DNA from: Candidatus Bathyarchaeota archaeon
GTDB lineage: Archaea > Thermoproteota > Bathyarchaeia > Bathyarchaeales > Bathyarchaeaceae
Assembly: GCA_963806645.1 (NCBI GenBank)
Contig: CAWDYQ010000002.1
Span: 200,050-264,049 of the forward strand
Length of the DNA stretch: 64,000 nt
Direction of reading: 5' to 3'
In this document: piece after piece, positions 1 through 64,000 of the stretch
Numbering within the stretch: position 1 is the first letter of the stretch
How the letters are laid out: each line of letters opens with the position of its first letter
Translations under genes and position numbers: made by a program
The notes under the pieces: generated by a model
The model's input: only the letters and a program-made list of their open reading frames with translations
What the model was told of the DNA's origin: nothing
Database searches by the model: none

Positions 1-45
1 TGGATCAGCGGGTTCTTTTTCCATCATGGATTTTAACCAAGACAT
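1..45 (-). CDS. 5' end of a gene running off the window (MSWLKSMMEKEPADP...), product unknown
   Basis: ATG at 45-43 preceded by purine-rich AAGGAAGGAA on the minus strand; frame open to the window edge. Confidence 0.5.
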   Translation of the reverse strand, partial: MSWLKSMMEKEPADP

Positions 46-221
46 TAAAATTCCTTCCTTTTATATAGAACAACTGGGGTTTTATGGAAAGACCCGCGTA
101 TAAGCTTTTTGTCAAAACAATATTGAAATGTAATTTTTGGTATAAATTTTTTAAACAAACTTAAAAGAGCAATAAGGAACATAGTTTCTTCAGGAAAAGT
201 GTATCCCTAAAGGTGTTCTAG

Positions 222-962
222 TTGCTAATTAAAGGTCTGAAGGGTTTATTCGGTTTCTTGACAATAATTCCTTTTGGAATGGAATCAATTGAGGCAATAT
301 CCAAGTATTTTTTTCTGTCTCCGATGGTTGGAATAATAATTGGATTAATTGCTGGAATCGTAGGTTTTGGAACAAGCATTATTTTGCCACATTCTGTTTC
401 CGGTTTTCTTACTTTGGTTAGCATCCAGCTTCTAACAGGTTTTCATCATTTAGATGGACTTTTGGATTTCAGTGACGCAGCAATGGCTAGGGGGGACACT
501 AAACGAAGGTTAGAAGTAATGCATGATATGTTTACTGGTGCGGCGGCTGTAGGATCTGGAGTAATAGTTCTTGTTTTGACAGGTTTAGCTTTTGGAAACT
601 TTTCGGGGTGGGACATTTTAAAGGCGACAGTCGTTGCTGAGGTCATGGCAAAAGAAAGCATGGTTTTAACTGCCTACTTGGGGAGACTGCCGAATTACAA
701 GGGTATGGGATATTTTGTCGTCGAATCTATGAAGAATAAACACATTGAGGCTGTTTTTTCTTTACTCTTGTGCTCAGTTGTAGGTTTTATTTTGTTAGGA
801 GTACCTTTTGTTTGGGTTCTTGTTGCACAGGGGATTTCTGTGTTGATATTAAAAGTTTATGTCAACAATACATTAGAGAGCGTAACTGGCGACGTTATGG
901 GAGCAGCTAACGAAATTAATCGAATGATTACCCTAATTATTATTCTTGCATTTGCAGTATAG
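222..962 (+). CDS. cobS: Adenosylcobinamide-GDP ribazoletransferase (cobalamin synthase)
   Basis: Hydrophobic 246 aa; FLTIIP, TGFHHLDGLLDFSDA and TGDVMGAANE motifs typical of CobS. Confidence 0.93.
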   Translation: MLIKGLKGLFGFLTIIPFGMESIEAISKYFFLSPMVGIIIGLIAGIVGFGTSIILPHSVSGFLTLVSIQLLTGFHHLDGLLDFSDAAMARGDTKRRLEVMHDMFTGAAAVGSGVIVLVLTGLAFGNFSGWDILKATVVAEVMAKESMVLTAYLGRLPNYKGMGYFVVESMKNKHIEAVFSLLLCSVVGFILLGVPFVWVLVAQGISVLILKVYVNNTLESVTGDVMGAANEINRMITLIIILAFAV

Positions 963-1095
963 GGAAAAATTGTTAATTTAAGATCATCACTTATTCATTT
1001 TCTTTAGAAGAAAATAGTTTTGAAAGAAATTGAATTATTCGGTGTTAATTGAAGTAAAACTTTCTATTTAGCATAGCTTTTATCTTTCTGTTTGT

Positions 1096-1296
1096 TTATT
1101 CGGTTTTGGTTACTATTAGAAAGATTCCCAATACCAGGACTATTACTCCAATAAGTGTGAATATCCCCGAAAAATTGCTGATGTCACCTGCAGGGGGATT
1201 AAGAGAGGAATTAGCAACTATCGCTCCTATAATTATGAGTATTATCCCGAATAGTTTTTCTGCAACGAATAATCCCATAGGCAAATTCTCACTCAT
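1096..1296 (-). CDS. Small two-TM membrane protein (MSENLPMG..., 66 aa)
   Basis: Two hydrophobic segments; ATG at 1296 more plausible than the track start at 1398. Confidence 0.7.
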   Translation of the reverse strand: MSENLPMGLFVAEKLFGIILIIIGAIVANSSLNPPAGDISNFSGIFTLIGVIVLVLGIFLIVTKTE

Positions 1297-1446
1297 TCTT
1301 GAGCCCTCAAGAGTTATCTTAACTGTCTCAGGACTTATTTTAATATAATGGTCCCTTAAAATAAAAATGACTGTTTGAAATAACAAATTGTTAAACATCG
1401 AATGTAGTATACAAATTAATTAATCTCTATTTTAGAAAAAGACGAA

Positions 1447-1827
1447 TTAAATAACCGTGTATTTCAGCACATTTCCTTCTCGGTCTAGTACTACTATATC
1501 CTTTTCTGATGCGTATGGATAAGCTGTTATCAGCATTATTCTACCATAGAACTTGTTCAAGTCGGTAATGGATGGACGAAGAGCACCTGAGGGATGAGAA
1601 TGAGCAACACCTATAACTGAAAAATCAATTGGAAGTCGACTCAAAGGAAAAGCAGAAAAGCTGCTCCCATGAGTCGATAAAGGAGGAATCTGAACATCAG
1701 TAACCACAAGTTTATGTTTACTTACTTTCCCTTTTAAAAGAAGAATCGATTCTCGGGGATGAAACATCTGTGCATAACTCAAAATGCTATCTACAACCGA
1801 ACAATTAACATAAACCTCTTTATCCAA
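1447..1827 (-). CDS. JAMM/MPN+ (Mov34) metalloprotease
   Basis: E...HSHPSGALRPSITD matches the E-xn-HxH-x7-S-x2-D JAMM motif. Confidence 0.88.
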   Translation of the reverse strand: MDKEVYVNCSVVDSILSYAQMFHPRESILLLKGKVSKHKLVVTDVQIPPLSTHGSSFSAFPLSRLPIDFSVIGVAHSHPSGALRPSITDLNKFYGRIMLITAYPYASEKDIVVLDREGNVLKYTVI

Positions 1828-1859
1828 ACAAAATCCAACCTTTAGTCAACCATGAACCT

Positions 1860-2219
1860 TCATGGGTCATTTATTACTGCTTTTTGGTAAGCTTGTAAAT
1901 AGTTTTTAGCAAAACTGTTGGCATATTTCTCTATGCCTCCCTGGGCGTCAGTAACGTTCCTAAGGTGATGATAGAACTCGTGGAGAATAACGTGTGGGTT
2001 CCCGAGAATCTCCCTCCGAGAAACATGGATTGTTTGTTTATTTCCAACGTAACATGCAGGATTATTTGAGTAACGTTTTGGCATTCCAACTGTTAGTTTA
2101 GGCTTTATAATACCGTAATGTTTACTCAATAGTTCAAGAGCTTCATCAGTATCGGTGGAGAGAATCAAGTAAACGACCTTCGCTCTAAACAAAATATCTG
2201 CAGTTATCATATCTAACAA
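1860..2219 (-). CDS. Small HEXXH zincin-like protein
   Basis: ILHEFYHHL motif followed by E-x-x-A-N (EKYANSF). Confidence 0.7.
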   Translation of the reverse strand: MLDMITADILFRAKVVYLILSTDTDEALELLSKHYGIIKPKLTVGMPKRYSNNPACYVGNKQTIHVSRREILGNPHVILHEFYHHLRNVTDAQGGIEKYANSFAKNYLQAYQKAVINDP

Positions 2220-2333
2220 ACCTTACTCACTACGAAACTCAACTATTTTTCTTTATTCCTAGACGTTCCAAATTGAATGGTTTAGGTTATAATTCCTAAA
2301 AAGCTGTATTGTGGTTTCAAAAAAGCATATGAA

Positions 2334-2418
2334 AGAGAAAGCAGTACCCTAATCTTTAATAAAACTGAGCCATCAGGGGGAGATAAAGCTAGTTTTAGAT
2401 CAAGGTACTGCTTTCCCC
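2334..2418 (-). ncRNA. Candidate hairpin small RNA with a C-rich apical loop
   Basis: Uninterrupted 22-bp stem (2418-2397 with 2334-2355) containing 4 G-U pairs possible only on the minus strand; TATA-like upstream, T-tract downstream. Confidence 0.6.
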
Positions 2419-2600
2419 AAAGAGGGCAAATGCCCTAAATAAGTATTGCTAAAATATCAGCACAAAAATCAGGTTAATATTAAGTTCCAAAACTTTGTAA
2501 AAAAATCGCGCAGAGGAAAAAATGACCTTACGTCTTAAAACATACATAGGCTTTATAGTTTTCATTTCAAGTAAACAACTTTTAGAGGAAAACTAAAGGA

Positions 2601-3695
2601 TTAGTCTGCCATTTCTTCTAGTTTTGCTGGTAGATACTCATCAACGATATAGGTTAATCCATAACGACTGAAAGCCTCTTGTTCTGCCTTCTTTTTAATC
2701 TTAAGAAAGGTCTTAATTTCCCGTTTCCATAATTCGCCAGTATATCGGGGATCTTTCTCTAACTCGTGAAGCCGTTTAATATCAACATCAGTTAAAGGAT
2801 CGGTGGGCAATTTATAGTCAATAATGTCAGTAGCGTAAACTCCGCCCCACTTGGCGTCAGGTGTAGTTAGTCCTCTAAGATGAGCAGCATTTGCCGAACC
2901 AGAAATAATAACCATAGCAATGTGCATTCCCCATGGATCACCATCAGTGAAAATGTAAACAGGAAGATCCAACTCACGATTGAGTCGGTGAAGGAAATGT
3001 CTGGTCGCTCTAGGAGCTTGACCGGCTGTCAAAACGAGAAGTGCATTAAACTTTTCGTGAACCCGCTCCTCAATAAATCGGGTAAACAAGCCACCCTTTT
3101 CGATTGCAATAACTTTGTCACAACCAGCTTTGGCAAACACTGAAGAAACCACAGAAGGACCTATCATAACACCGTCAGGATGAGAAGTCATGTTCAACTG
3201 TTTTCCTTCATAACCTGGAACAGTATATTCAATGGTTAAATCTCCAAAAAGTGCTGAACGTTCCTCAGGAAATACGTTAAAGTCCTCTCTAGCAAAACCT
3301 GTAGCAGTCTCTAAGTCAGTTAGGATGTTGTTTGACTCTGGCTGATCCTTAAAGGTCATCTCATAAGCTTGAGCAGAATAGTACACATCCCTAAGAGTTG
3401 AAGTTTTTCTATTCTTAACAAGCTCACTAGCGAAGAACCCCGCCCAAACCATTTGGGTGAAAGGTTTAAGGTGTCTAATATTCCGGGAAGTACGTTTAAC
3501 ACTCTTTTCCCCTAAAACGTATTGCCTTACATCAGGACTATAAAAAATGTTTTCTGTTGAACGGCTAGGCATCTCCACCCAAGGAAAGCTCCCCTTATCC
3601 ATTTGATCATATAGTGTACCACCAAATTCCTTAAGATCATTTAGAACATCTTCTTTTTTATTTTTGGCTGAAATTTCAGTTTCCTTCCGCGTCAT
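2601..3695 (-). CDS. top6A: DNA topoisomerase VI subunit A
   Basis: TLRDVYY catalytic Tyr region; TOPRIM motifs AIEK and FTDGDPWG. Confidence 0.97.
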   Translation of the reverse strand: MTRKETEISAKNKKEDVLNDLKEFGGTLYDQMDKGSFPWVEMPSRSTENIFYSPDVRQYVLGEKSVKRTSRNIRHLKPFTQMVWAGFFASELVKNRKTSTLRDVYYSAQAYEMTFKDQPESNNILTDLETATGFAREDFNVFPEERSALFGDLTIEYTVPGYEGKQLNMTSHPDGVMIGPSVVSSVFAKAGCDKVIAIEKGGLFTRFIEERVHEKFNALLVLTAGQAPRATRHFLHRLNRELDLPVYIFTDGDPWGMHIAMVIISGSANAAHLRGLTTPDAKWGGVYATDIIDYKLPTDPLTDVDIKRLHELEKDPRYTGELWKREIKTFLKIKKKAEQEAFSRYGLTYIVDEYLPAKLEEMAD

Positions 3696-5436
3696 ACTTA
3701 CTCACACTCTTTAACAACAACTCAATATTCGGCATTTCAGACTTTCCAGCCAAATCAGTAGAGAAACGTGCTATCTTAGGTAAATACTTGGAAAAAACAG
3801 TCAACCGTTTCTTCTCCTTAGCTACATGCTCTCGCTTAGCCAAAAACATCTGCAAGCGACGAGCCACTTCACGGATACCATTTAAAATCTCAGCTTTAAC
3901 CTCAGGCCGGTCAGCAATGAATTCTTTTCCCACTGTTTTGTAGGGAACCTTTGTGCTACAAAGATGAATAAGAATGGCTAAGGGCATACCAGAGGCAACT
4001 TTGTATCGTCTCCAGTTTATACCTCTAATCACCCTCACTGAAACATCACTGGCTTCATCATACAAGAGTGGAATCTTGTTGGCAAAACGGTAAACTGTAA
4101 TATCATCCTTTTTTGGGATTTCTCCACCATAGGCTATTGCAGTCTCAATTATGAATGGGTGACCCGCGTAGGTTGAGGGTTTTCTCTGAGATACTGCAAT
4201 AAACTCTGGCTTCAGTTCCTTGAGAATGCCTGTCTTCAACAAGTCTTCCCCTAATGGAGATAGACAACTCGCATCTGGAGGAAGAAAACTATCAAACTGT
4301 TTCATCATACGAACAAGCCTCACAATTTCGTCAGGACGAAGTTTCTTTGGATTCTTTGTTCTCACTAAACTTGCAGATGTAAGCAAACGAAGTATGATAG
4401 TCCTCTCAACATCTGGAAACGCCTTTTCCATTACTTCAAGAATCTTTTGAGATTTAGTTTTCTTCAATGCCTCTTTAATTATTCCTTCACTTGATTTCCC
4501 AAAAATATGTCTAAATTTCTTGAATTTCTTGATGGATTCTACAAGCCGTTCAACATCTTCAGGTTTCATTTTCTGAGGATTAGCTGTTCTCACGAAACCT
4601 GCAAAATCCAAAAAACTAAGAGAGGTCCCTTTTCCGACTCGATGGAAATGTTTTTGCATAAAGTCCAACAGGTTTCGAGTGTTTGTAATTCGGATTAAAC
4701 GCTGAAGTGTTTCAACATCAACTCCGTAAGGATGTGCCAAAGTTTCTGTTGGTGGAGGAGGCATCTTAGTAGTAGCCCGAGTGAACATGTATAATCTGCC
4801 TTTGGGATCAACGAATCTGATGTCAGCGTAAGGTGTAACCAGTGCTGTCTGTTTCAGGTACTCCAGAATCTTAGACATTGCTCTGTAGTAGTCGCCCTCT
4901 AGAGAATATTCAACGATGGTGCCACGCCATTTTTCGCTGTTTCTCCGAGTTTTTCGATCCAAGATTAGTGGACGGTTTCTCTGTATATCTATCATCAGCT
5001 TATATTCATAAACTTTAGATCCTCCTGTGCTGGAGCGGATGAGAACAGGCTTGTGGGTGGTAATCTGCCCATAAAGAATAGCCATTGTTCCACCTAAACC
5101 AAAAGTTCCACGTGCTTGTTTGAGTTTGTAGTTTGAGCCGAACAAAACCTGACCGAAAGCAGATGGAATGTGACGCGCGGCTATTCCAGAGCCGTTATCC
5201 ATGATTTTTAGAGTATATACTCCATTACCTGATTCATTTGATGTAGTGATTCCGTTTTCCTCAGTTAGTCTCACATACACTTCTGGAGGAACACTCATTT
5301 GATCAGCAGAATCAAGAGAGTTCTCAACAAGCTCCCTAACTGACACAAAGATTGCTCGTGAAGGATTTGTGAATCCGGCTATGTCCCGGTTTCGGTAGAA
5401 AAAATCTGCAGGACTAATCTCTTGGAAGGTCACCAA
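3676..5436 (-). CDS. top6B: DNA topoisomerase VI subunit B (with duplicated H2TH region)
   Basis: GHKL motifs RELVENSLD, DNGSGI and RGTFGLGG; YRFANKIPL transducer region. Confidence 0.97.
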   Translation of the reverse strand: MVTFQEISPADFFYRNRDIAGFTNPSRAIFVSVRELVENSLDSADQMSVPPEVYVRLTEENGITTSNESGNGVYTLKIMDNGSGIAARHIPSAFGQVLFGSNYKLKQARGTFGLGGTMAILYGQITTHKPVLIRSSTGGSKVYEYKLMIDIQRNRPLILDRKTRRNSEKWRGTIVEYSLEGDYYRAMSKILEYLKQTALVTPYADIRFVDPKGRLYMFTRATTKMPPPPTETLAHPYGVDVETLQRLIRITNTRNLLDFMQKHFHRVGKGTSLSFLDFAGFVRTANPQKMKPEDVERLVESIKKFKKFRHIFGKSSEGIIKEALKKTKSQKILEVMEKAFPDVERTIILRLLTSASLVRTKNPKKLRPDEIVRLVRMMKQFDSFLPPDASCLSPLGEDLLKTGILKELKPEFIAVSQRKPSTYAGHPFIIETAIAYGGEIPKKDDITVYRFANKIPLLYDEASDVSVRVIRGINWRRYKVASGMPLAILIHLCSTKVPYKTVGKEFIADRPEVKAEILNGIREVARRLQMFLAKREHVAKEKKRLTVFSKYLPKIARFSTDLAGKSEMPNIELLLKSVSKYDAEGN

Positions 5437-5660
5437 AGCAAGTTTCCACCGAAACTAAACATTGTATACTGTAAAAAATATTTTTTTAATTTTTTTGTGT
5501 TGCCTATATGATATTCTGGGATAATAATCGAGTTTGAAGGGTATTGTATTGTATATAGCAACATGTCAGGTTCATTCATAATTCTGTATGATAGGTATTT
5601 CAATGTTTTTGTAAAATTTAAAGGTTAACTAATTTGTGTTAGTTTGTACAATTTTTTGGA

Positions 5661-6239
5661 TTAGCTTCTGTATGTTGGTTCCCAGAGTTGCAGTCTCTGT
5701 TTCTTGAGTTCTCTACGTTTTTTATGTAGAAAACGGTACACGGTTCCATGAAGACTTCCCCCGATTAGCATACTTACAGCTTCCCGTGCAATTGCAGCTT
5801 GATCAGGGTATCCGATTATCGAAATCGTGTGACCATAAACTGAAATATTTGCCTCGCTTAATTCTTCGACGATTCTTCGAGTTTTACCTTCCTTTCCTAT
5901 TACTCTTCCTTTCAAGCGTTTCAAATCGGACGGTGACCTTCCCACAGTTTCCCGAAGATCTATCACCTCAAAAACAATCTCTTCATCATCGAGTAACCTA
6001 AAAGCATGTTCTGGTGCGAAACCTCTACCTATAGCTGTAACTACTTCTTTGGCTCTGAACAAAACCGTAGGGTCCTCAGCCATTGGCGGAAGTGTTATCT
6101 GAACTGTTCCATCTTCGCTATTTACATTCAGATCAACAGAAAGTTTTCGCTCAATAACTGCTTTGACAGTACCATTTGGACCAACTAGAGCCCCAATGCG
6201 GTCTCCCGGAATTTTAACGTATGATTTGCTTCCTTCCAC
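5661..6239 (-). CDS. KH-domain pre-rRNA processing protein (Dim2/Pno1 family)
   Basis: Three KH domains (LVGPNG, AIGRGF, VIGKEG); adjacent to rio1; GTG start at 6239 likely. Confidence 0.92.
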   Translation of the reverse strand: MEGSKSYVKIPGDRIGALVGPNGTVKAVIERKLSVDLNVNSEDGTVQITLPPMAEDPTVLFRAKEVVTAIGRGFAPEHAFRLLDDEEIVFEVIDLRETVGRSPSDLKRLKGRVIGKEGKTRRIVEELSEANISVYGHTISIIGYPDQAAIAREAVSMLIGGSLHGTVYRFLHKKRRELKKQRLQLWEPTYRS

Positions 6240-7020
6240 TTGTAATCCTCCTATACATCTCATCTACTGATAATATTTCTGACACCTTCCTACTGAAATA
6301 CCTATGCAAATTCTCCAGGTCTCTTTGCATAAACTTGTCAGCCATAGGATGTTTAATTAACACTGATTGTGCAACGTCAAAAATCACAGGTCGCCCTTTC
6401 CAAATCATGACGTTATATTCACTCAAGTCCGCGTGGACCAATCCCCCTTTACGATAAAGCCGCTTAAGATACGTTAAAAGAAGTCTAAAAGTTTTTTCAG
6501 AGTCTTCTAAAGTGGTTTCTTTCATTAGAGGTGCACGGACACCATTCTTACCGATGAACTTCATTATGAGAACGTTCTTTTGAATTGCCAAAGGTTCAGG
6601 AACGTTGACTCCTGCTTCTTTGGCACGCTGCAAATTCTTGAATTCTTTTTGAGCCCAAGTATATATTAGTGATCGGGTGTCTCTACGAACATGAACGAAT
6701 CTGGGATCGCCCTCTATGTATGGGATCATGCCCTTCTTGAATTCAGCAGAACTGGTTAGGTAAATTTTTATTGCTAGTTCGTTTCCTTGGTTGTCTTTTC
6801 CCCAGTAGACTCGTGCCTCTTTTCCAGCGTTTACAACTCCATGAATTTCATCGATTATCCCTTTATTCATGAAGTCGTAGATGACCATTAGAGTGGAACG
6901 GTCAAAAACCTCTTCGATAACTTGATAATCTTCGCTCCGCTTATTTTTCATAAGGGAATCGATTTCGTACGCTTTTTGCTTCCTACTAAGTCGTTCATCC
7001 ACTTTCTTTCTAAAAGACAC
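6214..7020 (-). CDS. rio1: RIO1 serine/threonine kinase
   Basis: GKEARVY, AIKIY, VHADLSEYN and IFDVAQSV motifs. Confidence 0.95.
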   Translation of the reverse strand: MSFRKKVDERLSRKQKAYEIDSLMKNKRSEDYQVIEEVFDRSTLMVIYDFMNKGIIDEIHGVVNAGKEARVYWGKDNQGNELAIKIYLTSSAEFKKGMIPYIEGDPRFVHVRRDTRSLIYTWAQKEFKNLQRAKEAGVNVPEPLAIQKNVLIMKFIGKNGVRAPLMKETTLEDSEKTFRLLLTYLKRLYRKGGLVHADLSEYNVMIWKGRPVIFDVAQSVLIKHPMADKFMQRDLENLHRYFSRKVSEILSVDEMYRRITSGRKQIIR

Positions 7021-7222
7021 GTTTAACCCAACTGCTAAACGATGAGGTTTTGGAGTTTATCATTTTCAATAAAGAAATAGGCACTAGTTTGATTATGTCC
7101 TTCCTTTTTCTTCAAGGATACACCCTTTTGAATAGAAGAATGCTCGACTATTTAGGTCTCTCTGCAATCAAGTTAAACCAGAAAGCAATGAAGAATCTCT
7201 ATTAGAGTGTTTCCCAAATTAT

Positions 7223-7609
7223 TTGTGGAAGGCTTCAATAAAGGTGAAAGATCAGATGAAGTTTGTTAAACTAAACGAAAAAGAGTGGTTACACAGGCAG
7301 GGATACTCAAAGAAAATTTTACTTACTGAGGAAGACTTGAAATCTAAAGGAAACATTGTTCAAATTGTCAAGAATGAAGCACATACAGAAATAAAACCTC
7401 ACTACCACAATCAGATGATTGAAATCTACCACATTTTAAAGGGAAATGCTGTTCTTTTCTGTGGAAACACGAAAGTAAAAGCACAGCCAGGAGATACGTT
7501 ACTTTGTGAACCCCGAGAAATTCACGGCTTAGTAAACGATACAGACGAGGATTTTCTGTTTGCAGTCTTTAAAATAAACGCAGAAGATGATGATCTTACA
7601 TGGGTATAG
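7223..7609 (+). CDS. Cupin domain protein (start may be ATG 7256)
   Basis: PHYH...EIYHILKG and GD...PREIH cupin motifs. Confidence 0.85.
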   Translation: MWKASIKVKDQMKFVKLNEKEWLHRQGYSKKILLTEEDLKSKGNIVQIVKNEAHTEIKPHYHNQMIEIYHILKGNAVLFCGNTKVKAQPGDTLLCEPREIHGLVNDTDEDFLFAVFKINAEDDDLTWV

Positions 7610-7612
7610 TTT

Positions 7613-7909
7613 CTACATCTTGACAATCTGAGCGTGGGGAACTCCACATATTTCCAGAACTGCTTCCGGATGAACCAGACCATGCTCTATGGCTTTTTTT
7701 ACTATATTAGGTCCAACCATATTTACTACAGTAGATTCTTCCATAAGTTCTATAGCATCTTCAATTGGTAGTTTTGGACCTTTATAGAACTCTTCTCTAA
7801 CCTTGAAAACTATTTTTCCATCTCTAAGAATCTCACCTAACAGTTCCTCGTCACAGGCTGCAAGAAGAACATGTTCCCCACATTTGCTTAGCTTAGCATA
7901 AACTTCCAA
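7613..7909 (-). CDS. DUF424 family protein
   Basis: LLAACDEELLG, FYKG, NMVG and GVPHAQ signature; usual neighbour of aIF-2beta. Confidence 0.88.
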   Translation of the reverse strand: MEVYAKLSKCGEHVLLAACDEELLGEILRDGKIVFKVREEFYKGPKLPIEDAIELMEESTVVNMVGPNIVKKAIEHGLVHPEAVLEICGVPHAQIVKM

Positions 7910-7920
7910 AGTTAAGAACC

Positions 7921-8325
7921 CTACAAAGTTGATATGGATGACCTTGCACCGCAGGCTTCACATACCAGAAACAGGAAACGCTTATCCTTAACGATCTTTG
8001 TATCAGGACGAGTACAAACTGGACATACTACAAACTCTTTGACATATCTTTGGATCAGTCGTTCAAAGGTGTCGTAGCCAAATTTTCCTTGAAAGATCGC
8101 ACGGTTCCTCTGCATGGTTGCTGCTGTGGCCATCTCTCCTGAAAAGAACTTCAAAATATGACGGGGATCTCTGTTAAGGGCTTCACTTATCTCCCTAAAA
8201 TTCGATAAAATTGTACGCATGCCAACGACATGACTTCTAGGTGTTGGAACCTCAAAACGTTTGTGTTCATGTACATCTAAAGGAAGCTGCGATCGAGCAC
8301 GATCAAGCAATTCTTTGTAGTTCAT
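7921..8325 (-). CDS. eif2b: Translation initiation factor aIF-2 beta
   Basis: YKELLDRA, RFEVP and C-terminal CPVC...CEACGA zinc ribbon; ATG at 8325. Confidence 0.95.
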   Translation of the reverse strand: MNYKELLDRARSQLPLDVHEHKRFEVPTPRSHVVGMRTILSNFREISEALNRDPRHILKFFSGEMATAATMQRNRAIFQGKFGYDTFERLIQRYVKEFVVCPVCTRPDTKIVKDKRFLFLVCEACGARSSISTL

Positions 8326-8515
8326 CCATAACCCTACCCTACAGGAGTTTTGCCTCAAATAAAAGCCCTTCTCTTTTTCTTACCGACCCATACTATTGTA
8401 TTCTACAAAAGAACCAAATGAAAGAATTCTTTAGGAAATGTTCTTTGGCAACAAGACTAAAACAGAAAATCCTTAAATCTTAACTTGACAATCGGTAATT
8501 AGAAAAATTGCTGGA

Positions 8516-8593
8516 GGGCCCGTAGCTCAGTTTGGTTAGAGCGCCAGGCTCATAACCTGGTGGTCGCCGGTTCAAATCCGGCCGGGCCCACCA
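8516..8593 (+). tRNA. tRNA with CAU anticodon, probably tRNA-Ile2; encoded CCA, no intron
   Basis: Cloverleaf with GGGCCCG/CGGGCCC acceptor, CCAGG-CT-CAT-AA-CCTGG anticodon arm and GGTTCAAATCC T arm. Confidence 0.93.
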
Positions 8594-8653
8594 AAATTTC
8601 TGGCAAAAAGTTTTACTGACCTACTGCTTAGTTGTTATGATAAGTGATCAAAC

Positions 8654-9844
8654 TTGAAAGGAGAACTCGACTCCATTTTAGCGGAAAAAAATGCAGAATC
8701 TTTGTTATTGTACTCGGACAGCCTAAAAGATGCAAACATGTATTATGTAACAGAGTTTTTGGCTCCAGACCCCTTTATCTTCCTTAAAAGAACTGAAAAA
8801 GATCCTATAATCATTGTTAGTCAGATGGAGTTTCAGCGCGCTAAAAAACAGTCTATCGTAGAAGATGTAAGATCTTTTCTTGACTATAACTACTCAACTA
8901 CAGTTAAGTCTGCAAAAGACCCTCAACTATGCACAATTGAGTTCATAGCAAAAGTAGTAGAAAAAGAGCTGGGAAAGGGAGCCAGGATTTGTGTTCCTCC
9001 AAACTTTTCGTTAATTTTAGCAGATGTGCTAAGGGCCGAAGGGTTAACAATTGAGCCAATGTTTAATGTTATCGAGAAAGCCAGAGAAACCAAAGATAGA
9101 CAAGAATTGGAGATAATTAAAGAGACACAAAGAATCAATGAAGAAGTAACTGCTGACGTAATAGAATTAATAGCTAACTCGGATGTTGGCAACAACAAAA
9201 CATTGTTGAGTAATGGAGAGTCGCTAACGGTTGGCAGACTTAAATCGTTTTTTGGAAAAAGATTCCTAGAAAATGGATGCATGCCAGAAGAAGATCTCAT
9301 AGTAGCATGTGGACCTAAATCTTCAGATCCACATTATATGGGTGCACCGGAAGACAAACTGAAGGCAGATCAGCCAATAATCTTAGATATTTTTCCTCGA
9401 AATATACAGAAACGCTACTGGACAGACATGACCCGAACAATAGTAAAAGGAAATGCTTCAGACAAAATCAAAGATATGTTTAATGCAGTTTCTGGAGCAA
9501 AAAACGCTTCTCTTGATGCCATCCAGGCGGGAGCATTAGGAAATGAAGTTTATGATGTTTGTTGTGACATACTTGAGAAATCGGGTTACGAAACCATAAG
9601 AAATGGTAAAAAGATTAGCCAGGGCATGACTCATGGTCTTGGGCATGGAGTAGGTTTGCAAATACATGAAAATCCTAGATTGAATGAATTTTCAAAGTTT
9701 CCTTTAAGGGAAAATGTTGTTATTACTGTTGAGCCCGGACTCTACAATCCACAAATAGGCGGGGTTAGATTAGAGGACATTATAGAAATAACGAAAAAAG
9801 GGTATAGTAACCTAACAAAAATGGAGACAATATTGGAAGTATAA
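8654..9844 (+). CDS. Xaa-Pro aminopeptidase/prolidase (M24)
   Basis: DPH, D...DMTRT, HGLGHGVGLQIHE, TVEPGLY and GVRLED motifs. Confidence 0.93.
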   Translation: MKGELDSILAEKNAESLLLYSDSLKDANMYYVTEFLAPDPFIFLKRTEKDPIIIVSQMEFQRAKKQSIVEDVRSFLDYNYSTTVKSAKDPQLCTIEFIAKVVEKELGKGARICVPPNFSLILADVLRAEGLTIEPMFNVIEKARETKDRQELEIIKETQRINEEVTADVIELIANSDVGNNKTLLSNGESLTVGRLKSFFGKRFLENGCMPEEDLIVACGPKSSDPHYMGAPEDKLKADQPIILDIFPRNIQKRYWTDMTRTIVKGNASDKIKDMFNAVSGAKNASLDAIQAGALGNEVYDVCCDILEKSGYETIRNGKKISQGMTHGLGHGVGLQIHENPRLNEFSKFPLRENVVITVEPGLYNPQIGGVRLEDIIEITKKGYSNLTKMETILEV

Positions 9845-9852
9845 AAGAAAGC

Positions 9853-10140
9853 TTATCCTCCGCTCATAAGGGACATTAAAATAACATTGTCACCCTCAGC
9901 TAGTTTGGTATGGACTCCACCAAGTTGACCCATAAGCACCCCGTTAACTGTAACCGAAAATCCCATTTTAACATCCATTAAACCCGGTTCATAAACATCT
10001 TTTTGGAAACCTGCACCGTGAATCCTAGCCAATTTATTTAACAATTCAGAAAGAGAAGCCCCCTCATCTAACTCGAGACACTCCTCTTTTTTATTTAGAA
10101 TATTCTTGATGTAACCGAAGTATTGAACCCTTATCTTCAA
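9853..10140 (-). CDS. MoaD/ThiS/SAMP ubiquitin-like sulfur carrier
   Basis: Beta-grasp size, VNG, LAEGD and C-terminal SGG; divergent from aor. Confidence 0.88.
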   Translation of the reverse strand: MKIRVQYFGYIKNILNKKEECLELDEGASLSELLNKLARIHGAGFQKDVYEPGLMDVKMGFSVTVNGVLMGQLGGVHTKLAEGDNVILMSLMSGG

Positions 10141-10450
10141 TTTTCAACACCATCAATCAGCTTAACATATAATTAATAGGTGGTATATCCGTTTGCTCGC
10201 GCATATTCATAATAATTTGAAGAATTATCCTATTTATCAATTCTGTGTGTTCGGAAATTAACGAAAAGTTTGAATATTAAGATATATCTCAGTTACGATC
10301 CGTTATGTATTGCAAATAATATCGAAGAAATGAGCAAAAAAATAACAAAAAAGAAAGATTATGTTTGTATTGAAGTCAAAATATAAAGATTAATATTTAT
10401 CTACCTTATTCACATAACATTCTCCAATAGTGATCAAAGGAGGAGTAAGA

Positions 10451-12319
10451 TTGAGTTATGCTAAACGAATTCTTTACGTAGACTTGACAACTGGAAAAAC
10501 TGAAGTTAAACCCCTAAATATGAAATTGGCCAGGGAATACATCGGAGGAATTGGTCTTGGAATGAAACTGTGGTTTGACCACTCCAAGGCTGGCGTAGAT
10601 CCATTCAGCCCCGAGAATCCCCTGATTTTCATAACTGGACCTTTGTCAGGAACCATGGCGCCATCAGCAGGAAACAGTTACGCCGTAGTCTCTAAATCAC
10701 CTTTGACAGGAACAATAGGTGAAGCAAAAGCTCACGGCTTCTTTGGTTCTGAAATAAAGAGGGCAGGATATGACGCAATTATTTTCACCGGCAAATCTGA
10801 AAAATTAGTTTACGCTTGGATTGATGATGACTCGGTGCAACTTCTCGATGCCGAGCACTTAAAAGGAAAGTCGCCTTCTGAGACGGATGATACAATCAGA
10901 GAAGAGATGGGCGATTACTATATTCGTGTGTCAGCCATCGGCGAAGCTGGAGAAAAGCTAAGCCGTATCGGTTGTATAATTAACGATGAATATCGTGCCA
11001 TCGGGAGGGGTGGCATGGGTGCTGTTATGGGTTCTAAGAACTTGAAAGCGGTTGCTGTTCGTGGAACAAAAGATGTGAACGTTGCCGACCACGAAGCGTT
11101 TACTGAGTTCGTGAGAACTGTTCATGAGCGCATGAAAGGTCCTGCGACTCGGAAATATAGGACCTTAGGAACTCCTGAGAATGTTCTTGTTTTGAATGCT
11201 TTGGCAGCTTTGGCTACACGAAACTTCACTAATGCAACTTTTGAGGGAGCAGAAAAGGTTAGTGGGGAGCATCTAAGTGAACATTATGTGAAGAAGATTA
11301 TTGGGTGTGCAACTTGTGGTATGCGCTGTGACCACATTGCTGTTGTTCCTGAAGGAGAATATAAGGGAAGTACGTCCCGTGTTGAGTTTGAGTGCCTTTG
11401 GTCTTGTGGTCCACTCTGTGGGGTTGATCGTCTAGATGCAATCATTGAAGCTATCCGTCTAGCTGACTACTATGGCTTGGACGGAATATCCATTGGTGTA
11501 ATAGTAGCTATGGCTATGGACCTTTACGAGCACGGCATAATAACCGATAAGGAAACTGACGGAATAAAACTCAATTTCGGCAATCATGAGGCACTAGTGG
11601 AGGCGATTAAGAGAATTGGTACCCGAACTGGTTGGTTCGGAGAAACCTTTGCTGAAGGAACACAAAGAGCGGCTGAAATAATTGGTGGAGACGCATACAA
11701 GTACGCTAATCACATCAAGGGAATGGAGTTGCCCGGCTACGACCTTAGGACACTGAAGACTGCTGCCTTAGGCTTTTCTGTTTCATTCCGTGGAGCCTGC
11801 CACCTTAGATCTGGGGCTTATTCACCTGACGTTAAAGGATCAGTTGATAGGTTCAAGATTGAGGCAGGACGAGGAAAGTTGATCAGGGATGGCGAAGACC
11901 TTTACAACGTTGTAGACTCTTTGATTTTGTGCAAGTTCTCGAGAGGTGTTATGTATGAAGGTCTCAAAGACATGGCAAAATACTATGAATTGGCAACTGG
12001 AATACCGATGACTGCAGAAGAACTGATCCTAGCTGGTGAGAGGATAAATAATCTTGCAAGGGTTATTAACATTCGTGAAGGTGGAGGAACCCGAAACGAA
12101 GATACTTTGCCGTGGAAGATAATGAACTTTCCAGTACCAGATGAAGGAATTGCAAAGGGAGCTGTTGTCAATCAAACAGAATTTGATATTGGTTTAGATG
12201 ATTACTATAAGGTTCGTGGCTGGACAAAAGACGGTATTCCTACACCAGAGAAACTAAAAGAAGTGGGATTAGATGACCTGATTCCCATTGTAAAGAAAAA
12301 GATTACAGCTATAAAGTAA
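10451..12319 (+). CDS. aor: Tungsten-type aldehyde:ferredoxin oxidoreductase family protein
   Basis: KSPLTG, GRGGMGAVMGSKNLKAV, CATCGMRC, GLDGIS and DSLILCKF motifs; TTG at 10451 after AGGAGG. Confidence 0.93.
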   Translation: MSYAKRILYVDLTTGKTEVKPLNMKLAREYIGGIGLGMKLWFDHSKAGVDPFSPENPLIFITGPLSGTMAPSAGNSYAVVSKSPLTGTIGEAKAHGFFGSEIKRAGYDAIIFTGKSEKLVYAWIDDDSVQLLDAEHLKGKSPSETDDTIREEMGDYYIRVSAIGEAGEKLSRIGCIINDEYRAIGRGGMGAVMGSKNLKAVAVRGTKDVNVADHEAFTEFVRTVHERMKGPATRKYRTLGTPENVLVLNALAALATRNFTNATFEGAEKVSGEHLSEHYVKKIIGCATCGMRCDHIAVVPEGEYKGSTSRVEFECLWSCGPLCGVDRLDAIIEAIRLADYYGLDGISIGVIVAMAMDLYEHGIITDKETDGIKLNFGNHEALVEAIKRIGTRTGWFGETFAEGTQRAAEIIGGDAYKYANHIKGMELPGYDLRTLKTAALGFSVSFRGACHLRSGAYSPDVKGSVDRFKIEAGRGKLIRDGEDLYNVVDSLILCKFSRGVMYEGLKDMAKYYELATGIPMTAEELILAGERINNLARVINIREGGGTRNEDTLPWKIMNFPVPDEGIAKGAVVNQTEFDIGLDDYYKVRGWTKDGIPTPEKLKEVGLDDLIPIVKKKITAIK

Positions 12320-12324
12320 AGTTA

Positions 12325-12834
12325 ATGGAGGAAAAAGAATTGCCTACTATACATGAAAAAAAGTTTGTTTCCGGAGACCCCGCTAAATGTATTGGCTGCT
12401 GTGTCTGCGAATATGCATGCTCGAATAAGCATGAAAATACATATAACCCAACCAAATCTAGAATACGAGCCATCCGCTTGAATTCATTTGTAAACCTAGC
12501 GGTATCCTGCAGGCTCTGCGAAGATTCTCCTTGTGTAGCTGCTTGTCCGCGAGAAGCATTGAGACAATCAGATGAAAATGGAATCATATTGGTTGATGAG
12601 GATAAATGTAATGGTTGTGGCTGGTGCATCGAAGCTTGCGATTATGGTGCTATACAATTACATCCTGAAACAAAGAAAGTCTTTGTTTGTGATCTCTGTG
12701 ATGGTGAGCCTCAGTGTGTGGAGTGGTGCCCTGAAGAAGCCCTAGACTATACAACAAAGGATGTTCTTTCACAAAAGGCCAGGATATCAGCGGTCAAAAA
12801 ATTGTTCCAAGATGCTCTCAAGTCTGAAGAGTGA
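12325..12834 (+). CDS. 4x[4Fe-4S] electron-transfer subunit (DmsB/HycB-like) partnered with AOR
   Basis: CIGCCVCEYAC, CRLC...CVAACP, CNGCGWCIEAC and CDLC...CVEWCP motifs. Confidence 0.9.
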   Translation: MEEKELPTIHEKKFVSGDPAKCIGCCVCEYACSNKHENTYNPTKSRIRAIRLNSFVNLAVSCRLCEDSPCVAACPREALRQSDENGIILVDEDKCNGCGWCIEACDYGAIQLHPETKKVFVCDLCDGEPQCVEWCPEEALDYTTKDVLSQKARISAVKKLFQDALKSEE

Positions 12835-12955
12835 AACCTTCTCTAAAAGTTTCGGTATTTAGTTGTTGGGTATAGGACAACGTCTTTACTCTAATATTGG
12901 AATCGTTTTGAGTTCCAAACCAAACTTTTTTGTGTTCGCCAAGTTGCAGGGCGAG

Positions 12956-13495
12956 TTATGGGATAATTTTTTGTAAAAGGATTGTTATTTTTGTTGCGGC
13001 ATTTTTAAGTGTCTTGGTTAGTCCTTCTCCAAAGCTAGTGTCCAATGGCTGGATAATGAGAAGACAGATTTTGGCAGCCGTGGTTTGTGTGAGGTAGTCG
13101 CAAAAGATTCTGAGGGGGAGAGTATGGGTTGATATTGATGTTTTTCTTATTAGTTGTGAGGGATCTGCAAGCAGTGCAGTTCCTGCCTCCTTATTTATTA
13201 TACCTGCGTCTATGAGCAGAATGTGGGTTGGTTTGAAGGCCACAATCTTCTGCATGTAGCTTTCGGGGATGGTTTCAGCTTCAATAAAGTACACATTCGT
13301 AGAATCCATTTTCTTCAGGCTTCTGACTATTTCGACGCCAACGAAGTCATCTTTCCGAAATGGGTTTCCTATGCCAACGATAATCGCCTTTTTTGCTCCT
13401 AAAAACCAGTCTTTTAGGCCTTTTTCGATGCTATTTTTTTGTTCTTTGGAATCATCCAATAGCCACACAACCCAAGAGGGATCAGTTAACTCCAA
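12956..13495 (-). CDS. hycI: Hydrogenase maturation endopeptidase, HycI type
   Basis: GIGNPFRKDDFVG, ETIPE, LIDA and STHTLPL motifs. Confidence 0.9.
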   Translation of the reverse strand: MELTDPSWVVWLLDDSKEQKNSIEKGLKDWFLGAKKAIIVGIGNPFRKDDFVGVEIVRSLKKMDSTNVYFIEAETIPESYMQKIVAFKPTHILLIDAGIINKEAGTALLADPSQLIRKTSISTHTLPLRIFCDYLTQTTAAKICLLIIQPLDTSFGEGLTKTLKNAATKITILLQKIIP

Positions 13496-13583
13496 ACACG
13501 AATAAAGATTCAGTTAATTTAAAATCTTAATCTATTTTGAGTGGATTAGGTTAAAACATGTTTACCGTTTCTGGTTTGTAATG

Positions 13584-14462
13584 TTAGTTTATGTTCAGTA
13601 TAGATGAGGGGTCTACCCTTAGTTCATCTATTGCTAATTCTTTGGGACTTAAACCCATGGCTAGTCCCAGCAGTTGAGTATAGTGAAGCACAGGAATTCC
13701 GAACTTCTCGCTTAGAAGTTCCTCTATCCGTGGTTGGTTTACATCAAACATTAAATGGCAAAAGGGACAGACAGTTATCAGAGCCTGAGCATTTACAGCC
13801 TTGATGTTTCTGAGTTTATCTCCGGCAAGATACAACGGAATCTTGTCATTTACACCGACTATTGGAGCTCCGCAACAGTCAGTCTTAAACATGTAATCCA
13901 AGCATTGTGCCCCAGTTGCCTCGATCAACATCTTTAATAAAACCGGATTTTCAGGATCATCAAACCCAATATACTTAGTCGGACGCAAAACATGGCAACC
14001 GTTATGTTCAGCCACCTTCAGTTTGGAAAGCGGTTTAACAATAGTTTCCTTTATTTTCTCTAACCCAACTTCTTCGATTAGAATCTGAATAATGTGCCTA
14101 ACTTTGATTTTTCCGCCCTTGAATTCTAAGCCATCCTCGTTCAAGTAACCATTAATCCGTTTTTTGAGCTTCTTATCCTCCAGAAGAGTCATGTTTGTCT
14201 TTCGAAGAGATCCAGCGCAGCCTGGACACAAAGTCAAAACATTCAAACCTTCTTGCTCTGCTAAACAGAGATTCCGAGCAGCCAATGTCAACTTAGCTTC
14301 ATGGTTCACAGCATCTATTGGCAACCCACAGCAGTTAAATTCAGGCATCTCAACCAACTCAACATCCAACTTGTTAAGCACTTTACGGGAAGATATTTCA
14401 TAACTGGAGATCCTGTAAGGAATAACGCAACCTAAAAAAAGCAGATATTTCAACTCGACCAT
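13584..14462 (-). CDS. hdrB: Heterodisulfide reductase subunit B
   Basis: Two CCG domains (FNCCG...CPGC; DCCG...CPFC), GCHVLRP and PVLHYTQLLGLA. Confidence 0.93.
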   Translation of the reverse strand: MVELKYLLFLGCVIPYRISSYEISSRKVLNKLDVELVEMPEFNCCGLPIDAVNHEAKLTLAARNLCLAEQEGLNVLTLCPGCAGSLRKTNMTLLEDKKLKKRINGYLNEDGLEFKGGKIKVRHIIQILIEEVGLEKIKETIVKPLSKLKVAEHNGCHVLRPTKYIGFDDPENPVLLKMLIEATGAQCLDYMFKTDCCGAPIVGVNDKIPLYLAGDKLRNIKAVNAQALITVCPFCHLMFDVNQPRIEELLSEKFGIPVLHYTQLLGLAMGLSPKELAIDELRVDPSSILNIN

Positions 14463-14463
14463 T

Positions 14464-15006
14464 TTAACTTGTCTCCGTTTTCATTTTAGAGACGTCTAAA
14501 ATGTCAAGAAGTCTAGCGATAGCATCAACATTGGTTTTAGGCAAAGGAGGTAAACCCTTCTTCATTCGATTCTTTCGCCTCAACTCGGGAATTCTATAGG
14601 CACATCCAGTCGTTTTTATGTTGCGAGTTATCTCCTCAAAAACGGGAGGTAAAATACCCTCTATTGCAGCCATGTTCCTAAGAGCCCTTAAGACAGCGGC
14701 AATATCTACGCCTTGAGGACAATGATCAACACATGTGAAACATGCAGCACAGAGCCAGATTGCCTCACTGGATAGAATCCTGTCCTTCATACCCAATAAT
14801 GTCATTCGGAGAAGCTTTCTGGGGTTGTAAATTTCACTAAAACGTGCAATTGGGCAATCAGCCGTGCAAGTCCCACATTGAAAACACAATTTTAGATTCT
14901 CTAGACCTGAAATCTCACCAAATTTATACTTAAACTTGGGATCCAAGTCCTCCATCTTAATTAGCCTTCTCGGTCTTATTCCAGCAGCAACCTTATTTTC
15001 AGACAA
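14464..15006 (-). CDS. hdrC: Heterodisulfide reductase subunit C
   Basis: CFQCGTCTADCP and WLCAACFTCVDHCP; TTG at 15006 preceded by GAGGT. Confidence 0.9.
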   Translation of the reverse strand: MSENKVAAGIRPRRLIKMEDLDPKFKYKFGEISGLENLKLCFQCGTCTADCPIARFSEIYNPRKLLRMTLLGMKDRILSSEAIWLCAACFTCVDHCPQGVDIAAVLRALRNMAAIEGILPPVFEEITRNIKTTGCAYRIPELRRKNRMKKGLPPLPKTNVDAIARLLDILDVSKMKTETS

Positions 15007-15111
15007 CGAATCAACCTCGAACTCTAGAAGGGCAGAAGTTACATGTTTTATCCGAGAGATAATCAGAGGAAAAACGTCTTTAATAAACGATACTAATCTA
15101 CGATAACCCAA

Positions 15112-15144
15112 AAATAAAGAAAAAATGAGGATACCGAAGTATCC
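15112..15144 (-). terminator. C(UUCG)G hairpin plus T-tract after the nfn/sud operon
   Basis: Minus strand GGATAC-TTCG-GTATCC (15144-15129) followed by TCATTTTTTCTTTATTTTT. Confidence 0.65.
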
Positions 15145-15153
15145 GCCTATGCG

Positions 15154-16563
15154 CTAATTAGCACCCTTTTTCTTTAGGATGTACTCGTGCATGTTCTTGG
15201 CAGCAGTCTTTCCTGCACCCATTGCACTGATAACCGTAGCCGCGCCGCTGACAACATCTCCACCGGCATAGACTCCTTCCTTTGAGGTTGCGCCGGTCTC
15301 CTCTTGGGTTACAATAGTCCCCCATTTGGTAGCTTCTAGCCCCTCTGTAGTCCGTTGAATAAGAGGATTCGGACTCTGTCCAATAGCTATAATCACGGTG
15401 TCCACGTCCATTATAAACTCGGAGCCTTCAATGGGAACGGGTCTTCTTCGACCAGAAGCATCTGGTTCACCAAGTTTCATCTTAATGCACTCCATACCTT
15501 TTACCCAACCAGTTTCGTCACCAATGAACTTCACCGGATTATTCAGTAATCTGAAGATGATACCTTCTTCCTCTGCATTCTCGACCTCTTCCTCACGTGC
15601 TGGAAGTTCCTCCTTAGACCTGCGATAAACTATATACACTTCATCGGCACCAAGCCTCAAACTGCAGCGTGCAGAATCCATAGCGACGTTACCACCGCCA
15701 ATAACAGCAACTTTCTTTCCAATCCGTATAGGAGTATCATACTCAGGGAACAGGTAACCCTTCATCAAGTTAACCCTAATCAAAAACTCGTTTGCAGAGT
15801 AAACTCCACCCAAGTTTTCGCCAGGAATTCTCATGAAACTCGGAAGACCAGCACCGCTGCCAACAAAAATTGTGTCAAAACCGTCAGCAAATAACTCATC
15901 AATAGTGTAGATACGTCCAATAGTATAGTTGGTTTTAACGTCAACACCAAGCTTTTTGATGTAGGTAACCTCAGCCTGTACAATTTCCTTGGGTAACCTG
16001 AACTCGGGAATACCATACATCAGAACACCACCAGCCATGTGAAGAGATTCGAACATCACAACCTCATGACCCAACTTAACTAAATCAGCAGCAGCAGTAA
16101 GACCGGCAGGTCCTGATCCCACAATCGCCACTTTTCCGTTAAAAGATGCTTTTTCCTTCTCAGGAACAGTCACACCCTTCCGCCGTTCATAATCAGAAGC
16201 AAATCGCTCCAAGCGTCCAATAGATATTGGATCACCCATCTTACCAATAATACATGACTTTTGGCACTGGTTCTCCTGAGGACAAACTCGTCCACAGACA
16301 GCAGGTAAACTGTTTTTTTCCTTCAATTTTGAGCTCGCAGCAAGAAAGTTCTTTTCTTTGATCTCTTTAATGAAAGCTGGAATGTCAATGTCAACAGGGC
16401 AACCAGTTACACAGAGAGGGTTAGGACATTGAAGACAACGTTCAGCCTCTCTAACAGCCTGTTCCTCATTGTAACCTAACGCTACCTCATAGAAGTTGTG
16501 AATTCGATCCAAAACATCCTGTTTCGCCATCTGAGTTTCATGCTTTCTCTGTTCTTTATCCAC
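15154..16563 (-). CDS. Nfn large subunit / SudA (GltD-like flavoprotein)
   Basis: RCLQC...CVTGCP, CGRVCPQE..C, GSGPAG, YGIPEFRLP, GGGNVAMD and GGDVVSGAATV motifs. Confidence 0.92.
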   Translation of the reverse strand: MDKEQRKHETQMAKQDVLDRIHNFYEVALGYNEEQAVREAERCLQCPNPLCVTGCPVDIDIPAFIKEIKEKNFLAASSKLKEKNSLPAVCGRVCPQENQCQKSCIIGKMGDPISIGRLERFASDYERRKGVTVPEKEKASFNGKVAIVGSGPAGLTAAADLVKLGHEVVMFESLHMAGGVLMYGIPEFRLPKEIVQAEVTYIKKLGVDVKTNYTIGRIYTIDELFADGFDTIFVGSGAGLPSFMRIPGENLGGVYSANEFLIRVNLMKGYLFPEYDTPIRIGKKVAVIGGGNVAMDSARCSLRLGADEVYIVYRRSKEELPAREEEVENAEEEGIIFRLLNNPVKFIGDETGWVKGMECIKMKLGEPDASGRRRPVPIEGSEFIMDVDTVIIAIGQSPNPLIQRTTEGLEATKWGTIVTQEETGATSKEGVYAGGDVVSGAATVISAMGAGKTAAKNMHEYILKKKGAN

Positions 16564-17398
16564 GTTTTACGCCTCCTGCAAGCTTATCGTGAATCATAGA
16601 CGCCATCCTCTCTTCGGGCAAGTATACACGTTGCCGTTGGATCAGCTCGTCAAAATCAACCTCAAGCCCATTAAACTCAGGACCATCCATACAGGCGAAT
16701 TTTGTTTCGCCACCAACAGAAACCCGGCAAGCTCCACACATGCCAGTACCGTCAACCATAAGCGATGCCAAAGTGACTAAAGTCTTCAAGTTGTAAGGAC
16801 GAGTAAGGTCAACAACCTTCTTCAGCAACGAAACTTGTCCCATAGCTACTGCATGATTAAATTTCTGAGCCTTAAGAACATCAGCCAAAAAATCTAGGCC
16901 TTCATATCCTTTGGAGCCATCATCTGTAGCAACATAGAAAACATCGCTGATTTTCTGTAGTTTCTCCTCATAAACCATATCATTTTTTGTTCTGCCAGCC
17001 GCCACAACAACAATCTTGTTTCCTTTATCAACAAGAGCCTGAGCCACATAATACAACGGAGCACACCATACTCCACCCCCAACAAGTAAAACCCGACCAG
17101 AACTGCTGAGTTCAGCAGGGTTTCCCAATGGACCAGAAAGATCTGTTATTGAATCACCTGCATTCATTTTCGCCAGCTTCTTTGTGGTTCTACCAACAGC
17201 ATGAAAGGCAGTTGCCACAGTTCCCTTCTCAAGGTCAACACCTGCTATTGTCAGGGGAACACGTTCTCCCTTTTCGTCTAGTCGAATAATGACAAACTGT
17301 CCAGGATTTGCTTTCTTTGCTATATCCATTGCATCAAGCTCGATTAGGTATATGTTGGGTGCAAGTTCTTTTTTGGTAACTATTTCATACATTAACAA
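16556..17398 (-). CDS. Nfn small subunit / SudB (PyrK-like FAD, [2Fe-2S])
   Basis: PGQFV, GERVPLT, GPLG, TDDGS and MVDGTGMCGACRV...ACMDGPEF motifs. Confidence 0.92.
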   Translation of the reverse strand: MLMYEIVTKKELAPNIYLIELDAMDIAKKANPGQFVIIRLDEKGERVPLTIAGVDLEKGTVATAFHAVGRTTKKLAKMNAGDSITDLSGPLGNPAELSSSGRVLLVGGGVWCAPLYYVAQALVDKGNKIVVVAAGRTKNDMVYEEKLQKISDVFYVATDDGSKGYEGLDFLADVLKAQKFNHAVAMGQVSLLKKVVDLTRPYNLKTLVTLASLMVDGTGMCGACRVSVGGETKFACMDGPEFNGLEVDFDELIQRQRVYLPEERMASMIHDKLAGGVKRG

Positions 17399-17409
17399 TC
17401 ACGTCCTTT

Positions 17410-18618
17410 TTAGTTGGTTTTGATCTCCGGATTAGGAATAGAAGAAATCTTTTTCTTAAACTCCTCCAGCTTCGCGGAAAATTCTCCAGGATACTTGGGA
17501 CTAACCCGGAAGCTATCAAAATGGTTTTCCAAGTTGTACTGTTTAAGAACCACTCTTAAAGCTGAGAAGTTACGTTCGCCCAAATATGTCCCTTCCTCGA
17601 GTTTACACATCTCTTCTGGGCAGATAACAGCCATAACACCGTCATAGCCTACACTTAATGCTTCCAGAACAAGAAAAGGGTCAAAACCTTTTGCGCATGG
17701 AAGCTCTATGATTGTGATATCGTCTGTAAGACATCCTTTTTGCACTTCATCCAAAGCAGAGAATTCGGACCATTGGCAAACAAAGAGCAAAACAGCTGGT
17801 TTACCCGAAGCTTTGACTTTGGCTGCTTTACCGCTGCAGTTCCTGATTATTTCGGACACGGGTTCAAACTCATAGCCTCTGACTTCTATGGCCTGATGTG
17901 GACAAACAAGGGCACAAGCACCACAGCCCATACAATCTTCAGTTTTAATTTCTGGTGTGCTAGCGTCCTTCCAGACAATTGCTTCGTAGGGACAGATAAA
18001 GACACATTTGCCACAGCCAACACATTTCTCAGTGTCATAAACAGCCTTCAAAGAATTCTTTTTAATGACCAAGTTGTTTGGGTCGTAGCCGAGCACATTA
18101 ACGGTGTCTTTAAGGAGCTCGAATCTGTTGATTCCAATTGTGCTTCCTTTCTTAAATCTGCAAAAGTCTTCTTCACATTGTAGAACAAGGATTTTTTCTA
18201 CTCCAGCAGCCAAGTTGTTCAGGTAGAATTCTGGTGGAATTCGCCCAACACAAGGCAAACGAAGGGAAACAAACTTGTCCATTTTTTCGTCTTTAACAGT
18301 ATCTTCTATATTGAGGGTGACAGGGTTGCTGCCTCTACATTCTAAAACAAGATTTTTTACTTCTTTCTCTGCCATTTCATCTTGGACTTTTTTAGTCAGC
18401 AAGTCAACATTATAGTATACAAGGTCGATTGCTGAGAGAGGGCAAGCGGTTACACATAACCCACATACCCGACATTCATCAATATCCAAGATGATTTTGT
18501 TCTGTTCTTCGTCCTTTGATATTGCTTCGAAGGGACAAACAGCAACACAAATTGCGCAGCGGCTACAATAGTCGTCTGCGATTTCTATTCCCGCGGTTCT
18601 ACATGGTTCTTTAGTCAT
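17410..18618 (-). CDS. Fusion protein: 2[4Fe-4S] ferredoxin - MvhD-like - 2[4Fe-4S] ferredoxin - MvhD-like
   Basis: Four CxxCxxCxxxCP motifs in two pairs; two domains with the MvhD/FlpD four-Cys pattern (LEC..LPCVGR..QCEEDFC; FVCQW..LPCAKG..ICPEEMC). Confidence 0.82.
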   Translation of the reverse strand: MTKEPCRTAGIEIADDYCSRCAICVAVCPFEAISKDEEQNKIILDIDECRVCGLCVTACPLSAIDLVYYNVDLLTKKVQDEMAEKEVKNLVLECRGSNPVTLNIEDTVKDEKMDKFVSLRLPCVGRIPPEFYLNNLAAGVEKILVLQCEEDFCRFKKGSTIGINRFELLKDTVNVLGYDPNNLVIKKNSLKAVYDTEKCVGCGKCVFICPYEAIVWKDASTPEIKTEDCMGCGACALVCPHQAIEVRGYEFEPVSEIIRNCSGKAAKVKASGKPAVLLFVCQWSEFSALDEVQKGCLTDDITIIELPCAKGFDPFLVLEALSVGYDGVMAVICPEEMCKLEEGTYLGERNFSALRVVLKQYNLENHFDSFRVSPKYPGEFSAKLEEFKKKISSIPNPEIKTN

Positions 18619-18648
18619 CTTGCTCTACACTCAGAAGTCATTTTTTCC

Positions 18649-18669
18649 TGAAGTATTGAGAATACTTCA
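18649..18669. promoter_or_regulatory. Perfect 9-3-9 inverted repeat, candidate operator
   Basis: TGAAGTATT-GAG-AATACTTCA between a minus-strand TATA-like CTTTAAG (about 18685-18691) and the ATG at 18618. Confidence 0.45.
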
Positions 18670-18877
18670 CTTCTTGACATCAAACTTAAAGTTTTCTCTT
18701 GAAGCTGTTATGAATAACTGAAATCTGGGCAGCAACACACTAGCTGAACCCGAATTAGTTCTAGAAAGCAAAACATACTACCCGATTTGAAGATGTTGGT
18801 TTTTGAAGAAAAGTATCTCTTTATTAGTGGCTTCATGGAAAGATATTTTTCTGGTTTACTGGGAGTTAGGCTAGCTT

Positions 18878-21148
18878 TTGCGTGCCGAAATATTGATCAG
18901 CGGCATAGTTCAGGGTGTTGGTTTTCGCCCATTCATTTATCGAATAGCCGTAAAAAATGGACTAGTAGGTTACGTAAGAAACAGGGGAGACGCCGTCGTT
19001 GAGATAGTTGTTGAAGGAAAAAAAGACAGCCTTACCCAGTTCTTTGAGAATTTAAAGAAACAAAAGCCACCGCTAGCGCAAATCTATAGCATAACCGTAG
19101 ATTATAAGAAAGATGAAAAGGGCTTCACCCAATTTAAGATTACAAGAAGCTCAGGCGAAACAGAACTTGCAGGGTCTGTTATTCCTCCGGATGTTTCGAT
19201 TTGCGGTGAATGTTTAAGGGAGTTGCGAGACCTAGAAAATAGGCGCTTCGACCACTTTTTCATAACCTGCACGGACTGCGGTCCAAGATACACCATAATA
19301 AATGGGCTTCCTTATGACCGACCGAACACGACAATGAAAGAGTTTCCAATGTGCAACGTCTGTGCTAAAGAATATATCGACCCCGCGAACCGAAGATTCC
19401 ATGCTCAGACAGTGGCTTGCCCAGATTGTGGGCCAAAAGTTAGTCTAGCATCCAGCACTGGGGATTTGATAGCGTCTGAAGACCCAATAAGGGAGGCGGG
19501 GCGCCTCCTAGAAGAAGGCAAGATTTTAGCGATTAAAGGTAATGGGGGCTTCCATGTTGCCACAGCCACAACTAAGACAGAACCTTTGGCTAGACTACGA
19601 AACGGTAAACATAGAAAACAGAAGCCCTTTGCAATAATGGCTTCAAACCTAGAAACTGTAAGGTCCTTTGCTGAAGTAAACCCTAGCGAAGCCGAATTGC
19701 TGACTTCATACCGTAAACCCATTATTCTGCTAAATAAAAGCGACGACTATTATCTTTCGGAACTGGTTTCTCCTGAACTTCACAGCATAGGAGTTATGCT
19801 ACCATACACTGGACTGCATGCAATGCTCTTCGATGAGGTTAAGGAACCTGCGTTTGTTATGACCAGCGCAAACCCACCCAGCGAACCTATAGTTACAGAC
19901 AACACCGAAGCAATAACCAAGTTGGGCCATATAGTTGACTATTTTCTATTCCATAACAGATCCATAGCCCAGCGATGTGACGATTCAGTTGTTCGCTTCC
20001 ACTACAAAAATCCATGTCTGATTCGGCGATCAAGAGGATACGCTCCTGAGCCAATTCAGTTGAAACAATTTTCTGACCGTTGTGTATTAGCGGTTGGCGG
20101 AGAACTTAACGTCACATCCTCCATGCTAATAGGGAATAGGGTATTCATTTCTCAGCATATTGGAGACGTAGAGAACCTGGAGAACCTCCACTTTCTAAAA
20201 GACACCATAGCTCACTTGATAAACTTGACTAACTGCAAAGTTGATGCGGTAGCTTGTGATCTTCATCCCAGATTCACCACTACAAAATTGGCTCAATCCA
20301 TAGGAAACAGGTTAGGCTGCCCGGTCGTCAGGGTTCAACACCATAACGCTCATGCTGCAGCCTTAATGGCAGAATGGAACGTTCCAGAGATTATTGTTAT
20401 AACATGTGACGGCTATGGTTATGGTTCTGACGGATCTGCATGGGGAGGCGAAGTTCTTTATACCAACAACGAAGGCTACAAAAGAGTAGCTCATCTTGAG
20501 AATCAACCCATGGTTGGGGGAGATCAAGCCACATATTACCCTCTGAGAATGGCTGCAGGAATACTCCAAAAAAAGGTGGATGCATCACAATGGTTGCTTT
20601 CTAAGAGTAACCATCTTCCTTATGGTAGAAAGGAAGCTGAATTGATAGCTAAGCAACTGGAAAAGGGATCTATAGTTGAGACAACTAGTTGTGGTAGAGT
20701 GTTGGATGCGATTTCAGCCATATTGGGAATATGTTATCAACGAACTTACGAAGGGGAGCCGGCAATGAAGCTGGAGTCCATAGCGATTAAAGGAAAAGAC
20801 AAAATGAACTTACCACCCAGAATTGATAGAAATATTTTAGATACTACGTTTCTTATTAACGAAATATTCGCAAACAAAAACAAGGTTTCTGTGGAGGATT
20901 TAGCCTGTTCAACCCAATCCTACTTGGCTAGGGGATTAGCTCAGATGGCTATAGAAGAGGCTATGCGGTTACAAGTCAATCAAATCGGTTTTTCTGGTGG
21001 AGTAGCATATAATAGGTATATTACAGCAGAAATCCGAAAAGCGGTAGAAAAAGAGGGTTTCAAGTTCCTTTTCCATAATAAAATCCCAGCAGGAGACGGC
21101 GGAACCTCTTTTGGACAAGCGATTGTTGCAGGTTTCCAAAAAAATTGA
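18878..21148 (+). CDS. hypF: Carbamoyltransferase HypF
   Basis: Acylphosphatase VQGVGFRPF, two zinc fingers, YrdC-like SQHIGD region, DLHP, QHHNAH and DGGTSFGQ. Confidence 0.97.
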   Translation: MRAEILISGIVQGVGFRPFIYRIAVKNGLVGYVRNRGDAVVEIVVEGKKDSLTQFFENLKKQKPPLAQIYSITVDYKKDEKGFTQFKITRSSGETELAGSVIPPDVSICGECLRELRDLENRRFDHFFITCTDCGPRYTIINGLPYDRPNTTMKEFPMCNVCAKEYIDPANRRFHAQTVACPDCGPKVSLASSTGDLIASEDPIREAGRLLEEGKILAIKGNGGFHVATATTKTEPLARLRNGKHRKQKPFAIMASNLETVRSFAEVNPSEAELLTSYRKPIILLNKSDDYYLSELVSPELHSIGVMLPYTGLHAMLFDEVKEPAFVMTSANPPSEPIVTDNTEAITKLGHIVDYFLFHNRSIAQRCDDSVVRFHYKNPCLIRRSRGYAPEPIQLKQFSDRCVLAVGGELNVTSSMLIGNRVFISQHIGDVENLENLHFLKDTIAHLINLTNCKVDAVACDLHPRFTTTKLAQSIGNRLGCPVVRVQHHNAHAAALMAEWNVPEIIVITCDGYGYGSDGSAWGGEVLYTNNEGYKRVAHLENQPMVGGDQATYYPLRMAAGILQKKVDASQWLLSKSNHLPYGRKEAELIAKQLEKGSIVETTSCGRVLDAISAILGICYQRTYEGEPAMKLESIAIKGKDKMNLPPRIDRNILDTTFLINEIFANKNKVSVEDLACSTQSYLARGLAQMAIEEAMRLQVNQIGFSGGVAYNRYITAEIRKAVEKEGFKFLFHNKIPAGDGGTSFGQAIVAGFQKN

Positions 21149-21402
21149 ACATTATAAACGCATAAAGTCCAACTCATAAAGAATATTACAAGAGAAATAA
21201 AGCATGGAGAATTCAGGTTACGATTTAAATTGTCCGAATTGTAACCAAAGAGACTGGTTTATTTCAGGCATATAAAATAAAAAAGTTAATCTTTTCTTTT
21301 CGTAGAAAAACCAATAGGTTAAATAAAAGGGGAAATCAGACACTTTTTTAGTATCACAAAACAAGAACTTCTTATGTTCTGTTTAGACAAAGGTGAATAA
21401 AA

Positions 21403-21621
21403 TTGTGTCTCGCGATTCCAGCAAAGGTTCTTAAGGTCAACGGAAACGTTGCCAAGGTAGATTTTGGGCAGGGAGTAGCCCGCGAAGTAAACGTTATGCT
21501 GGTAGACGCCAAAGTCGGTGATTACGTTCTAGTTCATGCTGGGTACGCAATCGAAAAGCTAGACCAAAAGGCTGCCGAAGAAAGCCTTAACACTTGGCGA
21601 GAAATTTTAGAGCAAAGTTAA
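21403..21621 (+). CDS. hypC: Hydrogenase chaperone HypC
   Basis: MCLAIPA start; VGDYVLVHAGYAI. Confidence 0.97.
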   Translation: MCLAIPAKVLKVNGNVAKVDFGQGVAREVNVMLVDAKVGDYVLVHAGYAIEKLDQKAAEESLNTWREILEQS

Positions 21622-21634
21622 GAGGTGAACTGCC

Positions 21635-22312
21635 TTGGCTAACACAAAAGATGTGATAAAAGGCGAAAAAGTGACCCTCAAAATAGAACCCGGAATTAAC
21701 ATTCTGCAAGTTAACAAACAGCTTGCACAAAAAAACATTGAACTTCTACGAAAAACTAACGTTAAAGCTATTGATATCATGGGTTCTATAGGGGCAGGAA
21801 AAACCAGTCTAATCGAAAAACTTGTCCAAAAACTCAAAAAGAAATACAGAATAGCCGTTTTCAAAGGTGACTTAACCACAACTATTGATGCCGAACGAAT
21901 CGGACGCCACGGAGTTCAGGTAGTCACAATCAACACTGGTCGAGAATGCCACTTGGATGCTAATGTTGTTGCGCGAGCTATAGAAAGAATCAACCTAAAG
22001 GAAATTGACCTATTAATTATAGAGAATGTTGGCAACCTAATCTGCCCCGCAGAGTTTCCGTTGGGGACAGATAAGCGGATTGTTGTAGTAAGCGTAACTG
22101 AGGGGCCATACATGATAATTAAGCATCCTTTCACATTCATGAATGCAGATGTAATGGTAATTAACAAGAAGGACCTAGCCGAAACAATGAAGATAGACAC
22201 ACGAAAACTGGAAAAACAGGCTATTCAAATAAAGCCAGACCTTAAGGTTGCGATCACCAATGCTCTTACAGGAGAGGGCGTTGAAGAATTGATCAAGGCA
22301 ATGGAACTGTAG
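21635..22312 (+). CDS. hypB: Hydrogenase nickel-incorporation GTPase HypB
   Basis: GAGKTS, ECHLDA, ENVGNLICPA and NKKD motifs. Confidence 0.96.
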   Translation: MANTKDVIKGEKVTLKIEPGINILQVNKQLAQKNIELLRKTNVKAIDIMGSIGAGKTSLIEKLVQKLKKKYRIAVFKGDLTTTIDAERIGRHGVQVVTINTGRECHLDANVVARAIERINLKEIDLLIIENVGNLICPAEFPLGTDKRIVVVSVTEGPYMIIKHPFTFMNADVMVINKKDLAETMKIDTRKLEKQAIQIKPDLKVAITNALTGEGVEELIKAMEL

Positions 22313-22332
22313 TTTCTGGAGCATGCTTAACG

Positions 22333-22719
22333 TTGCATGAGCTTTCTATGACCACACAAATAATCGAAGCCGTTTTGGAAGAAGCAAAGAGACACGGAGC
22401 AAAGAAGGTCACAGAAGTTCAGATGAGTATAGGGAAAATGACATTCCTGGGTACTGAGCAAGTTCGCTTCTCTTACAAAATATTAACCGAAGACACCATC
22501 ATGAAAGACTCAAAACTGATCATCGAAGAGAAAGACGGCGTCATACATTGCACCAATTGCGGATATAAAGGAGAAGTGCCACTCAAAGACGACCCTGCAT
22601 ACCATATTCCAGTTCCCACTCTTCAGTGCCCTAAATGCGGAAACACAGCTAAAATCGTCGAAGGCAAAGAATGCACAATAAAGAGCATTCGAATGATCAA
22701 AAAAGAGGAAGAAAAGTGA
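22333..22719 (+). CDS. hypA: Hydrogenase nickel metallochaperone HypA
   Basis: MHELS start; CTNC and CPKC zinc site. Confidence 0.96.
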   Translation: MHELSMTTQIIEAVLEEAKRHGAKKVTEVQMSIGKMTFLGTEQVRFSYKILTEDTIMKDSKLIIEEKDGVIHCTNCGYKGEVPLKDDPAYHIPVPTLQCPKCGNTAKIVEGKECTIKSIRMIKKEEEK

Positions 22720-23816
22720 AACAAAACACTGACAATTTCAGAGACCCAGACTTAGCTAAGAAAGTAGCAGATCACATCAGAAAGATAGCTCCAGACTATG
22801 AAACAAAGTTTTGTCACGTCTGCGGAACTCATGAGTGGACAATAACCCATTATGGAATCCGTTCGCTTCTTCCAGAAAACGTAGATGTTATCGCCGGACC
22901 AGGATGCCCAGTTTGTATCCTTCCGGCAGCCGAAATTGACGAAGCAATAGAGTTGGCACAAAAGGGAGTGACAGTTGCAACATTCGGTGACCTCGTTCGC
23001 GTGCCTGGCTCAAAAACTTCTCTTCAGGAAACCAAAGCGTCTGGTGGAGACGTCCGAATTGTGTATAGCCCAAGAGATGCCATTAAAATGGCTCAAAAGA
23101 ATCCAGATAGAGAGTTTGTGTTTTTTGCGGTCGGCTTCGAAACTACCTCTCCGACAACTGCCATCGAAGTTTTAGGTAAACCTCCTAGTAACTTCAGTTT
23201 TCTTGTTTCTCATAGACTCATTCCTCCTGCGATGGAGCTACTTTTAGGTATTGGAGACTTACATATTGACGGGTTTATTGCTGCTGGTCATGTTTCAACA
23301 ATTATAGGAATGAAACCTTACGAAGTATTTCCCAAAGCGTATAGGATGCCTACAGTTGCTGCTGGGTTTGAGCCCCTGGATGTTCTCTTTGCCGTGGATA
23401 TGCTGTTGCAACAGGTAAGGGAGGGCGTAGCTAGACTAGAGAATGAGTACAGTCGGGTTGTTTCGTGGGAGGGAAATATTAGGGCCCAGAGGCTGGTAGA
23501 ACAGGTGTTTAAGGTGGTAGAAGGAAGGTGGCGGGGATTGGGAAAGCTTCCTTATTCAGCTTTGGAGCTAAAGAAGGAGTTCGAAGCATATGATGCACGG
23601 AAAAAATATGACTTGCATATAGTGGAAGCTGTGGATATTCTGAAGGGTTGTCTATGCCACCTAGTAATGATTGGAAAGATTAAACCATCTGAATGCCCTA
23701 GTTATTTGACTAGTTGTGTTCCAGAATCTCCGAAGGGAGCCTGCATGGTCTCGAATGAGGGTACATGTAGAATCTGGGCTAAACATCGAGTACCCAAGTT
23801 TAGCACGCGCAACTAA
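22716..23816 (+). CDS. hypD: Hydrogenase maturation protein HypD
   Basis: HVCGTH, GPGCPVC, GFETT and GACMVSNEGTC motifs; GTG overlaps the hypA TGA. Confidence 0.97.
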   Translation: MKQNTDNFRDPDLAKKVADHIRKIAPDYETKFCHVCGTHEWTITHYGIRSLLPENVDVIAGPGCPVCILPAAEIDEAIELAQKGVTVATFGDLVRVPGSKTSLQETKASGGDVRIVYSPRDAIKMAQKNPDREFVFFAVGFETTSPTTAIEVLGKPPSNFSFLVSHRLIPPAMELLLGIGDLHIDGFIAAGHVSTIIGMKPYEVFPKAYRMPTVAAGFEPLDVLFAVDMLLQQVREGVARLENEYSRVVSWEGNIRAQRLVEQVFKVVEGRWRGLGKLPYSALELKKEFEAYDARKKYDLHIVEAVDILKGCLCHLVMIGKIKPSECPSYLTSCVPESPKGACMVSNEGTCRIWAKHRVPKFSTRN

Positions 23817-24019
23817 AATTATACCCCAAACCCAAACATTCCTTTTCATATTTCTCTTTGCAGTTCTATTTCAATTAGTTCTCTTCACTATTCTTAATTC
23901 TACGTACGCACACCGAGAGGTTAATTTAAATGACCGAATGAAGTTGGGTTCGAGAAATTTTGGCAGAAATCTATGTGACAATCAATTAAAATAAAGAGAT
24001 GTTTGTGGTACATAGAAAT

Positions 24020-24251
24020 CCCGAGTTGAGTCTAAGCCCTTAGTGTATGTTAGGCCCGATATGGACATCGTTTTGCGCGTGCGTTTCTCGTTCAGCCTTT
24101 TTGATAGACGCACCCGATGCCTATACGCATTTCACTTTAGGTATTGACCAGCCCTTCGAAGCAAAGTGTTTAGCGCATACCAGCCGTCAGCCGTTTTGAC
24201 TGGTACACTCGATGCTTCAATGCAACACCAGAGCGTGCTCCCCAACTCGGG
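24020..24251 (-). ncRNA. Candidate multi-helix structured RNA of unknown class (232 nt)
   Basis: 11-bp closing helix, two long arms and twin apical hairpins; GC-richer than flanks; TATA-like about 30 nt upstream on the minus strand; no convincing ORF. Confidence 0.65.
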
Positions 24252-24459
24252 TAATATATTATACAGATATAGTGTAAGATATAGTTTGTCGAAGACGGGA
24301 CATCATAATAAAGGTGGGCGTACGAAATATTTTAACACATTTTTGTTAAAAAAATAAGTGATAAACCTGCAAAGTCATCAATTAGGTAAGTGAAGGCTCG
24401 ATTATAGGGGTATAAAAAAATAATTGTGGTATATATTTACAATTTGGACGATTTTTTTA

Positions 24460-25506
24460 TTAACAGATTCTTGGAACGGGATCTCCAACTGGAGGCGCCA
24501 TAATACGTTTTCCACCAACTATAGTCTCAAGAACTACCTCGCTGAAGTCGCATGTTGCTTCTCCGATTATCTGAGCGTTTTTACCGTATTTTGTATCTCT
24601 TAAAGCGGATAGTACTTCTTCAGCCTTCTGCGGTACAACTCCAATCAGCACTTTACCCTCGTTTCCAATCTCCATGGGATCTAAACCAAGCATCTCGCAT
24701 GCAGCCTTCACGTCACCTCGCAGAGGTACCTTCGATTCATGCACCATCAAACCAACATTAGACTTCACGCTCCATTCATTCAACGAATTAGACAAGCCTC
24801 CACGTGTTGGGTCTTTCATGGCGACGATCCCACCAACCTCCAACAATTTCTTGACTGTTTTATTCAGCGGAGCCACGTCAGATTTAATGTTGCTTCCAAA
24901 ATCGTAGCCCTCCTGAGCAGACAGGATGGTCACTCCATGATCTCCAACCGTGCCAGAAATGATAAGTTTGTCTCCCTCTTGGAGATTAGAATCTAAAATC
25001 CAACGGGCATTAAACGAACGATACTTCTTAATTTCATCAATGTTAGTTTCTAACGCCTCGCCTCTTTTTCCTATCCCAGATGTGTTGATTATGCAACCTC
25101 CAAAACCGCTCTTCTCAATAACTTTTGTATCCCCCGTCACAACATATATTCCAGCTTCTTTGCAGGCAATTTCCATGCTCTCTAATATTCTGTCTAAATC
25201 GGCTAACAGGAGTCCTTCCTCCAATACCATACCGCAGGTGAGAGCCAACGGTTCAGCACCGATCATTGCAATATCGTTTACTGTACCTGCCACAGCCAAC
25301 CGTCCAATGTCACCGCCTGGAAAAAACAGTGGCTTTACTGCATGAGAATCCGATTTCAAAACAATATTATCTACAACTGCGGAATCGTCTAATGCCTCTA
25401 GAGGAATCTCAGCGCTACTTCCTCCAAGATACTTTAGCACGTGGTTTTTGATTAGGTCACTCATAATGGTTCCGCCGGCTCCATGAGCCATAGTTACTCG
25501 ATCCAT
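24460..25506 (-). CDS. hypE: Carbamoyl dehydratase HypE
   Basis: MAHGAGG, FFPGGDIG, GDTKV, KDPTRGG and C-terminal PRIC. Confidence 0.97.
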   Translation of the reverse strand: MDRVTMAHGAGGTIMSDLIKNHVLKYLGGSSAEIPLEALDDSAVVDNIVLKSDSHAVKPLFFPGGDIGRLAVAGTVNDIAMIGAEPLALTCGMVLEEGLLLADLDRILESMEIACKEAGIYVVTGDTKVIEKSGFGGCIINTSGIGKRGEALETNIDEIKKYRSFNARWILDSNLQEGDKLIISGTVGDHGVTILSAQEGYDFGSNIKSDVAPLNKTVKKLLEVGGIVAMKDPTRGGLSNSLNEWSVKSNVGLMVHESKVPLRGDVKAACEMLGLDPMEIGNEGKVLIGVVPQKAEEVLSALRDTKYGKNAQIIGEATCDFSEVVLETIVGGKRIMAPPVGDPVPRIC

Positions 25507-25719
25507 CGAAAATTCTCCTCACGAAAGAGTTGAGAATAGACGTTTTTAAACACTACCAAAAAACATCGAACCAACTTTCTTTTTAAAAAACTGTCTTTTC
25601 AATTTTTGATCTTTAAAAGTAGCAATCAATAAGGTTTATTATAGGTCATGCAGCCTAATTCATTTCCAAAGGGACATATCTCTAGCAGACTTGTATTAAG
25701 CACTGTTTAGGTATAGGGA

Positions 25720-26610
25720 TTGAAAATGCCCATAAAACTGCTTAAAACCGAAAACGAAAACGAGCTTGTAGTAGAGATGGTTTTGCATACCAAACATTAT
25801 TCTCTCACCTTAGATAAGAGCAAATGTACTGGTTGTGGCATTTGCAGAGAAATCTGTCCGAGAGATGCTATTGAAATAAAAAAGATGCATAAAACGGATG
25901 GAAAAAACACCCAGCATCCAATAGTAATTATACTGAAGGAAAAATGTCACTATTGTGGAATATGCGAAGCAATGTGTCTCTTCGGAGCCTTAAGTATAGA
26001 AATTAATAGAGAACACATTATTCCAGTTATTGAAAATGAAAGCTTCCCAAAACTCATACGGAAAATCAAGATTGATGAAAACAAGTGTGGGTTAGAATGT
26101 TTAGAAATAAAGGAACCTTGCCCATTAGGAATAATCAAAATAAGCCCAAACATTTCAAACGAAAAAAAAGTCAACGTTAAGATAGATGCGGATTCTTGTC
26201 CTTGTTGCAGATTATGCGAAACCAAATTTCCAGCAGACGCAATAAGAGTTGAAAAAATATTTTCTGGAAGATTAAGAATTAATAGGGAAAAATGTCCTAC
26301 AGGTTGCCATGACTGCGTTGATGTCTGTCCTATTCCAGGTGTCCTACAGCTGTCTAGGGAACAAGTACAAGTCAATGAGTCCAATTGTGTTTATTGTGGA
26401 GCCTGCAAAATTGTCTGCCCAGAAGATGCGCTGGAACTGAAACGGACACGAATACACCATACTGATATTCATTCCGGAGCATGGAACAAAAGTCTCGAAA
26501 AACTTACTTCTACATCGGCTATGACTAAAGAACTGCAAACAAAAAGCAAAAAGAAACTCCTCGAAGCGGTTAATAATAGATTTCCTTTGGAGGAAGAGAA
26601 TAATGAGTGA
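25720..26610 (+). CDS. Polyferredoxin (FwdF/MvhB-like)
   Basis: Six Cys-rich cluster motifs, e.g. CTGCGICREICP, CHYCGICEAMC and CVYCGACKIVCP; overlaps the hdrA start. Confidence 0.85.
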   Translation: MKMPIKLLKTENENELVVEMVLHTKHYSLTLDKSKCTGCGICREICPRDAIEIKKMHKTDGKNTQHPIVIILKEKCHYCGICEAMCLFGALSIEINREHIIPVIENESFPKLIRKIKIDENKCGLECLEIKEPCPLGIIKISPNISNEKKVNVKIDADSCPCCRLCETKFPADAIRVEKIFSGRLRINREKCPTGCHDCVDVCPIPGVLQLSREQVQVNESNCVYCGACKIVCPEDALELKRTRIHHTDIHSGAWNKSLEKLTSTSAMTKELQTKSKKKLLEAVNNRFPLEEENNE

Positions 26611-29026
26611 GAAACCGCGCGTGGGGGTTTTCATTTGCCATTGTGGACTTAACATCGCAGGCACTATTGATGTCAAAGAGTTGACTGAATACGCGCGGAC
26701 TCTATCCGATGTTGTTGTAGCAATGGACAACCGTTATACTTGCGCTGACCCGGGACAAGAAGAAATCAGGAAAGCAATCAAAGAGCATAACCTCAATAGG
26801 ATTGTTGTGGCTGCATGTTCTCCGAGAATGCATGAACCAACCTTCCGTAGGACAGTTGCAGACGCGGGATTGAATCCTTATCTTTTTGAGATGGCGAACA
26901 TCCGAGAGTTTGCTTCTTGGTGTCATCAAAGTACACCCAAAGAGGCAACAGAGAAGGCTAAAGAAATAGTGAAAATGGCTGTTGCAAAGGCAATGTTACT
27001 TCAAAGACTTGAAACAATGGAGGTTCCGGTAACAAACAAGGCACTAATAATAGGGGGGGGAATAGCAGGAATAAGCTCTGCCCTAGACTTGGCGGGTATG
27101 GGATTCAAAGTTTACCTCCTAGAGAAGGGCGAAAGCATAGGAGGACATATGGCTGCGCTGGATAAGACCTTCCCAACACTAGACTGTTCCATATGTATTG
27201 AAGGACCAAAAATGGTGGACGTTTCTCGACACCCTAATATTGAAATAATATCATACTCCGACCTCCTAAGTGTTGAAGGCTTCGTAGGGAACTTTAAGGT
27301 AAAGATTAGAAAAAATCCCAGATTTGTTAGCGCTGAAGATTGCACAGGATGCGGCGAATGCAGAGATGCCTGCCCTATCGAGTATCCCAACGAATGGGAT
27401 GAGAATCTAGGAGTCAGAAAGGCGATTTCGGTTCCTTTTGATCAAGCGGTTCCCCTTGTTTACACAATTAATAGGGATTATTGCATCGAATGCTTCAAGT
27501 GCGTAGATGTTTGTGGTGCACGTCAAGCCATCAATTTCAGTCAAGAACCAGAAGAGGTGGAAATTGAGGTGGGAACAATAATTGTTTCTACAGGTTTTGA
27601 CGTTTACAAACCCCTCGAGGAAAGCCAATATGGATATAGCCGATTCGACAACGTTATCACTGCAATGGAGTTTGAGAGACTGATTTTAGCTGCTGGACCC
27701 ACTGGCGGAAAGGTAATACGTGCTTCTGATGGTAAGAAGCCGCATTCGGTTTCATTTATTCAATGTGTCGGTTCAAGGGATGTTAACAAAAATGATTACT
27801 GTTCAGGCTTCTGTTGTATGTATGCATTGAAAAATGCTATCTTACTCAAAGAGAAATATCGTAACGATATTGAGGTTTACATTTTTTACATAGACATGCG
27901 AACCCATTTCAAGGGTTACGAAGAGTTTTACAGAAGAGCTCGTCAGCTGGGAGTAAACTTTATTCGGGGAAGGATTTCACAGATTAACGAAAAACCCATA
28001 ACAGCAAACCTGCTTATCCGCGCCGAGGATATGATGCTTGGAGAGCCTATAGAAATTGAATCAGATTTGGTAGTTTTGAGCACTGCGGCGATTCCAAGCA
28101 AAGGAACAGATGACGTTTCGAGAATCCTGAGCATCACAAGGGGAGCGGACGGATTCTTTATGGAGAGTCATCCTAAATTGAAACCTTTGGATACTTCAGT
28201 TGATGGCATCTTTTTAGCTGGAGCTTGTCAAGGACCAAAGGACATCCCTTACAGCGTTTCTCAGGGAAGCGGAGCAGCAGCACGAGCGGCGACCGTACTA
28301 TCTCAACCCACATGGAAAATAGAGCCAATCATTGCCGATATTGAACCAAGCAAATGTAGAAACGTAACAGCAAAATGTGGTATTTGTTTATCAAAGTGTC
28401 CATATGGTGCCATAAAAGCGAGTGAAGGCAAGGCTGCGAGGATTACAGCTGCGATGTGTCATGGTTGCGGAACCTGCGTTGCCGAGTGCCCGTCTGATGC
28501 AATAACTCAGAGGCATTTCACTGATGACCAAATTCAAGCCCAGATTAAGGCTGCCTTGGAGAATAATCCTGAAGAAAAAATATTAGGATTCCTTTGTAAT
28601 TGGTGCAGCTATGCTGGCGCTGATCTTGCTGGAACAAGCCGCTTTGAGTATCCTCCAACAATGAGAGCTATACGTGTGATGTGCTCGGGTAGGGTTGACA
28701 AGGATTTTATTTTGGAGGCTTTCAAGAGGGGAGCAGGGATGGTGCTGATTGGAGCGTGTCACCTACCTTATGACTGCCACTATATTTCAGGCAACTACAA
28801 AATGAAGGATCGAATGGATGCTTTAACAAATATTTTTGAGAAACTGGGACTTAGCAAAGAACGCTTCAGAGTAGAATACGTATCTGCCGCTGAGGGAGTC
28901 AAGTTTGCGGCTATTATGAAAGATATGACCGAGCAATTGGTTATGCTGGGACCAGAAAAAATCAAAGCAGAAAACGAGAAACTTAAGCCCACACTCGATA
29001 AAATGCTTTCAAGAAAAAAGAAATAA
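26603..29026 (+). CDS. hdrA: HdrA-MvhD fusion (heterodisulfide reductase A)
   Basis: VGVFICHCG, ACSPRMHE, GGGIAG, LDKTFPTLDC, CVGSRD and CSGFCCMY; C-terminal FLCNWCSYAGAD, RVMCSGRV and CHLPYDCHY MvhD domain. Confidence 0.95.
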   Translation: MSEKPRVGVFICHCGLNIAGTIDVKELTEYARTLSDVVVAMDNRYTCADPGQEEIRKAIKEHNLNRIVVAACSPRMHEPTFRRTVADAGLNPYLFEMANIREFASWCHQSTPKEATEKAKEIVKMAVAKAMLLQRLETMEVPVTNKALIIGGGIAGISSALDLAGMGFKVYLLEKGESIGGHMAALDKTFPTLDCSICIEGPKMVDVSRHPNIEIISYSDLLSVEGFVGNFKVKIRKNPRFVSAEDCTGCGECRDACPIEYPNEWDENLGVRKAISVPFDQAVPLVYTINRDYCIECFKCVDVCGARQAINFSQEPEEVEIEVGTIIVSTGFDVYKPLEESQYGYSRFDNVITAMEFERLILAAGPTGGKVIRASDGKKPHSVSFIQCVGSRDVNKNDYCSGFCCMYALKNAILLKEKYRNDIEVYIFYIDMRTHFKGYEEFYRRARQLGVNFIRGRISQINEKPITANLLIRAEDMMLGEPIEIESDLVVLSTAAIPSKGTDDVSRILSITRGADGFFMESHPKLKPLDTSVDGIFLAGACQGPKDIPYSVSQGSGAAARAATVLSQPTWKIEPIIADIEPSKCRNVTAKCGICLSKCPYGAIKASEGKAARITAAMCHGCGTCVAECPSDAITQRHFTDDQIQAQIKAALENNPEEKILGFLCNWCSYAGADLAGTSRFEYPPTMRAIRVMCSGRVDKDFILEAFKRGAGMVLIGACHLPYDCHYISGNYKMKDRMDALTNIFEKLGLSKERFRVEYVSAAEGVKFAAIMKDMTEQLVMLGPEKIKAENEKLKPTLDKMLSRKKK

Positions 29027-29055
29027 TTTTGCGGATTTATTTTATTAACTATAAA

Positions 29056-29493
29056 CTATGTTATGCTGACATTCTGAATCTGGAAGTAACGCTTAGCAAG
29101 AAAACGAATTCTTTCAGCGTTTCTACCGTTTTTGCCTATAGCGACACCCTTGTCCTTTGGATTAACAGAAATAACCGCTATTGTCTTCCCATCCATCCTC
29201 TCAGTTATGCGGACTTCATCGACCTTAGCAGGCTTCAATGCATTCTTGATAAACTGTGCTGGATTCTCAGAATGTTCAATAATTTCATGCTTTTTGCCGG
29301 TCATTTTTTCTAATGTGTGGATGTTTTTTCCTTTCTTACCTATAGCCATCCCGATGTTTCCTTCTTTCACAACAAAAATTATCCTGTTAAGGTCAGCATC
29401 AACAATGCAATCCTTTACTGTTGCACCAGTAATGCTCTGAAACAACGCAATGTAACGCATCTCATGGCTCGTGAACTTTATTCCACTTGACAT
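29056..29493 (-). CDS. nusA: Archaeal NusA
   Basis: Two KH domains with AIGKKG and AIGKNG; follows rpl30e. Confidence 0.95.
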   Translation of the reverse strand: MSSGIKFTSHEMRYIALFQSITGATVKDCIVDADLNRIIFVVKEGNIGMAIGKKGKNIHTLEKMTGKKHEIIEHSENPAQFIKNALKPAKVDEVRITERMDGKTIAVISVNPKDKGVAIGKNGRNAERIRFLAKRYFQIQNVSIT

Positions 29494-29494
29494 A

Positions 29495-29797
29495 TTATGC
29501 CTCCGTGATTTTAAGTATGTTTGAATCTCCAGGTTCTTTGATACTCAGAGCTGAAACCTCGAATGGTTTTCCGCAAACTGCGCCTAAATCTAGGCTGGTA
29601 CCGTTATAAATACTCACCGGAATGTCGGAAAGGCTGCAATAGTATTCAATGCTTTCTCTAAAGTGGGAAGGGCAATTAGAGGCAATTATTATGAGCTTAG
29701 CTTTTTTTACTTTGGCATTCTTTAATGCGCTGCTGGTTCCAAACTGAATTTTTCCTGTTTTTACGGTTGTAGCTATTGCTTTATTGACATCTATCAT
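29495..29797 (-). CDS. rpl30e: 50S ribosomal protein L30e
   Basis: KTGKIQFG, IASNCP, LGAVCGKPF and PGDS motifs. Confidence 0.96.
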   Translation of the reverse strand: MIDVNKAIATTVKTGKIQFGTSSALKNAKVKKAKLIIIASNCPSHFRESIEYYCSLSDIPVSIYNGTSLDLGAVCGKPFEVSALSIKEPGDSNILKITEA

Positions 29798-32700
29798 TCT
29801 TTCTTCTCTCTGTTCGTTGTAGTCATGTAAAGGTCTACTAGTCCTGTGCCGATGGGTATTGATTGCCCAACTATAACATTTTCGGTTACACCTTTCAACG
29901 GATCGCTCTCTCCCCTAATCGCCGCCTCAATAATGTTTGGAACAGTAATTTCAAAAGCTGCTCTAGCAAGAACGCTGGACTTCTTACCGCTGATTCCATG
30001 ACGACCAATCTGTCTAACATCACCTGTCGAAGTCATGATATCTGCCATTAACATTACATGGCGTATGTCAACATCAAGACCCTGCTCCTCAAGAACACCC
30101 ATTGCTTCTTTGATCAGCGAGTTTCTGGCCGCCTCAACCCCTAATGTTTCGGCTATCTCATGAACATTATTTGTGGTTGTCCGAGTTGGATCTACACCTT
30201 CAACATCTAGAACAGAGGATAAATTAGAACCGTCAGTTCGGATAACCCATTCGCCAGTTTCTTCTGTAACAAGGACTCTACGGATTCCTACTGCGCCTTT
30301 AACATGTTCAGATGGAAGTTTAGGTAATAGTTTTTTAAGATCCACTTGTTTTTTAGGTTTAATAATCAACTGTTCGCCTTCAATACTCAGTTCATAGTAG
30401 TTAGCAATGTTTATCAGGTCAGGTACTTTCTCGAGATCAACGCCACGCTCTTTCATCATTTCAGAATCGAGCTTCACAACAACAGCTTCCAGTTCAGGAT
30501 CCACATAAGGTTCAGTCTCTGCTATATCCCCTAAACTTGTGGCAATGATGTCTCGGGCGATTTCGGTTGCCTTTTCTTTACTTTTCCTATGTTCTTTATC
30601 AAGATAAATGGTCATTACAGGTGTTGATGGACTTCGTCTGGCATCAACTATCTCAATGAGACGAGGTAAACCAAGAGTTACGTTCTGTTCTCGGACACCA
30701 GCGTAGTGGAATGTTCGAAGGGTCATCTGGGTTCCAGGCTCCCCAATAGATTGGGCAGCAACAATTCCTACAGCCTCTCCAGGCTCAACTAGAGCCCTCT
30801 TATAGTTCTCCAAAGTTAATTTAATGGCTTGATCTACACCTTTATGACCAAAATTAGCCTTGGGTAACTCATTCTTCAGTTCTCTAACAAGAATAGGAAT
30901 CAACTGATCCTCAACTTCTGAAAGGCGCTCCATTATATATTCTTTGGAGGCAGGTTCTTCATTGTCAACCATAATCTTAACTTGGTCAACAATACGGCTA
31001 ACGTTTACTGCTTTACCATGATCACTTTTAGCTGGATCAACACCGTCCTCACCATATGTAAGCTGAATAACATCTCCGGTAGAAGTTCGCACAGTTCCGT
31101 CATATTCCACTCTTAACTGTTCAAGAGCGTTAATGAGGCGCCTTTGCATGTAACCGCTTTGCTGTGTCCTAACAGCAGTGTCTACCAGCCCTTCACGACC
31201 ACCCATTGCATGGAAGAAATATTCAATAGGGTCTAGCCCAGTTGTATACGACGCGTATACGAATCCTCTAGCTTTTGGGGTGGGGTCACCTTCTTTGAAA
31301 TGTGTTAGAGCTCGATTGACATAGCCTCGCATTACTCGTTTTCCTCTTACAGACTGTTGACCTACAGAAGCTGCCATCTGACCTATGTTAAGGTTAGATC
31401 CACGAGCTCCAGTTCTAGTCATTATTATTCCAGAATTCTCTAGTTCAAAGTCCTCGTCTGCAACTTTCCCAGCTTTGTCTCTAGCTTCAGCAAGTTCATT
31501 CATTACATATATTTCAAAGGACTCGTTAAGTGTCTGACCGGGAAGTCGGGGTAGTGTACCGTCACGATAGTCTACTATCAGTTTTTCGATACGTTTCTCG
31601 ATAATATTCATATTCCGTCGAATCTTCTTTTGAGCATCATCAGACAATTCAAGTTCGTCATAAGAGAATGTGAACCCACGCAAACTCACAAAGACCTTCA
31701 GAAGTTGACAAATATTATTTAGGAATTTACGTCCTGCCTCAGATCCATAATCCTTTATTATGCGATGAAGAATGCTCTCGGATTGTTCAGCCCCGATTGA
31801 ACGCCTATCAATTATACCGCACTTTAGAACTCCGTCTTTAACAACTACATAAGAGTCATGAGGACAACTCTCACCTAAACAGGTTGCACAATTACGACAG
31901 ATAGTAGACTTCAATACATAGTTTAGGTCTTTTGGAAGGAAAATACTGAATATCTGTTTTCCAGTCCAAAGAGGCTGCGGTTCGGTAATATACGGATCAG
32001 GCAAATGTCCCTCGAACTTGGAGGCTACAAGTAGCCTGCAGACCTCTTCCTTGGTCAGAAAATTGGATTTTTTAGTCAACATATACGAAGCAGTAATGAA
32101 ATCTCTAATAGCACCGATGATAGGTCCCCCAAATCTTGGAGAAAGAATCTGGTCTTGAACTTGCATTAGAAGCCTGGCCTCAGTTTGTGCTTCTTCACCC
32201 TGAGGTACGTGAAGGTTCATTTCGTCTCCGTCAAAGTCAGCGTTGTATGGAGGACAAACACACAGATGTAATCGAAAAGTCTTATGTGGTAAGACACGAA
32301 CATAGTGAGCCATGATTGACATCCTGTGAAGTGAAGGTTGCCTATTGAAGATGGCTACGTCGCCATTCATGAGGTGACGTTCTACAATAAAACCGGTTTC
32401 CAAAGATTCTGCGACTTTGTCTCTTTCAACAACAAACTCTAATCTGATTCTTTTTCCGTCTGGTCTAACTACGTATAAAGCTCCCGGGAAATTTTCGGGA
32501 CCGTTGATAATCAGTTTTCGCATATCATCTATGTTCCAAACTGTAACTTTTTCAGGCATTGAAAGCCTCATCGCTATAGCTTGGGGAACACCAACCTCGT
32601 TAAGGTCTAGATTAGGATCTGGTGAAATGACAGTACGAGCAGAAAAGTCAACTCTTTTTCCAGACAGGTTGCTCCTGAATCTTCCTTCTTTTCCTTTGAG

Positions 32701-33615
32701 ACGCTGTGAAATTGTTTTAAGTGCTCGTCCTGAACGATGTCGCGCTGGGGGAATTCCTGAAGCCTCGTTGTTGAAATAGGTTGTAACATGATACTGAAGT
32801 AGTTCAGACAAGTCTTGGATGATTAGAGTCGGAGCACCTGCAGCCATGTTTTCCCTAAGGCGTTGATTGATTCTGATAATATCTACAAGTTTGTGTGTTA
32901 AGTCGTCTTCAGACCGGATGCCAGATTCTAAAGTAATTGAGGGGCGCACATAAACTGGAGGAACAGGTAGAACCTGCAGAACCATCCACTCGGGTCTAGC
33001 AGTTGCAGGACTGAATCCAAACAATTCAAGATCCTCGTCCGGTATCCTCTCAAGCCTTTCTCGGACCATGCTTTGGGTTAATCTTTGTGCTCCTTCCTCA
33101 AGAATCTCGTAAAAGGTTGTGGGTTTCGCAAACTCTATCTTTGATTGTTGGGCTCCACAGTAAGGACAATCCTTTTTCTTTGCTTCCTTCACAATTTTTT
33201 TATAAACGTCGTTTGGAACTTCTCCGATGAGTTTTAAAGTTCTCTTTATAAGTTCCTTAACTTTAGCCACACGACTTTCAGGAAGGAGAATTCGCCCACA
33301 GTTTCTACACGTAGACTGTAGAAGATCATGAATTATCTTAGTAAATTCGATGTGAATAATTGGGACAGCTAACTCTATGTGACCAAAATGTCCAGGACAT
33401 CTAATTGCAGTGTTTCCACAAGTTTTGCATCTTTGTCTGGGTTCAAGAGTTCCTAGCCTGCCGTCCATAAGCCCAGAAGTGATTGGAGCTCCGTCCTCAT
33501 CGTAAGTGTCTGCTGTTTGTATCTCAGCAACTGATTGCCTGCGAATATCTTGTGGGGAAAAGATTCCGAAGTAAATTTCGTCTATAATCTTATGAATGCT
33601 ATCTTCCATTGACAT
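29794..33615 (-). CDS. rpoA1: RNA polymerase Rpo1 (fused A'/A'')
   Basis: CPGHFGH, NADFDGD and GGREGLVDTA, then SIGEPGTQMT and GVTENVIVG in one ORF. Confidence 0.98.
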   Translation of the reverse strand: MSMEDSIHKIIDEIYFGIFSPQDIRRQSVAEIQTADTYDEDGAPITSGLMDGRLGTLEPRQRCKTCGNTAIRCPGHFGHIELAVPIIHIEFTKIIHDLLQSTCRNCGRILLPESRVAKVKELIKRTLKLIGEVPNDVYKKIVKEAKKKDCPYCGAQQSKIEFAKPTTFYEILEEGAQRLTQSMVRERLERIPDEDLELFGFSPATARPEWMVLQVLPVPPVYVRPSITLESGIRSEDDLTHKLVDIIRINQRLRENMAAGAPTLIIQDLSELLQYHVTTYFNNEASGIPPARHRSGRALKTISQRLKGKEGRFRSNLSGKRVDFSARTVISPDPNLDLNEVGVPQAIAMRLSMPEKVTVWNIDDMRKLIINGPENFPGALYVVRPDGKRIRLEFVVERDKVAESLETGFIVERHLMNGDVAIFNRQPSLHRMSIMAHYVRVLPHKTFRLHLCVCPPYNADFDGDEMNLHVPQGEEAQTEARLLMQVQDQILSPRFGGPIIGAIRDFITASYMLTKKSNFLTKEEVCRLLVASKFEGHLPDPYITEPQPLWTGKQIFSIFLPKDLNYVLKSTICRNCATCLGESCPHDSYVVVKDGVLKCGIIDRRSIGAEQSESILHRIIKDYGSEAGRKFLNNICQLLKVFVSLRGFTFSYDELELSDDAQKKIRRNMNIIEKRIEKLIVDYRDGTLPRLPGQTLNESFEIYVMNELAEARDKAGKVADEDFELENSGIIMTRTGARGSNLNIGQMAASVGQQSVRGKRVMRGYVNRALTHFKEGDPTPKARGFVYASYTTGLDPIEYFFHAMGGREGLVDTAVRTQQSGYMQRRLINALEQLRVEYDGTVRTSTGDVIQLTYGEDGVDPAKSDHGKAVNVSRIVDQVKIMVDNEEPASKEYIMERLSEVEDQLIPILVRELKNELPKANFGHKGVDQAIKLTLENYKRALVEPGEAVGIVAAQSIGEPGTQMTLRTFHYAGVREQNVTLGLPRLIEIVDARRSPSTPVMTIYLDKEHRKSKEKATEIARDIIATSLGDIAETEPYVDPELEAVVVKLDSEMMKERGVDLEKVPDLINIANYYELSIEGEQLIIKPKKQVDLKKLLPKLPSEHVKGAVGIRRVLVTEETGEWVIRTDGSNLSSVLDVEGVDPTRTTTNNVHEIAETLGVEAARNSLIKEAMGVLEEQGLDVDIRHVMLMADIMTSTGDVRQIGRHGISGKKSSVLARAAFEITVPNIIEAAIRGESDPLKGVTENVIVGQSIPIGTGLVDLYMTTTNREKKE

Positions 33616-33616
33616 T

Positions 33617-36600
33617 TTATGCTCTCTCCTTTAATTTTAGACGTGGAGTTATACACAAGCTCATCATCTCTTGGAGAAGAAGCTTGAAAGCGTAGGAAAT
33701 AACAACCGGAGATATCTGGGCTTTATCTTCACAAATTCTGCAGGTATATTTTCGTTGCTTAATGTCATAGTACGATAGGAAACCACAATTTTCACATATG
33801 TAAAGTAAATACTTGTCAGACTCTTCAAGCAACCTGTCTCGAAGTACCATAGCGGCTCCATGCCCAATCAAGCAATCTCTTTCCATCTCACCAAACCGCA
33901 AACCACCACCACGAGCACGACCCTCAGTGGGTTGACGCGTCAACATCTGAACTTGTCCCCGAGCTCTCGCATGCATCTTATCTGAAACCATATGGTGAAG
34001 CTTCTGGTAATATACAACACCCATAAAAACATCAGCAACAAACTTTTCTCCAGAAATACCACTGTAGAGAACTTCTCGCCCAGTGTGACTGAATCCAAGT
34101 TTAACTAGTTCTTCTTTCAGTTGCTCTGGACCCTCGTTAGTGAAAGGTGTTCCATCAACAGGTTTGCCTCTTGAGGAAGCAACTTTTCCCGCCATGGATT
34201 CAAGGAATTGACCGATGGTCATTCGTGATGGCATAGCATGAGGATTTATTATGAGGTCTGGAACAATTCCTTTCGGAGAGAAAGGCATGTCCTCCTGAGG
34301 AACAATCATTCCTATCACTCCTTTCTGTCCGTGACGTGAAGCAAATTTGTCTCCTAATTCAGGTACACGCTGGTCACGGACTCTAACCTTTACCAGTTTG
34401 CTACCTTCTCCAGTTTCAGTGATGAAAATATCATCCACCACACCAGTCTCGGAAGGTCGTACATCAACAGATGTATCACGCATAGTTGGACCTTTAACTT
34501 CGAACTCTTTGTATTCTTCAAGGAATCTTGGCGGACTTGTTCTTCCTATAAGCACATCGCCTCCGGCTACCTCGGATTCTAGGCTGACAATACCATCAGG
34601 TTCAAGAAGACGGTAATACTGTTCGCCTCGGTACCCCCTAATTCCAGCTTCGGGTACCAAAAATCTGTCTCTGAGACCACCTAAATATTGGCGACACTCT
34701 GCCTCATAAATACGATAAAATGTAGAACGCACCAAACCTCGCTCAATAGAAGCTTTGTTGAATATAATAGCGTCTTCCATGTTGTAGCCTTCAAAGGAGA
34801 GGATTGCTACAATACAGTTTTGCCCTGAAGGTCTTTCAGTATATCCAATGATTTCCATAGGTTTGGTTTTTACTAATGGCGTTTGAGGGTAATGTAGAAT
34901 ATGAGAACGGGAGTCAACTCGATTGGGAAAGTTTGTTAAATTGATTCCAAGAGCTTGCTTGGACATGGCCGCCTCGTAAGAGTTTCGAGGTGACTGGTTA
35001 TGCTCAGGATATGGTATGATTGAGGCGCATATTCCAAGAATGGTATAAGTGGCAATCTCTACATGGGTATGTTCTGAAGTAATTTTGTCAAAATCTAGAG
35101 CAACATATATGTTTTCTTCTTCTTCAGCATCAATGTACTCGATTATTCCCTGTTTTATGAGGTCATCCCAAGTCCACTCTTCGGAACGAACTTTTTCAAC
35201 ATGCTCGATTGTTAATTTCGGTACGCCATTTTCAACAACTATAAGGGGGCGGCGTACACGTCCCTGGTCACAGCTAATATAGACCTCTTCGCTTTCTCCA
35301 TAAACCTTCGAAAAATATGCAACGTTAACTTCGGTAGAAATCTCTCCATTCCTACGTTTTCTTCTTATCTCATCAACCAGTTTCTGAGGTAGTGCGCAGT
35401 AACCTAGAATAGAACCGTTTACAAAAACCTTGGCGCTCGAAGCACGCATCTCAACATCCGTTTCTTCTACAGGAACAACATCCATCTGGTAGAGAACCTG
35501 CATAACTCCAGCGGGGTCAACATAAATAGAAGTTGAAGCGGCCAATGCAAGGTTCTTAACCAAGCCACAATTCGACCCTTCCGGTGTTTCGTTTGGGCAA
35601 ACTCGTCCCCAGTGAGTTGGATGTAAGTCTCGCGCTTCAAAGTTAGGTTGACTTCGACTAAGAGGAGATTGTAATCTTCTGAGGTGACTTAAGGTAGAAA
35701 CTACATTTGTTCGATCAAGAAGTTGGGTGATTCCAACACGTCCTCTACCCCAGTTACCTGTTGCCAAAGCATGACGATGACGATCAGTTACAATTCCAGG
35801 ACGAACAGCAGCCGAGATAGTAATAAGCTGCCTTTTGACACCCATCCGCTCAAGCTGATATTTTATGTCACGGCACAAGTTCCTGAAGGCGATTCTGAAA
35901 AGATCTGCAAGAAGTGGACCCGCAAGTTTTAGACGTTTATTTTTAAAATGATCTTTGTCATCTTCTGGTCGAATTCCAAGTTTGAGTTCGATAACTCGGC
36001 TAGCCATCTCACCTAAAAATAGTGCTTTTGTAATTCGGCTTTCTTCAGTTCTACCAATGTGGGGTAAGAAGTTACGGTCAATTATGCTTTTGGCTTTCAG
36101 GTTGCGGTATTCTTCCACTTGACCATGTGCAACACGGTTTCCGATGTACATTAAAGCATCTTTAACAGTATCAAATCCTGCAGCTTTTTCAAATGATGTT
36201 TCAAGTTCGTTTTGAACTTGTGGATTGGGAGAAACGGATTCGGCAATTTCTTTATCTGAATCAATTCCGAGAGCCCGCATCAAAATCATGAACGGAACTT
36301 CTGTGGGCACTCCAGGTATTGAAACAAATAATCCGCTATCAGTTTTCAGGCGGAGTTGGATTCTGGCTCTGAATCCCACAGTTGTTGAAAAGATTTTAGC
36401 TTGATATACAGGTTTTGTTCCTCGGGTATCGGTGTCTACAAGAATGCGGTTAGGGGCTAAGTCTTCCATTGCGACTACGACTCGTTCAGAACCGTTAATT
36501 AGGAAGTACCCTCCCTGATCATGTGGGTCTTCTCCATATTCAACTAATTCTTCAGAAGTTAGTTGGGAAAGGATGCAGAGTTTAGATTTGAGCATGACTG

Positions 36601-36979
36601 GAAGGTCGCCTATAAGAACTAGTTCAGGCTCCTGTTCTCTTCCCTCAATAACTGGAGTCATTTCTAGTGCTAAGGGTGCAGAATAAGTCAGGTTTCGGAA
36701 ACGAGCTTCCATTGGAAAGATTTCATGTTTTGTCCCATCAACTTCCGTTCTGTAGGGTCTGCTGATTTTTGATTGTGGATCTATTACCCAAAGTTGCCCA
36801 AGTTTTATTTTGTAGGGCATCTCTGGAATTTCAATGTTGATTTCGCCAATTTCATCGATGACTTCTTGGAGTCCACTGTCGATGAATTTATTATAGGAAT
36901 CTAAATGTTGTCTAACTAAACCTTTCTCCTTAAAAAAGGACTTTTGTAGAGTTAGAAAATCATCTTGTGAAATTACCAA
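33617..36979 (-). CDS. rpoB: RNA polymerase Rpo2 (subunit B, unsplit)
   Basis: GYFLINGSERV, ETPEG, GDKFASRHGQKG and GLRFGEME motifs. Confidence 0.98.
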   Translation of the reverse strand: MVISQDDFLTLQKSFFKEKGLVRQHLDSYNKFIDSGLQEVIDEIGEINIEIPEMPYKIKLGQLWVIDPQSKISRPYRTEVDGTKHEIFPMEARFRNLTYSAPLALEMTPVIEGREQEPELVLIGDLPVMLKSKLCILSQLTSEELVEYGEDPHDQGGYFLINGSERVVVAMEDLAPNRILVDTDTRGTKPVYQAKIFSTTVGFRARIQLRLKTDSGLFVSIPGVPTEVPFMILMRALGIDSDKEIAESVSPNPQVQNELETSFEKAAGFDTVKDALMYIGNRVAHGQVEEYRNLKAKSIIDRNFLPHIGRTEESRITKALFLGEMASRVIELKLGIRPEDDKDHFKNKRLKLAGPLLADLFRIAFRNLCRDIKYQLERMGVKRQLITISAAVRPGIVTDRHRHALATGNWGRGRVGITQLLDRTNVVSTLSHLRRLQSPLSRSQPNFEARDLHPTHWGRVCPNETPEGSNCGLVKNLALAASTSIYVDPAGVMQVLYQMDVVPVEETDVEMRASSAKVFVNGSILGYCALPQKLVDEIRRKRRNGEISTEVNVAYFSKVYGESEEVYISCDQGRVRRPLIVVENGVPKLTIEHVEKVRSEEWTWDDLIKQGIIEYIDAEEEENIYVALDFDKITSEHTHVEIATYTILGICASIIPYPEHNQSPRNSYEAAMSKQALGINLTNFPNRVDSRSHILHYPQTPLVKTKPMEIIGYTERPSGQNCIVAILSFEGYNMEDAIIFNKASIERGLVRSTFYRIYEAECRQYLGGLRDRFLVPEAGIRGYRGEQYYRLLEPDGIVSLESEVAGGDVLIGRTSPPRFLEEYKEFEVKGPTMRDTSVDVRPSETGVVDDIFITETGEGSKLVKVRVRDQRVPELGDKFASRHGQKGVIGMIVPQEDMPFSPKGIVPDLIINPHAMPSRMTIGQFLESMAGKVASSRGKPVDGTPFTNEGPEQLKEELVKLGFSHTGREVLYSGISGEKFVADVFMGVVYYQKLHHMVSDKMHARARGQVQMLTRQPTEGRARGGGLRFGEMERDCLIGHGAAMVLRDRLLEESDKYLLYICENCGFLSYYDIKQRKYTCRICEDKAQISPVVISYAFKLLLQEMMSLCITPRLKLKERA

Positions 36980-37052
36980 ATCTCTTCAAGTCCTCCATAA
37001 TTGTCTGTAGTAAGTTGGAATTTCGATCGTTTCGTCTCAGTTTTTTTCAAAT

Positions 37053-37100
37053 CGGGAGTTTCCTCCGCTGGGTTGGTGCCGTCCAACCCTAAAAGCCCGG
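37053..37100 (-). promoter_or_regulatory. Structured element in the long 5' leader of rpoB
   Basis: GGGTTGG/CCAACCC stem, GGAG-GAAA-CTCC tetraloop hairpin and GCT/AGC flanking pairs; GC island in an AT-rich spacer. Confidence 0.5.
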
Positions 37101-37391
37101 TCTCCTTAATTAAGCTTCAAATTTACTTTTGAGAGCTAACAACGTAAACCAGCGCACCTATTAATAAATTTTGCCTAGAATAAAATCAACAATAAATCAT
37201 GTAAGTGTGTTGTGTATTTTCTTTTTCAATAAATAACGAACCTAATTTGCCCTATTTTATTTTGTGATTTCAAAGCATTAGACTTGTTTTTGCAGGAAAG
37301 TCGTTTTAGTAAGAAATTTAAATGATTGGTTGGATAGTCCATCCGCTATAAGAATCAACTTTAAGAAAGACAACGCCATTGTGATGAAAAA

Positions 37392-38483
37392 ATGCTGGAC
37401 ATAATATTAGCTAACGAAAAAAGAAGAGGAGAAGCCATTTTAAAGAAGTTAAACGGAAAAAACGCACTTTTCCTTTGCACAATTGGAGTCACTGAAACAG
37501 CAAAAATTAATGGGATATCAGCAGCTGGACAAAACCCTCAGATAACAGATTATACACCACCAGCAGACGTTGAACTTCTACAACTTGGAAAATGTAAATG
37601 TATATCTGGTGTACCCATCACACCCGATGGAATACCGACCCCCGCGCTCATAACAATGTCAGCACTTAAGCTTGCTGACACCCCAAGTCTTGTGGTTAGT
37701 GCTGGTTTAAAAATTAAGCCACAGGTTCCCTTTGTGGAGTTGGGGGGTAAACCAGGTAGAGACATAAGAAGTGGAAGAGCCCTAGAGAAGGCAGAAGAAG
37801 TAATTAACAATGCAAAGATTTTAGGAGAAAACCTTTCAAAAACAGCAGAGTATCTGGTTATCGGTGAAAGTATTCCAGGAGGAACTACAACTGCGTTGAG
37901 TGTACTTTTAGCCATGGGTATAGACGCAATGGGAAAAGTTAGCAGCAGCATGCCAAATAACCCACACAAACTTAAAATTAAAACAGCTCAAGAGGGAATC
38001 AAAGCCGCAGGCGCAAAAGTTGGCGATTTTGAAAACGATCCTTTAAAAGCTGTTTCCAGTGTTGGAGACCCAATTCAACCTGCACTCGCTGGATTAGTTC
38101 TCGGAGCAGCAGAAAAAGTTCCAGTTATTATGGCAGGAGGAACCCAGATGGCTGCTGTGTTAGCTGTTGTTAATGTATTAAATCCCCAAGTCTTAAAAAA
38201 TTTAGTTATTGGTACTACTCGTTGGATTATCAATGATAAAACCGCTGATCTCAAGGGGCTTGTTAATCAAATTGCAGATGTCCCAATAATCGCTGCAGAC
38301 TTGGACTTTAGCAAATCAGGTTTTGAGGGCTTAAAGGCTTATGAAAAAGGAATAGTTAAAGAGGGGGTGGGATGTGGAGGCGCATCAATTGCTGCCATGT
38401 TAAAGTCAAAAGGCACAATCACAAAAGATGTTTTGCTACGGGAAATCGAAAACAACTACAAACAGATAATAAAAACAACCTAG
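37392..38483 (+). CDS. cobT: Archaeal nicotinate-nucleotide:dimethylbenzimidazole phosphoribosyltransferase
   Basis: GISAAG, TPPADVE, PTPALIT, GESIPGGTTTA, AGGTQM and VKEGVGCGG motifs. Confidence 0.92.
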   Translation: MLDIILANEKRRGEAILKKLNGKNALFLCTIGVTETAKINGISAAGQNPQITDYTPPADVELLQLGKCKCISGVPITPDGIPTPALITMSALKLADTPSLVVSAGLKIKPQVPFVELGGKPGRDIRSGRALEKAEEVINNAKILGENLSKTAEYLVIGESIPGGTTTALSVLLAMGIDAMGKVSSSMPNNPHKLKIKTAQEGIKAAGAKVGDFENDPLKAVSSVGDPIQPALAGLVLGAAEKVPVIMAGGTQMAAVLAVVNVLNPQVLKNLVIGTTRWIINDKTADLKGLVNQIADVPIIAADLDFSKSGFEGLKAYEKGIVKEGVGCGGASIAAMLKSKGTITKDVLLREIENNYKQIIKTT

Positions 38484-38640
38484 AACCTTGATATTTACTG
38501 AAACAAAGTGCTCAATAATCTTGCATGCTATTCGGACATCGAGTGATTTGAGGTTGAACATGTGTTCCGTTGTGTTTAAGTACAATAGCTTCGTAAGGAA
38601 ATTTATTGTGTTTAAAGAATAATTTTGGAGGTGTGTTACG

Positions 38641-40338
38641 CTGGCTAAGCTTCTGGTCACCTCTGCGTGGCCTTACATCAACTATGTACCTCATCTAGGT
38701 AATATTGTAAGTTCCATTCTCTCAGCAGATATTGCAACCCGTTACTATCGACTTAAGGGAGATGATGTTGTTTATGTTACTGGCTCAGATGAGCATGGAA
38801 CACCAATCGAGATAGAAGCAGTTCGACTAAATATTCCTCCAAAACAGTTGACAGATAGGAACCATGCAAAGGTATCAGACCTCTTCAAAAGGTGGGGTAT
38901 AGCATTCAGTAACTATACACGTACAGAAAATCCTGTGCACATAGAGTTTGTGCGAGAGTTTTTGATGAAAATATACAATAACGGTTATATCTTCACGCAA
39001 GAAACTGAGCAGCTTTATTGTTCAAGTTGTGACAGATTTCTCCCTGACAGATTCGTGGAAGGAACTTGTCCCAACTGTGGAGACAAAGATGCGCGAGGAG
39101 ACCAATGTGATGCGTGCGGAAACCTTCTTGAACCCACAAATCTTCTAAAACCCCGATGTGCAATATGCAACGCCACACCAATTGTTGAGAAAAGAAAACA
39201 CTGGTATTTTGATTTAAGCAAGTTAAACGAAAAACTTCGTAACTACATAGAGAATAACAAAAATTTACCTGACAATGCTCGTAACTTTACTTTGAATATT
39301 CTGAAGGATGGATTAAAGCCTAGACCTGTTACACGGGATAACAAGTGGGGCATACCTTCTCCATTTCCAGGTTCTGAAGACAAGACAATTTATGTTTGGG
39401 TTGAAGCTGTTCTAGGGTACCTGTCAGCTACTATTGAATACTTCAAGAAGATAGGACAGGAAGATCGATGGAAGGAGTACTGGTTCGACAAGGAAACCAA
39501 GACGCTTTATTTCATTGGTAAGGATAACATTCCTTTCCACACAATTATTTTGCCAGCTTTACTTTTGGCTACAAATGAAGGCTATAACCTGCCTTGGACT
39601 GTTCATTCTACAGAATTTCTGATGTTTGACGGTAAAGCATTCTCCAAGAGTCGAAGGATAGGTGTCTGGATTGACGAGGCATTGGAATTGTTACCAGCAG
39701 ATTACTGGAGATATTCGCTTATGTCTATCCGCCCTGAAGTAAAGGACACGAACTTTTCGTGGACAACTCTGATCGAAAAAGTGAACTCGGACCTAAATGA
39801 CACACTGGGTAACTTTATTCACAGAACGTTAACCTTCATTAACAAACAATTTAATGGCACAGTACCGCAGCCAAACAACTTAAAAACAGAAGACATAGCG
39901 GCTCTGAACGAAGCTAAAGAAATTGTAAAAAAAACTGCAGAAGACCTAGAAACTTTCAAATTTCAAGGGGCTTTACGCCACGCAATAAGCCTAAGCCATC
40001 TAGGTAATAGATACTTCAACGAAAAAGAGCCATGGAAAACAATTAAAACCGACCGTCAGGAAGCAGCGAACACTCTTTATGTAGCAAGCCAGTTTGTCAA
40101 GCAGTTGGCTATAATCTTGGAGCCATTCATTCCTTTCACGTCAGAGAAGATTTGGAAGCTCCTTAATTTGGATGGTTCAGTTCATGAACAAAACTGGACT
40201 GAAACTGAAAAAGAGTTACCCCCAAACCATAGGATAAACAATGCAAGACCTTTGTTCAGCAAAATAGAGGATAATGAAGAGGAGCTACAAGCAAAGCTGG
40301 AGAAAGTGAGGGCTGAACTCCAAAAATCTAAATGCTAG
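38641..40338 (+). CDS. metG: Methionyl-tRNA synthetase (non-canonical start)
   Basis: Frame extends 69 codons upstream of the track start and includes TSAWPYINYVPHLGN (HIGH motif) and GSDEHG; zinc knuckles; KAFSKS. Confidence 0.95.
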   Translation: MAKLLVTSAWPYINYVPHLGNIVSSILSADIATRYYRLKGDDVVYVTGSDEHGTPIEIEAVRLNIPPKQLTDRNHAKVSDLFKRWGIAFSNYTRTENPVHIEFVREFLMKIYNNGYIFTQETEQLYCSSCDRFLPDRFVEGTCPNCGDKDARGDQCDACGNLLEPTNLLKPRCAICNATPIVEKRKHWYFDLSKLNEKLRNYIENNKNLPDNARNFTLNILKDGLKPRPVTRDNKWGIPSPFPGSEDKTIYVWVEAVLGYLSATIEYFKKIGQEDRWKEYWFDKETKTLYFIGKDNIPFHTIILPALLLATNEGYNLPWTVHSTEFLMFDGKAFSKSRRIGVWIDEALELLPADYWRYSLMSIRPEVKDTNFSWTTLIEKVNSDLNDTLGNFIHRTLTFINKQFNGTVPQPNNLKTEDIAALNEAKEIVKKTAEDLETFKFQGALRHAISLSHLGNRYFNEKEPWKTIKTDRQEAANTLYVASQFVKQLAIILEPFIPFTSEKIWKLLNLDGSVHEQNWTETEKELPPNHRINNARPLFSKIEDNEEELQAKLEKVRAELQKSKC

Positions 40339-40362
40339 AAAGGACGAGATGAAGGTAAGGAT

Positions 40363-41004
40363 TTGGTACTTAAAATCGATTTTCACGTTCATACATGCTA
40401 TTCCTGCGACTCTTCTATAACACTCAAGCAGGTTGTTTCTTTCGCAAAAAAACGGGGACTAGATGGAGTTTCGATTACGGACCACAACACAATTGATGGT
40501 GTCCTTAAACTGAAAACCCGCGACATATTAGTTGTCCCCGGAATCGAAATATCCACATTGCAAGGTCATCTTCTTGGCATCAACGTAACCACACATATAC
40601 CAGCAAAACACGGGATGGAAGAAACGATCAAGATGATCCATGAAGCAGGAGGAATAGCTGTAGCGCCACATCCGACGGCTTTTTATAAGTCACCACCTAG
40701 CCGACAAGTAAGTTCCTACGATGCTATAGAGGTGATTAATGCATCTTCTATTCCCTTCTCAGTTTTGACATACTTTAGCAAAAGATTTGCTGAAGGTTTG
40801 GGTCTTCCTCAGACGGGTGGAAGCGATTCCCATTACGCTCCTGAAATTGGGTCAGCCTACACGGTTGTTGATGCAGGTAATGATGTTGATGAAGTTGTAG
40901 ATGCTGTAAAACGTGGGGCTGCTTTTCCCACTGGAAACAGGGTACCTTGGAAAATTAGACTCGAAAGAGCCATGATAGGCTTAAAAAGAAAAAGTGATAA
41001 TTAG
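40363..41004 (+). CDS. PHP-domain metallophosphoesterase
   Basis: DFHVHT, ITDHN, GIEI, APHP and GGSDSH motifs. Confidence 0.9.
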   Translation: MVLKIDFHVHTCYSCDSSITLKQVVSFAKKRGLDGVSITDHNTIDGVLKLKTRDILVVPGIEISTLQGHLLGINVTTHIPAKHGMEETIKMIHEAGGIAVAPHPTAFYKSPPSRQVSSYDAIEVINASSIPFSVLTYFSKRFAEGLGLPQTGGSDSHYAPEIGSAYTVVDAGNDVDEVVDAVKRGAAFPTGNRVPWKIRLERAMIGLKRKSDN

Positions 41005-41010
41005 AGGAGA

Positions 41011-41190
41011 CTAATCTTCTGATTCTTCGAGCTGGTCTAAACCCAAGTCAACGTTGACTGTAACGTTTGATTCATTGCAGGTTTCGATGTTAATTAGGTC
41101 AAATTTGAGAGTAGGATGTATAATTTTAATTGCGTTGAGGTTCAAATCTGACTCTCTCTTTAGACGTTCGATTTTTAAGAGTTTTTCCAT
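41011..41190 (-). CDS. Small hypothetical protein, 59 aa, acidic C-terminus (below ORF-track cutoff)
   Basis: Hand translation MEKLLKIERLKRESDLNLNAIKIIHPTLKFDLINIETCNESNVTVNVDLGLDQLEESED; starts 4 nt after the RHH gene stop. Confidence 0.55.
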   Translation of the reverse strand: MEKLLKIERLKRESDLNLNAIKIIHPTLKFDLINIETCNESNVTVNVDLGLDQLEESED

Positions 41191-41194
41191 GGTT

Positions 41195-41350
41195 CTAACC
41201 GTTCCTGCCTTTCCCCCAGGCTTCTATACTAAGGAGGTCTCTAACCGCAGTACGTATAGCCTCGGCTCTGTTGGGGTAATATTTTTCGTCGACCAGATTA
41301 TCCAAAGCTAAAATATATGGCTCAGGTAAGTGTAGTGTAATCATCTTCAT
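41195..41350 (-). CDS. Ribbon-helix-helix (CopG/CdrS-like) regulator, 51 aa (below ORF-track cutoff)
   Basis: MKMITLHLPEPYILALDNLVDEKYYPNRAEAIRTAVRDLL: alternating beta strand plus YPNRAEAIR-A-RDLL RHH signature. Confidence 0.88.
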   Translation of the reverse strand: MKMITLHLPEPYILALDNLVDEKYYPNRAEAIRTAVRDLLSIEAWGKGRNG

Positions 41351-41607
41351 TTTTTCTCATTCCATTGGGACAATTAACTAAGCAGGAACTGTTTGATTCT
41401 TATATGTCTTAATGTTAAGATACAAATATGATACAAACATGAACAATTAATTCTTTATAAAACTTTCTCTAAATCTTGGTTGGGAAAATGCTCAATTGTG
41501 TAAAAAAAACCCGTTACAGAATCTTTATGTTTCCCTCGGATGATTAAAACCGTATTACAGAAAAAGAGCCTCCTTAAACAGTGGTTGTAATAATTGAGCG
41601 GAAACTG

Positions 41608-42900
41608 ATGAAGAAACGGTCAAGAGGTGTTTATGTTAAGAGTTTTGGTTGCTCAGCGAATCTTGCTGATGGAGAAGTTATCTCCGGATGCCTTTCAGGA
41701 GCAGGCTTTAACGTTGTAGATAACCCTCAAGATGCAGAAATCCTGCTTTATAATAGCTGCGCGGTTAAATCTCCTACAGAAAACCGAATCATAGACATCT
41801 TAAAGAAAGCACCTGGAGACAAGCAGTTAATAGTGACTGGTTGTCTACCTCTAATAAACTTTGAAAGATTGGAAAGTGAAGTAGATTTTGATGGAGTGAC
41901 AGGTCCAGCTCCGGGTTCCAAAATTATTGATGTACTACATCGTGTAGCGGCTGGAGAAAGAGTTGTTTCGTTGGGGACAGTTTCAGAGCCGAGTTTATGC
42001 CTCCCCAGGATTCCGGTAAACAAGATCGTGAGTGTTGTGCCTATCAATTATGGTTGCTTAGGGAACTGCTCCTATTGTTGTGTCCATTTTGCTAGGGGGC
42101 GATTGAGAAGCAGCCCAGTTGACAAGGTTGTTGAACGAATAAAACAAGATTTAGAGTCTGGTTATAAGGAGGTTTGGTTGACTTCACAGGATACGGCGTG
42201 TTACGGTAAAGACATGGGTACCAGTTTAGCAGATTTGTTGAAACGAATCTGTGAAGTTGATGGCAAATTTTTTGTTCGTGTAGGAATGATGAATCCAGAT
42301 CAAGTGATTGGAATATTAAGTGAACTTGTTGAAGCCTACAAGGATAATAAAATTTTCAAGTTTGTACATTTACCAGTTCAAAGTGGAGACGATTCAGTTC
42401 TTAAGATTATGAACAGGCAATATACTTTGGATGATTTTAAAGGAATTATTAAAGCGTTCAGACAAGAGTTTCCGAAGATAACTATTTCAACTGATGTTAT
42501 CTGTGGTTTTCCTGGAGAAAGCAAGGAGGCTTTTGAGAATACAAAAGAACTTTTAATTGAGATCCAGCCGGATGTTGTTAATGTGTCTAAGTTTTTTGCG
42601 AGACCTCGAACTCCTGCAGCGAAGTTAATACCAGTTTCGCCTAGAGAATTAAACAGAAGAAGCAGAGAAATGTCGGAATTATCCAAAAGAATTTCTTATA
42701 AAAAGAACAGGACATGGATGAACTGGGAGGGGACAGTGTTATTTGATGAGAAGGGAAAAGGTGAGACATTAATGGGGCGAAACTTCGCTTACAAACCTGT
42801 TGTGGTTAAGGCAAACGAGATATTGTTAGGAAAGTTTGTTCAAATTCGGGTAAATGATGGAGTCTCCACATATCTTGAAGCAGACATAATTAGAAGTTAG
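41608..42900 (+). CDS. tRNA t6A37 methylthiotransferase (MiaB-like, archaeal e-MtaB)
   Basis: UPF0004 FGCSAN/NSCAVK/GCLP, radical SAM CLGNCSYC, HLPVQSG, GFPGES and C-terminal TRAM-like domain. Confidence 0.9.
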   Translation: MKKRSRGVYVKSFGCSANLADGEVISGCLSGAGFNVVDNPQDAEILLYNSCAVKSPTENRIIDILKKAPGDKQLIVTGCLPLINFERLESEVDFDGVTGPAPGSKIIDVLHRVAAGERVVSLGTVSEPSLCLPRIPVNKIVSVVPINYGCLGNCSYCCVHFARGRLRSSPVDKVVERIKQDLESGYKEVWLTSQDTACYGKDMGTSLADLLKRICEVDGKFFVRVGMMNPDQVIGILSELVEAYKDNKIFKFVHLPVQSGDDSVLKIMNRQYTLDDFKGIIKAFRQEFPKITISTDVICGFPGESKEAFENTKELLIEIQPDVVNVSKFFARPRTPAAKLIPVSPRELNRRSREMSELSKRISYKKNRTWMNWEGTVLFDEKGKGETLMGRNFAYKPVVVKANEILLGKFVQIRVNDGVSTYLEADIIRS

Positions 42901-43181
42901 CCTCCACCTACTGGTGGAAGAATTGCGATAATGTCTCCTTCTTTAAGTGTTGTGTTAAATCCTTGTAGATTGTTGATGTTTTTGCCATTTACAAGAAAAG
43001 AAAGAAAATCCTGTATCTTTCCTTCTTGGTTGTAGATATATTCTCGGAATTTTTGCCCATATTTCTCAGAAAGCAGGGAAAGCAATTCCTCAACAGAGAT
43101 TATGTTTTTTAATTCTAAATTAACCATTTTGTTACCGGTTATCTCTCGAAGGGAAGTGAAGAACTTGATATTTATTTTCAT
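42897..43181 (-). CDS. MoaD/SAMP1-like ubiquitin-like protein
   Basis: FFTSLRE, LVNG and LKEGDIIAILPPVGGG C-terminus. Confidence 0.92.
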   Translation of the reverse strand: MKINIKFFTSLREITGNKMVNLELKNIISVEELLSLLSEKYGQKFREYIYNQEGKIQDFLSFLVNGKNINNLQGFNTTLKEGDIIAILPPVGGG

Positions 43182-43344
43182 CTATTCTCAGCCTGTGTAT
43201 TTTCCATTGTTCAATTTATTTTATTCTATACCGTAATTCCTAATATTGTTTATAATATAAGCTGGATCTAAGCGGATCGGTCGATTAAACTTAAATAGTG
43301 CCACAAATTCTCAGAATAGCTGTACCTCTTAAGTTTTTGACAGA

Positions 43345-43421
43345 GCCGCCGTAGCTCAGTTCGGTAGAGCAACGGGCTGTTAACTCGTGGGTCGAAGGTT
43401 CGAGTCCTTCCGGCGGCGCCA
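43345..43421 (+). tRNA. tRNA-Asn(GUU), encoded CCA, no intron
   Basis: GCCGCCG/CGGCGGC acceptor, ACGGG-CT-GTT-AA-CTCGT anticodon arm, GGTTCGAGTCC T arm and G discriminator. Confidence 0.96.
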
Positions 43422-43474
43422 ATCCGTTTCAGCTTAATTTTAATAAAAAGGAAAAAAGGTTTTTAATTAAATGA

Positions 43475-43621
43475 TTAACCTTTTTGTTCTTCAGAAATGG
43501 GTTCAGTTATTTTGCGGGGTCCCGCGTCTTTTGGCTTTCGGAGTTCTAAGAGGGAAGGTAATAAAAGAAGAAGTAAGAAGACCCCTAGGATCAAGATCAA
43601 AAAAATGATTTGATTGTGCAT
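43475..43621 (-). CDS. Small single-TM protein, 48 aa (below ORF-track cutoff)
   Basis: Hand translation MHNQIIFLILILGVFLLLLLPSLLELRKPKDAGPRKITEPISEEQKG. Confidence 0.65.
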   Translation of the reverse strand: MHNQIIFLILILGVFLLLLLLPSLLELRKPKDAGPRKITEPISEEQKG

Positions 43622-43778
43622 TGGAGTTAAATTTAAGGACAAGATAACTTTGTTTTATCCCCTATTTGGAAATATAAAACTTTCTAGACTATACCAAAAC
43701 CGCATTTTTTGGTTTTTTGTATTCAATATGACTGCGGTTTTCGCAATAATGTAAAATTAAGATCTAACTGAAGGAGTT

Positions 43779-44483
43779 TTAATTAATTTTTTTCCTAATC
43801 CGTTTTAGTGGCAAGGAAAGAGCTCGCTCATGATCATAGATTATTCTCGAAGTTAATACCCCAGCTTCTAGCATCTCTGAATCCACGCACACAATTTCGC
43901 TAACTTCACGAAGAGTGGTTTGTGAGAAATGTCCATAGGGAAAACCCCCTATAATCACAGCTATATTACGTTTTATCTGAAGGGAATAGATGGCTTCTTC
44001 AAGGGTTTTTGGTTTACCTTCTCTGCTGAATGCTAAGACATAATCGGCTTTTACAGCTTTAAGCAACTTTTTTAACGTTTTTTGCTCTAGTGTTAAGAGT
44101 GTCTCTCCTACAGATGGAACTTTTCCCTGTTTGAATAGCTGTTCTATTAGTCCGATGAACTGGTTATAATTTCGCGGAAGTCGAGTGATGGGATTAACAG
44201 TTATTACAAAGTTGTTGCATGTGTGAACATAAATTTGGAGTAATCCTTCCTTGTTTAGGGGGGAGCCTAGGGCTTGAAGGAGCATGATATGGGTTATGTC
44301 TGGGCGTCCTCGTTTCTGGCTGTTTTCAAGTTTTCTCATGGCGGAGTGATGCAGTGACCTATCAAGCAGAATTTGCTGTGGAGGTTTTCTCTGTTTCTTT
44401 GAATGACTACGCACTGAAGAGTGGTTCCACAAAGTCTGGGGAATGGTTTCAAGAGCAGCCTCAGCTAAGATTAGAGTAAGCAT
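43779..44483 (-). CDS. nep1: 16S rRNA pseudouridine N1-methyltransferase Nep1/Emg1
   Basis: LILAEAALE, LLDRSLH, RGRPDITH, RLPRNY and IGGFPYGHF SPOUT motifs. Confidence 0.93.
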   Translation of the reverse strand: MLTLILAEAALETIPQTLWNHSSVRSHSKKQRKPPQQILLDRSLHHSAMRKLENSQKRGRPDITHIMLLQALGSPLNKEGLLQIYVHTCNNFVITVNPITRLPRNYNQFIGLIEQLFKQGKVPSVGETLLTLEQKTLKKLLKAVKADYVLAFSREGKPKTLEEAIYSLQIKRNIAVIIGGFPYGHFSQTTLREVSEIVCVDSEMLEAGVLTSRIIYDHERALSLPLKRIRKKIN

Positions 44484-44535
44484 AAATTATCCCTTAAATA
44501 AGAATCAAATTATTTGTAACATTAAGTTAATATGT

Positions 44536-45561
44536 CTAAAGCTTATCTTTAACCCATCTTAGTAAAAGGTAAGGATAACCAACTAAGGATACTACATACA
44601 TACAGTTGATAGAACAAGTGTTACAAAAGTCCCATTTGCCGCACTCTTTTATTATACTCGTAGCCCCTTCTGAGTTTAAACCGTTTTTTATAGATTGACT
44701 TTTTTCGATTTTCATTAATGTAAAAAATGGACAAGGAAGAGCAATAGACGCATCAGGTTTCAGAGATATTGTTGTCGATGCGGAAGAACAGGTGATAAAC
44801 CGGTTAAAGCCACCTAAAGATTGGAATTTGAAGTAGTCCCTTTCAAAATGTATTTTTTTGTATTTTTTTTTCTCTAACACCAATTTTTGGAAAACTTTGC
44901 TGGTTTGATCAATCTTCAGTTCTCCAGCTTCTGAGATTTCTAGGAATTCTCTTGGTACACTGTCAACAGACGAGAAATGGATCGGAATTTCAAGTGATTT
45001 TGCAAACTCGATGGTATGATCTATAAATTTAAAGGTGTCCTTAGTTATAACAGAAAATAGGTTAACATCAACACCCATGCCTTTAATCAGTTTGATATTG
45101 CTCTTGACTTTATCGAATCCTCCAACTCCTCTGGTTTCATTGAACGTTTGCCGGTCATTAACATCAAAAGACACCCCTAGAAAATCGATATATTTCTCAA
45201 TTTCTTTAATTTTTTTGTCCAATAATAAACCGTTTGTGACTAAACCCGTGAATAAGCCAAGTTGTTTGTTGGAAAACTCCATTAGTTCTCCGAGGTCTTG
45301 CCTTAACAAAGGTTCTCCTCCCGTGAAACTTACAACTGAACATCCCAAATCCCAACATTCATAGAGTCTATGTTTAAGTTCATATGTGCTCGCTTCGTTT
45401 TGGAATATGTTTTTTTTCCAGACATTACAAAATGAACATTTCATGTTACATCGGTACGTGCATTCGAAATGGACAAATAGAGGATGAATTTGGGTTTCAT
45501 CCAGGAAAGTTCGCACTCTTGAACGTAAAAAACTTTTTACAAGGTTGATTTTGTTTGTCAC
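44536..45561 (-). CDS. Radical SAM protein with C-terminal Cys-rich (SPASM/twitch-like) region
   Basis: CNMKCSFC, FTGGEPLLR, VTNG and LPCP...CGKWDFCNTCSINC motifs. Confidence 0.88.
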   Translation of the reverse strand: MTNKINLVKSFLRSRVRTFLDETQIHPLFVHFECTYRCNMKCSFCNVWKKNIFQNEASTYELKHRLYECWDLGCSVVSFTGGEPLLRQDLGELMEFSNKQLGLFTGLVTNGLLLDKKIKEIEKYIDFLGVSFDVNDRQTFNETRGVGGFDKVKSNIKLIKGMGVDVNLFSVITKDTFKFIDHTIEFAKSLEIPIHFSSVDSVPREFLEISEAGELKIDQTSKVFQKLVLEKKKYKKIHFERDYFKFQSLGGFNRFITCSSASTTISLKPDASIALPCPFFTLMKIEKSQSIKNGLNSEGATSIIKECGKWDFCNTCSINCMYVVSLVGYPYLLLRWVKDKL

Positions 45562-45630
45562 AGAAAATATTCTGCCACATTAGTGCATATTTATTTTATG
45601 TACAAACATTCAAAAAATTTTTTCCGTATC

Positions 45631-45730
45631 TAGGCGCGCAAACGAGGTTTGCGTCATGGAAATCCTCCCCCAAATGCTCGGATGGGCTTATAGAGGATTC
45701 GGAGAAGGCAAATGGTTCTTCTTGAATCTA
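45631..45730 (+). ncRNA. Candidate three-hairpin structured RNA upstream of the TauE gene
   Basis: GCGCAAAC/GTTTGCGT, AATCCTC/GAGGATT (inner GCTC/GGGC) and GAGAAGG/TCTTCTT stems; G-U pairs favour the plus strand; T-tract follows. Confidence 0.45.
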
Positions 45731-45813
45731 ACTCTATTTTTTAGTGCACATTTTTGTTACTTCGGATAACAAGACATTTAAGTTGTCAAGCAGTTTTTCA
45801 GCGATTGATTGAA

Positions 45814-46641
45814 ATGGATTTCATTGGAGCCCTTCTGATTTTCGTATTTGGTTTCGTTGTCGGTGTGCCTTCAGCGATGGTTGGACTGGGGGGCGGAATC
45901 ATCATAGTCCCGGCTTTAATTGTGCTTTTCCAAATACCAGCCCAAAACGCGATAGCAATTAGTTTGGTGGCAATAACTGGCACAACCGTTTCCGCTACCA
46001 TTGGCTACATAAGAGCAAAACAAGTTGACTACAGGCTAGGTCTATTATATGACATACTCGACGTTCCAGGTATTGTTCTAGGAGCATACCTGACCACTTT
46101 TTTGCCAGAAAACATTTTGGCGGGCATCTGTGGTGTCTTCATTCTTTTCATTACAATATTTCTTTTAAGAAGCAAAAGAAAACCTGAGGCTCCTATTTCA
46201 ATAACCGGAGAAAGAAGCACCAGAGAATGGAATAGGACTGTAATCGACCATAAAGGTCGAGCAGTCACCTATGCTCTTAGGAATCCACTATTAGCATTAG
46301 CTAGCAGTTTTGTAGGAGGACTCGTGACTGGGTTGGCTGGTTTAGGGGGTGGAATAACTGACGTTTCATCGATGATTCTGCTTGGTATCCCCACCCCCAT
46401 TGCGGTTGCGTCCGCTGAGTTTGCTATGGCTATCACAAACGGAGTAGGTGTAATTACCCACGGTTTACTAAACAATCTTCTACTCGAATATGCGATTCCT
46501 ATAACAATAGGAACTATTATCGGAGCCCAAATAGGAGTTGTTCTTGGAAGGCGTGTAAAAGGAAAAACGATAAGAAACCTTCTTGCACTTCTTGCTATCT
46601 TATCCGCATTAAGGCTAATCTACTTCTTCTTCACAAACTAA
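45814..46641 (+). CDS. TauE/SafE family (sulfite exporter-like) membrane protein
   Basis: Two repeats with GLGGG motifs, about 8 TM segments; ATG at 45814 likely. Confidence 0.9.
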   Translation: MDFIGALLIFVFGFVVGVPSAMVGLGGGIIIVPALIVLFQIPAQNAIAISLVAITGTTVSATIGYIRAKQVDYRLGLLYDILDVPGIVLGAYLTTFLPENILAGICGVFILFITIFLLRSKRKPEAPISITGERSTREWNRTVIDHKGRAVTYALRNPLLALASSFVGGLVTGLAGLGGGITDVSSMILLGIPTPIAVASAEFAMAITNGVGVITHGLLNNLLLEYAIPITIGTIIGAQIGVVLGRRVKGKTIRNLLALLAILSALRLIYFFFTN

Positions 46642-46704
46642 CTCGTAAGTGTCTATAATTTTTTTGAACATGCGCTCAATAATTAGTGTTATAATAAACG
46701 TATG

Positions 46705-47218
46705 TTAAAGGAGCATGCTCTTAGCGTCTATGGAAAGGTGGAGTTTGTAGCCTAAAGCGAACATTCTGCCTGCTCTTCCAACCCGTGCATCATCATCAGA
46801 GTAACCCTTTTGGCTGTCCAGTGGATGGCGTGTGCTCCATGCCTTTATGAAAGAAGCATCCAATACAGCGTCAAAATCTCTCACATGATTGCCATTCAAG
46901 AGTTTGATGACTTTTTCCTCTATTATCTTGTTAAGTTTGTCTTCTCCAACTTTTTGACTGAACCTGCTTAGAACGCTTCTAGGATACGCTGTTTCCCCTT
47001 TCTTTATCAGGCACAGTTTTCTGAGTCTTGGATCCACGTCAAGCAGTCTGGTCATTTCTCTTAGGCTGCGAACGCCTTTCATTTTCATAACAATAAATGT
47101 TCTAAAAAGTCCCATTGGATTTCTGGGGGGTCTACCTGGACCAGATACGTGAAAACAATCCCGCAAAACGTTCTCGGCAAAACTTAAGTCGATGTTTTCA
47201 AAGAAAATTGCGCGCGCT
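46705..47218 (-). pseudogene. Truncated DDE transposase remnant (IS4/IS5-like)
   Basis: GPGRPP, SLREM and LSRF N-terminal region; first catalytic Asp (VLDASFIKA), DDDARVG and GYKLHL; stops before the remaining catalytic residues. Confidence 0.82.
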
Positions 47219-47453
47219 AAAGGTAAAGTAGTTTACACCTAAAGGGCTTTGAAAAGAGGACTAACCCCCAAACGCGCCTGTCCATCATTTCTCTGCTTTT
47301 TAGCATCAGACTAATCCTGGATGTCCTTATAGGATAATCAGAAAGTTTTTGAATGAATTAGTATTGCAATCAATAACTTTTTAGCTGAAGATCCATTGTC
47401 GGCATTTAGTAGATTAAGCGTTAGTAGTTGGCGGACAATTATTTTGCCTTAAG

Positions 47454-48683
47454 ATGATGGAAGTAATTAAGATGAGTTTCCTTAATCCTTTGATTGTTTT
47501 TGCAATTTCCATCATAATCTTTCTTATTATGCTTTATCGAAAAGCAGGTTTGGGTATTTCGTTAACGGTTACTGCATTATTGATGAGTTTGTTATCCGTT
47601 GGAGTTTCCGGAACGACCACAGTTCTAATCGAAACATGTATGGACCCCGTCACCTTAACTTTAGTTTTGGCTAGTTTCTTCATCATGGTTCTGAGTATAC
47701 TCTACAAAGAAACGGGTTTAGTAAATACTTTAACTTCAAGCTTAGGTGGTTTCATAAAAAACTCCAAATTAATGGTCAGCCTTCTTCCTGCCGTTATAGG
47801 ACTGTTACCCGTGGCAGGGGGAGCTCTAATGTCTGCGCCAATGGTAGAGGCTGAAGCAGATAAATTAGGATTGGACGAAACAAAAAAAACGTACATAAAC
47901 ATCTGGTTTCGCCACTCCATCCTGCCGGTTTACCCAATAAGCCAATTTATCATACTGACAGCTGCATTAACCGGAACCTCCATAGACGCTCTCATAGCAA
48001 GACAAGTTATCGTTGTAACAGTCATGATTGCAGTTGGATACTTCATAGGTTTAAGAAAAACGAGAACTATAAAAATTGATAAAAGAAAAGTAAAAAACAA
48101 TCCGAAAGCAAACATGAAATGGTTAGTTTATTCTTTTTTACCAATAATATTCACAGTGATTCTAACAGCAGCATTTAACTTGAACATTGCAGCAGCAACA
48201 CTAGTGGGTGTCACCACAATATTGGTGATCACAAGAACTAAAGTAACCACTTTCCCAAAACTTTTAAAAAACAAAGCATTATGGGAAGTTACTTTAGCGG
48301 CTTTCGGCGCGTTGCTACTTAAAAACGTTACAATAGTTTCTGGCGCTTCAGAGATTCTAGGTAGCACATTAGTAAACGCTAACCTGCATCCAATCGTACT
48401 GCTTTCAGTTGTCCCAGCGGTTCTAGGATTTCTTCTCGGTTCCCCATCAGGAGCAATCGCTCTCAGCGTTCCAATCTTGGCAGAAACATTCACGTTTATT
48501 CCTAAAACTGCAAGCCTACTCTATATTTCAGCCTATCTTGGTTACCTGATTGCTCCTACACATCTCTGTCTTGTCTTCACAGCACAGTATTTTAAGGCAC
48601 CAATAAGTAAAAGCTACAAGTACCTGTTACCATCAACAATAATCGCAATAGGCGCTGCGCTTATAACTTATCTAATTATATAA
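47454..48683 (+). CDS. DUF401-like multi-pass membrane protein (ion-transporter superfamily)
   Basis: PAVIGLLPVAGGALMSAPMV, NIWFRH and PTHLCL motifs; about 11 TM segments. Confidence 0.8.
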   Translation: MMEVIKMSFLNPLIVFAISIIIFLIMLYRKAGLGISLTVTALLMSLLSVGVSGTTTVLIETCMDPVTLTLVLASFFIMVLSILYKETGLVNTLTSSLGGFIKNSKLMVSLLPAVIGLLPVAGGALMSAPMVEAEADKLGLDETKKTYINIWFRHSILPVYPISQFIILTAALTGTSIDALIARQVIVVTVMIAVGYFIGLRKTRTIKIDKRKVKNNPKANMKWLVYSFLPIIFTVILTAAFNLNIAAATLVGVTTILVITRTKVTTFPKLLKNKALWEVTLAAFGALLLKNVTIVSGASEILGSTLVNANLHPIVLLSVVPAVLGFLLGSPSGAIALSVPILAETFTFIPKTASLLYISAYLGYLIAPTHLCLVFTAQYFKAPISKSYKYLLPSTIIAIGAALITYLII

Positions 48684-48726
48684 AGTGCACAAAATTTAAT
48701 CTACAACACAAGAATGGTTTACAGTA

Positions 48727-49041
48727 ATGAATCCCACGAAAAAAATTGCGCTTAAACGTATTAATATACTCTTCAAATTAGCCAAAGAAGTGATTCATGA
48801 AGATCCTGAACGGGCACAAATTTATGTTCAGATTGCACGGAAAATAGCAATGAGAACCAGGTTGAATATGCCAAAAGAATACAGAAGGCTAATTTGTAAA
48901 CAATGTAAAAGATTTATCTTACCGGGGGTGAACTGTCGTATCCGTATACAACAGAGAAGGGAACCTCACATGGTAATTACATGCTTAAATTGTGGTAGAC
49001 ACTCCCGTATCCCACTAAAAAGTAGGGAAAAACAATGTTAA
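48727..49041 (+). CDS. rnp4: RNase P protein Rpp21
   Basis: IALKRINILF, CKQC...PG and CLNCG zinc ribbon. Confidence 0.93.
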   Translation: MNPTKKIALKRINILFKLAKEVIHEDPERAQIYVQIARKIAMRTRLNMPKEYRRLICKQCKRFILPGVNCRIRIQQRREPHMVITCLNCGRHSRIPLKSREKQC

Positions 49042-49316
49042 CGCCAAAAGTGAAGCGGCGAATAATGCGTGCGCTTAGGGAAGAGAGACCAACGGTATGG
49101 GTAGGAAAAGAAGGAACAACAGTCCAGATAATTACCGAGGTTGCCAAACAGCTTGACGCAAGAGAGATGATTAAAGTAAAAATTCAGAAAAATGCTCTCA
49201 AAGAAGAAGAGGCAAAAAACATCGCAATTAAGATTGCACAGCAAACAGAGTCAGAACTCGTTGAAGTTCGTGGTCACACATTCCTTCTTTACAAACGCAA
49301 GTCCAAAAAGGAGTGA
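49035..49316 (+). CDS. YhbY/CRM-domain RNA-binding protein
   Basis: PTVWVGKEG, EMIKVK and VRGHTFLLY motifs. Confidence 0.92.
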   Translation: MLTPKVKRRIMRALREERPTVWVGKEGTTVQIITEVAKQLDAREMIKVKIQKNALKEEEAKNIAIKIAQQTESELVEVRGHTFLLYKRKSKKE

Positions 49317-49416
49317 AATCTTTATAACCTTGCAAGAAACTTTGTCTTGCAAGACCACGAAACTAATATAAGACATTCTTTGTCCCTTAGTGAATGAAAA
49401 ATAGGAAGAAGAAGCA

Positions 49417-49872
49417 TTGCCAACACCTTACGACATTCCTTCATCAGTTCTCATCGAGAGGCTAGCTAAGCATCTGAAAGAAGAAGTGGATGAAATAACT
49501 CCACCCGCATGGACCCTCTTCGCAAAAACTGGTGTTCATACTCAGAGACCACCCACTAATCCTGATTGGTGGTTTATTCGATCCGCATCTGTGTTACGGA
49601 AAATCTACGTTAAAGGGCCAATAGGGATCGAAATGCTCCGTCAAGAATACGGCGGAAGAATAGATAGGGGAGCAAAACCTGAACATGCCGCAAAAGGTAG
49701 CGGATCCATAATTAGAAATGTTATTCACCAGCTTCAGGCAGCCGGTCTCGTTAAATCATACAGAACTGAAGGAAGAGTGGTAACGAGTGAGGGAAGACGA
49801 CTTTTAGATAGGTTGTCCACCGAAATCAAGAAGGATCTAGAGAAGATTGAACCTGAACTAGCAAAATATTAG
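49417..49872 (+). CDS. rps19e: 30S ribosomal protein S19e
   Basis: KTGVH, DWWFIRSASVLRKIY, GPIG, YGG and GSGSIIR motifs. Confidence 0.97.
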   Translation: MPTPYDIPSSVLIERLAKHLKEEVDEITPPAWTLFAKTGVHTQRPPTNPDWWFIRSASVLRKIYVKGPIGIEMLRQEYGGRIDRGAKPEHAAKGSGSIIRNVIHQLQAAGLVKSYRTEGRVVTSEGRRLLDRLSTEIKKDLEKIEPELAKY

Positions 49873-50211
49873 GTGGATAGAGTGAGCGAAGAAGAACTTG
49901 ACGCCCTCAGAAAGAGGAGAATGCTTGAGCTACAACAGAGGATGGTAGACGAACAAAAGCAAGCTCAGGCTCAACAGCAGCTCGAAGGTCAAAAGCAAGC
50001 TTTGCTTCGCAGAATACTCACACCTGAAGCTAGGAGAAGACTTACAAACTTGAATATGGTTAAACCGGAATTTACTCAACAGCTTGAACTGCAGCTAATT
50101 CAGTTGGCTCAGCAAGGAAGAATAAATCTTCCAATAAATGATGAACAATTGAAAGAACTTCTTGTGAAGCTCCAGGCAGGCAAAAGAGACTATACAATTA
50201 GGAGAGTGTAA
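49873..50211 (+). CDS. PDCD5/TFAR19-like DNA-binding protein
   Basis: LRRILTPEARRRL...VKPE motif; standard position after rps19e. Confidence 0.93.
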   Translation: MDRVSEEELDALRKRRMLELQQRMVDEQKQAQAQQQLEGQKQALLRRILTPEARRRLTNLNMVKPEFTQQLELQLIQLAQQGRINLPINDEQLKELLVKLQAGKRDYTIRRV

Positions 50212-50214
50212 AAG

Positions 50215-50370
50215 ACGGCAAGAAACAAACCAACCGCTAAAAAACTTAGACTAGCTAAGGCTGGAAAACAGAAGAAACCTGTTCCAACATGGGTTATTGC
50301 CAAAACAGGTGGACATGTTAGATCGAATCCTAAGCGTAGACGTTGGCGACAGAGAAAGATAAAGGCTTGA
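50215..50370 (+). CDS. rpl39e: 50S ribosomal protein L39e (ACG start; absent from ORF track)
   Basis: (M)[50 protein letters not shown], 51 aa; canonical position before rpl31e. Confidence 0.95.
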
Positions 50371-50409
50371 GGGAGAAATTGATGGATGAACCAGTTGATT
50401 TGTCTGAAG

Positions 50410-50859
50410 TTGACAGAAGAAATAGAAGAAGAAAATGAGGATTTAGAAGAAGAATTAGAGTCAGAAGTTCCTGAGCAAGAGGAACTTGAAGAAGAATTTG
50501 AAGATGAAGAAGAATTCTTAAAAGCTAAAAGCAGGGGCGTTAGGAAAGAAAAGGTGGAAGCAGATGAGGACATCGTTGAGGAAAGGTTTTATACGATTCC
50601 TCTGGGGAAGGCTTGGATTTCCACAAGAAAGAAACGCGCTCCAAGAGCTACAAGAATTGTAAAAAGTTTTGTATTAAAGCACATGAAGGTTCGCACAGAA
50701 GCTGAAGATGAGGAAGAGGCAGAAAGGCTTGTCATAGATAACGAAGTTAACGAAAAACTTTGGAGTAGAGGAATTGAGAAGCCTCCAAGAAAGATCAGAG
50801 TTCGAGTTACAAAGGACAAGGAAGGAGTAGTAACTGTTCTTCTTGCTGAAGGAGACTAA
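50410..50859 (+). CDS. rpl31e: 50S ribosomal protein L31e with acidic N-terminal extension
   Basis: ERFYTIPL, KRAPRA and NEKLWSRGIEKPPRKIRV; start uncertain (TTG 50410 or ATG 50386). Confidence 0.93.
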   Translation: MTEEIEEENEDLEEELESEVPEQEELEEEFEDEEEFLKAKSRGVRKEKVEADEDIVEERFYTIPLGKAWISTRKKRAPRATRIVKSFVLKHMKVRTEAEDEEEAERLVIDNEVNEKLWSRGIEKPPRKIRVRVTKDKEGVVTVLLAEGD

Positions 50860-50861
50860 CT

Positions 50862-51533
50862 TTGCCGTTATTCCTCTTTGATGTCTTTGGTAACGCAAGC
50901 ATAGGAGTTTACTCACTTGTTAACGACGAAATTGCAATTGTTCCGCCGCAGGTTCCAGAGAGTAAGAGACAGAAGGTTGAGAACTGGTTGAAAGTGAAAG
51001 TTATTGCAACAACAGTTGGCAAATCAGTGATCATTGGTGCCTTAGCATGCTCAAATTCTAATGGTGTGTTGCTTCCCTCTTTTGCTGATGAGGAAGAGAT
51101 TGAGGCAATAAAATCAGCCTCTGACCTTAATGTGACAGTTATGGATACGAAAAAAACAGCTTACGGAAACATGGTTTTAGCAAACGATCACGGCGCAATA
51201 GTAGGTCCTGGGTTGGAAAGAGAAGAAGTGAATAAAATAGCAGATACTTTAGGAGTTGAAACGGTTTCCAGCGAGATAGCTGGGTTACCGTACGTTGGTG
51301 CGTTAGCAACCGCAACAAACAAAGGTGTGTTGGCTCATCCTATGTTGAAAGAAGAGGAGCGAAAAGTGTTGGAGAATGTGTTCAAGGTCCCTGTTGATGT
51401 TGGAACTGTAAACTGTGGAATACCATATGTATCTACAGGAATGTTAGGGAACAGTACTGGTGCTGTCGTGGGTCTGTTAACAACTGGACCCGAAATGTTC
51501 ATAATAGGACAAGCTCTAGATGTGGTGAGATAA
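50862..51533 (+). CDS. eif6: Translation initiation factor 6
   Basis: IGVY, NSNG, GNMVLAND, GTVNCG and TTGPE pentein repeats. Confidence 0.95.
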   Translation: MPLFLFDVFGNASIGVYSLVNDEIAIVPPQVPESKRQKVENWLKVKVIATTVGKSVIIGALACSNSNGVLLPSFADEEEIEAIKSASDLNVTVMDTKKTAYGNMVLANDHGAIVGPGLEREEVNKIADTLGVETVSSEIAGLPYVGALATATNKGVLAHPMLKEEERKVLENVFKVPVDVGTVNCGIPYVSTGMLGNSTGAVVGLLTTGPEMFIIGQALDVVR

Positions 51534-51534
51534 A

Positions 51535-51786
51535 ATGAGTGAAGTTAAAGTTTACCGTGTGTCAGGAAAAATCAACAAACCCAACTTTAAGACTGAATTT
51601 CAGAAAGAAGTTCGCGCAATGAATCCTGAAGATGCAACAGAAAAAGTTTACATGCTTTTGGGAAGCAAGCACAGAGTCAAACGTTTTCAGATGAAAATCT
51701 ATAAGGTGGAAGAGGTAAACCCCAAGGACATTAAAGATATTATTGTACGCAAGATGACTCCAGGAGCGGAAAACTCTGTCCAATGA
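51535..51786 (+). CDS. rpl18a: 50S ribosomal protein L18Ae/LX
   Basis: FQKEVRA and EKVYMLLGSKHRVKR motifs. Confidence 0.93.
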   Translation: MSEVKVYRVSGKINKPNFKTEFQKEVRAMNPEDATEKVYMLLGSKHRVKRFQMKIYKVEEVNPKDIKDIIVRKMTPGAENSVQ

Positions 51787-52243
51787 TGAAGAGAATTTTC
51801 GCAGAATGGTTATGGAGTCGCGTTACCTAGAGGAAACAGTAAACGAATTGCAGTCAAGAATTAGCATGATAAATTCGGCGATAAATGAGTTACGAGTTTC
51901 AAATGTTACATTAGAAGGATTGGAGAAAGAAAAGAAGGGTAGTCAACTTTTCGTCCCTATAGGCGGAGGCTCCTACGTTAAAGCTAAGTTAGTTACCGCA
52001 AAAAAGGTTGTTGTTGGTATAGGCGCCGATGTAGCAGTTGAAAAAACTGTTAAGGAAACAAAAGTTGATCTGGAAGCCCGAATAAAGGATATGGAGAAGA
52101 CAAGAGAAGCTTTAGGGCAGCAGCTGAATCAGGTAATTGGTCGAATTCAGGAGAACCGAGCAATACTTGAAGAGTTGTCTGCGAAGCTGAGGGAAGAAGG
52201 AGTGAATCCGAGCGGTGTTCGAGAAGCTAAGAAAAGGGCTTAG
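51776..52243 (+). CDS. pfdA: Prefoldin alpha subunit (start CTG 51776 or ATG 51806)
   Basis: Coiled coils flanking FVPIGGGSYVKA...VVVGIGADVAVEK. Confidence 0.93.
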   Translation: MSNDEENFRRMVMESRYLEETVNELQSRISMINSAINELRVSNVTLEGLEKEKKGSQLFVPIGGGSYVKAKLVTAKKVVVGIGADVAVEKTVKETKVDLEARIKDMEKTREALGQQLNQVIGRIQENRAILEELSAKLREEGVNPSGVREAKKRA

Positions 52244-53120
52244 CAGCGCCGTAAGTAAGATCGTAGTAACCGAACTGAAAGCAGAAAAGCTTCGTCCAAT
52301 TTTAGAAGAATTTAGGTTTAATCTCATTGAAAACGATGTTGCGGTGCCTGTAGCGTATTATATCAGTGAGGAATTGGAGAAGCGACTTGATGGTGTGCAG
52401 GTTAAACGGTTGGGTGACCGGAAAGATTTAGTCAAAGACACGCTTCATGATGTTTTAATTGAAATTTTGACCACTAAAGAAAAAGTTAATCTTTTAGAGA
52501 ATATTGAACAGAAGAGACTGATGAAAGAGCCATATACGATTCTTTTTGTGGGAATTAATGGAACAGGTAAAACCACCAGCATCGCAAAGGTAACCAAGTT
52601 TCTGATGAATAAGGGTTACTCAGTAGTGCTTGCTGGAAGTGACACTTATCGTGCGGGTTCTATAGAACAGTTGGAAGAGCATTCCAAGAAGTTGGGTGTG
52701 CGAATGATTAAGCACAAATATGGTGCTGATCCTGCGGCAGTTGCATATGATGCCATTAGTCATGCAGAGTCTCGAGGAATAAACGTGGTTTTGATTGACA
52801 CTGCAGGACGGATCCAAACAGACAGGAATCTTATGAGTGAATTAACCAAGATTAAGCGTGTTGTAAATCCGGATTTGACTATTCTGGTTGTTGATGCTTT
52901 AATTGGAAATGACGCGGTTATGCAGGCTGAAGAGTTTCATAAGAGCGTGAGTATCGATGGATCAATATTGACGAAGGTTGATGCTGACGTTAAAGGGGGG
53001 GCATCCTTGAGTGTTGCACATGTAACAGGCAAACCCATCGTCTTTATTGGAGTGGGACAGGACTACGAGGATTTGGAAGCTTTTGACCCAGAAAGATTTA
53101 CTAAGATGATACTAAAATAG
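52215..53120 (+). CDS. ftsY: SRP receptor FtsY
   Basis: GINGTGKTT, DTYRAG, DTAGR, TKVDAD and GVGQ motifs. Confidence 0.97.
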   Translation: MFEKLRKGLSSAVSKIVVTELKAEKLRPILEEFRFNLIENDVAVPVAYYISEELEKRLDGVQVKRLGDRKDLVKDTLHDVLIEILTTKEKVNLLENIEQKRLMKEPYTILFVGINGTGKTTSIAKVTKFLMNKGYSVVLAGSDTYRAGSIEQLEEHSKKLGVRMIKHKYGADPAAVAYDAISHAESRGINVVLIDTAGRIQTDRNLMSELTKIKRVVNPDLTILVVDALIGNDAVMQAEEFHKSVSIDGSILTKVDADVKGGASLSVAHVTGKPIVFIGVGQDYEDLEAFDPERFTKMILK

Positions 53121-53211
53121 GAAGAATAATCTTTTTTTTAAGCGAGTAATGATTAATTTAACTTACAGAACGTAGATTCTGCAGTTTCAGTTTTGAGTCT
53201 GGAGGAAATCG

Positions 53212-54879
53212 ATGTTGAGGGTTGCGATGGCACAGATCAATTCAACTGTTGGTGATTTAGAGGGAAATGTAGAGAAAATAAAGAGGTTTCTTGAAGATGC
53301 TAAACACCAAGGAAGCGATTTGGTTGTGTTTCCCGAGTTGGCTGTTACTGGTTATCCTCCTCAAGATTTACTTCTAGAAAACGGGTTTGTTGAAAAAAAC
53401 AAGAAAGTTCTACAAGAAATGATCAACTTCAATAAGATTGATATCGTCGGAGTGGTTGGTTTTGTTGATTATAAAGGAAAGGATTTGTTTAATGCCGCAG
53501 CGATCTTTAATCGGAACAAGTTGGTTGGTGTAGTTTACAAGACGTTGTTACCCACCTATGACGTCTTTGATGAGGATAGATACTTCAAACCAGCAAAAGA
53601 AATCGCGCCACTATCAGTTACATTGAACAAAAAAACCGTCAAGCTAGGTATAGAAATTTGTGAAGATCTATGGGATACCAATTATAACGTGAAAGTAACT
53701 GATTTGCTGGCAAAAAGAGGCGCAGATTTGATTGTTAACGTTTCTGCTTCGCCTTTTCTTGTTGGAAAGCATATTGAACGGAACAGGCTGTTAAAGGAAA
53801 AGTCAACTAAGAATGGTGTTCCCATATTTTATGTAAATCTTGTTGGGGGTCAAGATGAACTTGTCTTTGATGGTAATAGTATGGCAGTTGACAAACGGGG
53901 TAATTTGATAGCCTTAGCTAAACAGTTTGAGGAAGATTTGGTAATAACAGACATTGATCTATTAAATGGGTTAGCACTGAAAATTGAAGCACCTGTACAT
54001 GATAAGGTGCAGGAAATGTTTGGTGCATTAGTGTTGGGAATACGGGACTACTTTAAGAAGACAGGTTTCGAGAAGGCAGTTGTTGGCATGAGCGGTGGAA
54101 TCGATTCTTCAGTAACTGCGTACATAGCTGTTGCGGCTTTGGGAAAAGAGAATGTTATCGGAGTTTCAATGCCATCCCGATTCTCTAGTGACCACAGCAA
54201 AACAGATGCAGAGCAGTTAGCTGAAAACCTTGGGATATGTTTTGTCAAGATTGGCATCCAAGATTTTGTTAACGAGTTTCACAAAAACTTAGAGGGACCT
54301 CTGGGGCAGATACGAAGGTGTTTTGGCGTTAAAAAGGAAGATGATGATCCCGTTGCTGACGAGAACATTCAACCCAGAGCAAGAGGAAACATTCTAATGG
54401 ACATCTCCAATCGCTTAAAAGATTTGAAAATTTTGGTACTGAATACTGGAAACAAGACTGAGGTTGCCCTCGGATTTTGCACATTATATGGGGATATGGC
54501 CGGAGGAATTGGTGCGCTCGGCGACGTAAGTAAGCTTGAAGTTTACAAACTCGCAGAATACATAAACAAGAAGGAAAACAAACCGGTTATCCCAAAGAGC
54601 GTATTGGAAAAGAAACCTTCGCCTGAGCTCAAAGAGTGTCAGTTTGATCCTTTCGATTTTAACATAGTAAGCCCATTAGTTGACGAGATAATAGAAAACC
54701 GAAGAAGCATGCAAGACCTGATCAATATGGGTTATCCGAAAGAGACTGTTAAAGACACTTACAAACGAGTGAAAAACTCTGAGTATAAGAGAAGGCAGGC
54801 GACGCCATGCATCAAGATTACACCTAAAGCTTTCGGCATCGGATGGAAAATGCCCATGGTCAACAAGTACAGGGGCTAA
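53212..54879 (+). CDS. nadE: Glutamine-dependent NAD+ synthetase
   Basis: Nitrilase domain (FPEL, K, ICEDLW) fused to SGGIDS, ENIQPR, TGNKTE and SEYKRRQ. Confidence 0.95.
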   Translation: MLRVAMAQINSTVGDLEGNVEKIKRFLEDAKHQGSDLVVFPELAVTGYPPQDLLLENGFVEKNKKVLQEMINFNKIDIVGVVGFVDYKGKDLFNAAAIFNRNKLVGVVYKTLLPTYDVFDEDRYFKPAKEIAPLSVTLNKKTVKLGIEICEDLWDTNYNVKVTDLLAKRGADLIVNVSASPFLVGKHIERNRLLKEKSTKNGVPIFYVNLVGGQDELVFDGNSMAVDKRGNLIALAKQFEEDLVITDIDLLNGLALKIEAPVHDKVQEMFGALVLGIRDYFKKTGFEKAVVGMSGGIDSSVTAYIAVAALGKENVIGVSMPSRFSSDHSKTDAEQLAENLGICFVKIGIQDFVNEFHKNLEGPLGQIRRCFGVKKEDDDPVADENIQPRARGNILMDISNRLKDLKILVLNTGNKTEVALGFCTLYGDMAGGIGALGDVSKLEVYKLAEYINKKENKPVIPKSVLEKKPSPELKECQFDPFDFNIVSPLVDEIIENRRSMQDLINMGYPKETVKDTYKRVKNSEYKRRQATPCIKITPKAFGIGWKMPMVNKYRG

Positions 54880-54922
54880 TTATTTTCGCAAACAGATTCC
54901 TTTTTTGACGTTTTTGTTAGGC

Positions 54923-55846
54923 TTACCCTAAAAGCTTCATAAGTATCGCTTTTGCGGAGTAAAGCCTATTTTCGCTTTGGAGATAGATTACCGATCTGGG
55001 ATCATTAATCACATCTTTATCTATTTCATAACCTCGGTGTATAGGCATGTCATGCATTATTAAAGCGTCACTTCCCTTTAGCAGCTTTTTGTTGATTTGA
55101 TAAGGAAGCATCAGCTTGACTCTTTTCTCCTTCTCCTTCATAAATTTGGGATCCAAGAAATACTCCATGTCCACCCAAGTGTCAGTGTAGACAATGTCAC
55201 AGTCTTCAACAGCCGTTTTAACGTCCATGGAGTTTTCAAACAAACCTGTGGCTTTTGCAGTCTCTAGCAAATCTTTGTCAATCGAAACCTCATTTACTAA
55301 AGGCGTAACAGTAACAATTTTTATGCCAGTTTTAGTACAGCCCTCAATCAAAGAGTTACAGATATTATTGTGTACCCCAATATACACAAGCTTAAGACCC
55401 CTTAATCTTTGCTTTTTCTCCTTTATGGTTACCAAGTCGGCAATGATCTGGCAAGGATGATACCGTTCATCGCAGCCGTTAATAACGGGGACACTAGAAG
55501 CATCAGCCATAGCCCGCAGATTAGAATTCCGTAAAACTCGAGCCATAATACCGTCAACGTAGCCAGAAATAGATTTCAGTTCATCAGTGAGATCAGCTAA
55601 TACAAGATTTGTGGTTAACCAGTCCATGTAGATTGCGTGTCCACCCAACTGAGCCATTGCAACCTCAAAAGATAATCTAGTTCGGGTAGAAGTTTTCTGG
55701 AAAATCATAGCCAAAGACTTTCCCTCCAAAGCAAACTCGTATTCTTCCGGATTGTTCTTGATTTCCAAAGAACTATCAACAACGTCTTTGATCTCATCTG
55801 AGGAAAAATCTTTAAGAGTGATCAGATGCACGAACGACCTCTCCAT
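54923..55846 (-). CDS. argF: Ornithine carbamoyltransferase-family enzyme with variant motifs
   Basis: STRTR, HPCQ and ENR present; DTWVDM and HDMP replace the usual DxWxSMG and HCLP. Confidence 0.78.
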   Translation of the reverse strand: MERSFVHLITLKDFSSDEIKDVVDSSLEIKNNPEEYEFALEGKSLAMIFQKTSTRTRLSFEVAMAQLGGHAIYMDWLTTNLVLADLTDELKSISGYVDGIMARVLRNSNLRAMADASSVPVINGCDERYHPCQIIADLVTIKEKKQRLRGLKLVYIGVHNNICNSLIEGCTKTGIKIVTVTPLVNEVSIDKDLLETAKATGLFENSMDVKTAVEDCDIVYTDTWVDMEYFLDPKFMKEKEKRVKLMLPYQINKKLLKGSDALIMHDMPIHRGYEIDKDVINDPRSVIYLQSENRLYSAKAILMKLLG

Positions 55847-55974
55847 TAGCTCCAGTAAATACTTCTGAATGTTAGACTGTTATATAAATAATCGAAAAAA
55901 TGGACCAGGTAATCTTACCAACATATCTAGAGATTAATAGCAGAAGAATGCAGTTTTCAACAATTCTTTAAGCG

Positions 55975-56865
55975 CTAATATATGGGCGTCCCTTCGTTCG
56001 AATCCTTCGTAGCCTTCTCAAACACCTGTATAATCCGTTTTGTCACTGGACCCGGTTTACCCATTCCTATTGCACGCTTGTTAACTTCACGTATCGGTGC
56101 AACCTCAGCGGCTGTTCCAGTGAAAAACACCTCATCAGCAGTAAATAATTCATTTGGTGTGATGTTCCGTTCTATGACTTCGATTTCCAGCTTCTTTGCC
56201 AATCGAATAATCAATGCTCGGGTTATCCCATCCAACGCACCAGAAGAGACTGGAGGAGTTAAAAGTTTGTCATCACGCACGATGAATATGTTCTCACCCA
56301 CACCCTCAACAACGTATCCAGCTTTGTCTAAACATATTGCCTCGTCTGCACCTATGTTATTTGCTTCAATTTTACCTAATATGCTGTTTAAGTAGTTAAG
56401 CGACTTCATTTCATGAGTGGCACTATCTACTGGATTCCGTTTCACCCAAGTTATGATTGTATTTATTCCATTCTCCACCTTCTCGGCAGAATGCAACTGA
56501 AGCAATGGCTCAGTGATTATGATAATCGTGGCTTTTGGACATTTTCTTGGATCAAGCCCCAAATCTCCGACGCCTCTAGTAACCACTAAACGGATGTAAG
56601 CATTTGTCAGCTTATTCTTTCTAAGAGTCTCCAGCACTGCTTCTGTAAGCTCAGCTTTGGTTAGCGGTATCTTCAAAAAGATTGGGTGAGCAGACTTGTA
56701 GAGCCTGTCTATATGTTCCCTTAGTTTGAAGACTACACCATTATAGGCTCTAATTCCTTCAAAAACACCATCTCCATACAATAGACCATGGTCGTATACG
56801 GAGATTTTAGCCTCAGATTTAGGGTAGAACTTGCCATCAATGTATATGTGAAGCTCTTTTGTCAT
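55975..56865 (-). CDS. ilvE: Branched-chain amino acid aminotransferase
   Basis: YGDGVFEGIR, KSLNY, EGVGEN, LDGITR and TGTAAE motifs. Confidence 0.95.
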   Translation of the reverse strand: MTKELHIYIDGKFYPKSEAKISVYDHGLLYGDGVFEGIRAYNGVVFKLREHIDRLYKSAHPIFLKIPLTKAELTEAVLETLRKNKLTNAYIRLVVTRGVGDLGLDPRKCPKATIIIITEPLLQLHSAEKVENGINTIITWVKRNPVDSATHEMKSLNYLNSILGKIEANNIGADEAICLDKAGYVVEGVGENIFIVRDDKLLTPPVSSGALDGITRALIIRLAKKLEIEVIERNITPNELFTADEVFFTGTAAEVAPIREVNKRAIGMGKPGPVTKRIIQVFEKATKDSNEGTPIY

Positions 56866-56990
56866 GCTAAACTTTCCTCCGAAATGAAAACGTCAACCAT
56901 AGACTATCCATTAGATATTTAAATTTTAATGTAACTATAGAATATCAACAGCGATTCAGTTTTTCCGGATTCTTTTTAATGACGATTGCC

Positions 56991-58868
56991 TCAAAAGGCG
57001 AATTGGGGTCTTTTGGATAGCAGTTTTGGTAGGGTCAGAGGCTTGAAGGGTTTATCTGCTGTTTTTTCGTTTATTTCTTTTATAAGCTCTTTGAGTTTCA
57101 TGTTTCTAATCTGCTTTGCAGCGTTCCTATCTCTAACTGGCAAAACATCTGTGTTTACCTCGGTTTCACCAACAACTAGGATGTAGTTTACCCACTCCTT
57201 TTCTGCAGCTCTAACCTTCTTGCCTAAACTCAAAGATCTGTCGTCTACGTCAACCCTTATGTTGCAGCTTTGGATCTCTTTCAGTAGTTTCTCAGAGTAA
57301 TCAAGATACTTTTCTGAAACAGGCACTATTCTTACTTGAGTTGGAGAGAGCCACAGAGGAAGTGTGGGAACTTTGCCTTTCAAAGAGTCTCGGTGAGCTT
57401 TCTCTAGTAGTGCATAAACACCCCGTTCGATGCCACCACTTGGACTACAATGAAGAACCAGAGGATATTGCTTATCGCCTTTTTCATCAACATAAGTCAT
57501 ATCGTAGTGTCTGGCGTTCTCTATGTCAATCTGATCTGTTGAGAGAGCGGAAGCTTTGTTTAAATTGTCAATGAAATTGAATTCCCACTTCAAAACAAAA
57601 TAGAAAAAGCGTTCTTCCCACATCTCAACCAGTACAGGTTTACCAAACATTTTCACCATGGATAGAACAAAATCCTTATTCTCAGTATAGAACTCTTTTG
57701 TGACCCTTATCGCTAACTCGTAATCGTTATCTTTGTTCAGTTCCAAACCATTCTCTAGTATTCCCATAGAAAGATTGAACCTAACCAAAAATTCTTCTTT
57801 TGCTTGCTCTAAATCAGCAACCAATGCGTGGCAATCAGGCATAGTGAAGCATCTAAGCCTTCGTAATCCAGTTAATTCCCCGCTCTTCTCACGTCTAAAA
57901 GAATACTTAGTCAGCTCATAAATTCTCAAAGGAAGCTGTCGATAGCTAAATTGTGCATCATGAATCATTAGAAACTGACCGAAACAAGCGCTGAACCTCA
58001 AAAAGAAGTCCCTTTTATCTGAACACAGCAGATACTGTCTGGCAGGAAACCGCTGAAGATAATGAGCAATAGCCGGATGCTCAATATCATACATAATCGG
58101 GGTTTCAACTTCCATCCCCCCATAATCTATCACCCGTTCGGTTACATATTGTTCAAATAACGACTTAATCAAACGCCCCTTAGGATACCAACGCAGATTA
58201 CCCGGATCACTTCCTGGTTCATAATCTGCGATTTCTAAACGTTTCATTAATGTTACGTGTGGAGGAACCTCTTGGACAGCTCTAACCTTCTTGATTTCGT
58301 ATTTGCATAATTTCTCCAAGCTTTTGCATCCTTTAAACCGGAATTCGTCTACTGGAATCAGATCTCCTGATAGTTGTAGAATATACCAGTTGGATTTGAG
58401 TTTCTCCTCTGCCTTCAGGGCTTCACAAACAACTTCTTCTTTTGCCGCGTCAGAAGTAACAATTCTGAGGTGCTCAGCAAGAGGATGACCTTTAATTGAG
58501 ATAGAGAATTTTTTACACCAGCCAAATGGTGCGGAGTATGTTTCCAGCCTCATCTCCTTGGCAATTTCCCTCATTTCTTTGAGGATTTTCAGAGCAGCAG
58601 TTGGTTTCGCCAAATTGCTGCTTAGATGCGCGTATGGATAAATCATAATTCGGTTAACTTTCAGTTGGTCTAGGGAAGCTTTGGTGTTTTCCATCGCTTT
58701 TATGGCAACATTTGTGTCGTCTCCTTCTTCGATAGCGACAAATAACACTGCAACTTCTTCTACCCGGTCTTGCTTTTTGTCAACTTCCTCAGCCATATCA
58801 ATCTCTTTTTCTACAACTTCATACTCTATGAAGTTTGAATGCAACTGGAGTATCCTCAATCTATCCAT
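56991..58868 (-). CDS. thrS: Threonyl-tRNA synthetase (archaeal editing domain)
   Basis: YPYAHLS, PFGW and KGHPLAE editing domain; LRFSACFG, FRRE and HCSPSG motifs. Confidence 0.97.
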   Translation of the reverse strand: MDRLRILQLHSNFIEYEVVEKEIDMAEEVDKKQDRVEEVAVLFVAIEEGDDTNVAIKAMENTKASLDQLKVNRIMIYPYAHLSSNLAKPTAALKILKEMREIAKEMRLETYSAPFGWCKKFSISIKGHPLAEHLRIVTSDAAKEEVVCEALKAEEKLKSNWYILQLSGDLIPVDEFRFKGCKSLEKLCKYEIKKVRAVQEVPPHVTLMKRLEIADYEPGSDPGNLRWYPKGRLIKSLFEQYVTERVIDYGGMEVETPIMYDIEHPAIAHYLQRFPARQYLLCSDKRDFFLRFSACFGQFLMIHDAQFSYRQLPLRIYELTKYSFRREKSGELTGLRRLRCFTMPDCHALVADLEQAKEEFLVRFNLSMGILENGLELNKDNDYELAIRVTKEFYTENKDFVLSMVKMFGKPVLVEMWEERFFYFVLKWEFNFIDNLNKASALSTDQIDIENARHYDMTYVDEKGDKQYPLVLHCSPSGGIERGVYALLEKAHRDSLKGKVPTLPLWLSPTQVRIVPVSEKYLDYSEKLLKEIQSCNIRVDVDDRSLSLGKKVRAAEKEWVNYILVVGETEVNTDVLPVRDRNAAKQIRNMKLKELIKEINEKTADKPFKPLTLPKLLSKRPQFAF

Positions 58869-58926
58869 CCAGCTTTAGGTTTAATTACAGCAAAAATCAT
58901 TGAATAAAAATGAGGAAGTTGGGGCA

Positions 58927-59133
58927 TTAGCCGCTGTGCCTCCATTTTTCAAGAAGCTTGTCCTTTTTGCTACCTTTCTTGTATTCTTTGTAGTGGTCTC
59001 TACAAAGATAAGAACGTCTGCTCTCCTCAACCTTCAAGCCTGCTGCACTAGCTTTTTCACGGGCAATAGAACGAATTGCATCTTTATCGCAGTTTTTGGC
59101 ACTGCATTTTACACCCTTTGCTATTCGACCCAA
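58927..59133 (-). CDS. Small basic Cx4C...CxxH zinc-finger protein, 68 aa
   Basis: CSAKNC and YLCRDHYKE; Lys/Arg-rich; co-oriented upstream of thrS. Confidence 0.8.
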   Translation of the reverse strand: MGRIAKGVKCSAKNCDKDAIRSIAREKASAAGLKVEESRRSYLCRDHYKEYKKGSKKDKLLEKWRHSG

Positions 59134-59344
59134 ACTACATCACCGAGCCTTAATATTAACCGTAGACTTGTGGCATATTAAACCAGCGCTCATTTAATTC
59201 TTTTGAATTTTAGGATGTAAGTTGAAAGGATTTGCTGGGACTTGCCAAATGCAGATGGGATCTATTAAAAAACGTAAGGTATATGAACTGATGCTGATGA
59301 TACTTAATAACACCCGTTTAATTTATAATAAATGAGGAAAAAAC

Positions 59345-59644
59345 ATGCCAGTTAAGCGAAAATCTAGAGGCAGAGCAAAAGGTAGCAAAGGAAAAGGTTC
59401 ACTAATTCAATGTCAAGGTTGTGGTCAGCAGGTACCACGTGATAAAGCGAAAAGGGTTTCACGAAGAGTTTCCTTGGTTGATTCTCTTCTCTATAAGGAA
59501 CTTCGTCAACAGGGTACATATATTTCAAGTCGGAGCGAAACAACCTATTACTGTGTGTCATGTGCAGTTCACCGTGGTGTCGTAAAAGTACGCTCAAAAA
59601 ATGAGCGAAGAACTGGAGCACCAGGAAGAACTTATAGACGTTAA
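59345..59644 (+). CDS. rps26e: 30S ribosomal protein S26e
   Basis: MPVKRKSRGR, CQGC, VPRDKA and YCVSCAVH motifs. Confidence 0.96.
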   Translation: MPVKRKSRGRAKGSKGKGSLIQCQGCGQQVPRDKAKRVSRRVSLVDSLLYKELRQQGTYISSRSETTYYCVSCAVHRGVVKVRSKNERRTGAPGRTYRR

Positions 59645-59672
59645 AATACAAGTCAATTTTTTTCTTTTTTAG

Positions 59673-60263
59673 TTATTTTGACTTGTTGCGAAAGTAGATT
59701 GCCCGCTGAATAACAGTCACGTTTGTTAAGATAGCGAGGACAAGGATTCCCCAATTTAAAGCGTCCAGCCATATATAGCTGAGAAAACTTGCGGCAGCCA
59801 ATATTACTATTCGTTCTGCACGTTCTGCCAATCCAATGGATTCCATCTTAACTCCAGCTGCTTCTGCCCTTGCTCGTGTGTAACTGACCATCAAAGAGCC
59901 AAAAATGGCGGCGATTCCCCATGAAATTTGGGTTAATCCTCCACAAATGATTCCCCATAAGATAATTGCATCAGAGTATCTGTCAAGAAGCGAGTCGAAG
60001 AATCCGCCAAAGGTTGTGGCTTGCCCATAAAGTCTTGCTATGGCTCCGTCTAGGGCATCAAGTAATCCAGAGGTAAGCATCAATAAAGGAGCCAAGATTA
60101 AAAGAAAGGAATGATTATCCCATTGCCAGTAAGAGATAGCAGAGAGCAAAGCTAAGATTATCCCAAGGACGCTGACGTGATTTGGAGTCAATCCTAATTT
60201 GTGGAATAATGCGGCTTCGGAAGTCAACCAACTTTGGACACTTTGTTTAAGTTTTGTAAGCAT
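59673..60263 (-). CDS. pgsA: CDP-alcohol phosphatidyltransferase (archaetidylinositol phosphate synthase-like)
   Basis: TPN, DALDGAIAR...G...DSLLDRYSD, VSYTRARAE and GLAERAER motifs. Confidence 0.9.
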   Translation of the reverse strand: MLTKLKQSVQSWLTSEAALFHKLGLTPNHVSVLGIILALLSAISYWQWDNHSFLLILAPLLMLTSGLLDALDGAIARLYGQATTFGGFFDSLLDRYSDAIILWGIICGGLTQISWGIAAIFGSLMVSYTRARAEAAGVKMESIGLAERAERIVILAAASFLSYIWLDALNWGILVLAILTNVTVIQRAIYFRNKSK

Positions 60264-60364
60264 CTATCATAGTCTCCAGACTTCTTCTAGACTTAATGCT
60301 GAAAGATGATTAACAATTTTCGTCATCTCAATGTTTTGTAGTATATTATACATTTTAGTGAATT

Positions 60365-61813
60365 TTAGTAAGCTAATGCAACTCTTACAACGTTCACTGT
60401 CTGTTTTTCGCAGACTAGACATTTTCCATCTGTTCTTTCTTTGGTGTCTTCTGGAAAACCTAGCAGGCGAGCCCCAAGAGTCTCTTCTAAATTGTGACCA
60501 CATTCGTCTGTACCACACCACGGTATCTCAATAATTCCAGCTTTCCGTTTAAGCAAACTTTTCGCCTCAGAAAGACGATTAACCCTGTAAACTCTTTCTC
60601 GTATCCTAACTTCAGCGTTCATTTTCAGATCAATAGTAATCTCTTCTGCAATTTTTTGCACAGCCGCCACTACCTCATCCATTTTCCAGGTTTGTTTTTT
60701 TAATGTGTCACGCCTAACAACAGTAACCACTCCATTTTCCAAGTCTCTGGGACCAATCTCGACACGTATGGGTACACCCCTAAGCTCCCAATAATAGAAC
60801 TTATTTCCGGGGGTCAAATCCTTCCGCAAATCTAACTCAACACGGAGTCCAGCTTCTTTAAGGGTGGAAGAAACAGTTTCACATGCAGCGTTAACCTGCT
60901 CGCCTTTGTCTTTGTATGGAACTGGAACAACAACCACCTGTATTGGAGCAATCTTTGGAGGTAAAACTATTCCGTTGTCGTCTCCGTGGGCAATCAGAAC
61001 GGCTGCGATTCCCCTTCCAGAAATACCATAACTGGTTGTCCAAATGTAATCCTGACCTCCATCCGGGGTTTCATAAGTTATGTCAAACGCTTTGGCGAAG
61101 TTCTGACCAAGATTATGCACCGTTCCTATCTGTAGAGTTTTGCCATCTGGACAGAGCATATCAAAAGCTATTGTGTATAGTGCCCCGGCGAATTTGTCCC
61201 ATTCAGGTCTCCGAGAAACAAAATATGGAACACCAATCAAATCAAAGAATTGTTTGTAAAGCTCAATAGCTTGTTGTACCTGTTGTTCAGCTTCTTCATC
61301 TGTTGTGTGGCAGGTATGGGCTTCTTTGAATGTAGCTACCTCACGCATCCTTATGATAGGACGGGTTGCCTTGGTTTCGTGACGAAAAACGTTTACAACT
61401 TGATACATTTTTATTGGTAGGTCTGCATGGGATCGAATCCAAAGTTTCAGCATTGGTGCAATAACAGTCTCACTTGTAGGGCGCAATGCATATCTCACTT
61501 TAAGAGGTTCATATCCGCCGTGAGTTACCCAGAAGCATTCTCCCTCGAAACTCTTAACATGGGCAGCCTCTTGTGCTAGGGAAGTTTCGGGAATCAAGAG
61601 TGGAAATAGTGTTTCATCGTGTCCAGTGTTATCCAGTAAATCGCGTATGATTTGGAGGACGTTTCTTCGGATCTTAAATCCATAGGGCATCCATACTCCG
61701 CAGCCCTTGATTGGATACCGGTAATCCATTATTCCCGCGTTTATTAGCACATCGCGGAACCATTCACCGAAGTCTGTACTCCATTTCTGTCTTTTCACAG
61801 GCAAATCTTGCAC
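60365..61813 (-). CDS. proS: Prolyl-tRNA synthetase (archaeal/eukaryotic type)
   Basis: LRPTSET, FRHETK, QIGTVHNLGQNF and SYGIS motifs; C-terminal AY. Confidence 0.97.
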   Translation of the reverse strand: MQDLPVKRQKWSTDFGEWFRDVLINAGIMDYRYPIKGCGVWMPYGFKIRRNVLQIIRDLLDNTGHDETLFPLLIPETSLAQEAAHVKSFEGECFWVTHGGYEPLKVRYALRPTSETVIAPMLKLWIRSHADLPIKMYQVVNVFRHETKATRPIIRMREVATFKEAHTCHTTDEEAEQQVQQAIELYKQFFDLIGVPYFVSRRPEWDKFAGALYTIAFDMLCPDGKTLQIGTVHNLGQNFAKAFDITYETPDGGQDYIWTTSYGISGRGIAAVLIAHGDDNGIVLPPKIAPIQVVVVPVPYKDKGEQVNAACETVSSTLKEAGLRVELDLRKDLTPGNKFYYWELRGVPIRVEIGPRDLENGVVTVVRRDTLKKQTWKMDEVVAAVQKIAEEITIDLKMNAEVRIRERVYRVNRLSEAKSLLKRKAGIIEIPWCGTDECGHNLEETLGARLLGFPEDTKERTDGKCLVCEKQTVNVVRVALAY

Positions 61814-61871
61814 CTTTAACCGTTATGTTGTATAATGTTGACTGTCTAATTAAAAACTGTACGATATTAGC

Positions 61872-63740
61872 CTATTGTGCTGAGGTTTTTTTTCCAGCCC
61901 AACCAATATCTAGCTGGTCTAATGAACTTTGTTTGGGAATTCCTTGCTCAGTCCAACCCATCATATCATAGTAAAGAAGCTTGGCCTTCTGCAGGTCTTT
62001 GGGATTTACTGATGTGTGGCTTAGAGCCCCTGAAGTTTTGGGTTGGAAGAATCTTGGTGGGAGCCAATCGTCCTTTTCTGTGAAGCCTTCTCTTAGGTTA
62101 AAGATTCGTGCAAGTGTGTTTCCTCGTTCTACCACTTTCATCAACTCAAAGGCGGTCGTGTTCCATCCAGTAACGCAACGAACAATCTCTACTTTTTGTA
62201 TGACACTCCAAGGAGTGAAAAGGCACATAACAAGAAAGTTGTTGAGTGTACGCCATTCACCTACAATCTTGTAGAGTCGTACTTTTTTTGGTCCAAAATC
62301 TTCAACGGGAACTGCCTCTAAGATACCTAGACTATTGTAACTATTGGGAAGCTTAGGATACAGGAAAGTGTCATGAATATTGTGAACATGGTCTGCTCCA
62401 GTTGGCGATATTGTATAACCTAATGCTTCACCTCTTTTTAATCTGGGATCATGCATGGGAACCTCCTGTCCCTTAACGTGAACCGCGAACTGTTTTGCTC
62501 CATTTCCAATCTTTTCAGAAGCACGTTTGGTTCCCTCACCTAACAATTTACCTAATCCCTGTTTTTTGCCGATTAATTCAATCATTTTGAGCATGGATTC
62601 TGCGTTCCCAAAATTCAACTCTATGTTGCCTGTGTCTTTTTTGTCGAGTAAGCCATTTTCGAAGCACTCCATTGCAAAACTGATTGTAACCCCTGTGCTT
62701 ATTGTGTCAATGGCGTATTTTTGACATAATTCGTTGGCTTTGCATACTGCCTTGAGGTCAGACACTCCGCAGTTGGAACCAAGAGAAGCTAAGGTTTCAT
62801 ATTCTGGTCCACCATATTCTGGATCAACAATCCAAGGTTTGGTTATTTTTACCTCTTTTTTGCAGGCAACAGCACAAGCAAAGCAAGTTCCCATTCCAAC
62901 GCTAACAGTATCTTTTAAGGTCTCAGCCGAAATTGAATCCACTTCTAAGAATTTGCCATCTCTAAAGTTGTGAATAGGAAGATTACCTATTTCTTCGCCA
63001 GCATCCATTTCTGCACCTGTTCCATAAGTATGCAAAATGTGGGCAACGTTGTCTACGTTCTGTACCATCCATTGTGCGAGTTTTTTTAGCCGTTTTGGTT
63101 TTTTAACAGGAACGTTTGTACTTCCCTTAACTGCCACTGCCTTGAGGTTTTTAGAACCCATAACGGCGCCCATTCCACAGCGACCAGCAACATGATTCAG
63201 GTCATTAACTACAGAAGCATATCGAACTAGATTTTCTCCACCAGGACCAATCTGAGCTACTTTAACCGTTTTGTTGTCTAAATCTTTTCTAATCGTTTCC
63301 TGAGCTTTCTTAATCTCAAGACCCCATAGATGGGAAGCTTCTATAATCTCCACATTATTGTCTTGAATCCATAAATAAACGGGGTTTGAGGCTTTTCCTT
63401 CAACGATTATCGCATCGAAGCCTGCCCGTTTAAGTTCTGCTCCCCAGTATCCTCCTGCTTCGGCTTCTCCGTATGCTCCTGTGAGGGGGGATTTGGCTCC
63501 GACACTGTTGCGTCCGCTACCGCTAACTGGTGCACCTGTTACGGGACCACAAGCGAAAATTAGTTTGTTTTCTGGACCGAGTGGGTCGATTTTCGGTGCC
63601 AGTTCAGTGAGTAGAATATAAGAAATTAGTCCTCTGCCCCCAAAATAGCGACGATAAAATATCTCTTCTAGAGGCTCTATCAAGGTTTTCTCTTTACTTA
63701 GGTTGATCCTTAAGATTTTGCCTGTGAAACCGTTTTTCAT
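61872..63740 (-). CDS. aor: Second aldehyde:ferredoxin oxidoreductase family protein
   Basis: KSPLTG, AGRCGMGAVMGSKNLKA, CFACAVAC, GPEYET, DTIS, HDPR and GADH motifs. Confidence 0.93.
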   Translation of the reverse strand: MKNGFTGKILRINLSKEKTLIEPLEEIFYRRYFGGRGLISYILLTELAPKIDPLGPENKLIFACGPVTGAPVSGSGRNSVGAKSPLTGAYGEAEAGGYWGAELKRAGFDAIIVEGKASNPVYLWIQDNNVEIIEASHLWGLEIKKAQETIRKDLDNKTVKVAQIGPGGENLVRYASVVNDLNHVAGRCGMGAVMGSKNLKAVAVKGSTNVPVKKPKRLKKLAQWMVQNVDNVAHILHTYGTGAEMDAGEEIGNLPIHNFRDGKFLEVDSISAETLKDTVSVGMGTCFACAVACKKEVKITKPWIVDPEYGGPEYETLASLGSNCGVSDLKAVCKANELCQKYAIDTISTGVTISFAMECFENGLLDKKDTGNIELNFGNAESMLKMIELIGKKQGLGKLLGEGTKRASEKIGNGAKQFAVHVKGQEVPMHDPRLKRGEALGYTISPTGADHVHNIHDTFLYPKLPNSYNSLGILEAVPVEDFGPKKVRLYKIVGEWRTLNNFLVMCLFTPWSVIQKVEIVRCVTGWNTTAFELMKVVERGNTLARIFNLREGFTEKDDWLPPRFFQPKTSGALSHTSVNPKDLQKAKLLYYDMMGWTEQGIPKQSSLDQLDIGWAGKKTSAQ

Positions 63741-64000
63741 TGTGCATCAGTAATTGATTGTCTTAAGTAATCCTATTAAATTCTTACATTTTAAGCCATT
63801 TGTTATCATTTTTGTTGCAGGTCATAATGTAAATGAAATGTAGGGATTTATGATACGGCTACATCTTAGGGCATATTCATTTTCCAGACAGCTTATGGTA
63901 TAGTGTAGAGGAAAATTGCAGACTTTTATGTTGACATTATAGAATTTGTGATTCTATAGATACTTAAGATGCCGTGTATTTTTTTGAAAAAAGTTAAAAC

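Follow-up and report, generated by a model that had tools for sequence, protein, structure and literature searches.

A Bathyarchaeia locus that probably encodes a stable circular non-coding RNA matured at a bulge-helix-bulge motif

What is made from the 232-nt structured element that lies between the convergent hypD and hypE genes of a Candidatus Bathyarchaeota archaeon is the question raised by this locus. The window, that is, the whole 64,000-nucleotide stretch of this genome that was analyzed, was initially annotated from its letters alone, and the element was placed at 24020–24251 of the minus strand and taken as an independently transcribed non-coding RNA gene of an unrecognized class. 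Both the placement and this reading are upheld, as the element has its own conserved promoter, contigs in RNA libraries, covarying homologues and no match in Rfam. Unseen at that time was that the terminal helix, together with GAGC/GCUU, is a processing signal and that the mature RNA is a circle, as observed in assembled contigs only. The locus is interpreted here, with a probability of about 0.78, as a gene that stands on its own and encodes a stable circular non-coding RNA; this estimate covers the existence of the gene, its circular processing and its fold and does not extend to function. Bathyarchaeia are among the most abundant archaea of sediments, and to our knowledge almost nothing is known about their RNA biology.

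Table 1. Features of the locus (window positions; RNA numbering counts from the first base of the precursor)
Feature	Position	Strand	Remarks
Precursor RNA, 232 nt	24020..24251	(-)	limits from conservation and terminal helix
Helix h (P1), 5' strand	24241..24251	(-)	RNA 1-11; would be removed as '5' exon'
Helix h (P1), 3' strand	24020..24030	(-)	RNA 222-232; would be removed as '3' exon'
Central 4-bp helix H, 5' strand GAGC	24237..24240	(-)	RNA 12-15
Central helix H, 3' strand GCUU	24034..24037	(-)	RNA 215-218
Bulge 1, ACG	24234..24236	(-)	RNA 16-18; cut between 24235 and 24234; circle junction starts at 24234
Bulge 2, AGA	24031..24033	(-)	RNA 219-221; cut between 24032 and 24031; circle junction ends at 24032
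Mature circular RNA, 203 nt	24032..24234	(-)	RNA 18-220; contigs of X14 and X19 join 24234->24032, a step back of 203
Module 1	24140..24229	(-)	P3 24223-24229/24140-24146; P4 24214-24220/24156-24162; P5 24198-24208/24175-24185
Module 1, unpaired parts	loop 24186-24197; A-rich hinge 24166-24174; bulge 24147-24154	(-)	
Module 2	24043..24135	(-)	outer stem 24132-24135/24043-24046; mid 24115-24119/24066-24070; inner 24109-24113/24079-24083
Module 2, unpaired parts	loop 24084-24108; hinge 24071-24078; bulge 24050-24057	(-)	
Pseudoknot 1	loop CGGC 24190..24193 with bulge GCUG 24149..24152	(-)	4/4 pairs change both sides (A3)
Pseudoknot 2	loop AGGC 24095..24098 with bulge GCCU 24052..24055	(-)	4/4 pairs change both sides (A3)
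TATA-box-like AAACTATATC	24278..24287	(-)	terminal helix starts ~27-36 nt downstream
Upstream palindrome TTTAACAAAAATGTGTTAAA	24331..24350	(-)	sequence conservation only
T-rich 3' flank ATTTCTATGTACC...	23996..24019	(-)	TTTCTATGTAC/TTTCATTTTC conserved directly 3' of the helix in homologues

The borders of the element are conserved: among 24 homologues, conservation stops at both of them, and a covariance model of the RNA family matches the window at 24019–24252 with 257 bits. The homologue search proposed in the initial annotation produced relatives with covariation, and 131 distinct ones were gathered, in one-module (~137 nt), ~165-nt and two-module (~232 nt) forms. This family, previously undescribed, is restricted to Bathyarchaeia: covariance-model matches are confined to this class, to which the window itself belongs, and the named records that contain the loop motif come from it without exception (24/24), among them the complete genome of Candidatus Bathyarchaeum tardum. 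Genomes of the window's genus carry 1–5 copies, and those of relatives are diverged and have their own promoters. A 16-nt match elsewhere (G000:C2:130329) falls inside a protein ORF and is regarded as chance. One relative has two inverted one-module copies 10 kb apart, which flank sugar-nucleotide genes and not a virus.

Known RNA classes do not account for the element. Rfam, at gathering thresholds, finds only two tRNAs in the whole window, and at E <= 10 over 23850–24450 nothing except two chance snoRNA rows in the AT-rich flank, so that the element matches no family even at this permissive level. That it is not RNase P, SRP or 5S RNA, as first concluded from missing motifs, is borne out by the canonical RNase P RNA (220 bits), SRP RNA (163 bits) and 5S rRNA (72 bits) genes elsewhere in the genome. 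A C/D-box sRNA was also considered and rejected, the C box RUGAUGA being found in 2 of the 131 distinct members and absent from the RNA of the window; CUGA, which as a D box should lie near the ends, is present in 120 of 131, but sited in the apical loop. An H/ACA sRNA would show a hairpin with a pseudouridylation pocket and, 3' of the lower stem, an ACA box; here an ACA lies inside the hinge (GACAAAGAC, most members), but the stems lack a two-sided pocket, as judged by eye from the covarying helices with no model beyond Rfam.

These observations also bear on the notion of a known RNA (SRP, RNase P, C/D or H/ACA guide) whose sequence has been circularly permuted or has diverged strongly and which circularization would restore. 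There is precedent in the Thermoproteus SRP RNA, whose permuted gene is reportedly restored via a bulge-helix-bulge motif (PMC4731332), and the two RNAs are alike if both are functional non-coding RNAs matured by bulge-helix-bulge cleavage and circularization. However, the Thermoproteus RNA belongs, in rearranged form, to a universal family, whereas the Bathyarchaeia RNA has no family and coexists with a normal SRP RNA gene. Given the presence of canonical genes for SRP, RNase P and 5S RNA, the lack of even partial matches in a local Rfam search at E <= 10 (unrotated sequence only), the rarity of the C box and the absence of a pseudouridylation pocket to the eye, a permuted known RNA is highly improbable.

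Folding of both strands against shuffled controls, another check suggested at the outset, singles out the minus strand (MFE -78.3 kcal/mol, z = -3.0, 1/200 shuffles as good) over the plus strand (-66.4 kcal/mol, z = -1.8, 10/200). In the 24 genus-level homologues (A1), 98.8% of cells are paired and 15 pairs have changed on both sides, against 3.1 +/- 1.4 when shuffled (0/500) and 2–5 two-sided changes in slid controls; in 68 further distinct and independent sequences (A4), 95.6% are paired and 50 of 63 pairs have changed on both sides, against 30.3 when shuffled and 12–23 when slid. Most helices first drawn by hand survive this examination. The closing helix CCCGAGUUGGG/CUCAACUCGGG, in which 12/12 pairs change both sides in A4, as well as GAGC/GCUU and the arm 1 helix GGUGUUG/CAAUACC, are kept by covariation in both homologue sets, and so is CAUCG/CGAUG of arm 2 by covariation. 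Two further helices of arm 1 are supported as UUGAAGC/GCUUCGA and as GUGUACCA(GUC)/(GGC)UGGUAUGC, while GUGCGU/ACGCAC of arm 2 stands only as GUGCG/CGCAC, without its last pair. Two proposals fall: GUCA/UGAC is unsupported and gives way to an inner-stem extension, AGUC/GGCU (A1 pairs 55-58/71-74), and CGCU/AGUG, likewise unsupported, clashes with both the bulge-helix-bulge motif and the outer stem of module 2, where A126-U216 is a compensatory change. A pairing offered by RNAalifold, GGGCCU/GGGCUU, was dropped in favor of the loop-bulge pseudoknot.

The RNA is composed of two homologous modules, each consisting of a stem, a 7-nt bulge, a stem, an A-rich hinge, a stem and a loop, and distant members have a module 2 that copies module 1 in full. 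Within each module, four bases of the loop form pairs with four of the bulge. These pseudoknots are 98% paired in A3, with 8/8 pairs changed on both sides against 3.6 when shuffled (0/500) and <=1 in slid controls; for pseudoknot 1, 99.6% of cells in A4 are paired. The apical loop had been considered as a self-complementary kissing palindrome (CRGCUG), a reading that was dropped because variants such as CAGCGAAA and CGGUGAAA lose the palindrome but retain the bulge pairing. Cross-module loop-bulge pairing was ruled out as well, for instance by member L082 (CAGC vs ACCG), and the pairing could equally arise between two molecules. It is inferred that the hinge would bend each module by ~180 degrees, allowing the loop to reach the bulge.

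K-turns join a canonical to a non-canonical helix through a 3-nt bulge with tandem G.A/A.G pairs directly after it. The 5' strand of the hinge carries GA and its 3' strand G...AAGAC, which, as read from the sequence alone, seem out of register with that consensus. Examples of RNA domains that fold back and are locked through a distal tertiary contact are P4-P6 of group I introns and the SAM-I riboswitch with its K-turn-dependent pseudoknot, in which, similarly, a sharp hinge sets two helices side by side and an apical loop touches a base element. The Bathyarchaeia RNA differs from both in that it is unrelated in sequence and family, its hinge, read against the sequences, seems to depart from the K-turn consensus, and the contact is a 4-bp Watson-Crick helix. 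With unusually clean covariation, this fold of hinge and loop-bulge pseudoknot is a ready target for structure determination.

The closing helix and GAGC/GCUU together form a canonical bulge-helix-bulge motif, with a 4-bp helix and the 3-nt bulges ACG and AGA. The hBHBh' form of substrate of the archaeal RNA-splicing endonuclease is defined by a central 4-bp helix and two 3-nt bulges on opposite strands (PMC7714728), and its core is satisfied here by GAGC/GCUU with ACG and AGA. The outer helices, which must have at least 2 bp, are provided by the 11–12-bp P1 as h and by h', and symmetric cleavage with circle formation is met by the back-joint 24234->24032, seen in contigs only and not in raw reads. 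In a geometry search without sequence constraint, helix H was fully paired (4/4) in 124 of 129 members, with the inner helix also 2/2 in 117 of 129; 98.8% of H cells are paired in A4, and bulge 2 reads AGA in 116 of 129 members. The joint runs from 24234 to 24032, each bulge being cut exactly past its second nucleotide, and a mature circle of 203 nt follows from this. As a control of phase, the tRNA-Lys(UUU) intron of the same genome has a 3-4-3 motif and is cut after the second bulge base. The genes for the enzymes are also present, EndA twice (96.5 and 77.4 bits) and RtcB once (576 bits). From motif geometry alone, it is inferred that the tRNA-splicing endonuclease would make the cuts and RtcB the joint, following the pattern of tRNA introns; the 'exons' of 17 and 12 nt would presumably be discarded, and in the circle the junction would close a small hairpin, AGGGC-UUAG-GCUCU. 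A rolling-circle ORF was discarded as a possibility, the longest stop-free run being only 54–58 aa across four laps.

The evidence for expression and for the circle comes from assembled RNA contigs, not raw reads, and such contigs give no strand, ends or proportions. Thirteen RNA runs from nine studies carry about an RNA-sized share of a 1-kb stretch. Four runs were examined, and in three of them (X6, X14 and X19) depth is found only in bins spanning 24006–24243, where it reaches 982, both flanks being 0; the hypE and hypD flanks are thus uncovered in 3/4 runs. Contig depths in the hundreds in three RNA libraries, with none for the neighboring genes, mark this lineage-specific structured RNA as worthy of attention. 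The back-joint is present in contigs of X14 and X19, in the latter as a 232-nt contig at depth 144 with 101 nt on the shorter side, and X6 and X14 have loose ends at 24028 that can be read as this junction if one differing letter is allowed. Altogether, the junction is supported across runs of three studies and its position is unambiguous ('both' = 0).

It could be argued that the RNA is an ordinary linear small RNA and that the back-joined contigs reflect template switching by reverse transcriptase or artefacts of graph assembly. Linear ends do exist, in a contig covering 24015–24241 from run X1, a run that also shows weak flank cover, and in an X6 contig that terminates at 24019 against sequencing-adapter letters, and the circle itself rests on contigs, with no RNase R, northern or in vitro cleavage data in existence. 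This explanation is nevertheless very unlikely, because the identical junction recurs in runs of three studies exactly at the sites predicted from a canonical bulge-helix-bulge motif, because X19 assembled the whole 203-nt cycle as one contig, and because conservation of the motif in 124/129 members would be inexplicable if the RNA remained linear.

Upstream and downstream of the circle-forming RNA, the TATA-like AAACTATATC and the T-rich 3' flank pointed out initially are both there and conserved among homologues. The TATA region contains a block, CGACAAACTATATCTTCC, conserved in nearly all of the 24 homologues, although the transcription start is unmapped, and the T-rich flank is likely a termination region, termination being inferred from sequence. 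Further upstream, most genus homologues have TTGACA-N7-TGTCAA at the position of the palindrome, which is possibly a transcription-factor site, a function likewise only inferred; it is not common to the RNase P, SRP, 5S or tRNA promoters of the same genome. Situated 208 nt downstream of hypE, whose strand it shares, the gene converges with hypD, an arrangement that might suggest a cis element of the hyp genes (a 3' UTR of hypE, a terminator or an antisense regulator). However, hypE and/or hypD are within 1.5 kb of the RNA at 18 of 24 genus loci, are missing near the other 6 and near every distant locus, and the placement is lineage-specific synteny. This, the conserved TATA box of its own and the zero flank depth in three RNA runs leave a hyp cis element scarcely credible. 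The same holds for a mobile repeat: the MITE considered in the initial annotation is refuted, as the RNA is single-copy in its own genome, without repeats or target-site duplications.

A free-standing gene whose product is a circle has several relatives in principle. Archaeal bulge-helix-bulge introns of tRNA and rRNA precursors, including the 5'-UTR intron of HVO_1309, resemble the present RNA in the 3-4-3 motif between flanking helices, in being cut behind the second base of the bulge and in circularization of the excised piece (PMC7714728, PMC12558985), and the endonuclease and RtcB are likewise genome-encoded. Unlike these introns, the Bathyarchaeia RNA has no host gene, its 17- and 12-nt 'exons' only form the processing helix, and the excised circle is the conserved product with its own promoter. 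Metazoan tRNA-intronic circular RNAs (PMC6614914) and circular C/D-box sRNAs of Thermococcales (PMC9014305) are reportedly also small stable circles made by tRNA-splicing or RNA-ligase enzymes; they come from tRNA introns or bear C/D boxes, whereas the present RNA involves no tRNA and only 2/131 members have a C box. Viroid-like covalently closed circular RNAs from metatranscriptomes (10.1101/2022.07.19.500677) are reportedly likewise small, highly structured circles abundant in environmental RNA, but the Bathyarchaeia RNA is chromosomally encoded, syntenic and equipped with a promoter, and has no ribozyme match. Our literature search found no report of a stand-alone gene with a bulge-helix-bulge-excised circle as its sole conserved product. 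The present gene would be the first case found, and it would extend the use of tRNA-splicing enzymes from intron removal to the manufacture of a stable RNA.

As to function, no neighbor conserved across the whole order was found in the first 23 loci, and a pair consisting of n1, a ~215-aa Bathyarchaeia-specific protein, and a DNA ligase appeared only at 120 loci. In 52 of these 120 loci, n1 lies divergently upstream of the RNA, at a median of 87 nt. Among 151 genomes of the order, 70 have both RNA and n1, 4 the RNA only, 19 n1 only and 58 neither; under a more sensitive search, 15 of the 19 n1-only genomes have a diverged member of the RNA family beside n1. Such co-occurrence is correlative, and the relatives are not independent samples. 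At somewhat below even odds, it is inferred that the circle may be an exonuclease-resistant RNA subunit or regulator of a particle with n1, in which one module would be one binding unit. More doubtful is the fuller proposal that circle and n1 constitute an unknown Bathyarchaeia-specific ribonucleoprotein, in which an enzyme with a restriction-endonuclease fold, acting on nucleic acids, would have a covalently closed pseudoknotted RNA as its obligate partner, be it activator, specificity subunit or inhibitor, and this RNA would be made from a dedicated 'intron-only' gene with the tRNA-splicing machinery serving purely as a circularization device. In any case, the link to an uncharacterized, highly conserved nuclease-fold protein offers a testable handle on two unknowns together.

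The circle may also be real but independent of n1, as a ligand-binding or catalytic RNA with tandem aptamer-like or ribozyme-like modules. The modules are indeed compact and pseudoknotted, with invariant purine-rich unpaired bases; n1 was not found in the 92%-complete assembly of the window's genome, which has the RNA, and is adjacent to the RNA at 0/2 loci of its genus. In one family (f24), moreover, n1 is present in 27/27 genomes and the RNA in 1/27, never beside n1; motif-scan matches upstream of n1 in these genomes are at chance level, and the regions read as a protein gene, not as RNA. This remains unlikely, as there is no expression platform, no conserved downstream gene and no evident self-cleavage site, the ends being accounted for by the bulge-helix-bulge motif, and as 70 of the 74 RNA-positive genomes in the order sample have n1.

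If the circle does act with n1, it might inhibit the nuclease much as an antitoxin does in type III toxin-antitoxin systems, or belong to a defense system. A structured, pseudoknotted, modular RNA adjoining a nuclease-fold protein and ranging between 1 and 5 copies across genomes of the window's genus fits this idea, but n1 is highly conserved, single-copy and syntenic with a DNA ligase, which is atypical of such genes. It also has no PADLOC match, the loop pattern has 0 matches in viral contigs, and the RNA is divergent from n1 rather than an upstream tandem repeat array, all of which makes an antitoxin or defense role quite unlikely.

The n1 protein, with a mean identity of 65% (A5), matches no model in Pfam, NCBIfam or PADLOC and gives only noise against PDB sequences. 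Its AlphaFold2 model (pLDDT 88.1) has the PD-(D/E)XK core fold, alpha-beta-beta-beta-alpha-beta. That fold dominates the Foldseek list (best E 7.6e-4), and VIA-align gives Z of 9.7, 9.6, 9.1 and 7.8 to 3dnx, 2okf, 1y88 and 2vld over 95–113 residues; values of Z < 8 can be chance, and the top three exceed 8. The invariant residues are D77, K82, E90-V-E92 and K115, and n1 thus has E-V-E where the catalytic nuclease signature, D ... (D/E)-x-K, has E-x-K, the third position being E, not K.

The 232-nt element on the minus strand between hypD and hypE is a GC-richer island (0.47-0.54) amid AT-rich spacers of 0.29-0.36, and the minus-strand letters given for it in the initial annotation agree with the window. 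Folding of this strand gave -78.3 kcal/mol (z = -3.0), which 1 of 200 shuffled sequences equalled, and folding of the plus strand was poorer, at -66.4 kcal/mol (z = -1.8; 10 of 200 shuffles equally good). At Rfam gathering thresholds the whole window yielded two tRNAs only and the element had no match, and a permissive search of 23850-24450 (E <= 10) gave no more than two snoRNA rows, both chance matches within the AT-rich flank. The element occurs once in its own genome (1.69 Mb, 7 contigs, 92% complete), which carries canonical RNase P RNA (220 bits), SRP RNA (163 bits) and 5S rRNA (72 bits) elsewhere. The observation behind the original proposal, an ncRNA gene of an unrecognised class, is confirmed and its interpretation supported: the element is a new RNA family produced through a known pathway put to new use, its new fold is well supported, and its protein partner is promising. 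Full-text literature searches, supplements excluded, turned up neither this RNA nor any free-standing gene whose product is a circle excised at such a motif. Circular rRNAs have been described in uncultivated archaea, Bathyarchaeia among them (PMC12918454), and the searched part of that text does not mention ncRNAs.

The window's genus has BLAST matches at 78-90% identity in 22 of its 24 genomes, and one further genus also has a match; in an alignment of homologues with flanks conservation begins and ends at the borders first assigned to the element. The TATA-like block CGACAAACTATATCTTCC, ~30 nt upstream, and the T-rich stretch immediately 3' of the RNA, both part of the original description, are likewise conserved in the homologue alignment. 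Further upstream, at ~95 nt in the alignment, lies a conserved palindrome (see table), whose region reads TTGACA-N7-TGTCAA in most genus homologues and which was not seen before the RNase P, SRP, 5S or tRNA genes of the same genome; judged by sequence, it may be a transcription-factor site. Upstream of a ~165-nt paralogue there is a related direct repeat, TGTCAAAAA-N3-TGTCAAAAA.

The family was detected by R1, a covariance model built from 24 sequences, in 74 of the 151 genomes of the order sample (33/34, 4/4, 19/35 and 13/35 in genome families f11, f5, f1 and f9, respectively). With R2, a second model built from 25 diverse sequences, 30 of the 151 class-sample genomes were positive, with five additional families belonging to other orders among them, as were 10 of 151 in the phylum sample, all within the window's own order. 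The exact loop pattern matches 66 metagenome contigs and 24 named genome records, every one titled Bathyarchaeota or Bathyarchaeia, with no match in viral contigs. In total, 131 distinct members of three size classes were collected. The ~165-nt class (e.g., L030:1504-1670, L031:1355-1521 and L085:4774-4940) shares the processing motif of the other forms, has a different interior and a predicted circle of 136 nt, and recurs in many genomes across the window's genus; it was not found in the own genome.

Features of the RNA gene, its family and its neighbourhood
Feature	Position	Strand	Remarks
hypF	18878-21148	opposite to hypE	upstream of hypD
hypB	21635-22312	opposite to hypE	upstream of hypD
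hypA	22333-22719	opposite to hypE	upstream of hypD
HypD	22671-23816	+	flanking ORF, 466 bits
RNA gene	24020-24251	-	232 nt
Pseudoknot 1	24190-24193 with 24149-24152	-	CGGC with GCUG
Pseudoknot 2	24095-24098 with 24052-24055	-	AGGC with GCCU
Palindrome TTTAACAAAAATGTGTTAAA	24331-24350		~80-100 nt upstream of RNA, homologue alignment
HypE	24460-25506	-	flanking ORF, AIR-synthase-type
Two-module form			~232 nt, n = 80
One-module form			~137 nt, n = 33
Third form			~165 nt, n = 18
n1 gene, examples	L074:6603-7292; L079:5341-5994		usually divergent from RNA, adjoining DNA ligase

The terminal helix leads into GAGC/GCUU, flanked by bulges of ACG (5' strand) and AGA (3' strand), and no fewer than two further pairs come next; together these make a 3-4-3 bulge-helix-bulge motif by the definition in PMC7714728. 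A sequence-blind search for this geometry among 129 members showed every pair of the central helix in 124, and in 117 of these both inner pairs too; the 5' bulge is ANG (ACG 69, AGG 25, AAG 18, AUG 12) and the 3' bulge is AGA in 116. In 13 environmental RNA runs from nine studies, a roughly RNA-sized share of the 1-kb stretch around the locus was present, and four runs, each from a different study (X1, X6, X14 and X19), were examined in detail as assembled contigs. Depth in X6, X14 and X19 was restricted to bins spanning 24006-24243, with maxima of 982, 228 and 321, and hypD, hypE and the two spacers had none at all; X1 was less deeply covered, with some coverage of the flanks and a linear contig spanning 24015-24241. 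A back-joint from 24234 to 24032 is present in X14 and X19 contigs, in the latter within a 232-nt contig at depth 144 whose shorter side of the joint measures 101 nt. In X6 and X14, loose ends at 24028 are identical to plus-strand 24214-24230 and, read as the circle junction, are one letter off the linear reading. The junction places the cuts at RNA positions 17/18 and 220/221 of the precursor, after the second base of each bulge, and the tRNA-Lys(UUU) intron of the same genome, taken as a phase control, carries the same motif and is cut in the same phase. From the assembled contigs, the mature RNA is concluded to be a 203-nt circle, 24032-24234, and this biogenesis is well supported. Two splicing-endonuclease subunits and the ligase RtcB are encoded in the genome, and the enzymes behind cutting and joining of the circle are inferred.

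Predicted circles across the family measure ~106-111, 136 and 192-205 nt. The circle junction could close a hairpin, AGGGC-UUAG-GCUCU, and the junction helix lengthens to 13-14 bp in one-module members, which is why the alternative junction pairing initially looked so good. Outside the window, ARAGORN predicted 13 intron-bearing tRNAs in the own genome, the tRNA-Lys(UUU) above among them, several with introns at non-canonical positions and two with very long introns (tRNA-Ile, 135 nt; tRNA-Gln, 546 nt).

In the hand-refined structure, 98.8% of cells pair among 24 close homologues, and 15 pairs show changes of both partners, where shuffles gave 3.1 +/- 1.4 (0/500) and slid controls 2-5; the covariation sought for the candidate is hence present, and two helices first drawn by hand, CGCU/AGUG and GUCA/UGAC, find no support in the refined structure. 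In an independent set of 85 matches drawn from metagenomes and named genomes, 68 of them distinct, 95.6% of cells pair, with 50 of 63 pairs changed on both sides versus 30.3 in shuffles (0/500) and 12-23 in slid controls, and covariation extends to all 12 pairs of the terminal helix. Comparison with distant two-module members reveals arm 2 to be a duplicate of arm 1. Each module runs from an outer stem through a 7-nt bulge (GGYYRRN, 3' strand), a middle stem, a hinge (5' strand GA, 3' strand G-N3-AAGAC) and an inner stem to a 12-13-nt loop, RAAAC-RGY-GAAR. In each module, the four loop bases that follow the A-run form a pseudoknot with bases 3-6 of that module's own bulge; in 25 diverse RNAs 98% of these cells pair, and 8 of 8 pairs are changed on both sides (3.6 in shuffles, 0/500; slid controls <=1), with variants such as CAAC/GUUG, UGGC/GCCA, CGGU/ACCG and AGAC/GUCU. 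Pairing across modules was rejected, as it breaks down where the two modules differ. Within one molecule, the loop-bulge pairing requires a hinge bend that brings the inner stem back against the middle stem, and the two stems are similar in length; the bend remains an inference, and the contact could also be a reciprocal one between two molecules. No variable guide-like single strand is evident among the unpaired segments, because every one of them is conserved.

An uncharacterised Bathyarchaeia protein of ~215 aa, n1, is encoded divergently upstream of the RNA in 52 of 120 loci (median distance 87 nt), and an ATP-dependent DNA ligase gene lies convergently downstream in 53 of 120. n1 belongs to no Pfam, NCBIfam or PADLOC family; it has 3835 homologues, the named ones being hypothetical proteins of Bathyarchaeia, and mean identity among twelve diverse members is 65%. 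The AlphaFold2 model is confident (pLDDT 88.1) and resembles restriction-endonuclease-fold proteins (Z 9.7-9.1 for the top three, 7.8 for NucS), a fold that also dominates the Foldseek list. D77 and E90-V-E92 are invariant, but the position of the signature lysine is occupied by E.

Among the same 151 order genomes, 70 have both RNA and n1, 4 (own genome included) RNA only, 19 n1 only and 58 neither. Of the 19 genomes with n1 only, 15 carry a diverged RNA member of 163-173 nt directly adjoining it, and two of the remaining four were examined, with a short contig or nothing found. In other orders, RNA and n1 are adjacent in 6 of 10 comparable cases, and a search beside n1 at 20 loci gave 5 clear and 2 weak matches. 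A strict link is opposed by several observations: in family f24 of the class sample all 27 genomes carry n1 and the RNA was detected in 1 of 27, never adjoining n1 (either the protein works alone in this family or its RNA has diverged too far); the two genes lie apart in the window's genus; n1 is absent from the own assembly (92% complete); and related genomes are non-independent samples in the co-occurrence counts. The RNA might instead be a ligand-binding or catalytic molecule independent of any protein, or an inhibitor of the nuclease. The RNA is covalently closed, compact, modular, abundant in situ and conserved together with a nuclease-fold protein, and for these reasons the best explanation, at roughly 40%, is that it serves as a component or regulator of a particle with n1, one module per binding unit; its function is inferred.

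The hydrogenase-maturation set around the RNA (18878-25506) is complete, comprising hypF, hypB, hypA, hypD and hypE. The hyp position is local synteny: hypE and/or hypD lie within 1.5 kb of the RNA in 18 of 24 genus loci and in no distant locus. One relative has two near-identical one-module copies (L066:4443-4581 and L066:14655-14792), inverted and 10 kb apart, which bracket a sugar-nucleotide/glycan gene cluster with rhamnose-pathway-like enzymes and UDP-GlcNAc 2-epimerase.
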